A DNA stretch of 10,847 bases, from NCBI GenBank assembly GCA_016926065.1, contig JAFGPI010000117.1, positions 1 through 10,847 of the forward strand. The letters are read 5' to 3'. The position numbers were made by a program, and so were the translations under genes. How positions within the stretch are numbered: the first letter of the stretch is position 1; every line of letters begins with the position of its first letter. Of the stretch, positions 1 to 10,847 are shown piece by piece. Origin of the DNA: Candidatus Krumholzibacteriota bacterium. Lineage in GTDB: Bacteria; Krumholzibacteriota; Krumholzibacteriia; Krumholzibacteriales; Krumholzibacteriaceae. The notes below the pieces were generated by a model that did no database searches, was not told the origin of the DNA, and worked only from the letters and a program-made list of their open reading frames with translations.

Positions 1-97
1 CGCGGTTCCTTTTCCTGTCTTTCTGCGCCCCGGCGGCCGCGGGCATTAAAACGGCGGCGATTGCCAGGATTATAGTCAGGCGGAATATCGATCTCAT
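1..97 (-). CDS. 5' end of a secreted or membrane protein that runs off the left edge. N-terminus is MRSIFRLTIILAIAAVLMPAAAGAQKDRKRNR..., a signal-peptide-like sequence with an AGA|Q cleavage-type site
   Basis: Manual translation of the minus strand. ATG is complement of 95-97, preceded by SD AAAGGAG with a 6-nt spacer (complement of 104-110). The frame is open from 97 down to position 1 and is shut upstream by an in-frame stop at 290-292. The sequence has an n-region Arg, a hydrophobic core and an AxA-type site. Not in the supplied ORF track because it is incomplete at the window edge. Confidence 0.5.
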   Translation of the reverse strand, partial: MRSIFRLTIILAIAAVLMPAAAGAQKDRKRNR

Positions 98-329
98 GAA
101 TGGCTCCTTTCCATGTATTCGTTCAATGCGATGCCTGGTCCCATATTCTCGCAGAGGGGATGCCGGTTGGCAAGCAGGAACATAGGCAAGCCGATTACGA
201 CCGAGAGGATGGGGGATAAGCCGGGGGATTCGGCCGCGAAGCTCCGGCATTGATCTCCCCCGGCCATCCGGGACACACCGATCCAACCTTTATCAGAAAA
301 CAACCACCCGCCCCGCCGGCCATTTGCGG

Positions 330-358
330 TTGACAGGAAAAATCGGGTTTCTTATCCT
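330..358 (+). promoter_or_regulatory. Possible sigma70-type promoter for the Fe-S oxidoreductase gene. TTGACA at 330-335, and only a weak -10 candidate (TTATCC near 352-357)
   Basis: Perfect -35 consensus hexamer in the 320-bp divergent intergenic region. The -10 match is poor and a second TTGACG at 365-370 also exists, so placement is uncertain. Confidence 0.2.
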
Positions 359-415
359 CCTGCATTGACGCGGGTGAACGGATTGTAGAAGAGTGGTATT
401 AGCTCTGGAGGTAGC

Positions 416-2386
416 ATGGTACAGGGTATAGTCTTGGGTGTTCTTTTCGTCGCCACTTTAATAGCGTTCGGTTTCATAGTACGAACGCTGATCCGGATCT
501 TGCTGCTGGGAAAACCTCAAGGCGGATTCCAGGATCACGGACGCAGGCTCTGGTCGGTTATCGTCTATGTCGCCGGACAGGCGAAAGTGCTCTCCCAGCT
601 GGCCGGCCTGGGACATTTCCTGATATTCTGGGGTTTCATCTTCATTACCCTGGGCACCCTCGAGCATATGCTCGGCATGATCATCCCCGGATTCAGCTAT
701 GCCGTCATATTCGGAGCGACGGTGGCCGGGGTGATCTCGCTGGTGCAGGATATTCTAGCCCTGCTGGTCCTCTTCGCCATCCTGGTCTCTTTCCACCGGC
801 GATTCATCCTCAAGCCGCTAAGGTTGAGGATAGATGATCCGGGGGCCAGGAACGAGGCGGTATTCATCCTGTCCCTGATCTTTATCCTTATCCTGCTCAT
901 GTTCTGCATAAAAGGGATCGGGATCATCAATGGAGAGATCGAGGGAGGGTACGCCCCGGTATCCAGGCTGGTGTCCGGACTGTTCGAGGAAAAGAATATC
1001 GATCTGCACCTGCTGGAATCCGTTCTCGCGTGGATTCATCATCTCATTATCTTCTTCTTTCTGCTGTACGTGCCCTTCTCCAAGCATATCCATATCCTGG
1101 GGGCCATACCGAACATCTACCTGCGCAACCTGGGCCCCGCCGGAACACTTTCGCGCATGGATTTCGAGGACGAATCGGCGGAGAAATTCGGGAACTCGGA
1201 GCTGCGCGATTTCACCTGGAAGCAGCTTCTGGACCTGTACGCCTGCACCGAATGCGGAAGGTGCCAGGCGGCCTGCCCGGCCTTTCTCACCGATAAGCCG
1301 CTCAGTCCCTTCCGGATGATTCACCGGATGAGAGGGCACCTGATGAGCGAGGGACGGGAATTGTTAAAGGCAAAAGAGGCCGAGGGAACCGCGATCATCC
1401 CCGGCACCATGACGGAGGATGAGATCTGGGCCTGCACCACCTGCGGCGCGTGTATGCAGGAATGCCCTCCCTTTATCGAGCACGTGCAGAAGATCGTCGA
1501 TCTGAGGCGGTACCTGGTGATGACGGAGAGCCGTTTCCCCTCGGAGATGCAGCCGGTTTTCAAAAATATGGAAGTCAATTACAATCCCTGGTCCCTGGGA
1601 TTTTCGGCCCGGGCCGACTGGGCCGAGGGTCTCGATATCCCCCTGGCGGCGGAAAAGAAGGAGTTCGATATCCTTTTCTGGGTAGGCTGCGCCGGTTCCT
1701 TCGATTCCCGGGGGCAGAACGTGAGCCGGGCGCTGGCCGGGCTGTTGAAAAAGGCGGGAGTCGATTTCGCCATCCTGGGAACGGAGGAAATGTGCTGCGG
1801 TGAAACCGCCCGCAGGATGGGGAACGAATATCTGGCCCAGACATTGATCGAGGCGAATATAGAGACGCTCAAGAAATATTCTTTCAACCGGATCCTCACT
1901 GCCTGCCCGCACGGATTGAACACCTTCCGGGTGGAGTATCCTCAATTCGGTTACCGGAAGCAGGTGGTGCATCATTCCGAGTTCCTCCTGGAACTGGTCG
2001 AGGCGGGGAGGCTGGAATTGGGATCGCGGGATAGTAAAAAGGTCGCCTATCACGATTCCTGCTACCTCGGCCGCTATAACGATATCCTGGCGCAACCCCG
2101 CGAACTGATCAGAAGGGTCGGGGGCATGAAGCTGAAGGAATTCGGGAGGAACCAGAAACGGTCCTTCTGCTGCGGTGCCGGGGGGGGACGGATGTGGATG
2201 GAGGAGGATATCGGAAAGCGAATCAACGAAGAGAGGGTGGATGAATCGCTCGGGCTCGGGGTCGAGGAAATATTCACCGCCTGTCCGTTCTGCCTGACGA
2301 TGTTCGAGGACGGATTCAAGGCGCGCGACGTGGACAAGATAAAGGTCCTGGATATCGCCGAGCTTATGGCCGAAGCCATTCGATAG
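416..2386 (+). CDS. Fused membrane cytochrome-b-like (NarI/DsrM/HdrE-type, 5-6 TM helices) plus HdrD/DsrK/GlpC-like iron-sulfur oxidoreductase with two CCG domains
   Basis: GGAGG at 407-411, 4 nt before ATG 416. The N-terminal ~230 aa are hydrophobic with several conserved His (HFLIFWGF, AWIHHLIIFFF, SKHIHILG). There are two 4Fe-4S ferredoxin motifs, CTECGRCQAACP and CTTCGACMQECP. Two CCG cysteine-rich domains follow: C-x-CCGETARRMG...ACPHG and SCYLG...FCCGAGGGRMW...ACPFC. Confidence 0.85.
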   Translation: MVQGIVLGVLFVATLIAFGFIVRTLIRILLLGKPQGGFQDHGRRLWSVIVYVAGQAKVLSQLAGLGHFLIFWGFIFITLGTLEHMLGMIIPGFSYAVIFGATVAGVISLVQDILALLVLFAILVSFHRRFILKPLRLRIDDPGARNEAVFILSLIFILILLMFCIKGIGIINGEIEGGYAPVSRLVSGLFEEKNIDLHLLESVLAWIHHLIIFFFLLYVPFSKHIHILGAIPNIYLRNLGPAGTLSRMDFEDESAEKFGNSELRDFTWKQLLDLYACTECGRCQAACPAFLTDKPLSPFRMIHRMRGHLMSEGRELLKAKEAEGTAIIPGTMTEDEIWACTTCGACMQECPPFIEHVQKIVDLRRYLVMTESRFPSEMQPVFKNMEVNYNPWSLGFSARADWAEGLDIPLAAEKKEFDILFWVGCAGSFDSRGQNVSRALAGLLKKAGVDFAILGTEEMCCGETARRMGNEYLAQTLIEANIETLKKYSFNRILTACPHGLNTFRVEYPQFGYRKQVVHHSEFLLELVEAGRLELGSRDSKKVAYHDSCYLGRYNDILAQPRELIRRVGGMKLKEFGRNQKRSFCCGAGGGRMWMEEDIGKRINEERVDESLGLGVEEIFTACPFCLTMFEDGFKARDVDKIKVLDIAELMAEAIR

Positions 2387-2498
2387 CCTAAATGAATTTC
2401 CCGCCTCTCAGGGTATCGTTCCGGGGATTGTCTCCACTTCACCGGCCGGCCCGGCGGCGGACGACATATGTATAGGATCTCCATTAAAAATAGGATGA

Positions 2499-2512
2499 AC
2501 CGGGAAGCCGGT
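2499..2512 (-). terminator. Candidate weak intrinsic terminator for the minus-strand operon. It is a 5-bp GC-rich stem (ACCGG/CCGGT) with a GAAG loop, followed on the minus-strand RNA by UCAUCCUAUUUUUAAU
   Basis: Hairpin seen 3 nt after the TAA stop (complement of 2515-2517) of the last operon gene. A U-rich run lies 7 nt after the stem. The stem is short, so confidence is low. Confidence 0.3.
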
Positions 2513-2514
2513 CC

Positions 2515-3357
2515 TTACACTCCCTTATCAACGGAGGAGGGCTCCGTCATGGTCTCGATGAGGCGGCTGGAGATATGAAAATCGCCCAGCAGGCTGGCCA
2601 GGGAGACCCCTTTGCGCAAGAAGGGAAATTCGATAAGCCGGGGAGGGGCGGCCGGCTCCAGCACCACGTTCTGTATTAAATCCCCGCACTGTTGAATGGC
2701 GTCGGGCAGGGTGGAGATGAATATGTAATCGATCAGGGAAACCGCGTCGGCGGCGTGCAGCACGCACCTCACCTGGTGACCGGGCTGGTTCAAGCGCGCT
2801 ATCCGGTAGGGAGGCTGCCTGCGGGTGAGCAGGTGGCCTACCTTGAGATTGGCCAGGGCGTTCCGGGAGTGGAAGGCCGGAACATAGATACGGAAGGCCC
2901 CGTAACTTTCTATCCTTTCCATCAGATGGTCGATCTCGCCACCGGAAGGGAGCAGCTTGGATTCTATCGTCTCATCGATGAGCCTGGTCCGTTTAACCTG
3001 GAAATCTATCCCCACCGTTTCCACGAAGGGTAATTCCGGTTCCGGCTTTTCCTTCTCCAGCCCGGTGGAGGCGATGATGCGGGTGGCGTCGGTCAGCCGG
3101 GTCAGGGAGCCGCGCATCAGGCTCCGGAGCTTGGCTCTATCTATTTCCACCACCCAGAAGGGAAGCCAGATCGTCTCTTCCGCCTCGCAGTCCGCTGCCT
3201 GGGCGCGGAAAACGGATACCGGGGCGAGTCCTTCCTCGGTTATGATCTGGTAGGAAAAACAGGTTCCGCATTGAAAGGTGACGAACTGTCCCCTAACCGG
3301 GAGTTCCGCTCCGCAGTTGATGCATTTCAGGGGACGCACCGTGATATCTCCGCTCAT
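2515..3357 (-). CDS. Soluble N-terminal zinc-ribbon protein (paralog D of the operon triplet), function unknown
   Basis: ATG directly abuts the stop of the upstream gene (TAG then ATG). SD GGAGGTGA sits 7 nt upstream inside the preceding gene. The N-terminus KCINCGAEL-x11-FQCGTCFS is a CxxC...CxxC zinc ribbon, then the WLPFWVVEIDRAKLRS motif shared with the two upstream genes. No TM segment. Confidence 0.7.
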   Translation of the reverse strand: MSGDITVRPLKCINCGAELPVRGQFVTFQCGTCFSYQIITEEGLAPVSVFRAQAADCEAEETIWLPFWVVEIDRAKLRSLMRGSLTRLTDATRIIASTGLEKEKPEPELPFVETVGIDFQVKRTRLIDETIESKLLPSGGEIDHLMERIESYGAFRIYVPAFHSRNALANLKVGHLLTRRQPPYRIARLNQPGHQVRCVLHAADAVSLIDYIFISTLPDAIQQCGDLIQNVVLEPAAPPRLIEFPFLRKGVSLASLLGDFHISSRLIETMTEPSSVDKGV

Positions 3358-4407
3358 CTACCATTCACCTCCGAACCAGTTCTCCAACCGGCAGGCCATC
3401 CACCGCAGGGGGGGGATGATCTCGCCGTTCTGAACCATGTCGAAAATATAAAGAGCCACCGCCGCTATCGGAACCAGGGGAAACCACGTCCCCGCCAGTA
3501 TCGCCCCCAGGGCCGGAACGAAAAAGAGAGAGCGGACGTTGATCTTTTTACGCAGCGGAAAGTCTCCCCGAATGACGTGGGCGTTGTTGCCGTCTATGGT
3601 GATGGAGTAGATTCTGCCTCCATGCCGGTAACGCAGTATGTACACCGGATAGTAATAGAGGGAGAGATCGTTGCCGAACAGCTTGAAGCGCTGACCGCGA
3701 ACCTTGGAGCCGGGGGGAAAGGTCAACCGGGAAAGATAATTGAATCCATCTTTTTCGGCGTTCTGCATCGGCTTCATGGCCAGGGCTATGGGGAGCTTCT
3801 TTTTCAGGTCGTGATTAAAGATATCCCAGTTGAGAAACTGGGTCTTCAGGGATATTCCCTGCAGGCCCAGATGGCGCAGCGCGCAGGCGGGGGTGCTCCA
3901 ATCGATCTCCTTGAAGATCAGCTTGGAGAAGGGATGATATTCCACCCGGTATGATTTCCGCACCTGGGGTCCGTCCGGTCCGGGAGCGACCACCTCGATC
4001 TCCCTTTTAAAGGCCTTTTCCCCGGCGGCCCATCCCACCAGCCGGCCGTGCATCCTCCAGAAGGGGACATGTATCAGCCGCAGGTCGAGAATGGAGGCGT
4101 GACGCGCCCTGATCCTCCCCTCGGTTTCGCGGGAGAGATAGTGCAGTGCCGCCAAACGGGCCTTTCCGGCGGTGATGGAGGGCTGTAGGATAAATGACCG
4201 GGCGCCCCGGGGCCGGTGGACGTAAAGGGCCGAATGGCAGTATTCGCAGCGCAGGCTCCGCTCTCCCTCGTGCAGGCGGAGGGAACCTCCACAGGTGGGG
4301 CAGCTGATACCGATCGTTTCGGATGATCCGCCGTTAAGGGTAGAGGCGGTGTCGTCCGCTTCCGGACCGATGGCTTCGGAAAGGGTGGTGGTCTCATTTC
4401 CGGCCAT
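3358..4407 (-). CDS. Zinc-ribbon protein with a C-terminal transmembrane anchor (paralog C), function unknown
   Basis: SD AAAGGA is 6 nt before ATG (complement of 4405-4407), which overlaps the upstream gene stop by 14 nt. The zinc ribbon is CPTCGGSL-x11-LRCEYCHS, followed by the IHVPFWRMHGRLVGW motif. The C-terminus is hydrophobic: LFFVPALGAILAGTWFPLVPIAAVALYIF. Confidence 0.7.
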   Translation of the reverse strand: MAGNETTTLSEAIGPEADDTASTLNGGSSETIGISCPTCGGSLRLHEGERSLRCEYCHSALYVHRPRGARSFILQPSITAGKARLAALHYLSRETEGRIRARHASILDLRLIHVPFWRMHGRLVGWAAGEKAFKREIEVVAPGPDGPQVRKSYRVEYHPFSKLIFKEIDWSTPACALRHLGLQGISLKTQFLNWDIFNHDLKKKLPIALAMKPMQNAEKDGFNYLSRLTFPPGSKVRGQRFKLFGNDLSLYYYPVYILRYRHGGRIYSITIDGNNAHVIRGDFPLRKKINVRSLFFVPALGAILAGTWFPLVPIAAVALYIFDMVQNGEIIPPLRWMACRLENWFGGEW

Positions 4408-5098
4408 GAGCTATCCTTTCGCGAACACTGTAGGCGGCAAAACCCAGGGAAGCGGCCGCCCCGATCACCAGGCAGCGTCCCACCCAGCCGTGATCCAATT
4501 TCCCCGCCAGCAGGTAAATGAGCAAAAGGGATAAAGCGGCCAGGATATTGGGGACGCTGAGGGGCGAGGGCCGGGGGGGAGGCAGCTCTTCCGCCTGGAT
4601 GTACAGGCTTTCTCCCAGCACCAATGCTTGCCAGTCCCTTCCGGCCGCCGTGTAGTTCAATCTATAAACCGGCAGGTGGAGCACCTTTTCGGTTTCCGCG
4701 GTAATATTATCGAAAGAAATTATCTTTTCCTCGCCAGCCAGGCTCTCGTCGAAGAAGCAATAATTTCCGGCGGGAGGAAAGGGAAGAGGCCCGGTGCGGT
4801 AAGTGATTCCCGGCGCCGGATAGGCCCTTACCCGTCCCTGCTCGTCCGGGCAGAGCAGATAGGGGAGATAAACAAATTCCACCTTTATGTCCCGGGGCCG
4901 GGCCAGCTTCTTGCCGGTCAGGAAAGATTGCAGGGCATACCGGGCGACCTTATCGTTTCGCTTATGCGGCAGGATCAGGTGCTCGGGTCCGCCTCCCTTT
5001 TCGATGGCCAGGGATGATCCGCAAAAGGAGCAGAAGAGCATCTTCTGCCCCGGGTATATCTCGTTGTCGCCGCCGCAGAGGCTGCATTTAACCTGCAT
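4394..5098 (-). CDS. Zinc-ribbon protein with two C-terminal TM helices (paralog B), function unknown
   Basis: SD AAGGAAG is 3-4 nt before ATG (complement of 5096-5098), which overlaps the SPFH gene stop by 11 nt. The N-terminus is [25 protein letters not shown], a CxxCGG...FCxxCGS zinc ribbon. The VYLPYLL motif follows. The C-terminal hydrophobic helices are [15 protein letters not shown] and [14 protein letters not shown]. Confidence 0.7.
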
Positions 5099-6245
5099 TG
5101 TCTTCCTTTTCCACCTTTTCGCCGCAGCCGGTGCAATATTTGGTTCCCGGGGGCAAAGTAGTCTGGCAATGCGGGCAGGTAAGCCCCGCCCCGAGTTTCT
5201 TGCCGCAGGCCGAGCAGAACTTCGCTTCCGGGGGCAACTCGGCCGCGCAGGACGGACAGCGGTTCATGGTGATCAGCTGGGTTCCGCAATTCTGGCAGAA
5301 ACGTGAATCGGCGATTACCTCGTTGTGGCACCGGGGACACCGGAGCATCTGCACGGTGGCGGTGGTCACGCCCGCTTGCCCCGTATCCACGCTGCGGGCC
5401 AGCATTCCCGGTATCATCATGCCCAGTCCGGCTCCCACTCCCACTCCCATTCCGCCGGCCGCGGCCGCGCCGGCCCCGCCTCCTCCGCCGGAAGAGGCGG
5501 CATCCCCCATGGCCTTGGCGGCCTTGAACTTGAAAAAATCGTCCAGGTTGCCGACCGCCTCCAGGCCGCTCCTTTCGTCGATCATCTTCTGGACCTCGGG
5601 AGGAGGAGTGATCGAGTTGATGAAGAAATCGCTCAACTCCATTCCGTACTTGGAAAAATCGCTTTTCAGGCGGTCCTTGATCTCGACGGCCAGTTCATCG
5701 TAGTACTGCGGCAGATCGAATATGGTATCCAGTTTCTCGCCGAACATATCGTTGATTCTGGCCACCACCACGTCCCGCAGGTATTCACCGATCATTTCGC
5801 TGGAATAAACGCCCTGGGTTCCCACCACCGTGTTGATGAAGAGCACCGGCTCGGTGATCTTGAAGGTGTAAATCCCGAAAGCCCGCAGCCTTACCAGGCC
5901 CAGCTTGCTGTCCTTGAAGGCCACCGGATCCTTGGTGCCCCACTTCTGGTTGAGGAACATCTTCATGTTGATGAAATAGACCTCCGCCCGGAAGGGGCTT
6001 TTAAATCCCCAGGGGAGGGCGAGGATTTTGGTCAGGATCGGCAGGTTCTTGGTGGTCAGGGTGTGCCTTCCGGCGCCGAAGATATCGAGCCCCTTGCCGT
6101 CCTTGAAAAACACGCTACATTGGTTATCGCGGACGATCAACTGGGCGCCCATTTTTATTTCCGCCGAACCCTCCTGGGGAATGCGGTGCGTGATCTCTTC
6201 TCCGCTTTCATCGAACCATTCCAGTACTTCCATGAATTGTGACAT
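5088..6245 (-). CDS. SPFH/Band-7 family protein (COG4260, 'virion core protein'-type SPFH, B. subtilis YdjI-like) with a Gly/Ala-rich linker and a C-terminal triple zinc ribbon
   Basis: SD AGGAGG (complement of 6250-6255) is 4 nt before the ATG. The N-terminus [45 protein letters not shown] and the [16 protein letters not shown] segment are characteristic of this SPFH subfamily. The linker is [27 protein letters not shown]. Three CPxC-x9-10-(F/Y)CxxCG repeats follow. Confidence 0.85.
5091..5339 (-). other. Triple tandem zinc-ribbon tail of the SPFH protein
   Basis: [44 protein letters not shown] and [22 protein letters not shown] are three ~22-aa repeats, each with four Cys. Confidence 0.75.
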
Positions 6246-6511
6246 GCCGCCTCCTGTCGTTATAATTCCCGGCCGGGTATTATTACCAAATTAAGCAAAA
6301 TCTTGTGGTTGCGTGGAACCATAGGTAAACGTGCAAAGTGAATGCCAATCGATGCCGTTTGGGGGAGATGGCGGACCGGTCGGGCTTTCTCCCCGCCGCC
6401 GAACGGAACGGTTGCTATAAGATGTTTATATTCAACTACTTCCACCGGGAGGGCCAGCTGAGGACCGGGGGCGGCCCGGATCGGTCGTAGAGAGAAGATG
6501 TCGGTCCACCG

Positions 6512-6527
6512 GGGGACTTTTGTCCCC
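6512..6527. promoter_or_regulatory. Perfect inverted repeat GGGGAC-TTTT-GTCCCC in the divergent intergenic region, a candidate transcription-factor operator
   Basis: 16-bp palindrome seen directly, centred about 50 bp upstream of the predicted -35 of the plus-strand operon. It is not followed by a U-tract on either strand, so it is unlikely to be a terminator. Confidence 0.35.
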
Positions 6528-6577
6528 TCTCCCGCCGGCGCTGGTAAGTAATTATGCAATTCCCCCCTGCCGCGAAC

Positions 6578-6606
6578 TTGCAGGATACTGAAATTTCCTG
6601 TATAAG
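6578..6606 (+). promoter_or_regulatory. Sigma70-like promoter for the deacetylase-ligase-panD operon: TTGCAG, 17-nt spacer, TATAAG
   Basis: -35 TTGCAG at 6578-6583, exact 17-nt spacer, -10 TATAAG at 6601-6606. The TSS is predicted near 6613, giving a ~55-nt leader. Confidence 0.45.
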
Positions 6607-6668
6607 TATCATTTGCAGTGTTGCCGGATAGAAATTGGGGAGGAAAGGAAATGGCGGAGTAAAGACCG

Positions 6669-7892
6669 ATGGGAAACAAGGGCGTGCCGGTTATCATGTA
6701 TCACGGGGTAAGTCCCGGTCATCCCGGTTGGCTGTGGAACCATCTGCTCACCCCGGTGGAGGTGTTCGAGGCCCAGATGTCCCGGTTGCGGGAGGGGGAG
6801 TGGACCGCCATATCCCTGGCCCAACTGTATTCCCATATGTCCCGGAACGCTCCCCTGCCCGAAAAACCGATCGTGCTGACCTTCGACGACGGGTATCTGG
6901 ACAATTGGGTTTACGCCTACCCGATTCTGAAAAAGTACGGTCTCCAGGGAGTAATCTGGATGACCACCGACTTCATCGATCCGCGGCCCGATGCCCGTCC
7001 CAACCTGGATGACTACTGGAACGGCCGGGTGGCCCGGGGGGAGCTCCGGGGAGAGGGATTCCTGTCCCTGGCGGAAATGCGGAAGATGGTCTCCTCCGGA
7101 CATATCGAGATTCAGAGCCATGCCCGGACCCACACCTGGTATTTCCGCGGTCCCCGGATCGTGGATTTTCACCGGCCGAAAGGAGTGGATGGATACATAC
7201 CGCAGCCCTGGTTGGCCTGGAATGCCGCCCCCCAGAGAAAATTCGCCTATCTAGCCGAAGAGTACGAAACCCTGGTGCCCTATGGATCGCCCATCTACGA
7301 GAACGGAAAATCCCTCCAGGTGAAGAGGTATTTTGAGGATGAGGAGCTCACTCGGCTGCTGGTGGATCATGTGCGCCGGGAGGGAGGAGAGCGTTTTTTT
7401 CTCCGCCCGGGATGGCGTAAGGAACTGGAGAGGCTGGTGGCGGAAAATCCTCCCCGGGGCGGACGCCTGGAAAGCGAGGAGGAATACCGGCGGCGGGTCG
7501 AGGATGAATTGCAGGAATCCCGCCGGATCCTCTCCTCCTCCCTCGGCACCGAGGTGAATTTTCTGTGCTGGCCGGGAGCCGGGATCAATGACACCGCCCT
7601 GCGGCTGGCGTCCGAGGCGGGATATCTGGCCACCACCACCCATTATCTGGACCGGAAAAAGCGCAATTGTTTCGGCGAGAATCCCCGCGAGATCAACCGT
7701 ATCTACTGCGGCAGTCCCTGGTTCTGGAGGGGAAAAAGGATTACCGATCACACCGACCCCGGGTTTTTCCTAAGTACCGTGGAGGCCTTCCGGGGAAACC
7801 GGCTCGCCGCCTGGAAAACGCGTTTATTTAAATTTAAATATCTGGTACACTATTATCTCCTTGGGAGTAAAAATGAGATAGGAGTCCGTTGA
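6669..7892 (+). CDS. Polysaccharide deacetylase (NodB homology domain / CE4 family). It has no N-terminal signal peptide and is probably cytoplasmic
   Basis: The N-terminus VPVIMYHGV is the typical start of a NodB domain. The TFDDGY Asp-Asp motif and the H-A-R-T-H (HxxxH) metal-binding motif are present, and NFLCWPGAG is the C-terminal motif region. The gene ends in an ATGA overlap with the next gene. GGAG lies 9 nt upstream of ATG 6669. Confidence 0.8.
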   Translation: MGNKGVPVIMYHGVSPGHPGWLWNHLLTPVEVFEAQMSRLREGEWTAISLAQLYSHMSRNAPLPEKPIVLTFDDGYLDNWVYAYPILKKYGLQGVIWMTTDFIDPRPDARPNLDDYWNGRVARGELRGEGFLSLAEMRKMVSSGHIEIQSHARTHTWYFRGPRIVDFHRPKGVDGYIPQPWLAWNAAPQRKFAYLAEEYETLVPYGSPIYENGKSLQVKRYFEDEELTRLLVDHVRREGGERFFLRPGWRKELERLVAENPPRGGRLESEEEYRRRVEDELQESRRILSSSLGTEVNFLCWPGAGINDTALRLASEAGYLATTTHYLDRKKRNCFGENPREINRIYCGSPWFWRGKRITDHTDPGFFLSTVEAFRGNRLAAWKTRLFKFKYLVHYYLLGSKNEIGVR

Positions 7893-9616
7893 AAATGTTG
7901 CTGCCCCTTGCCCCGTCCCTGGTCAGAAATGTCATTTATCCGGTTTATAGAGGTTTGAGGGGGGACAAGCTGCTGCAGATCCTGCAGGAACTGGAGGAGA
8001 ACCAGTACCTTTCCCCGGAGGAACTGGAGGATATACAGTGGCGGAGGATGTCCGCCTTCCTTGAATATATCGCCAACCACGTTCCCTATTACAGGGAGCT
8101 TTTTGAGCAATCCGGCTGGAAGGCGGAAGATTTTCAGAATCCGACCGATCTGCTGCGGGTCCCTCTTCTGACCAAGGAGATTATCCGCCGGGAGGGAAAG
8201 AGCCTGGTCACCACCGATCCTCTCATCAAGGGGTACGACTCCAACACCGGAGGTTCAACCGGAGAGCCTCTCTATTTCAAGATAGCCAATTCCACCAGCC
8301 CCTACCGCCGGGCCAACACCCAGAGATGCTACCGCATGTGCGGGATAGAGATCGGGGAGAAGCAGGCCTATGTCTGGGGTTTTCCCTTCAATATTCCCCG
8401 GAAGGAGAAGATCAAGTCTTCCTTCCGGAATTATTTCAACAATATCACCTACCTCTCCTCTTTCAATATGTCGGAGCAGGCGATGCGCGACTACGCGCTC
8501 AAGTTAAAGAAATTCAAACCGGCGGTGGTTATCGGATATCCTTCCGCGGTGACCCTTTTCGCCGAATTCTGCCGGGATAATCAAATATCGGGGATCGAAC
8601 CCCGGGCGGTGATTTCCAGCGGGGAGAAAATGTATCCGCCCCAAAGGGAGGTGCTGGAGGAATTCTTCGGCTGCCCGGTCTTCGACCGCTACGGCAGCAA
8701 CGAATTCGCCAATGTGGCGCATGAATGCGACCGGCACAAGGGACTGCACGTTTTCAACGACCTGCTCTACGTGGAGGTGCTGCACGAGAACGGTAGGCCG
8801 GCCGGCCCCGGGGAAGTGGGGGAAATAGTAATAACCGATTTTCTTAACCGTTTCATGCCTTTCGTCAGGTACCGCACCGGGGACATGGCGGTTCAAACCG
8901 ACAGAACCTGTGAGTGCGGCCGGGGCCTGCCCCTGCTGGAACGGATCGAGGGTAGGACCTTCGATACGGTGATGACCAACGACGGAAGATTCATCGGCGG
9001 GTACTTCTGGACCTATCTTTCCCGGGTGGTCCCGGGAGTGAAGCAGTTCCAGGTCGAGCAGAAGCAGAGGAACACGGTGACCTTCCGGATCGTGCCGGGC
9101 CCGCAGTGGGAAGACCAATACCAGGAAAGGATAATAAAGGAAATAGTGGAGAACATGGGCCCGGGAACCAAGGTGAATTTCGAAAAGGTCGCCGAGATTC
9201 CCCTCTCCCCGGCCGGTAAATTCAGATTCATCCTTTCCAAGGTGGAAGAAAGGATGGTGGTGAAGTCGAAGATCCATAAGGCCAGCGTGACCGGCGAGGA
9301 CCGCGAGCGGATAGACTGCATTGTAGTGGATGAGGAAATTCTGGAATTGAGTAATATCGCTCCCTGCGAAAGAGTGCTGATAGTGGACAACGATAACGGC
9401 GCCCGGGTGGAAGCTTTCGTGGTGAAAGGAGAAAGGGGCAGCCAGGAGATAGTAACCTGCGGGGGGGTGGCCCAGCACATTCACGCCGGAGACGAGGTTA
9501 TCATCATGGCCTTTACCTGGTCGGAGGAAACCCACGGACACTTTACCAATATCCTGGTGGACGAATCGAACAAGTTCGTTCGCTACCTTACCGAAAAGGC
9601 GGGGGATAAAATATAG
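7889..9616 (+). CDS. PaaK/CapK/coenzyme-F390-synthetase-family adenylate-forming ligase (aa 1-455) fused to a C-terminal PanD-like double-psi beta-barrel domain (aa 456-575) that lacks the catalytic residues
   Basis: The N-terminus SPEELEDIQWRRMSAFLEYIANHVPYYRELFEQSGWKAEDFQNPTDLLRVPLLTKEII is typical of PaaK-like enzymes. GGSTGEPL is the phosphate-binding motif. The C-terminal 120 aa align gaplessly with the downstream PanD. The start overlaps the deacetylase stop (ATGA). Confidence 0.85.
   Translation: MKMLLPLAPSLVRNVIYPVYRGLRGDKLLQILQELEENQYLSPEELEDIQWRRMSAFLEYIANHVPYYRELFEQSGWKAEDFQNPTDLLRVPLLTKEIIRREGKSLVTTDPLIKGYDSNTGGSTGEPLYFKIANSTSPYRRANTQRCYRMCGIEIGEKQAYVWGFPFNIPRKEKIKSSFRNYFNNITYLSSFNMSEQAMRDYALKLKKFKPAVVIGYPSAVTLFAEFCRDNQISGIEPRAVISSGEKMYPPQREVLEEFFGCPVFDRYGSNEFANVAHECDRHKGLHVFNDLLYVEVLHENGRPAGPGEVGEIVITDFLNRFMPFVRYRTGDMAVQTDRTCECGRGLPLLERIEGRTFDTVMTNDGRFIGGYFWTYLSRVVPGVKQFQVEQKQRNTVTFRIVPGPQWEDQYQERIIKEIVENMGPGTKVNFEKVAEIPLSPAGKFRFILSKVEERMVVKSKIHKASVTGEDRERIDCIVVDEEILELSNIAPCERVLIVDNDNGARVEAFVVKGERGSQEIVTCGGVAQHIHAGDEVIIMAFTWSEETHGHFTNILVDESNKFVRYLTEKAGDKI
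9254..9613 (+). other. Degenerate aspartate 1-decarboxylase (PanD)-like domain inside the ligase ORF
   Basis: KSKIHKASVTGEDRERIDCIVVDEE...NGARVEAFVVKGERGS...GDEVIIMAF aligns without gaps over 84 positions to PanD at 9712-10071. The Gly-Ser pyruvoyl precursor pair is replaced by Asp-Cys, and the Tyr of TY(V/A)I is replaced by Phe (EAFVV). Confidence 0.75.
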
Positions 9617-9645
9617 ATGAAAAATGAGATTCCATGTGATATAAT
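9617..9645 (+). promoter_or_regulatory. Candidate internal promoter for panD with an extended -10 (TGaTATAAT) and a weak -35 (ATGAAA)
   Basis: TG at 9637-9638, one spacer base, then the perfect TATAAT at 9640-9645. ATGAAA at 9617-9622 gives a 17-nt spacer. It lies in the 95-bp gap between the ligase and panD. Confidence 0.35.
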
Positions 9646-9711
9646 AATCGCGCGTGGTGTCTTCTCCCGGCCGAAGGCGCTGGCAGGATAAGATCATCAG
9701 GAGGCCATCCC

Positions 9712-10071
9712 ATGAAACGCCTATTATTGAAATCGATGATTCTCAGGGCTACCGTCACGCAGGCTGATATCCAGTATGTGGGAAGCATAACCATTGACGA
9801 GGATCTTATCGATCAAGCTAATCTCAGTGAGCATGAAAATGTGCATGTGGTCGACCGTACCAACGGCAAGAGGTTGGAAACCTACGTGATCAGGGGGGAA
9901 CGCGGTACCGGGGTTATCTGCATGAACGGCGCTGCCGCCCACCTGATCAACCAGGGTGACCAGGTCGATATCATGGCATTTTCCTGGTCCACCGGTAAGG
10001 CCAATCCCATATTCATTCAGGTCGATGAGAATAACCGGTTTCTTAGATGTCTGGATGAAAAGAGTCTTTAA
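9712..10071 (+). CDS. panD: Aspartate 1-decarboxylase (pyruvoyl-dependent), making beta-alanine from L-aspartate
   Basis: AGGAGG at 9699-9704, 7 nt before ATG. The sequence LKSMILRATVTQADIQYVGSITIDEDLID...NGKRLETYVIRGERGTGVICMNGAAAHLINQGDQVDIMAF keeps Lys9, the Gly24-Ser25 cleavage/pyruvoyl site, Arg54, Thr57 and Tyr58 equivalents of E. coli PanD. Length is 119 aa. Confidence 0.85.
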   Translation: MKRLLLKSMILRATVTQADIQYVGSITIDEDLIDQANLSEHENVHVVDRTNGKRLETYVIRGERGTGVICMNGAAAHLINQGDQVDIMAFSWSTGKANPIFIQVDENNRFLRCLDEKSL

Positions 10072-10109
10072 CAGTCCACCGTTCCGAAACATTCCTCAGG
10101 TGATCGATT

Positions 10110-10847
10110 ATGTTTAACAGGAGTATTCGTCTGTTCCGCTTATGGGGAATTCCGGTGGAACTGAATATCAGCTGGGTATTGATCCTGATACTGGTCACCT
10201 GGACCTTCGCCACCAATTATTTTCCTCAGTACTACCCCGGCGTCTTTTCCCCTTCCCGGGCGTGGATTCTCTCTTTTTTCACGGCCCTGCTTTTATTTGT
10301 TTCGATACTGCTGCACGAGTTCAGCCATTCCCTGGTGGCGGTGCGCAGCGGCCTGCCGATCAATAAGATTACCCTGTTCATGTTCGGGGGGGTGGCGCAG
10401 ATGAGCCGGGAGGTGGATAATCCCTCGCTGGAGTTCCGCATGGCGGCCGCCGGTCCGTTGATGACGTTGCTGTTGATAATCGTCATGTATGCCCTGGGGA
10501 TCTTGCTGGGAAGGGTGATTTTTATGGCGGCGTTGTTGAAAACGGTAGCCAGCATCAACGCGGGTATCTTCCTGTTCAATATGTTTCCCGGATTTCCCCT
10601 GGACGGGGGAAGGATTCTCCGGGCCGTGCTATGGCGACGCCAAGGGAGCATTCTCCGCGCCACCAGGACCGCCAGCCGGATCGGGATCGTCTTCGCCTAC
10701 GGCCTGATTATTTTTGGCGCCCTGAATTTAATAATCACTCAAGAGGGGGTGGGGAACCTGTGGATGGTGCTGATCGGTTTTTTCCTGCGGCAGGCGGCCC
10801 GTACCAGCTACGATAGCGTTTTGTACCGATCCCTGCTGAAGAATCTC
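10110..10847 (+). CDS. Site-2 protease family zinc metalloprotease (peptidase M50), 3'-truncated by the window end
   Basis: AGGTGA is 6 nt before ATG 10110. Manual translation is open to the last base. RLFRLWGIPVELNISW is the typical M50 N-terminus, HEFSH is the HExxH zinc site, FNMFPGFPLDGGRIL is the LDG motif, and there are several TM helices. It is not in the ORF track because it is incomplete at the edge. Confidence 0.8.
   Translation, partial: MFNRSIRLFRLWGIPVELNISWVLILILVTWTFATNYFPQYYPGVFSPSRAWILSFFTALLLFVSILLHEFSHSLVAVRSGLPINKITLFMFGGVAQMSREVDNPSLEFRMAAAGPLMTLLLIIVMYALGILLGRVIFMAALLKTVASINAGIFLFNMFPGFPLDGGRILRAVLWRRQGSILRATRTASRIGIVFAYGLIIFGALNLIITQEGVGNLWMVLIGFFLRQAARTSYDSVLYRSLLKNL

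Follow-up and report, generated by a model that had tools for sequence, protein, structure and literature searches.

The locus described here raises the question of whether an SPFH protein and three zinc-ribbon neighbours, encoded together with no PspA in view, are a relative of the Bacillus pspA-ydjGHI (pspA-samGHI) operon or a system of another kind. The Bacillus operon is induced by envelope or alkaline stress (sigma-W) and, to our knowledge, holds the only SPFH/YdjG pair to have been studied experimentally, a pair that has been regarded as an accessory, in Firmicutes, to the stress response of PspA (ESCRT-III-like). The four genes, here called A to D, lie on the minus strand of a 10,847-nucleotide stretch of Krumholzibacteriota DNA, the whole of which is referred to below as the window; all gene and domain positions are given on that strand.

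The ORF map confirmed four closely packed ORFs, A (385 aa, 5088..6245), B (234 aa, 4394..5098), C (349 aa, 3358..4407) and D (280 aa, 2515..3357), and verified the coordinates and junctions of the original prediction throughout: the overlaps are 11 nt (A/B) and 14 nt (B/C), and D starts with its ATG immediately behind the TAG of C. The expectation that each gene would have its own Shine-Dalgarno sequence held as well, SD-like purine runs being found 5' of all four starts (AGGAGG, GGAAAAGGAAG, AAAGGA and GGAGGTGA), with a spacing of 6 nt between the AGGAGG and the start codon of A. A consensus scan picked out, as a pattern match only, a terminator-like hairpin and T-run immediately downstream of D's stop codon on the same strand (2497..2514; 7-bp stem with 5 GC pairs, tail ATCCTATTTT). 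At the other end, a divergent intergenic region (6246..6668), delimited from the ORF map and the sequence, separates A from a polysaccharide deacetylase gene and is presumed to be the promoter region of the operon; the scan for that promoter found no minus-strand sigma-70 match. A to D are a four-gene operon.

Gene A had been placed in a YdjI-like SPFH subfamily and credited with three C-terminal zinc ribbons, and both assignments stood. The best Pfam stretch, residues 27-228 (5562..6167), matched Band_7_1 (PF13421) with 214.3 bits (E=1.9e-63, cut-off 24), and BLASTP aligned the full length of A with Bacillus YdjI (6e-32, 25% identity), the alignment taking in the linker and one ribbon. The ribbon tail matched Zn_Ribbon_1 three times and DZR twice in Pfam, and contains three CxxC...CxxC units at Cys303-374 (5124..5339). 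By these alignments, A is homologous to YdjI/SamI and belongs to the same SPFH subfamily (Band_7_1). Searching PDB sequences with the A profile gave matches to zinc-ribbon regions only, and the Geobacter ortholog is 53% identical to A. Ribbon number varies among A-like proteins (three, two and one in 55, 17 and 1 proteins, respectively). The idea of one A ribbon per partner protein was rejected, as locus L004 has one ribbon together with B, C and D, and locus L013 has three ribbons together with a single fused partner.

Hydropathy analysis revealed no N-terminal TM segment in A. The sole hydrophobic stretch in the protein falls in a Gly-rich segment upstream of the ribbons (residues 246-281), a Gly-zipper-like linker in which M266, G267, G269, G271, A272, G273, G275, P279 and G280 are invariant in 8 orthologs and for which the Kyte-Doolittle value, 1.51 over 19 aa, is borderline. 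Judged by its conservation and hydropathy, this Gly/Ala-rich linker (residues ~252-281, 5403..5492) may contact the membrane.

As predicted, B, C and D each begin with an N-terminal zinc ribbon of the CxxCG(G/A)...CxxC type, one apiece (B, Cys5-26; C, Cys36-57; D, Cys12-33), that of C starting at residue 36 behind a disordered N-terminal tail; the ribbons of the locus thus number six (3+1+1+1) and not the seven first counted. The motif said to follow the ribbon in all three is real and conserved within each family (the invariant residues are P79 for B, P115-F116-W117 for C and P66-F67-W68 for D), but it lies 30-55 residues past the last cysteine rather than 35-45. The view of B, C and D as diverged tandem paralogs proved right for B and C and wrong for D. 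When the B and C families were compared by hhalign they matched over their full length (98.5%, E=2.8e-15), and the B profile matched YdjG itself (92.8%, E=3.9e-7). The comparison with YdjG was made by sequence, the Bacillus operon having been retrieved via a published ydjG primer. A broad YdjG-family HMM, which is a profile of 99 remote relatives built from relatives of C, scored 218.6 bits with C, 52 bits with B and 78.9 bits with YdjG, where HMM positions 7-282 aligned nearly end to end with YdjG residues 52-337. The bulk of B and C is a YpeB/PepSY-like domain, so that they combine the N-terminal zinc ribbon and the YpeB-related (PepSY/NTF2-like) domain of the YdjG/SamG family. These profile matches identify B and C as true paralogs that both belong to the YdjG/SamG family; against PDB sequences their profiles returned ribbon noise only.

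B is a short representative, assigned from hhalign, the broad family HMM and hydropathy, in which the ribbon (5021-5086) is followed by the YLPY strand and a C-terminal TM hairpin (4409-4567). C is of full length, with its ribbon at 4237-4302, two YpeB/PepSY-like alpha+beta modules at 3565-4170 and C-terminal TM helices at 3427-3537. C-terminal hydrophobic segments are thus present in B (residues 178-230) and C (residues 291-326) and absent from D by hydropathy, in keeping with the claim that two of the partners have TM anchors. Since D has no TM segment, it was left out of the YdjG/SamG family. D is a soluble zinc-ribbon protein whose N-terminal ribbon and LPFW strand (3142-3324) are all that hhalign aligned with the other two (81% versus B, 32% versus C), and BLASTP found no significant match between D and either of them. 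The remaining ~200 residues of D are a separate, D-specific alpha/beta domain (2533-3135) with a predicted fold unlike that of B or C. On all three counts D was rejected as a full paralog. Beyond its N-terminal module D had no structural neighbour in the PDB, and its profile gave ribbon noise only against PDB sequences.

The description of the locus as 'ydjGHI-like' therefore holds in part: A is of the YdjI type and B and C are YdjG homologs, but there is no YdjH/TPM-type partner, so the locus consists of YdjI- and YdjG-like components only. YdjH itself matches TPM_phosphatase (1e-23); Pfam gave no TPM match in B, C or D, and no ORF in the window or in related loci matched YdjH. The remark that no PspA was in view was also correct, as pspA (PspA_IM30) is absent both from the window and from about 90 related loci; these belong to several phyla, and neither pspA nor a TPM gene lies within 6-10 kb of any of them.

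Conservation of the cassette extends over Krumholzibacteriota, Geobacter sulfurreducens (locus around AAR34411.1), where all four genes are present, and other metagenomic lineages, and the many homologs of all four genes together with their synteny across phyla place this far beyond chance. Thus a fortuitous adjacency, with B, C and D from unrelated characterised families and other neighbours in relatives, was not what we found, since the adjacency of A with its partners is conserved. Fifty A-like SPFH loci extend far enough downstream to be scored; 34 of them have a YdjG-family gene next door, and in 26 of those 34 the neighbour is a C-D fusion; in the other 16 of the 50 a downstream partner was undetected. 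C and D are more often one protein in the metagenome sample, usually without a TM segment. Of 25 fused C-D partners in two-gene systems, 23 have no TM segment at all, so the partner cannot serve as a membrane anchor in every system, an idea that we had entertained. The window locus represents one version of a PspA-free module that is widespread and occurs in several phyla, and the suggestion of an 'expanded relative' of the Bacillus operon had to be dropped: there is no lineage-specific expansion, and C and D are often fused elsewhere.

These results make it fairly probable, in our judgement, that A to D form a PspA-independent relative of SamI/SamG (YdjI/YdjG) that acts as an envelope-stress scaffold or sensor. 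A would be an SPFH scaffold, either soluble or attached peripherally, that oligomerises beneath the membrane, and B and C, each with a cytoplasmic ribbon and YpeB/PepSY-like domain(s), would be held at the inner membrane face by a C-terminal TM hairpin, from where they may tether and position A. D, which many other lineages carry as a fusion with C, would be a soluble third subunit bound in the same complex, and the four proteins jointly would serve as a scaffold or sensor of membrane or envelope perturbation. We infer this complex formation, topology and stress-related function from homology with B. subtilis and from the gene fusions. Counting against such a mechanism are the TM-less fused C-D partners, the 16 of 50 A-like loci without a detectable downstream partner and the fact that the bacterial two-hybrid link to YdjI in B. 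subtilis runs via YdjH, which has no equivalent in the window. That A builds a hetero-oligomeric SPFH cage with three zinc-ribbon clients and cargo is speculation. We also entertain, more tentatively, an autonomous, phylum-spanning system with a cytosolic core, as the lack of a TM in most fused partners would suggest, in which PspA and SamH would be late additions of the Bacillus lineage, the D domain the actual effector or sensor, and the split B+C+D form with its two anchors derived.

The stress scaffold proposed here has to be weighed against a conventional Psp-type system, in which PspA, and perhaps a TPM protein, would be encoded elsewhere and A to D would recruit the distal PspA to the membrane as Bacillus YdjGHI does. 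The precedent is that B. subtilis YdjI recruits PspA, that its membrane foci depend on YdjG/YdjH and that PspA foci require YdjI (PMC8581546). However, the two-hybrid link to YdjI in that organism went through YdjH (PMC8581546), and this bridge to PspA is absent from the window. Moreover, part of the SamGHI phenotype in Bacillus does not require PspA, and the absence of nearby pspA and TPM genes from all of the about 90 loci indicates that there is no selection for linkage, so that we regard this explanation as unlikely. The cassette might instead be an accessory of the adjoining exopolysaccharide/envelope genes (deacetylase, CapK/PaaK-like ligase, PanD), such as a scaffold for polysaccharide export or modification, as it is flanked, both in the window and at the Krumholzibacteriota loci L001, L003 and L005, by divergent deacetylase, ligase-PanD and PanD genes. 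That synteny is limited to one phylum, however, the neighbours being QueH, DUF2905, phasin and UbiB in Geobacter, aconitase at L013 and DUF362 at L014, and the flanking genes are divergently transcribed rather than co-operonic, which makes such a role improbable.

It seems very improbable that the locus is an anti-phage defence or mobile-element system built from a 'virion core protein-like' SPFH protein and zinc-ribbon sensors, a reading encouraged by how COG4260 proteins were annotated historically and by weak PHROG matches confined to the zinc-ribbon tail. PADLOC returned nothing for A, B or D and two weak matches to the ribbon stretch of C (E 0.0096 and 0.042), the PHROG matches were at the level of the ribbons, bar a weak 'lipoprotein' match on part of the SPFH domain, and the cassette has a stable chromosomal position, syntenic within the phylum, with housekeeping neighbours and an unremarkable GC content; a defence or phage origin was rejected on these grounds. 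We give as little credence to B, C and D being nucleic-acid-binding or transcription proteins functionally unrelated to A. Such a role would fit the weak, ribbon-only matches to RpoP, PriA CRR, S27e and the A2L ribbon, the JGI name 'RNA polymerase subunit RPC12/RpoP' and a TFIIB-type ribbon call for YdjG, but these matches span ~25 residues and lie under the family cut-offs, apart from A2L_zn_ribbon in B, which passes just above it in Pfam (28 residues, 24.3 versus 22.9 bits). B and C, moreover, are membrane-anchored and consist mostly of a YpeB/PepSY-like domain, and their tight linkage with the SPFH gene across phyla, together with translational coupling, favours a shared function.

SPFH-YdjG pairing is thus widespread without PspA and without a TPM protein, and D represents a further conserved partner domain, which is fused to a YdjG-like protein in many lineages. 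The question accordingly moves from PspA recruitment to the role of the SPFH/YdjG/D core itself, for which Geobacter sulfurreducens is a tractable genetic host because it has the full four-gene cassette. Three families that were so far hypothetical or mis-named 'RpoP/RPC12' are placed by this analysis, B and C gaining a family assignment and D an operon context. Our literature search on PF13421/COG4260 and on YdjG/SamG outside Firmicutes gave nothing beyond the Bacillus/PSP work.

Among known systems, the classical SPFH proteins (HflK/C-FtsH; flotillin FloA/FloT with NfeD/YuaF/YqiJ; stomatin-NfeD) likewise pair a scaffold, which presumably oligomerises at the membrane, with a dedicated membrane-partner gene. 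A differs in having no N-terminal TM or hairpin anchor and in belonging to PF13421 rather than to the PF01145 core families, and its partner is YdjG-like, neither an NfeD nor a protease; the neighbourhood holds no gene for FtsH or NfeD. The PepSY-domain proteins YpeB and YpmB, with which no sequence similarity is detectable, have extracytoplasmic domains, whereas the YpeB-like domains of the window are predicted to be cytoplasmic because they lie between a cytoplasmic zinc ribbon and the TM. In the two-gene modules (e.g. L013, L015-L079), the gene for an A-like SPFH ortholog (44-68% identity) precedes one whose product joins a C-like ribbon/YpeB-like half to a D-type half; there C and D form a single polypeptide, usually TM-less, and B is absent, whereas in the window C and D are split, C has a TM anchor and the anchored paralog B is extra. 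[quoted passage not shown] Unlike that operon, the locus, which belongs to a different host phylum (Krumholzibacteriota, with the cassette also in Geobacter and others), has neither pspA nor YdjH/SamH (TPM), and its order is reversed with the SPFH gene first. It has three ribbons in A versus one in YdjI, two YdjG paralogs with one ribbon each where YdjG has two, the second of which aligns with the lone ribbon of B/C, and a soluble D with a domain missing from the Bacillus operon. Rather than a new kind of system, the locus is a variant of a membrane-stress system that is already known.

Four consecutive minus-strand genes, overlapping or abutting and each with its own SD-like element, had been predicted, and the ORF list and sequence bore this out. 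The SPFH protein A (5088-6245, 385 aa) is followed by three zinc-ribbon proteins, B (4394-5098, 234 aa), C (3358-4407, 349 aa) and D (2515-3357, 280 aa), all on the minus strand; the window belongs to a Candidatus Krumholzibacteriota MAG, with locus tags JXB45_06165-06175. The overlap is 11 nt between A and B and 14 nt between B and C, the stop codon of C adjoins the start of D, and the SD-like element upstream of all four starts is purine-rich. A terminator-like hairpin with a T-run (2514-2497, minus strand) starts 1 base past the D stop codon. Upstream of A lies a divergent intergenic region of 423 nt, where a scan for a consensus promoter on the operon strand found none. A strong plus-strand sigma-70-like match (6237-6266; GTGACA-16-TATAAT, 11/12), which is a match to consensus only, overlaps the first codons of A and lies about 400 nt upstream of the start of the divergent deacetylase gene; the number of such matches in the surrounding region was no higher than the shuffled expectation.

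Protein A matched Pfam Band_7_1 (PF13421) with 214 bits, as well as Zn_Ribbon_1/DZR, and the 12 cysteines at its C-terminus form three CxxC...CxxC ribbons. With one N-terminal ribbon each in B, C and D, the cysteine positions give six ribbons, not the seven of the original prediction, and the spacing it gave for the motif following the ribbon was also inexact. The pspA-ydjGHI operon of a B. subtilis-group genome was located via a published ydjG primer, and Pfam matches confirmed its four products: PspA_IM30 (PspA), a TFIIB-type ribbon (YdjG), TPM_phosphatase (YdjH), and Band_7_1 together with a ribbon (YdjI). The alignment of A with this YdjI (E=6e-32) spans SPFH domain, low-complexity linker and one ribbon, which by sequence places A in the YdjI family. 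An invariant Gly-zipper-like segment of A (5403-5492, minus strand; residues ~252-281) may be a membrane-contacting element; among 73 A-like proteins from metagenomes, 28 have the GxGxGxGxGxG pattern in strict form.

For B, C and D, searches of Pfam, NCBIfam, PADLOC and PHROGs gave no match beyond weak ribbon-only ones. The relatives found by a word-indexed protein search (82, 135 and 20, respectively) came almost exclusively from metagenomes and Krumholzibacteriota MAGs; very few had a Pfam domain on record. Profile-profile comparison of the B and C families (98.5%, E=2.8e-15, 217 columns) covered the full length including the TM region, with a large insertion in C relative to B, and shows that the two are homologous throughout. 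Hydrophobic C-terminal segments were found in B and C by a sequence scan that detected none in D. The alignment of D with B was confined to the ribbon and the LPFW strand next to it (80.9%, E=1.2e-5, 72 columns), and the match of D to C was weaker still (32%). When the C family was used for an exhaustive profile search, 1,594 representatives were found at E<=1e-3, 255 of them at E<=1e-10; Geobacter sulfurreducens AAR34411.1 is one of the members. The typical member (320-380 aa) has a CPxCGG ribbon at the N-terminus, a 'hxhPFW' strand ~75 residues past it, then another strand of similar type, and a C-terminus with one or two TM helices. In one variant (P0276, 558 aa; cluster member P0404, 721 aa) the C-like module, at ~238-502, comes after a protein-kinase fragment and an AAA_16 ATPase domain, and may be a signalling fusion of a YdjG-like module or an artefact of assembly or gene calling.

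The connection to YdjG was examined with a broad-family HMM built from 99 remote C-like proteins, none of them from Bacillus or from the window. C scored 218.6 bits, B 52 bits and D 17 bits, and the Geobacter counterparts of B and D (B' and D') scored 63 and 24 bits, whereas A, YdjH, YdjI and PspA were not matched. The absence of a match for A, with its three ribbons, shows that the score does not come from ribbons alone. YdjG was also matched by the B-family profile, at 92.8%, and on these comparisons B and C can be assigned to the YdjG family.

All four further distinct Krumholzibacteriota loci that were examined (L001, L003, L004 and L005) keep the order A-B-C-D, as do metagenomic loci L014, L023 and L035 and the genome of G. 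sulfurreducens, where each gene has an ortholog: that of A is 53% identical, B' and D' aligned by hhalign at 99.1% and 99.0%, and C' was found at 5e-33 in the exhaustive profile search and scored 254 bits against the broad-family HMM. In L023 (6001-7152) the A-like SPFH gene is divided between neighbouring ORFs of 218 and 163 aa that jointly span the whole profile, a split that reflects a frameshift, a pseudogene or a sequencing error of that contig. Metagenome contigs scanned with an alignment of A orthologs gave 80 loci (44-68% identity), and partners were counted at the 50 that continue for 900 bp or more past the end of the SPFH gene. A YdjG-family gene lay immediately downstream in 34/50, and in 26 of these 34 it encoded a single protein of 410-540 aa matching both the C-like and D profiles. 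Such C-D fusions also made up ~20 of the top 150 C-family matches, and the D-specific C-terminal domain was found in the fusions as well as in the fourth gene of the Krumholzibacteriota and Geobacter cassettes. Such fusions count as Rosetta-stone evidence for joint action of C and D. No immediately downstream partner was seen at 16/50 loci, although one of these (L065) has a C-D-type gene ~3.5 kb further on, beyond the span counted as adjacent; the linkage of SPFH gene and partner is therefore strong but not obligatory. An Anaerolineae contig (L012, 797-7681) carries two tandem copies of a B-like gene (266 and 259 aa) together with a C-D fusion (604 and 609 aa) whose TM segments are internal; the 10 kb covered contains no SPFH gene, and the contig begins just upstream.

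No ORF of the window or of the fetched loci matched Bacillus PspA or YdjH, and no PspA_IM30 or TPM Pfam match was found among neighbours of related loci. A distal pspA may lie elsewhere in the genome, of which the window covers 10.8 kb, but zero linkage over ~90 loci argues against PspA dependence. That the cassette serves the adjacent polysaccharide genes is unlikely, as synteny with those genes is restricted to Krumholzibacteriota, and readings as a defence system or as nucleic-acid-binding proteins are supported by nothing more than ribbon-level similarity.

The neighbouring genes have features of their own. A PgaB-like polysaccharide deacetylase (6669-7892, plus strand), divergent from A, is followed by a PaaK/CapK-like adenylate-forming enzyme with a fused C-terminal PanD-like domain (7889-9616, plus strand) and a standalone PanD (9712-10071, plus strand). 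Synteny between this block and the cassette extends to L001, L003 and L005, where the PanD pair is also conserved, but not beyond the phylum. Canonical PanD has a Gly24-Ser25 processing site and Lys9/His11. The standalone copy keeps 'VGSITID', and in the alignment M and L replace the K and H of the 'KSKIH' of the fused domain, which itself has 'IDC' at the position of 'GS'. Degeneration thus seems to affect complementary sites in the two copies, a hint of a hetero-oligomer. Convergent with D, and absent from the cassette of other genomes, is a gene for a 656-aa protein (416-2386, plus strand), in which a hydrophobic N-terminal half with a weak NarI-like match is joined to a two-[4Fe-4S] ferredoxin region and a pair of CCG domains; it is predicted to be an HdrD/DsrK/TfrB-like membrane-bound oxidoreductase.

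The B. subtilis protein YdjI/SamI is soluble, with membrane foci that require YdjG and YdjH, and PspA foci in turn require YdjI (PMC8581546). A 2026 preprint describes SamG as the membrane anchor of SamI and SamH as a signalling partner restrained by SamI, with a developmental phenotype that does not need PspA. By homology, A would oligomerise beneath the membrane, tethered by the C-terminal TM hairpins of B and C, whose ribbon and YpeB-like domains would face the cytoplasm, and D would enter the complex via C. Hydrophobic segments between the halves of some fusions (L012/P0272, P0280, and the L016 and L018 partners) are consistent with this topology. The model is limited by two observations: TM segments are absent from 23/25 fused partners in two-gene systems, and anchoring is therefore not the partner's sole role; and the YdjH bridge of the Bacillus two-hybrid data has no counterpart in the locus. 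Our confidence is high for the family assignments and moderate for this mechanism; family membership and synteny are demonstrated, whereas we infer the complex, its topology and a stress function, and consider the explanation as a whole reasonably probable.

The closest known system is pspA-ydjGHI/samGHI, with A, B and C matching its YdjI and YdjG families, and to this extent the original ydjGHI-like reading is supported; for YdjH it is not. Unlike the Sam/Psp operon, the locus has neither pspA nor a TPM protein and so cannot be classed as that system. In the literature searched, coupling of Band-7 and YdjG proteins is described only as the Firmicutes pspA context. New here is a PspA-free, TPM-free form of the SPFH/YdjG pairing spread across phyla, with a duplicated anchored partner (B and C) and a D domain frequently fused to the YdjG-like protein. 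The locus is a form of this pairing, not a class of its own, and should be of interest to SPFH and Psp research.

Follow-up and report, generated by a model that had tools for sequence, protein, structure and literature searches.

A cassette of Candidatus Krumholzibacteriota encodes a PaaK/CapK-type adenylate-forming ligase carrying a C-terminal PanD-like domain that lacks the self-processing site (F, fused), immediately followed by a free-standing PanD paralog (S), which has replaced active-site residues that the fused copy keeps. The two paralogs hold complementary half-sites; this suggests, although only by inference, that they work as a mixed complex with composite active sites, tethered to a ligase that may use the beta-alanine produced to decorate a sugar. 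Enzymes paired with a dead paralog (prozyme-like partnerships) and VpsH/CapK-like glycan ligases are already known, whereas no characterized example of the present arrangement was found.

Organization of the cassette

The window, i.e., the whole stretch of DNA analyzed (10,847 nucleotides, GCA_016926065.1 JAFGPI010000117.1:1-10847), contains the features listed in the Table. The initial annotation had described an adenylate-forming ligase fused to a dead PanD domain and followed by a live PanD, and this observation was confirmed, with one correction on the free copy. Indeed, the fusion product matches PaaK/F390/DVU_1553-type adenylate-forming families over aa ~37-420 and Pfam Asp_decarbox PF02261 over aa 455-562 (E 1.2e-24, 86.8 bits against a cutoff of 25); however, the F domain scores only 73 bits with TIGR00223 panD, against a curated cutoff of 106, so that the two profiles disagree and leave its membership in the aspartate 1-decarboxylase family proper undecided. 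The free copy S matches PF02261 (E 6e-40) and TIGR00223 above the cutoff (124.8 bits against 106). The two PanD-like sequences are 41% identical over 118 aa with one gap (BLASTP E 2e-30), a better match than the about 40% over 84 ungapped positions initially estimated. No panB or panC lies in the window, as had been noted.

Table. Features of the cassette in the window; all are on the + strand, and residues of F and S follow PanD numbering unless given as aa of the fusion.
Coordinates	Feature	Residues and motifs	Supporting evidence
6669..7892	CE4-family (polysaccharide deacetylase-type) enzyme, 407 aa; overlaps or abuts the ligase start	No obvious N-terminal signal sequence on reading; FDDGY and QSHxxTH	Pfam Polysacc_deac_1 E 7.9e-19; PgaB N-terminal-like; both motifs conserved in 20 orthologs
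7889..9616	Fusion ORF, PaaK/CapK-like adenylate-forming ligase plus PanD-like domain, 575 aa	Listed start TTG 7889; likely true start ATG 7895, giving 573 aa	Nearly all homologs are of 573 aa and align from ATG 7895
7889..9226	Ligase part (aa 1-446)	P-loop TGGSTGEP (aa 120-127), YGSNE (268-272), YRTGD (328-332), A10-type Gly443-Lys444	Invariant or nearly invariant columns in 44 homologs; PDB sequence match to PaaK 4r1l, E 5.5e-27; Foldseek match to BT_0428/PaaK1, E 1.7e-27, TM 0.68 on the target; precomputed Pfam CapK_C PF27533
9251..9613	Fused PanD-like domain F (aa 455-575; PanD position = aa minus 452)	Lys9 (K461, nt 9269-9271), His11 (H463, nt 9275-9277), Arg54 (R506, nt 9404-9406); Asp24-Cys25 (nt 9314-9319), Ala57-Phe58 (nt 9413-9418)	Alignment with E. 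coli PanD; short low-confidence linker at aa 453-455 in the AF2 model
9699..9704	Ribosome-binding site, 7 nt before the start of the S gene	AGGAGG	Read directly from the sequence
9712..10071	Free PanD paralog S, 119 aa	Tyr22, Gly24-Ser25 (nt 9781-9786), Arg54 (nt 9871-9873), Thr57-Tyr58 (nt 9880-9885), Asn72-His77; Met9 (nt 9736-9738), Leu11 (nt 9742-9744), Asp86 (nt 9967-9969)	Alignment with E. coli PanD
10110..10847	Start of an M50 (site-2 protease-type) membrane peptidase gene, running off the window	HEFSH	Motif in the translation; Peptidase_M50 follows S in most Krumholzibacteriota loci seen, usually with a CBS domain

The ligase part has the motifs and the PaaK-like fold match expected for ANL adenylate-forming enzymes, but it does not reach the level of a phenylacetate-CoA ligase proper: the best sequence and fold matches (PDB 4r1l, 2y27) cover aa ~36-361 with only 20-23% identity, and the scores are far below the PaaK equivalog cutoffs of TIGR02155 and NF041878 (77.9 against 646.3 bits, and 106.1 against 700, respectively). 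The genomic context is glycan biosynthesis, not phenylacetate catabolism. The M50 peptidase gene is a conserved neighbor, for which no functional link is shown.

The fusion is widespread. All 120 listed homolog clusters belong to this ligase family and 119 carry the PanD-like domain, while a free PanD follows the fusion in 26 of 27 loci where the downstream DNA is available, found in Krumholzibacteriota, Latescibacterota, Eisenbacteria, and one MAG labelled Nitrospira; the exception is a locus (L009) with the fusion, but no S within 8 kb. Lack of homology to PanD or a hidden intact Gly-Ser/Tyr, and an unrelated ligase substrate together with non-conserved adjacency, had been named in advance as observations that would overturn the annotation, and neither of the conditions so formulated was fulfilled. 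None of 64 unfused ligase loci has a PanD, and every S-type protein that was looked up sits after a fusion. The F and S clades are each monophyletic with parallel branching, indicating a single origin and co-inheritance, and F is as conserved as the ligase part, so it is not a relic.

Distribution of active-site residues between the two paralogs

The free copy is not a canonical PanD, a point missed by the initial annotation, which considered it simply as live. It keeps everything needed to make and use a pyruvoyl group, but it lacks Lys9, His11, and Ile86, which are listed among the strictly conserved residues of aspartate decarboxylase (PMC3314653). In the 120 nearest S clusters, Lys9 and His11 are both found in 0/120 and Asp86 in 120/120, whereas Tyr22, Gly24, Ser25, Asn51, Gly52, Arg54, Thr57, Tyr58, Asn72, and His77 are all present in 120/120. 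Conversely, the F domains of 119 homolog clusters have Lys9 in 119/119, His11 in 119/119, Arg54 in 118/119, and Asp or Glu at position 24 in 119/119, with no Gly24-Ser25, while Phe replaces the Tyr58 proton donor in 107/119. The same split holds in every paired locus, including the most divergent lineage (L014), where S has Ala9/Phe11 and F still has Tyr58/Asn72. Among the 150 best 50%-identity representatives of PanD-like proteins, almost all canonical ones read KHYGSRTYNI at positions 9, 11, 22, 24, 25, 54, 57, 58, 72, and 86; Lys9 is conserved in all canonical representatives examined, and only S-type proteins lack it.

The PanD active site lies between neighboring subunits of a tetramer, with Lys9 and Arg54 provided by the subunit next to the one that carries the pyruvoyl group. 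Lys9* and Arg54* are marked as coming from the other subunit in PMC3314653, Arg54* is shown in trans to Ala74/Ala75 in PMC6969166, and strand 2-14 is placed on the adjacent-subunit side of the pocket in PMC11808261; the assignment of Lys9 to the trans face, however, rests on one explicit statement (PMC3314653) plus one indirect source. N-terminal extensions are tolerated in crystallized PanD chains, since 143-aa tagged chains match from residue 20.

Proposed mixed decarboxylase and its possible link to glycans

While the gene order and the reciprocal residue pattern are directly demonstrated by the sequences, what follows is inferred from them. The explanation preferred here, which is still tentative, is that S and F assemble into one mixed ring, most simply alternating S-F-S-F. 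A complete aspartate decarboxylase site would form at the interfaces between the pyruvoyl face of S and the Lys9 face of F, whereas the reciprocal F:S site would be dead and may be plugged by Asp24 of F pairing with the retained Arg54 of S. S alone would be a crippled enzyme, probably needing the fused domain for a complete active site, so that beta-alanine would be made only where the ligase is. No physical evidence for a mixed oligomer exists: a complex was not modeled, and neither hetero-oligomerization nor the oligomeric state and decarboxylase activity of S alone were measured. Moreover, simple decay of the unused face predicts neither the retention of Arg54 in S nor that of Thr57 in most F domains, which are explained only by inference, and a hydrophobic Met9/Leu11 pocket might still support decarboxylation in an S homotetramer.

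It is less certain how the ligase uses beta-alanine. In this view, the ligase adenylates beta-alanine, as initially proposed, and transfers it to the amine that the CE4 enzyme exposes on an N-acetylated amino sugar, which would be placed by the GT4 glycosyltransferase often preceding the cassette; the product would be an N-beta-alanyl amino sugar in a lipid-linked repeat unit or another glycoconjugate. The genomic context points to glycan chemistry. The CE4 gene sits directly upstream in fused loci and in unfused relatives from other phyla; GT4-CE4-ligase triads lie in two Wzx/Wzy loci (L029 and L052); the GT4-CE4-fusion-S order is seen in four loci (L001, L087, L088, and L093); and in L014 and L087 the fused cassette, which carries the CapK_C domain like its homologs, is surrounded by Wzx, Wzy, and GT genes, although in the window itself only the CE4 gene is adjacent. 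On the other hand, variant lineages have lost the CE4 gene and most of the ligase C-terminal subdomain, and two have a degenerate P-loop, but they still keep F-S; the pair, therefore, has value that does not depend on the proposed ligation. Attachment of an amino acid to a sugar was not assayed, and no beta-alanyl polysaccharide was found in the literature searched. Overall, the interpretation given in the initial annotation is only partly supported: the paralogy and the missing self-processing site of F hold, and co-assembly gains support from the reciprocal residues, whereas a plain live PanD does not, and the choice of the adenylated substrate is not settled by the present data.

Alternative explanations and related systems

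The same tethered decarboxylase might serve a ligation running the other way, in which the ligase adenylates the carboxylate of a (2-amino) uronic acid on a lipid-linked sugar and the amino group of beta-alanine attacks, leading to a beta-alanine uronamide. Indeed, Vibrio cholerae VpsH, described as PaaK/CapK-like, is genetically required for the glycine amide on L-GulNAcA of the lipid-linked VPS disaccharide, where glycine is joined through its amine to a uronic acid (PMC13463779), an orientation opposite to that implied by beta-alanyl-AMP; beta-alanine is the next homolog of glycine, and the CapK_C domain and the Wzx/Wzy-type loci are also consistent with this possibility. However, it gives no role to the tightly linked CE4 enzyme, whose pairing with the ligase is conserved across phyla with overlapping or abutting genes, and no UDP-sugar dehydrogenase was seen in the loci inspected; this alternative is considered unlikely. 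It is also unlikely, but not excluded, that the two PanD-like proteins do not co-assemble, with S being an autonomous homotetrameric decarboxylase with a remodeled pocket, and F a non-catalytic tetramerization or ligand-binding domain, for example a sensor of aspartate, beta-alanine, or dicarboxylates. The score of S above the panD cutoff and its complete set of pyruvoyl-chemistry residues agree with this view; Lys9 and Arg54, which bind carboxylates, and the mostly retained Thr57 would suit binding without catalysis in F, and a free-standing Asp24-type PanD-like protein exists elsewhere with no ligase nearby (protein P0245, locus L095). This view does not explain, though, why each paralog lost exactly what the other keeps in every lineage including the deepest branch, why S-type proteins were found only next to fusions, or why the two clades co-diverge. 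Finally, the S/F pair could simply be the housekeeping enzyme supplying beta-alanine for pantothenate and CoA, with the ligase as a historical or regulatory attachment. In Krumholzibacteriota the cassette sits in a conserved core-like neighborhood (SPFH cluster, M50 protease, aldo-keto reductase, S9 peptidase, and OPT transporter) rather than in a variable polysaccharide island, and the persistence of F-S beside truncated or degenerate ligases fits as well. The initial annotation had proposed a unit separate from pantothenate synthesis; this was examined at the loci only, where no panB or panC is nearby in any locus seen, the rest of the genomes not having been searched for these genes or for a canonical panD. 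The ligase catalytic motifs, invariant in the great majority of homologs, and the glycan-related linkages also speak against the housekeeping role, which is considered unlikely.

Compared with PanD of Escherichia coli and Mycobacterium tuberculosis, a homotetramer in which every subunit supplies both half-sites, the active-site logic at a subunit interface is assumed to be kept, but the half-sites are divided between two paralogs, one of them fused to a ligase, without adjacent pan genes. Trypanosomatid AdoMetDC/prozyme and deoxyhypusine synthase (DHS) heteromers (PMC5201418, PMC3663545) also pair an enzyme with a catalytically dead paralog needed for activity; AdoMetDC is likewise pyruvoyl-dependent, and the DHS case is described as a complex of an impaired and an inactive subunit. 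The presence of a paralog lacking catalytic residues, yet under purifying selection, is found here too; however, those systems are eukaryotic and prozyme acts allosterically by relieving autoinhibition, whereas direct completion of an interface active site is predicted in this case, with the dead partner covalently tethered to a downstream enzyme. VpsH is similarly needed to attach a small amino acid to a lipid-linked sugar in a Wzx/Wzy pathway, but it is not fused to an enzyme making the amino acid and no deacetylase partner is mentioned for it in the text consulted; its sequence relatedness to the present ligase was not tested. The GT4, deacetylase, and ATP-dependent ligase genes recall the glycosylate, deacetylate, re-acylate logic of NodC/NodB/NodA and MshA/MshB/MshC. 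This analogy was not tested and concerns gene logic only: NodB is also a CE4 enzyme and MshB is not, while the ligase families differ, NodA being an acyltransferase and MshC aminoacyl-tRNA-synthetase-like.

In its boldest form, which is possible but less likely than not, this cassette would represent a bacterial pyruvoyl enzyme split in evolution into two obligate partners, each holding half of an interface active site, with one half welded to the enzyme that consumes the product. Beta-alanine would then be made only on the ligase and passed directly into a previously unknown beta-alanyl modification of a cell-surface or lipid-linked glycan, by a cassette that recurs across Krumholzibacteriota, with examples in Latescibacterota and Eisenbacteria.

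The ligase fusion and its PanD partner

The fusion ORF is 575 aa long as listed; however, nearly all homologues are 573 aa and align from residue 3, so that the ATG at 7895 is the likely start and, with either start codon, the gene is tightly packed against the upstream CE4 gene. Residues ~37-420 match PaaK/F390-synthetase/DVU_1553-type adenylate-forming families, with all scores falling below the equivalog cutoffs; the enzyme is an ANL/PaaK-like protein, but not PaaK. The best solved relatives are Bacteroides BT_0428 and Burkholderia PaaK1 (sequence E 5.5e-27; Foldseek E 1.7e-27), and the ANL motifs TGGSTGEP, YGSNE, YRTGD and a C-terminal Gly-Lys are invariant, or nearly so, in 44 aligned homologues. 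Residues 455-562 match Pfam Asp_decarbox (E 1.2e-24). In an AlphaFold2 model (mean pLDDT 84.7) the two parts are joined by a short low-confidence linker at 453-455, and the PanD-like barrel starts about ten residues after the catalytic-lysine loop. The C-terminal tail of the fused domain (N-x-F-V-R-Y-L-T-E-x-A-G-D) is highly conserved, even in truncated variants of the fusion, yet its last residues are modelled with very low confidence (pLDDT 34); it could be an interaction motif.

The fusion is followed by a free-standing PanD homologue of 119 aa (hereafter S), which has its own AGGAGG site, scores above the panD equivalog cutoff and is 41% identical to the fused PanD-like domain (hereafter F) over 118 aa (E 2e-30); chance similarity of the two copies is thus rejected. 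The observation made in the initial annotation, namely a ligase fused to a PanD domain with Asp-Cys in place of Gly-Ser and Phe in place of Tyr58, next to a free PanD, is confirmed on alignment with Escherichia coli PanD. A sequencing error hiding an intact Gly-Ser/Tyr in the fused copy had been named as a possible refutation, and it is excluded by the presence of Asp or Glu at position 24 in 119/119 independent homologue clusters. S passes the family-level tests for PanD, but it fails three residue-level features called strictly conserved; F passes only the Pfam test, which leaves its family assignment undecided at the level of the sequence profiles. No tRNA and no Rfam family were found in the window, and promoter and terminator scans gave only consensus-level hits. 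The coordinates of the features are collected in the following table.

Coordinates of the features in the window and in related loci (L, locus; P, protein)
Sequence	Positions	Strand	Feature
Window	416-2386	+	656-aa protein with an N-terminal membrane part, two 4Fe-4S motifs and two CCG cysteine-rich domains; looks like a DsrK/HdrD-type membrane-bound Fe-S protein, apparently unrelated to the cassette
Window	2515-6245	-	Cluster of an SPFH/Band-7 protein with a triple zinc-ribbon tail (5088-6245) followed by three zinc-ribbon or uncharacterised membrane-like ORFs (4394-5098, 3358-4407, 2515-3357)
Window	6239-6266	+	Sigma-70-like promoter match upstream of the CE4 gene (11 of 12; consensus match only)
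Window	6669-7892		CE4 enzyme, 407 aa
Window	7889-9616	+	Fusion ORF: PaaK/CapK-like ligase and PanD-like domain F
Window	7889-7897		Start region of the fusion: listed TTG at 7889, overlapping the CE4 stop by 4 nt; ATG at 7895, two bases after the CE4 stop
Window	9566-9613		Conserved C-terminal tail of F (fusion aa 560-575)
Window	9617-9645	+	Sigma-70-like promoter match in the 95-nt spacer before the free PanD gene (10 of 12, with TG; consensus match only)
Window	9712-10071	+	Free PanD homologue S
Window	10110-10847	+	M50 site-2-protease-type membrane peptidase (HEFSH motif), running off the end
L009	8001-9722		Fusion without a free PanD within 8 kb downstream
L014	9900-11003		FemAB-like Acetyltransf_6 (PF13480) gene
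L087	10049-11098		FemAB-like Acetyltransf_6 (PF13480) gene
L089	7001-8527		Variant, shortened fusion
L091	7001-8515		Variant, shortened fusion
L018	604-1725		Second, truncated ligase copy (same MAG as L015)
L095	1102-1548		Free-standing PanD-like protein P0245
L096	7001-7342		Free-standing PanD-like protein P0397

Residue patterns, linkage and descent

The initial annotation had taken the free copy as a live PanD; it missed that, on alignment with E. coli PanD, S reads KSMILRATV where PanD reads K-x-K-x-H, so that Lys9 is Met and His11 is Leu, while Ile86 is Asp. F, on the other hand, keeps Lys9, His11 and Arg54. This pattern is not peculiar to the window, as is evident from the homologue clusters of the two proteins.

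Residues at PanD active-site positions in homologue clusters of F and S
Position	F domains, 119 homologue clusters	S, 120 nearest clusters
Lys9	119/119	0/120 (Met 115, Val 4, Ile 1)
His11	119/119	0/120
Arg54	118/119	120/120
Position 24	Asp 116, Glu 3	Gly 120/120
Position 25	Cys, Gly or Ser	Ser 120/120
Position 58	Phe 107/119	Tyr 120/120
Position 86	Ile, Ser or Gly	Asp 120/120
Tyr22, Asn51, Gly52, Thr57, Asn72, His77		120/120 each

A search of 1.84 billion representative proteins with the F domain gave 150 best hits that are almost all canonical, reading KHYGSRTYNI at positions 9, 11, 22, 24, 25, 54, 57, 58, 72 and 86; among them, only S-type proteins lack Lys9. F-type signatures occur mainly in this fusion family and its fragments, with one free-standing exception, P0245, which has Lys9, His11, Asp24-Gly25 and Asp86. 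Another free-standing protein, P0397, has Lys9, Gln11, Gln22, Gly24-Cys25 and Asp86; both lie in unrelated contexts, and PanD-like proteins with altered sites are therefore not confined to this cassette. These free-standing variants were not pursued further.

The PanD active site lies at the interface of neighbouring subunits of the tetramer. Lys9, His11, Tyr22, Gly24, Pyr25, Arg54, Thr57, Tyr58, Gly73-Ala75 and Ile86 are listed as strictly conserved, and Lys9* and Arg54* are marked as contributed by the other subunit, while Pyr25, Thr57 and Tyr58 are not so marked (PMC3314653); Arg54* was independently shown in trans to the Ala74/Ala75 backbone (PMC6969166), and strand 2-14 and strand 82-94 were placed on the adjacent-subunit side of the pocket (PMC11808261). 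A literature search for a Lys9 mutant of PanD was unproductive. S has therefore kept the pyruvoyl face and lost the trans face (positions 9, 11 and 86), while F has kept the trans face and lost the pyruvoyl face (positions 24, 25, 58 and 72).

Thirty loci with the fusion were collected, some of them redundant, from one scan of species-representative genomes and from look-ups of individual proteins. Whether the fusion always sits beside a standalone panD had been posed as a check in the initial annotation: S follows in 26 of the 27 loci where downstream DNA exists, with a gap that is usually 36-360 nt and that reaches 3.7 kb, within the same gene cluster, in locus L014. The exception is locus L009, where a GT4 glycosyltransferase follows instead and where the fused domain also has Gly in place of Asp29. 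Every S in these loci lacks Lys9, and every F has Lys9 and His11, whereas none of 64 loci with unfused ligase relatives (39% identity or less) contains any PanD. In locus L018 a second, truncated ligase copy (373 aa, ending near window aa 355) lacks the PanD-like domain and is followed directly by an M50 gene; the same MAG also has the complete fusion plus free PanD on another contig.

A neighbour-joining tree placed all F in one clade and all S in another, with L014 basal in both and parallel branching, which indicates one origin followed by co-inheritance. Mean identity is 73% within S, 58% within F, 41% between S and F, 49% between S and canonical PanD, and 38% between F and canonical PanD. 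In the basal L014 pair, F still has Thr57, Tyr58 and Asn72 but already has Asp24-Cys25, while S already lacks Lys9 (Ala) and His11 (Phe); this suggests that the reciprocal losses at 24/25 and at 9/11 came first. The possibility that the fused domain is a decaying relic was rejected, since Lys9, His11, Arg54 and Asp24 are maintained across the F clusters and the domain is as conserved as the ligase.

Genomic context and likely chemistry

The CE4 enzyme encoded directly upstream of the fusion shows no obvious N-terminal signal sequence on reading, and its metal and catalytic motifs, FDDGY and QSHxxTH, are conserved in 20 orthologues. The same CE4 orthologue (37-44% identity) sits directly upstream of unfused ligase relatives in other phyla, and near them in several more. 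In two loci with unfused relatives, L029 and L052, the order GT4, CE4, ligase lies within Wzx/Wzy-type polysaccharide loci, and the fused cassette appears as GT4-CE4-fusion-S in L001, L087, L088 and L093; in L014 it lies among Wza-like, Wzc-like, Wzx, Wzy, GT4 and FemAB-like genes. The FemAB-like gene is present in both polysaccharide loci that carry the cassette, L014 and L087, and its product might extend or use the amine of an attached amino acid.

In Krumholzibacteriota, however, the cassette sits in a conserved, core-like neighbourhood rather than in a variable glycan island. The neighbours are the SPFH/zinc-ribbon cluster, which lies divergently next to the cassette in most Krumholzibacteriota loci, an M50 protease, an aldo-keto reductase, an S9 peptidase and an OPT transporter. 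The M50 gene, which in homologous loci usually carries a CBS domain, follows the free PanD gene in most Krumholzibacteriota loci seen and is absent from the Nitrospira-labelled and Eisenbacteria loci. Some lineages carry versions of the fusion of 504-508 aa (496-508 aa for the variants represented by proteins P0119, P0120, P0108 and P0109 and by loci L089 and L091), in which most of the ligase C-terminal subdomain (about aa 371-436) is deleted, but the Gly-Lys loop and the PanD-like domain are kept; the P-loop is degenerate in P0120 and P0108. In the two loci looked up, L089 and L091, no CE4 gene lies upstream, and S and the M50 gene still follow.

Possible roles of the pair

The domain organization, the reciprocal residue pattern and the linkage of S and F are results of the sequence comparisons, while the assembly and the chemistry discussed here are inferred from them. 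The simplest reading of the residue pattern is a mixed ring, in which S:F interfaces would carry a complete site and F:S interfaces would be dead; in the dead site, the conserved Asp24 of F may pair with the retained Arg54 of S. This is a structural prediction and not a result; no multimer or linker-joined structure prediction was attempted. A CE4 enzyme that frees a sugar amine, next to an adenylate-forming ligase, suggests re-acylation of that amine and, with a beta-alanine source bolted to the ligase, the acyl group would be beta-alanyl. This corresponds to the beta-alanyl-AMP proposal of the initial annotation, whose interpretation is partly supported and sharpened by these data, and it is ranked first among the orientations considered. 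That the two paralogues form a mixed, mutually dependent decarboxylase is regarded as somewhat more likely than not, while the full scheme, with beta-alanyl transfer to a deacetylated sugar, is held only tentatively.

The opposite orientation of the ligation has a real precedent: Vibrio cholerae VpsH, described as PaaK/CapK-like, is genetically required for the glycine amide on the uronic acid of the lipid-linked VPS disaccharide (PMC13463779); the sequences of VpsH and of this ligase were not compared directly. No report of a beta-alanyl polysaccharide was found in the literature searched. The variants with shortened or degenerate ligases, which still keep F and S, indicate that the pair has a value that does not depend on the ligation, and it may be the housekeeping beta-alanine source of these organisms; a canonical panD or panB/panC elsewhere in the genomes was not looked for, and a literature search on Krumholzibacteriota pantothenate metabolism found no paper. 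An S homotetramer with a hydrophobic Met9/Leu11 pocket might also still be active, its activity not having been assayed here. The arrangement resembles that of trypanosomatid AdoMetDC/prozyme and of the deoxyhypusine synthase heterotetramer of an impaired and a dead subunit (PMC5201418, PMC3663545); here, however, the dead partner would complete an interface site directly and is fused to the consuming enzyme.

If the mixed ring is real, this would be, to our knowledge, the first PanD that works as an obligate hetero-oligomer, and a clean bacterial example of active-site splitting between paralogues, with a logic similar to that of the trypanosome prozymes and the added feature that the dead half is fused to the next enzyme of the pathway. 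No paper on the fusion was found, and the current database labels, which name the fusion “aspartate 1-decarboxylase” or “phenylacetate-CoA ligase” and S “aspartate 1-decarboxylase”, as an ordinary panD, would be corrected. The widespread pair of CE4 and CapK-like ligase in polysaccharide loci would also gain a testable role, i.e., removal of the acetyl group followed by attachment of another acyl or amino acid, and a new beta-alanine-containing glycan would be predicted in uncultured phyla.

Follow-up and report, generated by a model that had tools for sequence, protein, structure and literature searches.

Three of the four genes at 6669-10847 of the window (the whole 10,847-nt stretch of DNA analyzed here), which encode a deacetylase, an adenylate-forming ligase fused to a pseudo-PanD domain, and a stand-alone PanD, form a conserved cytoplasmic cassette whose probable role is sugar tailoring by attachment of beta-alanine; in related genomes, the cassette also includes a glycosyltransferase (Table 1). 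Judged from the residue pattern, the aspartate decarboxylase seems to be divided over two proteins: the stand-alone PanD and the ligase, whose PanD-like domain looks catalytically dead. The whole explanation, comprising the cassette, the PanD/pseudo-PanD pairing, an N-beta-alanyl-hexosamine product, and a functionally separate M50 protease, is offered tentatively, as somewhat short of an even bet. Profile matches bore out the four gene identities assigned in a preliminary description of this DNA (deacetylase, adenylate-forming ligase with a PanD-like domain, PanD, and M50 protease), so that its gene-level account stands in part; the gene overlap that it described is not there, its shared promoter is not established, and the PanD is atypical.

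Table 1. Features identified in the window, in order of position
Feature	Coordinates	Strand	Description or basis
Sigma-70-like promoter candidate, GTGACA-16-TATAAT	6239..6266	+	11/12 matches; ~400 nt 5' of the deacetylase start
Deacetylase	6669..7892	+	Predicted cytoplasmic NodB/CE4 de-N-acetylase, PgaB/BpsB N-domain-like, with ~100-aa insertion
AGGAG ribosome-binding site for the ligase	7880..7884	+	Inside the deacetylase 3' end; direct sequence reading
Ligase module (N-domain plus CapK_C), PaaK/CapK-type adenylate-forming	7895..9250	+	Profile, structure, and motif matches; full ligase::PanD' ORF spans 7895-9616
Pseudo-PanD (Asp_decarbox) domain fused to the ligase	9251..9616	+	PF02261, residues 455-562, E=1.2e-24
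Second promoter-like site, ATGAAA-17-TATAAT with TG (extended -10)	9617..9645	+	In the ligase-panD gap
Stand-alone PanD	9712..10071	+	TIGR00223, 124.8 bits versus cut-off of 106
M50 (site-2 protease family) membrane metalloprotease	10110..10847	+	N-terminal 246 aa, cut by the window end

The fused domain, with a mean pLDDT of ~90 in its predicted structure, is in the same fold family (PF02261) as canonical PanD, a pyruvoyl-dependent homotetramer, and scores 73 bits against TIGR00223, under the cut-off of 106. It retains Lys7, Lys9, His11, and Arg54, and carries Asp and Cys in place of Gly24 and Ser25 (nt 9314-9319), Ala in place of Thr57, and Phe in place of Tyr58. Across the family of fused domains, Lys7, Lys9, and His11 are found in 119/119 sequences and Arg54 in 118/118; position 24 is Asp in 116 and Glu in 3, position 25 is Cys in 86, Gly in 20, and Ser in 13, and position 58 is Phe in 107 and Tyr in 1. 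The stand-alone protein passes the TIGR00223 model and, like canonical PanD, keeps Gly24-Ser25 (nt 9781-9786), Arg54, Thr57, Tyr58, and Asn72, so its identification as PanD holds; it is not an ordinary PanD, with Lys9 changed to Met (nt 9736-9738) and His11 to Leu. Position 9 is Met or Ala, and never Lys, in all 22 stand-alone PanDs that adjoin a fusion gene. Conversely, a motif script found Lys9/His11 in 122 of the 150 nearest PanD representatives at 50% identity, and the N-terminally short representatives that were inspected also have both residues; the only Lys9-less proteins among the 150 are P0121 and P0122, both of which adjoin a fusion gene, and one with an aberrant N terminus.

In aspartate decarboxylases (ADCs), Lys9* and Arg54* are supplied by the neighbouring subunit, Lys9 and His11 are "strictly conserved among ADCs," and Tyr58 is the proton donor in decarboxylation (PMC3314653); Thr57 is needed for activation of PanD, for which Tyr58 is dispensable (PMC3975893). 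With Lys9 and Arg54 working across the subunit interface, PanD and pseudo-PanD likely assemble into a heteromer on the ligase, to judge from sequence. Canonical PanD is unfused and holds all of these residues in one chain, whereas the set in the window divides them over two proteins. This complementarity, with Lys9 lost from PanD and the pyruvoyl site and Tyr58 lost from the fused domain, is new here. Lys7, which is kept in PanD, might substitute for Lys9, and the hydrophobic pocket may still support decarboxylation, leaving PanD active alone.

Activation by a dead paralogue is exemplified by trypanosomatid AdoMetDC and its prozyme, AdoMetDC itself being a pyruvoyl decarboxylase. In trypanosomatid deoxyhypusine synthase (DHS), too, a dead paralogue activates the enzyme (PMC5201418, PMC3663545), and the active sites form at the interface of impaired and dead subunits, as proposed here for PanD and pseudo-PanD. 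Both of these systems are eukaryotic, experimentally proven, and devoid of a fusion to a downstream enzyme, whereas the PanD/pseudo-PanD heteromer is deduced solely from complementary residue loss.

The gene neighbourhood was compared across ~25 related loci of the ligase::PanD' fusion. The fusion adjoins PanD in 18/21 informative loci, and the deacetylase lies directly upstream of it in 13/19, usually with a GT4 glycosyltransferase before. The preliminary description had called for a check of the co-conservation of all four genes; the ligase, PanD', PanD, and the deacetylase do travel together, also in other gene orders, but M50 is linked to them only in Krumholzibacteriota-type synteny. For example, a divergent type of the cassette, represented by two loci, lies inside Wzx/Wzy polysaccharide operons: L019, from a Nitrospira-labelled MAG, has the order ligase::PanD', GNAT (Acetyltransf_6), GT4, deacetylase, PanD, Wzy_C, and L092 has the order Wzx...GT4, deacetylase, ligase::PanD', PanD, GT4.... 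One genome harbors two fusion paralogues, one (L003) in an EPS locus that lacks PanD and the other (L008) in the cassette with PanD. The cassette lies outside polysaccharide loci in the window, as it does in most loci of Krumholzibacteriota. Five to six fusion loci with PanD (listed as L004, L015-L018, L093, and L094) have no deacetylase within 10 kb; the deacetylase is therefore dispensable in cis. GT4-deacetylase-ligase trios also recur without the fusion: in 8-10 of 62 loci, which span many phyla and are of the Wzx/Wzy kind, the ligase of the trio is an unfused relative (32-44% identity). The GT4 just upstream of the cassette in most relatives is BshA/stp2-like: without reaching any cut-off, it comes nearest to the stp2 glycosyltransferase (PEP-CTERM) and to BshA and MshA, both GlcNAc transferases. 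It is absent from this window. Neither the GT4 partner nor the complementary residue losses had featured in the preliminary description.

The same comparison bears on a very improbable reading without any dedicated pathway, in which PanD is the housekeeping pantothenate/CoA enzyme, the fusion arose from a tandem duplication of panD, and the gene order is inherited synteny. On this equally improbable footing, the PanD-like domain would bind aspartate or another dicarboxylate, or would only oligomerise a ligase with a different substrate. Such a reading would accommodate the PanD score over the equivalog cut-off, the constant order of SPFH operon, PanD, and M50 across Krumholzibacteriota-type loci, which indicates strong inherited synteny, the gap and promoter-like site between ligase and panD, and the retained Lys9 and Arg54, which would serve for aspartate and beta-alanine alike. 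However, complementary losses of residues are difficult to account for unless the two proteins interact physically, Lys9-less PanDs were found only beside the fusion, and PanD lies between the deacetylase and a Wzy gene in L019, while in L092, within a polysaccharide operon, its gene overlaps the stop codon of the ligase.

The deacetylase (407 aa; Polysacc_deac_1, PF01522, 68.3 bits versus a cut-off of 23.1) carries YH at residues 11-12, TFDDG at 71, HARTH at 151, and WPGAG at 301. Its top sequence matches are the poly-beta-1,6-GlcNAc de-N-acetylases PgaB/BpsB/IcaB (PDB 5bu6, E=5e-16), with which it has the YH, TFDD, HxxxH, and WP(Y)G motifs in common; its score of 102.7 is far below the PgaB cut-off of 321.9, and the insertion sets it apart. 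PgaB-type enzymes are exported and work on the finished polymer, whereas the window enzyme has no hydrophobic N terminus (maximum KD19 = 0.71), signal peptide, or TM segment. An in-frame stop codon lies directly 5' of the ORF (6660-6662), and more than 20 orthologues begin no more than ~10 residues before the "PV(I/V)MYH" strand. To the extent that sequence can tell, the deacetylase is cytoplasmic, as had been proposed.

The ligase matches the PaaK family throughout its top Foldseek hits and has the conserved motifs TGGSTGEP, YGSxEF, YRTGD, and SGK; CapK_C (PF27533) is a precomputed annotation on P0001, a protein identical to it. It shares the fold and adenylation motifs of PaaK (PDB 4r1l, 2y27, and 2y4o; 21-23% identity, Foldseek E ~1e-27; the match to 4r1l has E=5.5e-27), but falls far under the cut-offs of all PaaK equivalog models, has the additional C-terminal PanD-like domain, and occurs in a context of glycan synthesis rather than aromatic catabolism. 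An ATGA overlap with the deacetylase had been described at 7889-7892; the letters there are TTGA, which offer an alternative TTG start at 7889. Because members of the family (573 aa) align from the ATG at 7895, translation most likely starts there, 2 nt past the deacetylase stop, and the two genes are likely closely packed without overlap.

In the proposed pathway, GT4 would put an N-acetyl-hexosamine on a lipid-linked glycan or, less likely, on a small acceptor, and the signal-less NodB enzyme, given its family and location, would de-N-acetylate that sugar on the cytoplasmic side of the membrane. PanD would turn aspartate into beta-alanine only while bound to the ligase through the pseudo-PanD domain, contributing Gly24-Ser25, Thr57, and Tyr58 to a putative heteromer in which the fused domain provides Lys9, His11, and Arg54; this residue pattern is observed directly. 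The ligase would then adenylate a carboxylate, and an amide bond would join beta-alanine to the sugar. The direction of this amide is the weakest step of the proposal. The direction proposed in the preliminary description, in which the freed sugar amine would attack beta-alanyl-AMP to give an N-beta-alanyl-hexosamine, is favoured because GT4, deacetylase, and ligase travel as a trio, whose conservation fits such deacetylation followed by N-beta-alanylation. No bacterial polysaccharide containing beta-alanine came up in a literature search.

A serious, if rather unlikely, rival reverses the amide: a uronic acid in a lipid-linked glycan would be adenylated by the ligase at its C6 carboxylate and then attacked by the beta-alanine amine, giving a uronyl-beta-alanine amide, with the beta-alanine supply and the cassette unchanged and the deacetylase an independent tailoring step. 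In NRPS A-T modules, carrier domains deliver the nucleophile, and by analogy the fused PanD-like domain, which sits at the matching position, may do likewise; its Lys9 and Arg54, the two residues by which the carboxylates of the substrate are held, are kept and would leave the beta-alanine amine free. The several fusion loci without a deacetylase and the UDP-sugar 6-dehydrogenase genes in 3/7 unfused cassette loci are also consistent with this direction, but none of the fused ligases has such a dehydrogenase gene within 10 kb. In a 2026 paper, the CapK-like/PaaK-like VpsH of Vibrio cholerae was linked to glycine amidation of a uronic acid and proposed to put glycine on the GulNAcA carboxyl; when vpsH is deleted from a vpsI background, a lipid-linked disaccharide lacking glycine is trapped (PMC13463779). 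VpsH is the only CapK-like enzyme to have been probed experimentally, and it is tied to a uronate carboxyl and a glycine amine, the polarity opposite to the favoured one. Both VpsH and the window ligase, in which the CapK_C domain is present, are of the CapK/PaaK type, putatively form adenylates, and are encoded among genes for polysaccharide assembly; each has a lipid-linked intermediate as its actual or proposed cytoplasmic substrate, to which it would add a small amino acid via an amide. However, the role of VpsH is putative, and VpsH, which would place glycine on a uronic acid carboxyl, has no PanD-like domain and no adjoining decarboxylase or deacetylase. Furthermore, PaaK-family enzymes of known substrate adenylate small acids, and the reversed amide leaves the recurrent, tight GT4-deacetylase-ligase trio unexplained.

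The favoured N-beta-alanyl direction has a counterpart in the thiol pathways MshA/B/C and BshA/B/C, in which a GT4 GlcNAc transferase and a de-N-acetylase are followed by an ATP-dependent ligase that links an amino acid to the freed amine. By this analogy, the trio fits the order of steps in mycothiol and bacillithiol synthesis: GlcNAc is attached, its amine is exposed, and that amine is acylated anew. The cassette might even yield a low-molecular-weight glycoside, with GT4 placing GlcNAc on a small acceptor, the deacetylase giving GlcN-X, and the ligase beta-alanylating the amine. This improbable variant would have the identical three-step logic and would suit both the next-best GT4 scores, which are to BshA and MshA models and structures (below cut-offs), and the setting of the cassette, which in most Krumholzibacteriota-type loci, as in the window, stands by itself among housekeeping genes, with no Wzx, Wzy, or additional glycosyltransferase genes. 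Conversely, the top GT4 model is a PEP-CTERM exopolysaccharide glycosyltransferase, and the fusion family and cassette occur inside long Wzx/Wzy operons in L002/L003, L013, L019, and L092. The enzyme families differ as well: LmbE deacetylases and CysRS-like or BshC ligases serve the thiol pathways, in contrast to the NodB/CE4 and PaaK/CapK types of the cassette, and the amino acid here would be beta-alanine.

A single promoter shared by the genes, as previously suggested, is not established, given the second site before panD and a count of promoter-like sites in the region (5) that does not exceed that in shuffles (3.2 +/- 2.0). The 424-nt leader has no match in Rfam, and its promoter region shows no conservation among related loci; no terminator-like site was predicted in the 95-nt ligase-panD or 38-nt panD-M50 gap. 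M50 is absent beside the cassette in L019, L092, and L002, and because cassettes inside polysaccharide operons lack it, it probably reflects lineage synteny and lies outside the pathway, as a co-transcribed neighbour that would be separate in function. The M50 ORF itself scores 77.8 bits against PF02163 and has the HEFSH and NMFPGFPLDGG motifs; its orthologues are 374-378 aa long, with CBS domains.

The four genes of interest all lie on the plus strand of the window, which is an entire contig (10,847 bp) from a MAG of Candidatus Krumholzibacteriota, and each part belongs to a known superfamily. Only the stand-alone PanD reaches the cut-off of an equivalog model, yet this PanD lacks a residue held to be strictly conserved. 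The first gene encodes a NodB/CE4 polysaccharide deacetylase (PF01522, 68.3 bits) that most resembles the N-terminal domains of PgaB and BpsB; against the PgaB equivalog TIGR03938 it scores 102.7, below the cut-off of 321.9. The motifs YH (residues 11-12), TFDDG (71), HARTH (151), and WPGAG (301) are kept, and the metal and catalytic roles of TFDD, HxxxH, and YH are presumably those of PgaB. No signal peptide was found in the protein, and an in-frame stop codon just before the gene (6660-6662) excludes an upstream extension. More than 20 orthologues from many phyla start no more than about 10 residues from the same strand, none of them with a hydrophobic stretch. The cytoplasmic location that the preliminary description had derived from the missing signal peptide therefore holds, as far as can be told from sequence.

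Features of the window, with position, strand, and length of the product
Feature	Position	Strand	Length	Remark
CCG/Fe-S protein	416-2386	+	656 aa	N-terminal multi-span membrane region, 4Fe-4S dicluster, two CCG domains (HdrD/DsrK/TfrB-like)
SPFH/Band_7_1 and zinc-ribbon operon	2515-6245	-		four genes, divergent, upstream of the cassette
SPFH/Band_7_1 protein	5088-6245	-		C-terminal double zinc ribbons
NodB/CE4 deacetylase	6669-7892	+	407 aa	
Ligase::PanD' fusion	7889/7895-9616	+	575/573 aa	alternative starts
Second promoter-like site	9617-9645			extended -10, ahead of panD
Stand-alone PanD	9712-10071	+	119 aa	
M50 protease ORF	from 10110	+		runs off the window end

The product of the second gene is an adenylate-forming enzyme of the PaaK/CapK type that has an Asp_decarbox domain at its C terminus (ligase::PanD'). 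The adenylation motifs TGGSTGxP (P-loop), YGxxE, and YRTGD and the C-terminal catalytic Lys are invariant or nearly so in alignments of 25 and 80 sequences, and the top 37 matches of a Foldseek search of the PDB are all PaaK-family enzymes (E values down to 4e-28). The general model PF00501 (23.7 versus a cut-off of 29.9) and the PaaK equivalogs (TIGR02155, 77.9 versus 646.3; NF041878, 106 versus 700) remain below their cut-offs. In the AF2 model of the fusion (pLDDT, 86.6; pTM, 0.72), the PanD-like domain is folded with confidence and the linker preceding it has lower confidence. Among the best 120 homologues, 119 proteins are at least 480 aa long and nearly all combine CapK_C with Asp_decarbox; PF27533 (CapK_C) is precomputed on 116 of the 120 listed homologues and on P0001, a protein 100% identical to the fusion. 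In public databases P0001 and its relatives are labelled "aspartate 1-decarboxylase" (NCBI) or "phenylacetate-CoA ligase" (JGI), and the decarboxylase label is wrong for the PanD' domain because this domain has no pyruvoyl site.

Two details of the proposed operon had to be revised. The deacetylase and ligase genes had been described as overlapping through an ATGA at 7889-7892; the sequence there is TTGA. Members of the fusion family have 573 aa, and their alignment begins with the ATG at 7895. This codon, 2 nt after the deacetylase stop and preceded by AGGAG, is therefore the most likely start of the ligase; an exact-protein look-up of the TTG-start form gave no match, the identical protein being P0001. 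Nor is a single shared promoter established, given the second promoter-like site before panD and a frequency of such sites that does not exceed that in shuffled sequence.

The gene neighbourhood was compared across about 25 fusion loci. PanD comes next after the fusion in 18 of the 21 loci that were informative, the deacetylase lies directly upstream of the fusion in 13 of 19, usually preceded by a GT4 gene that is missing from the window, and an M50/CBS gene comes after PanD in about 12 of 16. All M50-bearing loci are of one synteny type, in which the SPFH operon is kept too. Two loci represent a divergent cassette type, both without M50: L019, from a Nitrospira-labelled MAG, reads lig::PanD' - GNAT - GT4 - deacetylase - PanD - Wzy_C - deacetylase - GT4, and L092 reads Wzx ... 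GT4 - deacetylase - lig::PanD' - PanD - GT4 - radical SAM - GT. From this conservation, L019 and L092 included, we conclude that ligase::PanD', PanD, the deacetylase, and GT4 are probably functionally linked and act on glycans. The M50 site-2 protease (PF02163, 77.8 bits versus a cut-off of 27.2; motifs HEFSH and FPLDGG [LDG]; gene truncated where the window stops) is most simply explained as a neighbour retained by inheritance, and on its distribution across loci it was rejected as a pathway member. The four-gene operon logic of the preliminary description thus survives for three genes, joined by a GT4 that is absent here, and not for the protease. Its observation was largely right and its interpretation is partly supported.

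One MAG (assembly JAGLYV01, GCA_023131975.1) has two paralogous fusions. That of L008 sits in a cassette with PanD and M50; that of L003 lies within an exopolysaccharide locus, adjoining GT4, pyruvyl-transferase, and FrhB-like genes, without PanD. A GT4::deacetylase ORF in L008 is probably a frameshift, the GT4 C terminus being scrambled on translation, and was therefore not taken as Rosetta-stone evidence. Unfused CapK-like ligases with 32 to 44% identity occur in many phyla, and a GT4-deacetylase-ligase trio, in varied order, was found in 8 to 10 of 62 sampled loci of such ligases, within Wzx/Wzy loci rich in GT4 genes. The trio therefore appears to be a widespread module, of which the PanD-related parts would be a specialisation.

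The most interesting and most testable outcome is a complementary pattern of losses between PanD and the fused domain, which align without gaps over residues 1 to 95. The PanD of the window passes TIGR00223 (124.8 bits versus a cut-off of 106), and the PanDs beside a fusion (22 loci) all keep Tyr22, Gly24-Ser25, Arg54, Thr57, Tyr58, and Asn72-Ala75. None of the 22 has Lys9, which is replaced by Met or, in two, Ala, and in all but one His11 has given way to Leu, Met, Phe, Ile, or Val; the window PanD has Met9 and Leu11. Conversely, the fused domain has Lys7, Lys9, and His11 in 119 of 119 sequences and Arg54 in 118 of 118. Its position 24 is Asp or Glu in all 119 and never Gly, position 25 is Cys in 86, Gly in 20, and Ser in 13, and position 58 is Phe in 107. 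It thus lacks the pyruvoyl-forming Gly24-Ser25 and, except in one sequence with Tyr58, the proton donor, and its TIGR00223 score of 73 falls below the same cut-off. That Asp24-Cys25 might form a pyruvoyl group or accept an acyl group covalently was considered, and was rejected as a general feature in view of the 20 sequences with Gly at position 25.

Lys9 and His11 are described as strictly conserved among aspartate decarboxylases (PMC3314653). When the window PanD was searched against 1.84 billion cluster representatives, a motif script read both residues in 122 of the best 150, and the N-terminally short entries that were inspected have them too. The exceptions among these 150 are P0121, from the same clade, P0122, whose locus reads GT4 - deacetylase - lig::PanD' - PanD - M50, and one protein with an aberrant N terminus.

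In PanD, each active site receives Lys9 and Arg54 from the adjacent subunit, and the pyruvoyl group, Thr57, and Tyr58 come from the other (PMC3314653); Lys9 and Arg54 bind dicarboxylates, and Thr57 is required for activation (PMC3975893). Taken with the reverse residue patterns, this arrangement makes mixed rings of PanD and the fused domain the simplest reading. Complete active sites would then arise only at interfaces, with the pyruvoyl side supplied by PanD and Lys9 and Arg54 by the fused domain, and the ligase would be physically coupled to the synthesis of beta-alanine. Against such a ring, PanD still has Lys7, which might make up for the loss of Lys9; a purely housekeeping PanD is a minor alternative. 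In its strongest form the proposal is an obligately split decarboxylase, in which the Lys9-less PanD is complete only when docked on the pyruvoyl-less fused domain, so that beta-alanine would arise on the very enzyme that uses it and would be attached to a glycan of the cell surface; we advance this tentatively, giving it rather worse than even chances. AdoMetDC is likewise a pyruvoyl enzyme. Activation by a dead paralogue is proven in trypanosomatids for AdoMetDC with its prozyme and for deoxyhypusine synthase (PMC5201418, PMC3663545).

Beta-alanine could be joined to the glycan in either of two directions, both chemically possible. Adenylation of beta-alanine followed by its transfer to the amine freed by the deacetylase is rated somewhat above the reverse. 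It would explain why GT4, deacetylase, and ligase travel together, its order of steps mirrors MshA/B/C and BshA/B/C, and PaaK-family enzymes of known function adenylate small acids. The likeness to mycothiol and bacillithiol synthesis has limits, as those pathways use an LmbE-type deacetylase and a CysRS-like or BshC ligase in place of the PF01522 deacetylase and PaaK/CapK-type ligase seen here; only the cassette GT4 resembles BshA and MshA, which it matches after a PEP-CTERM exopolysaccharide glycosyltransferase model, all with scores below the cut-offs. In the reverse direction a sugar uronate would be adenylated and attacked by the amine of beta-alanine. This has a parallel in VpsH of Vibrio cholerae, which is needed for placing glycine on the GulNAcA carboxyl of a lipid-linked disaccharide and is described as a relative of phenylacetate-CoA ligase and of CapK-like proteins (PMC13463779, July 2026). 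Adenylation of a uronate would also fit the absence of the deacetylase from several fusion loci and the carboxylate-binding residues kept in the fused domain. However, no fused ligase has a UDP-sugar 6-dehydrogenase (Ugd/WecC homologue) within 10 kb, whereas three of seven unfused cassette loci have one. A small-molecule product instead of a glycan decoration is a minor alternative.

The proposed system would combine amino-acid decoration of glycans by a CapK-type ligase with an enzyme/pseudo-enzyme pairing. The searchable literature yielded neither a ligase with a PanD-like domain attached nor a PanD devoid of Lys9, no bacterial polysaccharide that contains beta-alanine, and nothing relevant on PanD in exopolysaccharide clusters, a PanD K9A mutant, or Krumholzibacteriota with PanD. 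If true, the proposal would provide a PanD pair of enzyme and pseudo-enzyme, the first in bacteria, and the first pathway for a beta-alanine-decorated polysaccharide, a new glycan modification predicted for little-known phyla (Krumholzibacteriota, Latescibacterota, and the Nitrospira-labelled MAG). Many phyla have CapK-like ligases in their polysaccharide loci, regularly under a wrong name, and a first member was linked to amino-acid decoration of glycans only in 2026. In the present cassette, the fused PanD domain and the PanD next to it point to the small-molecule substrate, and the chemistry of the family thereby becomes directly testable. In PanD/PanD', moreover, nature would have split an interface active site between an enzyme and its fused, dead paralogue, with a bearing on pseudo-enzyme evolution, substrate channelling, and PanD as a mycobacterial drug target.

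Several further features of the related loci were recorded. In L012, a different, short M50-like gene (10549-11157, 202 aa) follows PanD in place of the M50/CBS gene. L023 has a truncated ligase with M50 right behind it and neither PanD domain nor PanD, which may reflect a deletion or misassembly. A conserved ORF of 54 to 55 aa lies on the opposite strand right after M50/CBS in several loci (L001, 13350-13517; L004, 12804-12971; L089, 9547-9711); the window ends earlier. The gene between the fusion and GT4 in L019 (11900-13003) encodes a FemAB-like GNAT (PF13480, Acetyltransf_6) that could cap or extend an amine on the product. The combination of an stp2-like GT4, deacetylase, AMP-ligase, decarboxylase, and FemAB-like protein resembles that of PEP-CTERM/XrtA exopolysaccharide loci; PEP-CTERM-specific models gave no match to the deacetylase and ligase. 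In E. coli K-12 (L088, 145081-146694), panD adjoins yadE, annotated as a putative polysaccharide deacetylase lipoprotein, a pairing of the same two families that is probably a coincidence.

Upstream of the cassette, the remaining three genes of the SPFH operon encode zinc-ribbon proteins (234, 349, and 280 aa) that are predicted to have membrane segments at their C termini, and start and stop codons of neighbouring genes overlap; at least 12 related loci have the operon in this same divergent position ahead of the cassette. The CCG/Fe-S protein reached no cut-off among NCBIfam models. Ahead of the deacetylase lies a 424-nt non-coding gap (6246-6668) where relatives have the GT4 gene; a search of it for a decayed GT4 gene found no remnant. 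An Rfam scan of the whole window (E ≤ 1) gave no match, hence no riboswitch in this leader, and blastn of three intergenic regions against all loci detected no conservation. The leader is unusually long if the site at 6239-6266 is the promoter. Finally, a 397-aa antisense ORF (8504-9697, minus strand) lies entirely within the ligase gene and most likely just reflects sequence composition, given the strong homology of the plus-strand frame.

Follow-up and report, generated by a model that had tools for sequence, protein, structure and literature searches.

The window analysed here, a 10,847-nucleotide stretch of DNA from a Candidatus Krumholzibacteriota bacterium, contains a forward-strand gene at 7889..9616 whose 575-aa product joins a CapK/PaaK-type adenylate-forming ligase to a C-terminal PanD-like domain, which we call F (from the ORF list, Pfam PF02261 and AMP-binding). 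The fusion gene begins at a TTG codon and overlaps by 4 nt the stop of the preceding gene, which encodes a CE4/PgaB-like polysaccharide deacetylase (6669..7892, forward strand; Pfam PF01522, with the NCBIfam PgaB-like model below its cut-off). The deacetylase gene is translationally coupled to the fusion gene and lies directly upstream of F in most loci. Beyond a 95-nt spacer comes a stand-alone PanD paralogue of 119 aa, which we call S (9712..10071, forward strand; Pfam E=6e-40), followed by a membrane protease of the M50 type (site-2 protease-like, HEFSH motif) whose forward-strand gene, 10110..10847, runs past the window end. This protease is the conserved gene downstream of S, as clustering of the genes across 21 loci indicates, and an orthologue carries Pfam Peptidase_M50 and CBS. 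Two forward-strand promoter-like sites are consensus matches only: GTGACA-16-TATAAT (11/12) at 6239..6266, upstream of the deacetylase gene and a possible operon start in this genome, and ATGAAA-17-TATAAT with a TG at 9617..9645, within the F–S spacer. An Rfam scan of the whole window returned no matches.

The pairing of F and S extends well beyond this genome. Of 43 informative loci, 37 have the two genes side by side, within a glycosyltransferase/deacetylase/ligase operon. S lies downstream of F on the same strand in 39 of 47 loci, at most 345 nt away in 37 of them; among the 8 loci without S downstream, 4 end at a contig boundary. No S was found nearby at four F loci (L004, L005, L022 and L035) at which the sequence continues for 0.9 kb or more downstream. 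Look-ups starting from two S proteins placed F directly upstream in both.

The ligase part of the fusion protein

The N-terminal part of the fusion protein (approximately aa 1–444; 7889..9220, forward strand) has an ANL-type fold with intact adenylation motifs: the P-loop STGGSTGEP, a YGxxE motif (here YGSxE), RYRTGD, and GR...SGK with Lys444 as the A10 lysine. Across 90 orthologues, G125, Y268, G269, R327, Y328, D332, G443 and K444 are invariant or nearly so. The best Foldseek matches of this part are PaaK-family ligases, including 4r1l and 2y4o (E about 1e-27), and a phmmer search of the fusion protein against the PDB recovered the PaaK-family protein BT_0428 (4r1l, E=5.5e-27). AlphaFold2 (AF2) pLDDT is mostly above 90, and the C-terminal subdomain of the ligase corresponds to CapK_C (PF27533) in precomputed Pfam assignments.

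Every specific NCBIfam ligase model scored below its own cut-off, including the phenylacetate-CoA ligase equivalogs TIGR02155 (77.9 bits, where 646 are required) and NF045666 (151 bits, where 300 are required). The JGI label of the fusion, 'phenylacetate-CoA ligase', is a family-level name only. From Lys444, a short flexible linker (aa 441–456; 9209..9256, forward strand) leads into the PanD-like domain; its pLDDT falls below 50 at residues 441–443 and 453–456, and the blocks spanning 441–460 average 60–64. Orthologues of the whole fusion number at least 119, at 46–75% identity.

Residues lost and kept in domain F

Domain F comprises residues 456–575 of the 575-aa ORF at 7889..9616 plus its stop codon (9254..9616, forward strand), and its translation begins MVVKSKIHKASVTGEDRERIDCIVVDEE. 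It matches Pfam PF02261 (Asp_decarbox) over residues 455–562 with E=1.2e-24 and 86.8 bits (cut-off 25), and the PDB PanD 2c45 with E=8.5e-16. Against the NCBIfam equivalog TIGR00223 (panD), however, it scores 73 bits, under the cut-off of 106, and so fails at the equivalog level. Domain F is 41% identical to S (BLASTP E=2e-29), with a single one-residue gap far from the sites discussed below. AF2 pLDDT across the domain is 92–96, and the predicted model thus supports the original claim that the surrounding PanD fold is kept.

The original prediction had paired YVGSITIDED of the downstream PanD with RIDCIVVDEE of F, and ETYVI with EAFVV. BLASTP, hmmalign and MAFFT, the last run twice, all gave this same pairing. 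With these four alignment methods in agreement, an alternative placing Gly-Ser/Thr at the cleavage position of F was sought and not found; the sole Gly-Ser of F (ERGSQE) aligns to the conserved G65-S66 of canonical PanD, away from the cleavage site. In E. coli PanD numbering, used hereafter, Asp476-Cys477 (GAC TGC, 9314..9319) replace the Gly24-Ser25 processing and pyruvoyl site. At 9404..9418, Arg506 (Arg54), Val and Glu precede Ala509-Phe510 (GCT TTC, 9413..9418), which replace Thr57-Tyr58. Cys524 (9458..9460) replaces Asn72. All of these codons lie on the forward strand. The predicted changes Ser25 to Cys, Gly24 to Asp and Tyr58 to Phe are therefore seen at the codon level, and they recur across orthologues. 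Beyond the losses named in the original prediction, F also lacks Tyr22 and Asn72, the latter a residue that hydrogen-bonds the Ser25 hydroxyl in PanD (PMC3975893).

Residue counts over 119 orthologues mark the substitutions as belonging to the family rather than being noise. Position 24 is Asp in 116 sequences and Glu in 3, always acidic and never Gly; position 58 is Phe in 107, and position 72 is almost never Asn. At position 57, Thr occurs in 107, Ala in 7 and Ser in 4, the window protein belonging to the Ala minority. Position 25 is Cys in 86, Gly in 20 and Ser in 13, so the description of the cysteine as conserved needs correcting: it holds for 72% of orthologues, with Gly in 17% and Ser in 11%. 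Cys72 accompanies Cys25 in 36 of 86 sequences, against 4 of 33 that lack Cys25 (Fisher p=0.002, a value that ignores phylogeny). We considered a Cys25/Cys72 disulfide or metal site and rejected it, as the two co-occur in only 30% of orthologues; we record the pair as a feature of a lineage rather than as a mechanism of the family.

The residues of F that face a neighbouring subunit are preserved. The codons for Lys461, Ile462 and His463 (9269..9277, forward strand) correspond at Lys461 and His463 to PanD Lys9 and His11. Neither residue varies in sets of 20 and of 90 orthologues, and both are present in 119/119 and in 45/45. Together with Lys7 and Arg54, they stand at 100% in 119 database and 45 genomic sequences, and Arg506 (Arg54) is an invariant column among F orthologues. 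F thus carries the substrate-binding set Lys9 and Arg54, along with His11. Of the cis-side residues, F keeps Thr57 (85–90%), Gly73 and Ala74, which may have a structural reason. Ile86 survives in no more than roughly one F sequence in two.

Cysteine at position 25 is not diagnostic of inactivity: E. coli PanD S25C is cleaved in PDB 1pyu, where the alpha chain starts with Cys25. The loss of function in F follows instead from the whole set of substitutions. Judged by its sequence, F is unable to be a self-sufficient PanD, with Gly24-Ser25, Tyr22, Tyr58 and Asn72 all gone. In this respect the original designation of an inactive pseudo-enzyme stands; as a description of a simply inert relic it does not, given that Lys9, His11 and Arg54 are invariant.

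The paralogue S and the subunit origin of the PanD active site

S scores 124.8 bits against TIGR00223, over the cut-off of 106, and its pyruvoyl machinery is intact on the forward strand: Tyr22, Gly24-Ser25 (9781..9786), Thr57, Tyr58, Asn72 and Ala74-75. Its neighbour-facing surface is altered, with Met9 (9736..9738), Leu11 (9742..9744) and Asp86 (9967..9969, all forward strand). Residue tables for 40 S neighbours of F and 120 S clusters show Tyr22, Gly24, Ser25, Arg54, Thr57, Tyr58, Asn72 and His77 at 100% in both. Among the 120 clusters, position 9 is Met in 115, Val in 4, Ile in 1 and Lys in none; His11 is likewise found in none, and Asp86 in all. Lys9, His11 and Ile86 have been reported as strictly conserved among aspartate decarboxylases (ADCs; PMC3314653), a set from which S departs at every position. 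We compared S with its nearest PanD relatives, the best 150 representatives of 50%-identity clusters drawn from 1.84 billion proteins: Lys9 and His11 are both present in 147 of the 150, and the other 3 are S-type proteins with Asp86. S, which the original prediction had used as its reference for an active PanD, is thus itself non-canonical, given its Met9, Leu11 and Asp86.

In PanD, Lys9* and Arg54* are donated by the other subunit, Pyr25, Thr57 and Tyr58 are unstarred, and Lys9 ion-pairs with the substrate alpha-carboxylate (PMC3314653). Seen from the Ala74/Ala75 backbone, Arg54* lies in trans (PMC6969166), and malonate spans Lys9 and Arg54 (PMC3975893). Strands 2–14, 82–94 and 52–59 make up the sheet that forms the side of the pocket belonging to the adjacent subunit (PMC11808261). 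Strand geometry and one engineering paper suggest the cis or trans assignment of His11 and Ile86.

We scanned 32 columns, chosen without bias, that are at least 85% conserved among 77 canonical PanD representatives. Lys9 and His11 are the only columns lost in S yet kept in F. Lost in F yet kept in S are Ala18, Tyr22, Gly24, Ser25, Thr27, Tyr58, Ile60 and Asn72. None of the 32 columns is lost in both; with 9 losses in one paralogue and 2 in the other, this has P of about 0.5 and is not significant, so we do not use the non-overlap as statistical support. S and F also share derived residues that are absent from canonical PanD or confined to a minority of it: Trp92 (95–100%), Met88, Phe90, Phe110 and Tyr113. 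A full neighbour-joining tree groups S with F, with a bootstrap of just 15% on a subsample. A sister relationship is therefore not robust and we claim no lineage-specific duplication, reporting the shared derived residues only.

A putative composite enzyme and its alternatives

What a PanD subunit contributes to the site next to it is kept in F and missing from S; the two therefore probably belong to one shared enzyme. Our preferred reading, to which we assign a probability of about 0.55, is that F and S are complementary, individually incomplete PanD paralogues that would form a mixed ring with composite sites. Each PanD active site sits between two subunits, one giving the pyruvoyl group (from Gly24-Ser25), Thr57, Tyr58, Asn72 and Ala74/75, and the neighbour giving Lys9 and Arg54 from a sheet that also bears His11 and Ile86. 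S has the first set complete and lacks Lys9/His11; F keeps Lys9, His11 and Arg54 and lacks the first set. An interface with S in cis and F in trans would then rebuild a complete aspartate-decarboxylase site. The reverse interface, in which Asp24-Cys25, Phe58 and Cys72 of F would meet Met9, Leu11 and Asp86 of S, is predicted to form an inactive pocket of greater hydrophobicity, which may serve just to hold the heteromer together, perhaps with Asp24 of F engaging Arg54 of S.

F would in that case be half an enzyme, working in trans and tying the production of beta-alanine to the ligase. From the observed residue patterns, conservation and synteny we infer not only the S–F complex and its composite catalysis but also channelling and a final product: since F begins only about 10 residues past the catalytic lysine, beta-alanine would be made directly on the CapK/PaaK-type ligase, and a ligase encoded in a glycosyltransferase/deacetylase operon presumably attaches it to a sugar or glycan. 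The usual PanD assembly should not be blocked by such an N-terminal extension, because crystallised E. coli PanD constructs carry 17–18 additional N-terminal residues. The intact ligase motifs and the short, low-confidence linker count in favour of the composite enzyme. Against it, Arg54 is at 100% in S even though the trans face of S would serve no live site, which calls for the extra assumption that Asp24 of F contacts Arg54 of S or that some S–S interfaces exist. Also against it are the Thr57, Gly73 and Ala74 that F retains, the presence of Ile86 in only some half of F sequences, and the four F loci that have no S nearby.

We hold more tentatively, and with some doubt, to the fuller proposal of an obligate heteromeric PanD whose site is split over two paralogues and which would pass beta-alanine directly to the ligase for a surface glycan. 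Within Krumholzibacteriota and lineages related to them, beta-alanine would then be made on the ligase only, and its acceptor could be an amino sugar that has been deacetylated, or else a uronic acid. A literature search on beta-alanine-bearing polysaccharides and CapK function returned nothing usable, and the proposed product is accordingly speculative.

An unlikely alternative, in line with the original prediction, is that F is a pure pseudo-enzyme, a non-catalytic scaffold or sensor beside a self-sufficient, slightly unusual PanD. F–F contacts might oligomerise the ligase, or Lys9/Arg54 might bind aspartate, beta-alanine or another dicarboxylate as a regulatory site. A retained fold modelled with high confidence and the absence of cis catalytic residues from F both fit this idea, as does an S that exceeds the NCBIfam panD cut-off with all residues for self-processing. 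The invariantly acidic Asp24 could moreover plug the Lys9*/Arg54* pocket at an F–F interface, which would by itself explain the conserved Lys9, His11 and Arg54 in F. Left unexplained, however, is the loss of Lys9/His11 in S alone among the nearest 150 PanD clusters, and a scaffold or sensor gives no reason why this loss is found only beside a domain that keeps both residues. In addition, an S homotetramer without Lys9 should catalyse the reaction poorly, given the ion pair of that residue with the substrate. Still less probable, in our estimate, is that the dead paralogue F switches S on allosterically or aids Gly24-Ser25 cleavage while giving no catalytic side chains, as in prozyme/AdoMetDC or PanZ/PanM with E. 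coli PanD. Dead paralogues are known to activate a pyruvoyl enzyme (PMC5201418), a protein activator binds at the PanD protomer interface (PMC4410942), and F–S synteny is tight. Yet allostery would not require F to keep, without exception, precisely those trans residues that bind substrate, nor does it predict the specific loss of Lys9/His11 in S. An activator of this kind overlaps with the composite site, the sole difference being whether Lys9, His11 and Arg54 of F reach the substrate.

We regard it as very improbable that F is active at its own Asp-Cys, with Cys477 undergoing an N-to-S acyl shift that results in self-cleavage, in a pyruvoyl group derived from Cys, or in a thioester used by the ligase. 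Cys-derived pyruvoyl groups do exist in D-proline reductase, and the cleaved S25C protein of 1pyu offers a second precedent. The original prediction had linked the cysteine to intein-like N-to-S chemistry. With Gly in 20 and Ser in 13 of 119 orthologues, 28% in all, Cys477 does not qualify as a conserved nucleophile: at 72% it cannot be essential, and in the 17% with Gly such a role is impossible. The preceding residue is Asp or Glu and never Gly, Tyr22 and Asn72 are gone, and Thr57, required for activation of E. coli PanD, that is for the acyl shift (PMC3975893), is Ala in the window protein.

If the composite enzyme is correct, it would be the first pyruvoyl aspartate decarboxylase, in the literature searched, with an active site divided between two paralogues; our search on this fusion and on PanD paralogues found nothing relevant. 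Textbooks know PanD as a homotetramer that processes itself, and it is also a drug target, namely that of pyrazinoic acid. Here, the halves of its interfacial site would have been sorted naturally into separate genes, providing a clean bacterial case of complementary degeneration into an obligate enzyme/pseudo-enzyme pair, a type for which the polyamine enzymes of trypanosomatids have so far offered the best-documented cases. The name 'aspartate 1-decarboxylase' would be a wrong description for hundreds of database entries, as the 573-aa fusion proteins would be no decarboxylases by themselves and the same would probably hold for the small S-type proteins. CapK-type ligases and glycan modification would be tied to a beta-alanine supply of their own, giving a testable handle on the chemistry of these ligases and on cell-surface biology in the uncultivated lineages Krumholzibacteriota, Latescibacterota and Eisenbacteria.

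Among known systems, canonical PanD of E. coli and M. tuberculosis (PF02261, TIGR00223) belongs to the same domain family as F and S, and its interfacial active-site geometry presumably holds for them. It is a homotetramer with both site halves on each chain, whereas here the halves appear to be split over two paralogues, one of them ligase-fused. E. coli PanD S25C (PDB 1pyu) shares with F a Cys at the Ser25 position, but the mutant keeps Gly24, Tyr22, Thr57, Tyr58 and Asn72 and is cleaved; F lacks all of these except Thr57, which most orthologues keep and the window copy does not. PaaK/CapK ligases (BT_0428 4r1l, PaaK1/2, NatL2, AjiA1) share the fold and motifs of the N-terminal 440 residues, and none of the solved members has a PanD-like domain. 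In the PanD–PanZ/PanM complex (PMC4410942, PMC3496974), too, a second protein at PanD protomer interfaces controls activity or maturation; PanZ, however, has a GNAT fold, is no PanD paralogue, occurs in some Gammaproteobacteria only and supplies no Lys9 or Arg54.

Heteromers with a dead paralogue offer a further comparison. S and F are 41% identical and F lacks the pyruvoyl site; as in a prozyme-type pair the two co-occur, in 39 of 47 loci, with 4 of the other 8 at a contig end. Trypanosomatid AdoMetDC/prozyme (PMC5201418, PMC6221367) is a pyruvoyl decarboxylase active only with its dead paralogue, as the putative S–F heteromer would be, but prozyme has an unrelated fold, relieves autoinhibition rather than donating substrate-binding residues, and is eukaryotic and unfused. 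The trypanosomatid deoxyhypusine synthase heterotetramer (PMC3663545) similarly combines an impaired and a dead paralogue with heteromer-dependent activity, although it belongs to an unrelated NAD-dependent family, without fusion or pyruvoyl cofactor. By analogy, the S/F pair would be a variation on the dead-paralogue activation seen in these two trypanosomatid enzymes.

The fused PanD domain and its stand-alone paralogue

The fusion gene (7889..9616, + strand) encodes a 575-residue protein with a PanD-like domain, F (residues 456–575), at its C-terminal end. Its N-terminal ~440 residues form a PaaK/CapK-type adenylate-forming ligase, as indicated by phmmer (PaaK-family structure 4r1l, E=5.5e-27), by Foldseek on an AlphaFold2 model, where the same family is top by fold (E about 1e-27), and by the precomputed Pfam label PF27533, CapK_C. 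The adenylation motifs of the ligase part are invariant in the orthologue alignment. Also invariant, among 90 orthologues, are Cys280, His287, Cys341 and Cys343 (about 8726..8917), including a C-x-C-G motif (TCECGRG), which could form a structural metal site. An Asp_decarbox match (PF02261, E=1.2e-24) covers residues 455–562, and F starts ~10 residues past the catalytic Lys444 of the ligase, through a short linker that is low-confidence in the AlphaFold2 model. Databases name the protein “aspartate 1-decarboxylase” or “phenylacetate-CoA ligase”; family-model scores back neither name at equivalog level.

On the same strand, 95 bases downstream of the fusion gene, lies a stand-alone 119-residue PanD, S (9712..10071; PF02261, E=6e-40), which shares 41% identity with F (BLASTP, E=2e-29). 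BLASTP pairs YVGSITIDED of S with RIDCIVVDEE of F, and ETYVI with EAFVV, just as the original prediction had proposed, and MAFFT and hmmalign reproduce this register. In E. coli numbering, Asp476-Cys477 (9314..9319, + strand) occupies the Gly24-Ser25 site and Ala509-Phe510 (9413..9418, + strand) the Thr57-Tyr58 site. Across 119 orthologous fusion proteins (46–75% identity), Asp (116) or Glu (3) stands at position 24, Cys (86), Gly (20) or Ser (13) at position 25, and Phe at position 58 in 107. Asn72 has nearly always given way to Cys, Ser, Gly or Thr, and Tyr22 is gone. Because the same changes recur throughout this set, they are a family trait, confirming the original observation. Position 57 is Thr in 107 of these orthologues, Ala in 7 and Ser in 4; the F studied here also lacks Thr57 (Ala509), the only residue shown to be necessary for PanD activation (PMC3975893).

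A reciprocal pattern of residue loss

Alignment of both PanD copies from 47 related loci with canonical PanDs revealed a reciprocal residue pattern, which the original prediction overlooked. All 40 S proteins from these loci retain Tyr22, Gly24, Ser25, Arg54, Thr57, Tyr58, Asn72 and Ala74/75. None has Lys9 (Met in 38, Ala in 2) or His11 (replaced by Leu, Met, Ile, Val or Phe), and 38 carry Asp in place of Ile86. Conversely, Lys7, Lys9, His11 and Arg54 are retained in 45/45 F domains, which have lost the pyruvoyl-side residues. Calling F an inactive pseudo-enzyme domain is thus right as to its own pyruvoyl side and incomplete as to the neighbour-facing residues Lys9, His11 and Arg54, which it keeps. 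The S studied here has Met9 (9736..9738), Leu11 (9742..9744) and Asp86 (9967..9969), all on the + strand. In 120 further S-type clusters, Lys9 and His11 are each absent (0/120), and Asp86 and all pyruvoyl-side residues are universal (120/120); databases annotate such proteins plainly as “aspartate 1-decarboxylase”. Loss of Lys9 and His11 is exceptional among PanDs: when S was used for an exhaustive HMMER scan, 147 of the best 150 cluster representatives (50% identity) had both, and the remaining three are S-type.

An unbiased scan of the 32 columns conserved at ≥85% in 77 canonical representatives returned the same division. S has lost just two columns that F keeps, Lys9 and His11, and F has lost eight that S keeps (Ala18, Tyr22, Gly24, Ser25, Thr27, Tyr58, Ile60, Asn72). 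None of the 32 is lost in both, a non-overlap that by itself is not statistically significant. S and F share the derived residues Met88, Phe90, Trp92, Phe110 and Tyr113 and group as sisters in the full neighbour-joining tree, with a bootstrap of only 15% in a subsample.

In 39 of the 47 loci, S lies 3′ of F in the same orientation, with a gap of at most 345 nt in 37, and look-ups begun from S proteins found F directly upstream in 2/2. Four of the other eight loci end at a contig edge. At L004, L005, L022 and L035, S was not found downstream of F within 0.9–6 kb of available flank. L005 is a second fusion copy from the same metagenome-assembled genome (MAG) as L003, which has S; some genomes therefore carry two fusion paralogues, with one S possibly common to both.

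Less-degenerate pairs occur in Nitrospirae and Nitrospira japonica MAGs (L038, 5989..8024; L040, 5998..7698 and 11418..11774). Both F domains still have Asn72, with Asp-Ser at positions 24–25 in L038 and Tyr58 in L040; both S proteins have Ala9 rather than Met9, and Ala or Thr rather than Asp at 86. In L038 the F and S genes share 1 nt; in L040 glycosyltransferase (GT4) and deacetylase genes separate them. These pairs may be evolutionary intermediates. A 148-residue stand-alone protein from the representative search, P0152, has a mosaic signature, F-like at Lys9, His11, Asp24-Gly25 and Ser58 and S-like at Asp86 and a C-terminal “SSWSTG” region. Such a mosaic could stem from recombination or from fragmentation of a gene, or mark a third type.

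A putative split active site

PanD builds its active sites at the contact between neighbouring subunits (PMC6969166, PMC4410942). Substrate analogues touch Lys9* and Arg54* from the other subunit, Pyr25, Thr57 and Tyr58 being unstarred, and Lys9* ion-pairs the alpha-carboxylate (PMC3314653). Arg54* lies across the interface relative to Ala74/Ala75 (PMC6969166), and in the T57V structure malonate connects Lys9 with Arg54 (PMC3975893). The “adjacent-subunit side” of the pocket is the sheet with strands 2–14, 82–94 and 52–59 (PMC11808261), which bear Lys9, His11, Ile86 and Arg54. Given these published subunit origins, F keeps the trans (neighbour-facing) half and S the cis (pyruvoyl-side) half. 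An interface with S in cis and F in trans would contain every canonical PanD residue; the reverse would set Asp24, Cys25, Phe58 and Cys/Ser72 of F against Met9, Leu11 and Asp86 of S and would be catalytically dead.

The best-supported reading, to which we give a probability of roughly 0.55, is therefore a split, heteromeric PanD in which F would supply the trans half and tether beta-alanine synthesis to the CapK-type ligase. The gene order, the derived residues common to S and F and the short linker are in keeping with it. PanD tolerates N-terminal extensions, since crystallised E. coli constructs carry 17–18 additional residues. A simple heteromer would not need Arg54 in S, or Thr57, Gly73 and Ala74 in F, yet all are retained. 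Further weak points are Ile86, not conserved in F, the low bootstrap of the S and F grouping, and the four F loci with S missing from the available flank.

The original prediction also described the Cys at position 25 as conserved and likened it to intein chemistry. It is present in just 72% of the 119 orthologues. Exchange of Ser25 for Cys is not inactivating alone, because S25C E. coli PanD is cleaved (PDB 1pyu chain B, an alpha chain starting at Cys25). The constant replacement of Gly24 by Asp or Glu, the loss of Tyr22 and Asn72 and the free exchange of Cys for Gly nevertheless speak against a conserved self-processing or intein-like reaction in F. Residue 72 hydrogen-bonds Ser25 in PanD. 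Cys25 and Cys72 tend to go together (Cys72 in 36/86 with Cys25 versus 4/33 without; Fisher p=0.002, uncorrected), and both are present here (Cys477, 9317..9319; Cys524, 9458..9460; + strand). The two cysteines, found together in just 30% of orthologues, might form a disulfide or a thiol pair in a dead pocket, as a lineage-specific trait.

Operon context and known systems

The fusion gene start is overlapped by 4 nt by an upstream gene for a CE4/PgaB-like polysaccharide deacetylase (6669..7892). The conserved order is (outer-membrane beta-barrel), GT4 glycosyltransferase, CE4 deacetylase, ligase::F, S and M50/CBS protease. The GT4 is similar to enzymes of the PEP-CTERM system and of BshA type, scoring under their cut-offs, and ligase homologues without a PanD domain also adjoin GT4 genes. 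Beta-alanine from an S/F complex could be taken directly by the ligase and modify a sugar or glycan. Speculatively, it would be activated and passed to a deacetylated amino sugar, or would act as the amine that accepts an activated uronic acid; the literature yielded neither backing nor contradiction for such a step.

The M50 (site-2 protease-like) membrane protease with CBS domains (10110..10847) is nearly always the next gene after S (at least 21 loci). A four-gene cluster on the minus strand (2515..6245) begins with an SPFH/Band-7 protein (5088..6245) whose C-terminus bears three zinc ribbons; next come three proteins that each begin with a zinc ribbon (4394..5098, 3358..4407 and 2515..3357, the last without a Pfam match). 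Among related loci the cluster recurs 5′ of the ligase operon: 16 loci have the SPFH gene, 10 have 4394..5098 and 6 have 3358..4407. The membrane protein at 416..2386 (656 residues), which combines 4Fe-4S dicluster motifs with a pair of CCG cysteine-rich domains, is of the HdrD/DsrK/GlpC-like heterodisulfide-reductase type and appears unrelated to the PanD finding.

Neither a PanD paralogue pair nor a ligase::PanD fusion turned up in our literature search. PanZ/PanM binds at the PanD interface but is a non-homologous protein (PMC4410942). The closest mechanistic analogues are the deoxyhypusine synthase heterotetramer, in which one paralogue is impaired and the other dead (PMC3663545), and trypanosomatid AdoMetDC/prozyme, which is likewise pyruvoyl-dependent (PMC5201418).
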